A stretch of 11,296 nt of DNA from a candidate division WOR-3 bacterium (lineage in GTDB: Bacteria > Hydrothermota > UBA3072 > B12-G15): contig CBFGJG010000058.1 of the NCBI GenBank assembly GCA_965649055.1, positions 1 through 11,296 of the forward strand, written 5' to 3'. Under the pieces are notes generated by a model. It had not been told where the DNA came from, searched no databases, and was given only the letters and a program-made list of their open reading frames with translations. Of this stretch, positions 1 to 11,296 are shown piece after piece. Every line of letters begins with the position of its first letter. Within the stretch, counting starts at the first letter, position 1. The position numbers and the translations under genes were made by a program.

Positions 1-52
1 TTTTTGCAGATATATTTAATATTATGATGAGAAATTTAAAAAATAGTAATTA

Positions 53-81
53 TTGACAAAATAAATATAATTTATTATTAT
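53..81 (+). promoter_or_regulatory. Putative sigma70-type promoter for the hsdM fragment
   Basis: TTGACA (53-58), 17-nt spacer, TATTAT (76-81), 14 nt before the ATG at 96. Confidence 0.55.
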
Positions 82-169
82 TTTTGTGAATAAATATGAA
101 AGAGAAAGATTTGAATTTTGAGGATAAACTCTGGAAAGGGGCTGATAAATTAAGGAAAAAGATAGAAGT

Positions 170-346
170 TCACGAGTATAAATATGTTATTTTAGGATTA
201 ATATTTTTAAGATATCTTTCCTTTTCTTTTGAAGAAAAAAAGAGAAAAATTATTGGCGAAAAACCCGAAACATCAAGGACATGTTCTATTTCTTCCTTTG
301 TCCATGTATCAAATGTGATCAAATGCTTATTTTTAAAATCCATCAT
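170..346 (-). pseudogene. 5' fragment of an ornithine/aspartate carbamoyltransferase-family gene (not in the ORF track)
   Basis: Minus strand reads AGGAGG (356-351) TTTT ATG ATG (346, 343), translating as (M)MDFKNKHLITFDTWTKEEIEHVLDVS. This resembles the OTCase/ATCase-family N-terminus (K.HL.T..D/W.T.EEI..VLD.A). After ~26 codons it runs into antisense hsdM sequence and stops at TGA 172-170. Carbamoyltransferases (YgeW type) are usual neighbours of ygeY/ssnA. Confidence 0.7.
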
Positions 347-356
347 AAAACCTCCT
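345..356. repeat. 12-bp direct repeat copy 1 (ATAAAACCTCCT; AGGAGGTTTTAT on minus)
   Basis: Identical to 7585-7596. Here it forms the SD and part of the first start codon of the carbamoyltransferase fragment. Confidence 0.85.
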
Positions 357-358
357 GT

Positions 359-1012
359 TTAAATTAAGTATTTCTCAAATTCTTTTAAATTTTTAATAAA
401 AAATTCCTTTACTTCATTCCATTTTACAGGAATAAGTGTATCTAACTCTGGTTCTATCTCAGCATCATCAAAATAAACAAGGCTTTTCAATATATGGAAG
501 TAATTTATATTATAACCTTCAAAACGTTTTTTAAGAATCTTTATACCATCTTTTATACTTATTTTTTTTAGTTTAAATGAAAAATAGATATCATAGAAAT
601 CTTTTCTGCTTCCTCTTTGTGATAATGTTTTAAACTTTTCCGCTAATATATCTCTCCAATCTGCAACAAATATTTTTTTAAACTTAATTTTTTTGAACCT
701 TAATGGAACTTCGTAATATAGAAAAGAAACCTTAACATTATTTATTTCACAATGGAGTGTGCGTGTAAAAACAGAATTTTCTTTGTAATTTTTGTATTTA
801 TGTTGGAGATATATTGAAATTTTTTCTGGTTTAAAATGTTTAATTGTAAAAAAATCAAGATCAATGGAACGTCTATGTCCTAATTGCAATGAAAGTCCTG
901 TTCCTCCACCAAGATAGAAATCTAATTTTTCTATCTCATCGTTTAAATCTTCAATAATACTATATAATTCTTTTGAAATACAATTTGGATATAAATTATT
1001 AACTGATTTCAT
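359..1012 (-). CDS. AbiEii/AbiGii-family (DUF1814-like) nucleotidyltransferase, putative toxin
   Basis: 217 aa with FYLGGGTGLSLQLGHRRSIDLDFF (GGT...R.S.D.D Pol-beta-type NTase motif) and K...RGSRKDFYDIY motif. The start overlaps the upstream small gene by 14 nt. Confidence 0.9.
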   Translation of the reverse strand: MKSVNNLYPNCISKELYSIIEDLNDEIEKLDFYLGGGTGLSLQLGHRRSIDLDFFTIKHFKPEKISIYLQHKYKNYKENSVFTRTLHCEINNVKVSFLYYEVPLRFKKIKFKKIFVADWRDILAEKFKTLSQRGSRKDFYDIYFSFKLKKISIKDGIKILKKRFEGYNINYFHILKSLVYFDDAEIEPELDTLIPVKWNEVKEFFIKNLKEFEKYLI

Positions 1013-1241
1013 AGTATAACTTTAAGAAATTTAATGTCTTTTTGTCTAAATATCTATTGTTTTTTATAATACTTTTAATCTCATTATCGGAGAATTCCTT
1101 CTTTAACCATTTAATTGCCCTTTCATCTCCAAAATTCAAGATACGGGAAATCACAAATTTTGAATGAATCTTCAAATCAATTTTTTCGATCTTAACATCC
1201 CAGAAAAGATGTATTAAATATTTTGGGATTTTTTTACTCAT
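999..1241 (-). CDS. DUF6922-like small protein, putative antitoxin
   Basis: 80 aa with LFWDV...IDL..H..FVI.RILNFGD signature, typical of small genes directly upstream of AbiEii-type NTases; overlaps the toxin start. Confidence 0.8.
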   Translation of the reverse strand: MSKKIPKYLIHLFWDVKIEKIDLKIHSKFVISRILNFGDERAIKWLKKEFSDNEIKSIIKNNRYLDKKTLNFLKLYYEIS

Positions 1242-1247
1242 AGAAGC

Positions 1248-1275
1248 ATTTTACCTTAATTATTTTCCAAGTCAA
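1248..1275 (-). promoter_or_regulatory. Putative promoter of the TA operon (leaderless-type)
   Basis: TTGACT (1275-1270), 16-nt spacer, TAAAAT (1253-1248), then 6 nt to the ATG at 1241; no room for an SD between -10 and ATG. Confidence 0.55.
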
Positions 1276-1761
1276 GTTATAAATCAAAGTTCATACACTT
1301 GGTGGACATTTAAGATTCCATAATTAAATAGCACTTTTTAATTTTCAACCTTTACAATTTATACTATTCTATTACAAAATTTAATAACTGTGATCACCAA
1401 ATCTCAATTCGGTGTAAAAAAGATGAAATTCCAATAAGTTAGCAATACAAGCCTGTTAACTTTCTTTATGATAAAAATTAAAAAAGTCATTTCGGGATTT
1501 GTGAACGTTTAAATAAATTCTATAATCAATACGTAGTAATCTGTTTTTTAATTTAAAAGTCAGATGTAATATATCTAAAAGGTATATTTATTTCTCTTTT
1601 GCTTATTTATTAATTTTACAATATTTTTAAAGTTTTTAAGAAAAGTTAATGAAAGTATAGTACACGCAATAATGAGTATTCTTTCATCTGTATTCAAAAT
1701 GAATAATGTCCAAAAACCTGCGGCAAATTATGTTCTTGATGTAGTTTTTTATTTTACGCTA

Positions 1762-4749
1762 TTACTTGACAAGAGACTTTATTTTATCAGCAAAATCATT
1801 AAAATTGTCAAACCAGTATTGTCTGTAATTATCTAAAATCCCTGCAATTCCTTGCCTCGGTTTGAGCAATAGTTTTACATTTATAACAAATCCATTGTAT
1901 GAAAAATCCCTGCTCTGTTTTTTCCCACAAAGATCGATTTCAAATATCCTTGAAAAGCCGTCAATTTTTCTGTACCCATCTACATGTTCTGTCCCTTTCG
2001 GATCAACAAACAAAATCAAATAATTTTTGTCTTTTTGTGCCCAAAATATAAAATCTGGCTTGAATTTAGCAATCATATTGTCTTTTGGACTGTAGTAAGG
2101 AATAAAAACTTCATCCATCGTTTGGTCAATTTTTGAAAACATCCACCAGTCAAATTGTGAAAAAATATTTCCTGGTTGAGCAAGATATTCTTCCAGTTGT
2201 TCAATAAATCGCACTTCACTATCAACATTGATAATATGATTTAGATAATCAATTTTTTCTGTCTCTGAAACTATCACCGGAAGGTAGTAATGATTAGCCA
2301 AATACTTGATTTTGATTCTTTGGTTTTTGATTTCGTATTTTCCAGCTTCTTCAAATAACTTTAATTGTTTTCCATATTCTTCGGGGGGGATTTTCCCATA
2401 ATTGTTTTGTAATTCTTTTCTCTTTTCTGGATATTGCTTTATAAAATCAATCTTCTTTCTGATTTCTTCGTATTTTTCGCCATCGCTAAATCTAACCTTT
2501 TTGAAATGCACAATTTCGTTTTCTAGTTTCTTGAATTTCTCAAATTCTTTGCTCTTGACTCCCAGATAATTAAAAATTCGGTTAAGAATTAACTCTGGCG
2601 CAAAAAGCGAATCCCTCTCGCCAAAGTCAAAATATCGCTCTTGGTCTATAAAACTTTCTTTCGCTTTCTTCAAAACTTTTACTTCACAATCGTATTTAGT
2701 TAAAGCGATTTTATCTCCTAAAAAGTCATAAAATTGTTTTGTCTGCTCAAAATCTTGTTGACTAATAAAATATTTTTGGATATTTTTCTCCTCAGCAAAA
2801 ATTCTATCGGAATTCTTATAAACTGGCACCAAAAGAAGATGCCTCTCAGCTTCTGGATTTAGTATAAACGCTTCGCCTAAATCTCTATCCTGTCTTTCGG
2901 CCCTTAAAGTAGCGATTATCTCTTTTAAGTTTTGCGCATTTGTTCCAAAAACAAACAAGCTCTCAATCGGCAAAATCAGATTCTGAATTTTCTCAAATAT
3001 ACTTTTTTCTACTACTTTTGCGTTAAATAGATTCTGAAGCCGCCTTCTTTGGTGTTTTTGCGGTTCTATTCTGACTCCTCTGCCAACCGATTGAAGAACG
3101 AATTTTTTAGCATCGCTTCCAACTCCAATATTTACGAATAAAACAATATTGGGTCTGTTAGAGTCCCAACCCTCATAAAAAGAACGAGAACCCATTAAAA
3201 TATTTATATCTGAATCATCTCTATTAATCGCCTTAAAGTAACTCTCATTATCATAACTTTCATTTATTTCATATCCTTCAAGTTTATCTTTAAGCCATCC
3301 AGAGATATCACCTATTTTTATTAGAGCAAACGGTTTTTCAGCAGTCTTGAGTTTAAAAATCAATTCATTTTTGTTGCCAGGAATTTTCAAAACCTCAATA
3401 TTCCCAGAAGTTTCTGCGTTAAAAACATATTTTAAGATATATTCATATTTCAATTCTGAAATTAAATAGACATCTATCAAAATCTCCAATTCTTCAAACT
3501 CAAATTTTGAGTGGTTTATAAACTCCTGGACAAGTTCTTGCTTCACACTACTTAACAAATCTAATCTGATTTCATTTTTGGCAATCTTTTCCAATTCATT
3601 AAAAAACAACTTTAAATCTGCTTCTTTCTTTTTTTCCCTTTTCCCTTTATCTTCTTTCTTACCATAGACTGTATTAACCAGCGTCAAAAGTAGCGGGCGG
3701 TGGTATAGCGAGCCATTAACTTTTCTGATTTTTTCAAAATACTTATTGATATAAGTTAAAAGCAAAAGCGTCTTCAAAACGATTTTTTGTTTTTCAATCG
3801 GCGAAAAGTCGCCTCGCCCGCGAAACGCGCTGATTTCGGCAGAAGATACATAAATGTGTTTGCCGTATCCTTCTTCAACATACCTTGAAAGGTTAAAGTT
3901 AAAAGCACAAGTAGCAAAATCTCTTGGGTCAGTGAAGGTTGCAGAAAAATTAAATAAAAATCCATTTCTTGAAAGTATGGAGTATAAAATCTGCCGTTTG
4001 CTTTCTTCTTTGTCGCCTTTATGGGCTTCGTCTAAAAGAATATACCACTGACCGCTATTATCGTAGTTTTTAAAATTGACAATTTTTTCTTTATGCTCGT
4101 CAGAAATCAAATCAGAACGATAATAAAAAACAGTAATTTCGTTTTTGGCAAATGGCAGGGCGTTTTCCCGCTTGACGCTTTCATAATCTCTCAAACTTTT
4201 AAGGTTTATCTTTGTGTCAAAATTAAAACTGTTAAACTCCTCAACATGATTTTTGAATTGGTCCAAAAGGTCATCGCGGTGCGCCAGAAAAAGTATATCG
4301 TGCTTTGGCAATTCTTTTTCAGCGATGAGTTTGCCTAGAAGCTCAATCAGTTTAACGATAATTAAGGTTTTGCCTGAACCGGTCGCCATCCAAAAACTCA
4401 TTCGGTTTATGAAATGAGCAAATGAGATTTTGTTATCAATAACCGGATAATCTTCAGGATATTCCAAAAGATACTTTGCGGTTTTGCTATCCTGTTTTTT
4501 CTTTAAGTCATAATCAAAATTTTCTTCAAGGCCATTGAGTTTGTAATGTTCAAACAATGCTTTTTTATTAGCATTTTTATCTTTAAAATAAAGCCAAATT
4601 CCCCTTAGAGCATTTCTCAAAGCATTTTGCTGAAAATCAAAAAGCGTCTTATCCTTTGAAAACCGCACAAAGTCAAATCCCTGCCATTTTGCAGGTAGGC
4701 TATCAAAAGGAATGTCGTCTAAAATATCTTGAAGATATAATTTGCTCAT
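1762..4749 (-). CDS. res: Type III restriction endonuclease Res subunit (SF2 helicase/ATPase + PD-(D/E)xK nuclease)
   Basis: 995 aa with Walker A MATGSGKT, LLDEAHK, motif III FSATF, EGWD, QSVGRGVR and C-terminal KPDF...FVDPKG nuclease motif. Starts 1 nt after the mod stop. Confidence 0.92.
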   Translation of the reverse strand: MSKLYLQDILDDIPFDSLPAKWQGFDFVRFSKDKTLFDFQQNALRNALRGIWLYFKDKNANKKALFEHYKLNGLEENFDYDLKKKQDSKTAKYLLEYPEDYPVIDNKISFAHFINRMSFWMATGSGKTLIIVKLIELLGKLIAEKELPKHDILFLAHRDDLLDQFKNHVEEFNSFNFDTKINLKSLRDYESVKRENALPFAKNEITVFYYRSDLISDEHKEKIVNFKNYDNSGQWYILLDEAHKGDKEESKRQILYSILSRNGFLFNFSATFTDPRDFATCAFNFNLSRYVEEGYGKHIYVSSAEISAFRGRGDFSPIEKQKIVLKTLLLLTYINKYFEKIRKVNGSLYHRPLLLTLVNTVYGKKEDKGKREKKKEADLKLFFNELEKIAKNEIRLDLLSSVKQELVQEFINHSKFEFEELEILIDVYLISELKYEYILKYVFNAETSGNIEVLKIPGNKNELIFKLKTAEKPFALIKIGDISGWLKDKLEGYEINESYDNESYFKAINRDDSDINILMGSRSFYEGWDSNRPNIVLFVNIGVGSDAKKFVLQSVGRGVRIEPQKHQRRRLQNLFNAKVVEKSIFEKIQNLILPIESLFVFGTNAQNLKEIIATLRAERQDRDLGEAFILNPEAERHLLLVPVYKNSDRIFAEEKNIQKYFISQQDFEQTKQFYDFLGDKIALTKYDCEVKVLKKAKESFIDQERYFDFGERDSLFAPELILNRIFNYLGVKSKEFEKFKKLENEIVHFKKVRFSDGEKYEEIRKKIDFIKQYPEKRKELQNNYGKIPPEEYGKQLKLFEEAGKYEIKNQRIKIKYLANHYYLPVIVSETEKIDYLNHIINVDSEVRFIEQLEEYLAQPGNIFSQFDWWMFSKIDQTMDEVFIPYYSPKDNMIAKFKPDFIFWAQKDKNYLILFVDPKGTEHVDGYRKIDGFSRIFEIDLCGKKQSRDFSYNGFVINVKLLLKPRQGIAGILDNYRQYWFDNFNDFADKIKSLVK

Positions 4750-4750
4750 A

Positions 4751-7198
4751 TCATTCCCACCAAATTAGGGGCTTAATGAGTTTGTAATCCAAATCTTTGA
4801 TATTGATTTTTGTCCCGTCTTCAAACTCTACATCGCCATCGGTTATTTTCTTAATCCACTTGCCTGTTAGGTTAGATAAAGTTTCGGCTATGTCTATATT
4901 CGGATAGAGTTTTGATAAATCTACTTTGACTTTGTTATTTTCATAATCAATCTCTAACGCTTTAAGCATCTTTTCATCTTTTAAGAAAACATATTCCTGA
5001 TAGGGACTTCTGCCAGGTATATTAAACAAATCTCCATCTTCGTATTTGCAATTCGCCAGCGCTTCCTCGTATTGCTCAAGTTCGTAATATTTGAAAAACC
5101 CGCCGCCTTGATATTCTTTGACTTCTTTTGAAATACCTGATTTATCATAAGCCAAAACCTTTTTCATCCTCGGCAAAACTACGCTATAAAAATGTTCTCC
5201 CATCTCAACGCCAATCCATTTTCTGCCAAGTTTATGGGCAACGGCTGTGGTTGTGCCTGAGCCAAGGAAAAAGTCGAGAATTATTAAATGTTCTTCATAT
5301 TCCATTCCTTCAATTACTCTTTTTAGTAATATCTCCGAATTTTCAGTCGCAAAAAAAGTATTATGGGTTTCATAACTCTTTATATCTGTCCAATTTGTAT
5401 CTAACAATAATTCTGGTTCTTTAAGATATTCTGGCATTCCTCTAACTTCATTGTTCTGTGTATCAATATATGTCCTGCCGGGATTAATTCTTATCCAGCC
5501 TAGTTTTTCGTATTCGGTTATCTTTTGTTGAGATAAACCCCAATGTTGTCCTTTAGGTGGCAACCAAGGTTTACCGAAAAAATATCTAACTTGTAATTCA
5601 TATGTTTTTCTTTGCCCCGGCATATCTAAAGAAATCCATTGTCTGTCTTCTTCTCTAATTTTTCTTTTTGCCCCCTTAAATGATATTTTATTTTTATCCT
5701 TTGCATAAAAGAAAATTGAATCAATTCCTGTTAGATATTGATTAGTTAATCCTTTAGGCACATAACCTCTCTTAACAAAGATTTCATTTCTAAAATTACC
5801 CTTGTCAAAAATCTCATCCATCAAACATCTCACAATCCAGTTTCCATTATAATCGCACCTTACAAAAATGCTTCCTTTTTCATTCAGCCAGTCTTTCGCA
5901 ATTCTTAATCTATTTTCAAGCAATGTTGCCCAATTAGCGTCTTTGTAGTTTGTGCGGTATAAAAACTGGTCAGAAGAATCTAAATTAAACGGCGGATCAA
6001 TATAAATTGTCTGCACTTTCTCTTTGAATTTCGGCAGGATTGTGTTTAATGCCTGATAGTTTTCGCTTTTTATCAGCCAGCCGTCTAAAGATTTATCCAA
6101 GTCCTCAAACTGACTTAAAATCTCAAGCTCTAAATCCTTGAAATACTTTGTATCAATCGGCAAATGTTCATATTTTTTTGATAAATGTTTGCCGGTTAAA
6201 TCGGTTTCAAAAACATCTTTTACTTTAAAATTCTCATCTACTATACCTAACTCCTTCCATTCTTTAATTTGCTCACTGATATTTTTATGATTGAGAATTT
6301 TATCAATAAGTTTTTCATCTTTAATCCTGTCCAATGTAATCACGTAATTTGAATTTTTAACAAACTTCGGCTTGTTCCAAATTTTTACCAGTTCATCTTC
6401 AAACTGCGAAATAAAATCAATAATCTTGAAGGCAATGTCTTTTAGGATTTGTAATTGATTGACTCTATCCGTGCTCCACTCTTTAGCTCCTTCCCAGAAG
6501 TACTGATAACTCCAGAGTTTAAATTGCTCCTGTAAAAATGCTTTTGCGTTTTTATTGATAAAGAAATCAACCTCGCTTTGCTTTTCAAAAACTCTAAAAG
6601 CGCGTTCTAATTGTTCTTCAGAAATGGCAATGCCTTTTCTTTTTATGGCTTTTAATATCTTTTCTGTTTTTGTTTTCGTGCCTTTTTCGGAGTATTGAAT
6701 GCTGAAAACAATGGTTTGGTCTTCTTTGACTTTATCTAACTCAAAAACCAGCGAGCGTTTTTCATTGGCTTTTTTGTTTTCTATTTTTGAAGCATCAAAG
6801 TAAAACTTGAATCCGTCAAACTCAACCGGCAAACTTCTAAAAATCCGGTCAGTTTTGACATAATAAAGCATCTGCGTTTTCCAGAAAAGAATAACATCTT
6901 TATCATCGGTATAAACTTTTTCGTAGACATTATTGTGAAATGGTGTTGAGTTGAAATAGATTGAACCGCTTTCTGTAAAATAACGGCTGAAAAAAGAATA
7001 GAGCTTGTCAAAAAGTTCATCCCTAAATGAAGGGTATTTCTCTAACGCTTTTTCTATATCTTCTTTAAGAAGTTCCTCGATTTTGCGATAGTAATTTGAT
7101 TTTATTCTCATTAAATTAATGAAACCGCCTTGGCCTTCGATCTTGGCGCCTATAAAAACATCTTGTAATGCTTTATAAAATTTTTGTTCTTTAGTCAT
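4751..7198 (-). CDS. mod: Type III RM DNA methyltransferase Mod subunit (beta-class amino-MTase, probably m6A)
   Basis: 815 aa with catalytic IYIDPPFN, then a variable region, then SAM-binding LDFFLGSGTT and WIGVE. GGAGG SD at 7210-7206; coupled to res. Confidence 0.92.
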   Translation of the reverse strand: MTKEQKFYKALQDVFIGAKIEGQGGFINLMRIKSNYYRKIEELLKEDIEKALEKYPSFRDELFDKLYSFFSRYFTESGSIYFNSTPFHNNVYEKVYTDDKDVILFWKTQMLYYVKTDRIFRSLPVEFDGFKFYFDASKIENKKANEKRSLVFELDKVKEDQTIVFSIQYSEKGTKTKTEKILKAIKRKGIAISEEQLERAFRVFEKQSEVDFFINKNAKAFLQEQFKLWSYQYFWEGAKEWSTDRVNQLQILKDIAFKIIDFISQFEDELVKIWNKPKFVKNSNYVITLDRIKDEKLIDKILNHKNISEQIKEWKELGIVDENFKVKDVFETDLTGKHLSKKYEHLPIDTKYFKDLELEILSQFEDLDKSLDGWLIKSENYQALNTILPKFKEKVQTIYIDPPFNLDSSDQFLYRTNYKDANWATLLENRLRIAKDWLNEKGSIFVRCDYNGNWIVRCLMDEIFDKGNFRNEIFVKRGYVPKGLTNQYLTGIDSIFFYAKDKNKISFKGAKRKIREEDRQWISLDMPGQRKTYELQVRYFFGKPWLPPKGQHWGLSQQKITEYEKLGWIRINPGRTYIDTQNNEVRGMPEYLKEPELLLDTNWTDIKSYETHNTFFATENSEILLKRVIEGMEYEEHLIILDFFLGSGTTTAVAHKLGRKWIGVEMGEHFYSVVLPRMKKVLAYDKSGISKEVKEYQGGGFFKYYELEQYEEALANCKYEDGDLFNIPGRSPYQEYVFLKDEKMLKALEIDYENNKVKVDLSKLYPNIDIAETLSNLTGKWIKKITDGDVEFEDGTKINIKDLDYKLIKPLIWWE

Positions 7199-7244
7199 AT
7201 AATTGCCTCCAGATCTCTCTTATTATAAATTTTCTTGTTTTTAA

Positions 7245-7286
7245 GCCTATAAAAAACATCGAGTAAAAATTATAGAAATTTTGTCC
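7245..7286. repeat. Degenerate direct copy of the mod 5' coding sequence (7148-7189)
   Basis: Manual alignment gives 33 matches in 43 columns with two single-base gaps; offset 97 bp. Confidence 0.65.
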
Positions 7287-7307
7287 AACTTTTATTAGAT
7301 AAAAGTT
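7287..7307. promoter_or_regulatory. Perfect inverted repeat AACTTTTAT-TAG-ATAAAAGTT, possible operator upstream of mod
   Basis: 9-bp perfect arms with a 3-nt spacer, ~90 nt upstream of the mod start. Function is inferred only. Confidence 0.4.
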
Positions 7308-7389
7308 ACATAATAGTCTTATTTGTTCCTTTAACAATTTAATTTCACCAAAAATACTTTTGTTCTTGTATTGAATCATTCTACACACA

Positions 7390-7418
7390 ACAATATATTT
7401 ATCATTGAGATTTGTCAA
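7390..7418 (-). promoter_or_regulatory. Putative sigma70 promoter for mod-res
   Basis: TTGACA (7418-7413), 17-nt spacer, TATTGT (7395-7390). Confidence 0.45.
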
Positions 7419-7582
7419 GACCAAAAAACCAATTTAAAATTAGTCTAAAAATGTTAAATATGAATAAATAGGTTAGTTATAAAATTTTAAATTATTCTTC
7501 TTTTTTCCTTTCTTTTTTTATTGATTAAATTTTTCATTAATTTTTCTTTTTGTATGTTGTCTCATCATTTTCCAAAAATTGA

Positions 7583-8764
7583 TTATAAAACCTCCTTTAA
7601 TCTTAAAATATACCCTGCAATGAAGGCAGATGAAATTGTGAGTTCTTTTATTGAAATCTTCTCATTCGGTGCATGTGCGTATTTTTCTTTCCCGGGACCG
7701 AACCCAATTGCAGGAATCCTGTGCTTCCCGCAAATCGCAACACCATTCGTTGAAAATATCCATTTACCAATAACTGGTTTTTTCTTAAATAATGACTTAT
7801 ATGTTTCTTTCGCAATATTCACAATCCTGTGATTATCAGGTATTTTCCAGGTTGGAAAATATTTTTCTTGCTTAAAAACTTCACCTTTATAACTTTTCCT
7901 GTCATAAACAGGAATAATTATCTTTCCATCTTTTTTCACAATCTCTTTTAATTCTTTTATTGCTGATTTTTTATCTTCACCAAATGTTAATCTTCTATCA
8001 AGATGTATCTTAGCATAATCAGGTATTGCACACAAAGAAGGTGAAGATGATATAAATTCAGTTACTGCAACTGTTCCTTTACCAAGAAATTTATCCTTCT
8101 TTAATCTTTTATTAAGTTTGTCTATCTTCAAAACCCTGTCAGATGCAATAGACACTGCATTCTTTCCCCTTTCAGGTGCAGAACCATGCGCAGACAAACC
8201 TTTAAACTCTATTTCTATCTCCATCCTTCCACGCTGACCTATATTTATTTTACCATCGGTTGGTTCTGTTAATATTACAAGTTCCGGCCTTATTCCATCT
8301 TTCTCAATGATATAATTCCAGCATAAACCATCACAATCTTCTTCCATAACTGAAAATACAAAAAGTATGGTCGTACCATCAAAACCTATCTCTTTTAATA
8401 TCTTCCCTGCTGTTATCATTGATGCAGCACCACCTTTCTGGTCGGACGAACCCCTTCCATATACAAAACCATCCTTTATATCACCTGAAAATGGCGGAAA
8501 ATCCCATAATGAGCGTTCGCCAACATCAACTGTATCAATATGTGCATCGATTGCTATTATCTTTTCGCCTTTCCCAATTTTGCCAATAAGATTCCCCAGG
8601 TTATCTGTCCAGACATCATCAAAATTTTCTTTTTTCAAAATAGATTCTATCTTTTCAATAACATCTTTCTCTTCACCACTTAAAGATTTTATCTTAACTA
8701 TCTCGGAAAGATTCTGCGCTGTATAATCTTCATATTTTTTTGCAATTTCTAATATTTTATCCAC
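7583..8764 (-). CDS. ygeY: YgeY-family M20 metallohydrolase (anaerobic purine/ureido-compound catabolism)
   Basis: 393 aa with DAHIDTV, GRGSSDQKGG, EEDCDGLCW, GQRGRMEI, SAHGSAPERG, FSTNGV, GFGPG...AHAPNE. GTG start with AAGGAGG SD, overlapping the upstream stop (TAGTG). Confidence 0.88.
   Translation of the reverse strand: MDKILEIAKKYEDYTAQNLSEIVKIKSLSGEEKDVIEKIESILKKENFDDVWTDNLGNLIGKIGKGEKIIAIDAHIDTVDVGERSLWDFPPFSGDIKDGFVYGRGSSDQKGGAASMITAGKILKEIGFDGTTILFVFSVMEEDCDGLCWNYIIEKDGIRPELVILTEPTDGKINIGQRGRMEIEIEFKGLSAHGSAPERGKNAVSIASDRVLKIDKLNKRLKKDKFLGKGTVAVTEFISSSPSLCAIPDYAKIHLDRRLTFGEDKKSAIKELKEIVKKDGKIIIPVYDRKSYKGEVFKQEKYFPTWKIPDNHRIVNIAKETYKSLFKKKPVIGKWIFSTNGVAICGKHRIPAIGFGPGKEKYAHAPNEKISIKELTISSAFIAGYILRLKEVL
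7585..7596. repeat. 12-bp direct repeat copy 2 (ATAAAACCTCCT)
   Basis: Last codons of ygeY (K-E-V-L-stop). Contains a perfect AGGAGG SD with no properly spaced start codon after it. Identical to 345-356. Confidence 0.85.
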
Positions 8765-9858
8765 TATTCCTCCTTTAATTTTATCGCATGTTTTGGACAG
8801 AAATCAATACAATAACCACACCCGATACATTTCTCTGTATCAATATATGCTTTTTCTTCTACCATTATTGCCTTCTTAAAACAATTTAATAGACACGCCT
8901 TACATCCATCACAAGATTCTATTTTAACATATGCCCTTGCCCTATATGAATAAATCTTTCTATTCTTTCTTGCTTCCTTGAATATCCCTTTTATTTCATT
9001 TAGAGAATTATACCCTTTCTTATTCAGGAATTCTTCTATCTCATTCAATATTTCCCCATAAATTGTATGTCTTTTTTTTATTGCCTCAGAACATATCTGG
9101 ACTGCCGATGCACCAACCATAATGAATTTTATCACATCTATTCCCTTTGATATACCACCAACACCTATAACTGGTTTATCCTGAATTGATGTTAATGTAT
9201 CAACAATCCTTAATGCAATTGGTAAGATTGGTGGACCTGAAAGCCATCCATATCCATTTTCAGAACCAAGTATATTATCTAAATTTTCAGGGTCAAAATC
9301 AAGTGCAGGACCAAAAGAGTTTATTGCAACGAATCCATCAACATATCTTGAAACCTCTTTACCAAGAAAATCTAAATCTGTTATACTCGGCGATACCTTG
9401 AAAAAGATGGGTAACGAAACGGTTTTCCTCAAAGACTTTGCACATTCAACAAGTTCTGATAATCCACCTTTTATATAATGTGTAGAAAATTCAATCCCAA
9501 TAGGTTCTATCTCTTTTTCAACAATTTTTCCAAGTTCTTTCAGTTCATCTGGTTTATATCCTATTGAGACCATCAAAGGGATATCTTCTTTTTTTGCTTT
9601 TAAAATTTCTTCAATATTTTTTTCTAAAGAAAACTCGGACCAGGTTTCTGAATTTAAAAGCCCTCTTAGGACAGTTCTTTTAATAGTTGGTCTTTTATCC
9701 ATTGCAGGTTTTAGACTGAATGTCTTTGTAACAATACAAGCAGCACCACTATTATAGGCATCTATCATAAGTTCTGCATTCAAAACATTTGGTCCTGCTG
9801 CGGTCATTAAGGGATTCTTTATCTTTATACCTGCAAACTCGCATTCAAGTGATGGCAT
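8764..9858 (-). CDS. Dihydroorotate/dihydropyrimidine dehydrogenase (PreA-like) FMN barrel with C-terminal 2x[4Fe-4S] ferredoxin domain
   Basis: FAGIKIKNPLMTAAGP, VTKT, LLNSE, KVSP, AINS, GWLSGP, IGVGGI, GASAVQIC motifs, plus CDGCKACLLNC and CIGCGYCIDFCP. ATG at 9858 (MPSLECEFAG) is preferred over TTG at 9873. Confidence 0.85.
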   Translation of the reverse strand: MPSLECEFAGIKIKNPLMTAAGPNVLNAELMIDAYNSGAACIVTKTFSLKPAMDKRPTIKRTVLRGLLNSETWSEFSLEKNIEEILKAKKEDIPLMVSIGYKPDELKELGKIVEKEIEPIGIEFSTHYIKGGLSELVECAKSLRKTVSLPIFFKVSPSITDLDFLGKEVSRYVDGFVAINSFGPALDFDPENLDNILGSENGYGWLSGPPILPIALRIVDTLTSIQDKPVIGVGGISKGIDVIKFIMVGASAVQICSEAIKKRHTIYGEILNEIEEFLNKKGYNSLNEIKGIFKEARKNRKIYSYRARAYVKIESCDGCKACLLNCFKKAIMVEEKAYIDTEKCIGCGYCIDFCPKHAIKLKEE

Positions 9859-11140
9859 AGAATTTTTTTTCAAGTTTTTTCATCACACTTTTTAATTCAT
9901 CGTTCATTCTTTCTTCATCTAAGAATGTTATCTTTCTATCTTTGAATAAAATCCTTCCATCAGATACAGTTATATAAACATTACTATTTTGATTTCCAAA
10001 AACAATATGGCTTATTAAATTATCTTTATTCACATCAGTTAATGGAACATAGTCAAGGACTACAATATCTGCTTTTTTACCTTCTTTTAATCCACCACAT
10101 TCCGGAAAGAATTTCTCTTTTGTTCTTATCATATTATCAAAAAACACTCTGGAATGATTTTTATTTTGTGAATTCTGGAAGAATCTGAATTTTAGTTGAT
10201 TTATAATATCAGAACCTATCCCATCTGTTCCAAGAACATAATCTCTTATATTTTCAAAATCAAAACATCCAACCCTGTTATTTGCATTTGATATAGGATT
10301 TGAAACAATTGTAGGTTTTATTTCGTTTATTATTCTTAAATCTTTATTTGAGATATGGACACAATGTGCAAGGATACTCATCTCATTTAAAAGATTTAAT
10401 TTATACAATCTATCGACAGGGCCTGAATATCCAATTTTTCTACAATAATCAAAATCTATCAGACTTTCACCACAATGTATATGAATTCCCATCTCTTCCG
10501 GTTTTATTCTGGAAATCTCTTCTAATGTCCTATCAGAAAGTGTGAAGTTCGCATGGAGACCAAAGATACCTTTTATTCTATCATTCTTCAGATTCCCAAA
10601 ATAAAAATTTATATTCTCTTCTATCTGCTCTTTGAGGTTCTTCTTAGACCTTTCTGACACTTCAAGGGATAATATCCCTTTAATATTCATTTTTTCATAA
10701 ACTTCCTTTAAGACATTGAGACTTCCTTTTACATATCCCATAGATGCATGATGGTCAAAAATCATAGTTGTCCCGGATTTTATAGCATTAACGATGCTTT
10801 TTAATGTTGAATAGTAGATTAATTCTTCATCAAGAATTTTGTCAAGTTTCCACCATAGATTTTTTAGCCTGTTAGGGAATGTTGATATATCTTTTGTTTT
10901 AAGACCGCAGGCTAAAGAAGAATATGAGTGATGATGTGCATTCAAAATACCCGGAATAATTAATCTTCCATAAACATCTATTTTTTCGCAATTTAAATCT
11001 TTAATCTCATCTTTTTTACATATTTTCTTAATAAATCCATCTTCTACGATAATTATACCATTTTTGATAAATATATTTCCATCTGTGATAAATCCATTTA
11101 CTAATGCAAATTTTTTAAGCATTAAATATTGTAGACTCAT
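9845..11140 (-). CDS. ssnA: SsnA-like metal-dependent amidohydrolase
   Basis: 431 aa with PGILNAHHHSYSSLA, L.NLWWKLD, GTT..FDHHAS, FGLHANFT, HIHCGE, LAHCVH, NP.SN.NN.VG, LGTDG, ADIVVLDY; same operon as ygeY. Confidence 0.8.
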   Translation of the reverse strand: MSLQYLMLKKFALVNGFITDGNIFIKNGIIIVEDGFIKKICKKDEIKDLNCEKIDVYGRLIIPGILNAHHHSYSSLACGLKTKDISTFPNRLKNLWWKLDKILDEELIYYSTLKSIVNAIKSGTTMIFDHHASMGYVKGSLNVLKEVYEKMNIKGILSLEVSERSKKNLKEQIEENINFYFGNLKNDRIKGIFGLHANFTLSDRTLEEISRIKPEEMGIHIHCGESLIDFDYCRKIGYSGPVDRLYKLNLLNEMSILAHCVHISNKDLRIINEIKPTIVSNPISNANNRVGCFDFENIRDYVLGTDGIGSDIINQLKFRFFQNSQNKNHSRVFFDNMIRTKEKFFPECGGLKEGKKADIVVLDYVPLTDVNKDNLISHIVFGNQNSNVYITVSDGRILFKDRKITFLDEERMNDELKSVMKKLEKKFYAIT

Positions 11141-11146
11141 TGATTA

Positions 11147-11175
11147 AAAGTATAATAATCAGGAATAAATGTCAA
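11147..11175 (-). promoter_or_regulatory. Putative promoter of the ssnA operon
   Basis: TTGACA (11175-11170) with TACTTT at 17-nt spacing (11152-11147), or TATACT at 15 nt; 6 nt from TACTTT to the ATG at 11140, with no SD. Confidence 0.5.
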
Positions 11176-11257
11176 ATAAAAAAATATACCATTTTGGAAA
11201 AGATCATGCACATGGTGGTACAGTTAAGATAGTGAAGATAGGGGTAATGAATGAAGA

Positions 11258-11285
11258 GAGGATTGCCCTGGGGAGGGCAATCCTC
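11258..11285 (-). terminator. Perfect 12-bp GC-rich hairpin, probable intrinsic terminator of an upstream transcript
   Basis: GAGGATTGCCCT-GGGG-AGGGCAATCCTC on plus. On minus it is followed by a pyrimidine-rich but imperfect U tract (TCTTCATTCATT). Confidence 0.5.
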
Positions 11286-11296
11286 AAAGGAATTGC

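Follow-up and report, generated by a model that had tools for sequence, protein, structure and literature searches.

A Type III restriction-modification pair and a toxin-like pair at a coupled purine-gene junction in a candidate division WOR-3 bacterium: probable integrase-free entry at a copied gene start

The window, the whole stretch of DNA that was analysed, comprises 11,296 nucleotides of contig CBFGJG010000058.1 (C58) in assembly GCA_965649055.1 of a candidate division WOR-3 bacterium. Its features are listed in Table 1. The host locus has genes for an SsnA-like protein, YgeY, a carbamoyltransferase (CT), a hydantoinase-like protein and Xdh, and a threonine-synthase-like gene follows CT. 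The order of the SsnA-like, PreA-like and ygeY genes is the same in the relative L060. YgeY exceeded the cut-offs of both families, also that of TIGR03526 (476 vs 321.5 bits), while the SsnA-like protein scored below the SsnA cut-off. The carbamoyltransferase had been taken for YgeW, an assignment contradicted by 201 bits vs a cut-off of 500 for TIGR03316 and 212 bits vs 453 for NF005538; it is not the knotted YgeW.

Table 1. Position and strand of the features in the window, with the supporting evidence
Feature	Position	Strand	Evidence and details
Upstream operon genes	8764..11140	minus	SsnA-like amidohydrolase 11140-9845; PreA-like flavoprotein with ferredoxin 9873-8764
Complete ygeY (393 aa), bordering the insertion site on the left	7583..8764	minus	NCBIfam NF009555, 497 bits, cut-off 321
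Probable old copy, now decayed, of the RBS and initial codons of CT; includes left 12-mer 7596-7585	7567..7596	minus	Both ATGs mutated
Type III methyltransferase gene mod, 815 aa, DPPF and FLGSG motifs	4751..7198	minus	PADLOC MTase_III, E 1.9e-283
Type III restriction subunit gene res, 995 aa, helicase and PD-(D/E)xK-like motifs	1762..4749	minus	Pfam ResIII over cut-off; PADLOC REase_III, E 7.5e-21
DUF6922 gene (80 aa), paired with the AbiEii-like gene; putative antitoxin	999..1241	minus	Pfam PF21956
AbiEii-like nucleotidyltransferase gene, 217 aa, complete	359..1012	minus	Pfam PF08843, 52 bits, cut-off 22.5
Perfect 102-bp repeat of the beginning of CT, comprising the RBS (right 12-mer 356-345) and 29 codons from 346	260..361	minus	blastn 102/102
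5' stub of a Type I hsdM (~55 of ~508 codons), cut off where it meets the 102-bp copy head-on	96..259	plus	Pfam HsdM_N
Candidate promoter-like site ahead of the hsdM stub, directed into the CT stub	53..81	plus	11/12 consensus match

The 7.2-kb cargo consists of four open reading frames only: mod, res, the DUF6922 gene and the AbiEii-like gene. mod and res are adjacent and carry catalytic motifs, recognised by patterns which we take to be those of Type III enzymes; a Type III restriction-modification system is predicted from their sequences. Alignments of relatives with the AbiEii-like protein extend to residue 217, and the stop codon of its gene forms the first three bases of the 102-bp repeat. 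The DUF6922 protein had no PADLOC match; of 19 other loci with an AbiEii-like gene, 18 had a DUF6922 gene next to it. As the original prediction had stated, the open reading frames of the 7228 bp were confined to the Type III genes and a toxin-antitoxin-like pair, and none encoded a recombinase or transposase. Codon use was foreign in mod and res (percentiles 0.4 and 0.2 of 1525 open reading frames) and native-like in the AbiEii-like gene (percentile 95). As a unit, the block was absent from other loci: the toxin-like pair occurred in 0 of 19 res loci, and mod or res in 0 of 19 AbiEii-like loci, these being the loci obtained from 24 and 42 further genomes with a match, out of 271, with flanks of at most about 1.5 kb per locus and much less in several. 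Because of this difference in codon use and the lack of linkage, the single island that had been proposed is not supported; the cargo is likely a composite, probably assembled in more than one step. From spacer to spacer, no direct (p 0.14) or inverted (p 0.35) repeats bracketed mod-res alone.

An empty site was present in L060, a 75 % identical relative, in which the ygeY stop codon overlaps the CT start by 4 nt. Its ygeY is 79 % identical to that of the window. L060 aligned to C58 up to position 7585 and to contig C62 of the window genome from position 3932, and the two alignments overlapped each other exactly at the position of the 12-mer (Table 1). This site holds a single, diverged copy, with a spacer different from that in the window genome. 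ygeY and CT were adjacent in 46 of 56 distinct loci and overlapping in 22 of the 56. The expected succession of ygeY and CT in relatives was thus found. It supports a native coupling of both genes and an entry of the cargo at their junction; judged by the outgroups, the empty junction is the ancestral state.

The 12-mer AGGAGGTTTTAT was confirmed on the minus strand at both ends of the cargo (Table 1), 7228 bp apart; the right copy begins 2 nt past the AbiEii-like stop codon. By itself it was dismissed as proof of a duplication, the role it had first been given: the 2.08-Mb assembly holds 20 copies, vs 0.49 expected from base composition. TTTT is the joint commonest spacer, present in 19 of 178 (11 %) AGGAGG-N4-ATG starts of the genome. 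The 12-mer is thus a frequent ribosome binding site (RBS) variant, a finding which the original prediction itself had counted against an insertion; the insertion as such is still upheld by the empty site. The match itself extends beyond the 12-mer. In 19 of the 20 copies the G of an ATG comes next; the left copy lacks it. Ungapped, 19 of 22 bases agree with the CT start; if a gap of 2 nt is allowed, the agreement is 24 of 28. Among 176 comparable gene starts the CT start ranked 1 in similarity at 16 and 24 nt, the comparison lengths having been picked after the match was known; in longer comparisons it came only second (30-40 nt), third (60 nt) and 27th (90 nt). An unanchored local alignment was not significant (p 0.21). 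Because of the 19 matching bases in 22 and the first rank among 176, the left repeat probably stems from a target duplication that has since decayed. What is informative is thus not the 12 bp but a decayed repeat of about 22-30 bp; it is perfect over 12 bp only, lies below a duplication threshold of 30 bp, and its signal fades past about 30-60 nt. No further relic of a CT start was significant between res and the DUF6922 gene (p 0.18), upstream on C62 or in the hsdM region (p 0.18-0.65 for all).

The 102-bp duplicate at the right end is 100 % identical to positions 3927-4028 of contig C62 (G000:C62:3927-4028), where it heads an intact CT gene of 335 aa. In the window, CT is a stub of 29 codons, and the 5' end of hsdM is met head-on at 259/260. 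Both flanking genes had been described as preserved, which is true of ygeY; of CT the window as assembled retains the stub, and the intact gene lies on C62. There it is located downstream of an adenylate-cyclase/AAA/TPR (AC-TPR) gene, and the second 102-bp copy opens the block CT-thrC-like-mocA-xdh. The hsdM stub matched residues 1-52 of the full-length protein P0003 at 92 %. The visible cargo of the probable second duplication comprises the truncated hsdM, the one hsd gene covered by the search, and the AC-TPR gene. An IS-type end precedes the AC-TPR gene by 122 bp. The candidate promoter-like site in Table 1 has to be seen against 15 such sites found vs 13.4 in shuffles; the counts of the promoter and terminator scans were at chance level. 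Other two-copy repeats of the genome (204 bp on C36, others on C72, C4 and C56) were rejected as products of the same process, since they involve REP-like hairpins or paralogous gene arrays.

Contigs of a 90 % identical strain (runs X5 and X6 of one study) presented the toxin gene followed by an intact CT. The contigs, 629 nt in X5 and 1121 nt in X6, lead from the AbiEii-like end into CT and cover 392 nt of it, which takes them beyond the 102-bp point; they show 38 differences and hold a single copy of the site. The proposed order, in which an intact CT follows immediately on the toxin stop, is therefore real in the related strain, not in the window as assembled. Because a perfect 102-bp copy is present here and the toxin gene runs into intact CT there, the CT start was likely duplicated twice, the second time recently. 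Depth was 5.5 for the ygeY-mod contig of X5 vs 38.5 for its toxin-CT contig, so that the two may come from different strains. Contigs of X1, which may be the assembly's own population, span the hsdM-stub junction (27-361, 0 differences), the toxin-stub junction (332-1075) and the AC-TPR-repeat junction; both window junctions of the 102-bp copy are thus bridged, three of four in total, with the join of the repeat to intact CT falling into an uncovered gap (4029-4109). A joint between the two 12-mers was not among the matches listed, which were contigs only. Neither blastn nor exact overlap linked the C58 start to another contig; the smallest contig has 5035 bp. Since the interval between the starts of C58 and C62 is unassembled, the direct orientation, the size and the absence of an integrase are unproven for a second insert.

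With a probability of about 60 %, we read the locus as follows: the Type III pair and the DUF6922/AbiEii-like pair entered the ygeY-CT junction without an integrase, copying the CT start, and this start was likely recopied later over 102 bp. In a first step, to which the observed empty site, cargo and decayed repeat point, foreign DNA would have been joined at the overlapping stop and start codons. The presumed duplication would have placed a stub of at least 22-30 bp on the ygeY side and left a full RBS with an intact CT behind the cargo; the stub would then have lost both ATGs and kept the ygeY stop. In a second step the same start would have been duplicated anew, so that the 29-codon stub and a shortened hsdM now come after the toxin gene, whereas the intact block CT-thrC-like-mocA-xdh sits downstream of another gene and begins with the second copy. 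The two identical copies of 102 bp were observed, as were three of their four junctions; order and topology are presumed. As the mechanism we favour that a staggered break was repaired, or that one crossover took place via short homology; fill-in would have yielded repeats of variable length.

The second step can be read differently. With the first step as proposed, the 102-bp copies may be breakpoints of an inversion or rearrangement of the native chromosome, with most of an hsd operon deleted and no insertion flanked. The native-like codon use of the hsdM stub (percentile 71) and the AC-TPR gene (percentile 50) would agree with this, as would the AC-TPR paralogues in the genome and the missing remainder of hsdM, for which no other HsdM match was found in the assembly. 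The genome is IS-rich, with 36 ends of one IS-like element, and in the purine operon a further break separates the hydantoinase-like gene (C36) from ssnA. A simple inversion in hsdM, however, should put its 3' part at the other breakpoint, and C62 does not have it; relative to the state in X5 and X6, both junctions are exactly as in a target duplication. The contexts of AC-TPR and HsdM were compared in four relatives, all too distant to inform, and altogether we consider the rearrangement rather unlikely. The arrangement in X5 and X6 would fit an assembler that crossed the 102-bp repeat: the toxin gene would in reality run into intact CT, as the original prediction had it, and the CT stub would have AC-TPR on one side and the hsdM stub on the other, either at another place or on a circle that was excised. 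Contig ends overlap by 77 bp, which suggests a k-mer shorter than the repeat, and the repeat could not be phased with the X1 contigs. Reads of 150 nt, or read pairs, normally suffice to resolve a repeat of 102 bp. That both C58 and C62 were assembled through it counts against a mis-assembly, which is quite unlikely, and two copies must exist in either case.

For the first step, the left repeat might be fortuitous: the cargo would have entered just past ygeY, which would have kept its ancestral Shine-Dalgarno sequence, and CT would have obtained a new RBS of the common type, or RBS microhomology would have been used, without a duplication. The 20 genome copies and the 11 % of comparable starts with this spacer speak for such a coincidence, and three unrelated starts reach 12 of 16 bases vs 13 of 16 for the CT start. 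Against it stands the first rank of the CT start among 176 at both 16 and 24 nt. The left stub and the CT start of its own genome furthermore share the TTTT spacer and three extra bases past the stop codon, an insertion relative to L060, which has neither. An RBS directly after the toxin stop was found in 0 of 19 other AbiEii-like loci, so that an RBS brought by the donor is without support. Chance is therefore a very unlikely source of the repeat. Scarcely credible is a recombinase acting in trans, e.g. from the integron-like integrase fragment on C6, with the Shine-Dalgarno 12-mer as attachment core and the block as a mobile unit. Three tyrosine-recombinase matches exist in the genome (PF00589, on C6, C15 and C17 only; none to PF00239; assembly 93.8 % complete), and downstream of one of them lie a restriction-modification pair and what may be an attC-like site. 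But the block did not recur as a unit within the flanks examined (0 of 19 res and 0 of 19 AbiEii-like loci), the repeats differ in length (about 22-30 vs 102 bp), and the cargo spacers hold no significant repeat and no match to an attC-like pattern.

Our preferred reading, integrase-free entry with copying of the CT start, also covers the reuse of the site, which would recur by selection: only insertions regenerating RBS and start keep both coupled genes working, and no enzyme targeting Shine-Dalgarno sequences has to be invoked. The use of the same coupled junction with repeats of different length argues for break repair and selection and against a sequence-specific recombinase. We tentatively propose, with slightly less than even confidence, that one translationally coupled start is a reusable integrase-free landing site, hit at least twice, with the RBS and initial codons copied on each occasion (about 22-30 bp, then 102 bp), and that its empty, single and nested states are all still to be found in public data. 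For the insertion mechanism, such a series of three states helps modestly; were the landing-site reading true, it would be a dated series for a mechanism still unexplained, and the newest cargo could loop out through the perfect 102-bp repeats, re-coupling the downstream purine genes to the toxin pair. The locus is also a worked case of a short match to a common RBS that can be a true but decayed duplication, and a caution that a gene start adjoining a defence cassette may be a stub.

Related arrangements are known. In Haloquadratum walsbyi (PMC3119063), strain-specific DNA is bounded by direct repeats of 4-20 bp, of which the empty site has one copy, and an integrase is lacking; those indels are mostly read there as deletions, whereas here the outgroups show an ancestral empty state and the cargo is foreign. 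The host genes resemble the anaerobic urate/2,8-dioxopurine cluster (bioRxiv 10.1101/2025.04.24.650524) in the SsnA-like, YgeY, carbamoyltransferase, hydantoinase-like and xdh genes, and differ in a CT of 335 aa below the YgeW cut-offs, an SsnA below cut-off and the threonine-synthase-like gene next to CT; the pathway is a predicted one. As in AbiE, a type IV toxin-antitoxin or abortive infection system, an AbiEii-family nucleotidyltransferase gene lies downstream of a small overlapping gene, but the partner is DUF6922 (PF21956) instead of AbiEi, and PADLOC matches to AbiEii were weak (E 2e-8). Insertion of restriction-modification genes with long target duplication was reportedly first described by Nobusato et al. 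in 2000. Furuta, Abe and Kobayashi (2010; PMC2853133) presented such insertions for restriction-modification genes of Types I-IV, with repeats spanning translation start or stop sites, the target gene left intact, insertion into operon-like structures and partial M genes, and offered no tested mechanism. The arrangement is thus not new, and no new system is at hand, since this kind of event is already published; for a Shine-Dalgarno-specific or nested version, no description was found among the openly accessible papers listed. Like the published kind, the insert here holds R and M genes without a mobility gene, measures less than 20 kb (7228 bp), is flanked by direct repeats and has an empty site in a relative. 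Unlike it, the repeat around mod-res is decayed and below the 30-bp cut-off of that paper, which the 102-bp duplication exceeds; a toxin-like pair rides along, the same start bears a second, perfect duplication, and the empty site is that of a 75 % identical relative, not of the same species. By analogy, the mod-res insertion would work like the published kind, while its repeat length places it outside the definition.

The window, all of contig C58 in a 2.08-Mb assembly of 85 contigs, carries on its minus strand ssnA-like, preA-like, ygeY, mod, res, DUF6922 and AbiEii-like genes, in this order. The last four form a cargo inserted at the coupled junction of ygeY and a carbamoyltransferase gene (CT), the site named in the original prediction. 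The empty junction was observed in L060, a metagenome locus with ~75 % DNA identity, where the ygeY stop overlaps the CT start by 4 nt and the Shine-Dalgarno sequence lies within the last codons of ygeY. L060 aligned with C58 between 11098 and 7585, and with contig C62 starting at 3932; both alignments shared 12 bases, at the position of the proposed 12-bp repeat. A search with CT retrieved 98 loci (own copy excluded), of which 34 were without one of the two genes by our labels and 8 duplicated a junction already counted. Among the 56 distinct junctions left, ygeY and CT were adjacent in 46, overlapping in 22, and separated by a larger gap in 10. None of the 98 loci had matches to mod, res, AbiEii-like, DUF6922 or hsdM. 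Because of these counts and of L060, the empty junction is ancestral.

Coordinates of repeats, genes and loci discussed
Feature	Location	Remark
AC-TPR, 1230-aa cyclase/AAA/TPR-like protein	L001 (C62) 123-3815	PADLOC cyclase and TPR matches
12-mer copies	window 7596-7585 and 356-345, minus strand	7228 bp apart
102-bp copies of CT start	window 260-361; C62:3927-4028	identical, 102/102
CT and following gene	within L001 3942-6067	
Chimeric ORF	window 96-362 (+)	88 aa
mod-res	window 1762-7198	
Left end of IS-like element	window 11195-11296	imperfect terminal repeats ~27 bp
204-bp direct repeat	C36:137-340 and 5309-5512	97.5 % identity, REP-like hairpins
Longer direct repeat	C72:186-288 and 6812-6914	RBS, gene start, TCTTA microsatellite; both ends of 7-kb contig
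Possible integron-like locus	C6:5-2436	

The junction comes in three states. In the 75 % relative it is empty; in a 90 % strain (metagenome runs X5 and X6) the cargo runs into an intact CT; in this genome the cargo is succeeded by a 102-bp stub, the hsdM stub, a gap, the AC-TPR gene and a 102-bp copy heading the intact CT. The downstream gene had been predicted to be preserved, which misjudged its fate. In the window it is a stub of 29 codons, meeting head-on a Type I hsdM of which the first ~55 codons remain; HsdM relatives of full length have ~508 residues, and no second HsdM match was found anywhere in the assembly. The intact 335-aa CT lies on C62 ahead of thrC-like, mocA-like and xdh genes, an order shared with L060. 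It is preceded there by the adenylate-cyclase/AAA/TPR-like AC-TPR gene, named by reading its sequence together with the PADLOC matches, and by a repeated IS-like end, which we take to resemble IS256. Elsewhere in the genome the AC-TPR protein has several paralogues, complete or partial, on C22 (67 %), C48, C1 and C9, and the one on C22 is split into two ORFs. The hsdM stub continues through the CT-stub antisense as a chimeric ORF, with a near-consensus promoter-like site upstream, and converges on the end of the toxin gene. CT scored under the knotted YgeW cut-offs, therefore the predicted name ygeW is positional only; it was also below every other carbamoyltransferase cut-off tested. Downstream of CT comes a threonine-synthase-like gene, an arrangement found in many related loci.

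Parts of the window were present in six hot-spring runs from two studies. Contigs, used throughout, were compared from four runs with the window and from four with C62:3300-4700. Those of run X1 bridged hsdM to repeat (27-361, 0 differences), toxin to repeat (332-1075) and AC-TPR to repeat; C62 bases 4029-4109 had no coverage, and the contigs cannot phase the 102-bp repeat. X1 and the assembly may stem from one population. In X5 and X6 (a single study), a contig ran from the AbiEii-like 3' end uninterrupted into 392 nt of CT (38 differences), the predicted state with the toxin end directly before an intact-type CT start. Another X5 contig joined ygeY to mod (7080-7624; 59 differences, 18 gaps); it may belong to a different strain because its depth was 5.5 versus 38.5. 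Promoter scans for the toxin pair driving CT, relevant only to X5-type strains, gave chance-level counts. Pieces of close mod-res relatives, ~85-95 % identical, occurred in all four runs compared with the window, and part of res was 86-90 % identical to its counterparts from two further families of this phylum, which suggests wide recent exchange.

The 12-mer AGGAGGTTTTAT was present at both predicted positions, but turned out to be a frequent RBS variant: 20 copies in the assembly versus 0.49 expected from composition, 19 of them directly followed by ATG, the exception being the copy at ygeY. TTTT and AAAA were the commonest spacers, tied at 19 each, among 178 AGGAGG-N4-ATG sites. Because of the 20 copies and the common TTTT spacer, the 12-mer by itself is weak evidence of duplication. 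The repeat, however, is apparently longer than the predicted 12 bp and decayed: the ygeY-side sequence went on matching the CT start past the 12-mer, to 19/22 bases ungapped and 24/28 with a 2-nt gap, both ATGs being altered and the ygeY stop retained. Both the left stub and the CT start differ from L060 in having a TTTT spacer and an additional three bases. In a comparison with 176 gene starts sharing this RBS class, CT came top for lengths of 16 and 24 nt, then slipped to rank 2 for 30 and 40 nt, rank 3 for 60 nt and rank 27 for 90 nt; the lengths were picked post hoc, with the match already seen. Because of this choice, of three unrelated starts scoring within one base of CT at 16 nt, and of a non-significant unanchored alignment (p 0.21), we read the probability of a chance match as one to a few percent. 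In all likelihood the left repeat is a true duplication of the CT start.

The cargo looks composite, judging from codon use and neighbourhoods. Codon-use fit to the genome (percentile among 1525 ORFs) was 0.4 for mod, 0.2 for res, 2.6 for DUF6922, a short gene, and 95 for AbiEii-like, with ygeY at 49 and CT at 72. Of 271 further genomes in the phylum, res matches were present in 24 and AbiEii-like matches in 42; 19 loci of each were examined. Within at most ~1.5 kb, the toxin-like pair was near none of the 19 res loci and mod or res near none of the 19 toxin loci; DUF6922 adjoined the toxin gene in 18/19. As had been stated, no recombinase is encoded: no integrase or resolvase was found in the window, and the three PF00589 matches of the assembly lie on C6, C15 and C17. 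Cargo spacers had neither a match to an attC-like pattern nor significant repeats marking them. On C6, a tyrosine-recombinase fragment opens the contig; behind it lie a stretch that may be attC-like and a methylase/candidate endonuclease pair, and together they may form an integron-like locus. In the res locus L174, a tRNA-like 3' fragment just after the stop of the res homologue, recognised by eye, suggests an ordinary tRNA-targeted island.

We infer that one coupled gene start was hit by two duplicating events, by staggered-break repair or by single crossovers via short homology, and that the insertions would have been kept because RBS and start codon were rebuilt. To a reusable integrase-free landing site, seen in three states, we assign a probability of about 45 %. 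The interval from the C58 start to C62 is unassembled, with no overlap for the C58 start and a smallest contig not under 5035 bp; the second step may therefore have been an inversion or other rearrangement instead of a duplication, or the assembly may have crossed at the 102-bp repeat. General genome instability is favoured over a dedicated system because the purine operon has a further split, from C36 to C58, and one IS-like element has 36 ends in the genome. Its left end lies in the window, and many contigs end at such copies. The C36 repeat surrounds an ABC exporter operon directly after a hydantoinase-like gene, which in L060 abuts ssnA, and marks a second break in the same operon. Another direct repeat was observed on C72.

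The operon hosting the cargo is similar to the anaerobic urate cluster of bioRxiv 10.1101/2025.04.24.650524. Among the papers listed in literature searches, none dealt with nested reuse of a single gene start, which is weak evidence of novelty. The arrangement as such was not new as supposed: in PMC2853133, insertions of every type of restriction-modification gene are described that lack a mobility gene and carry target duplications of variable length, in many cases across a translation start or stop; one such insertion lies in an operon-like structure. Indels bounded by short repeats were mostly interpreted as deletions in PMC3119063. Compared with the PMC2853133 kind, as far as described there, the first step agrees in cargo, size and empty site but its duplication is below the 30-bp cut-off; the second has sufficient duplication length, but its C58-C62 cargo interval lies in the gap. 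The ygeY-CT insertion works like this kind, yet is not a strict member, and represents a minor variation on an already published insertion with target duplication.
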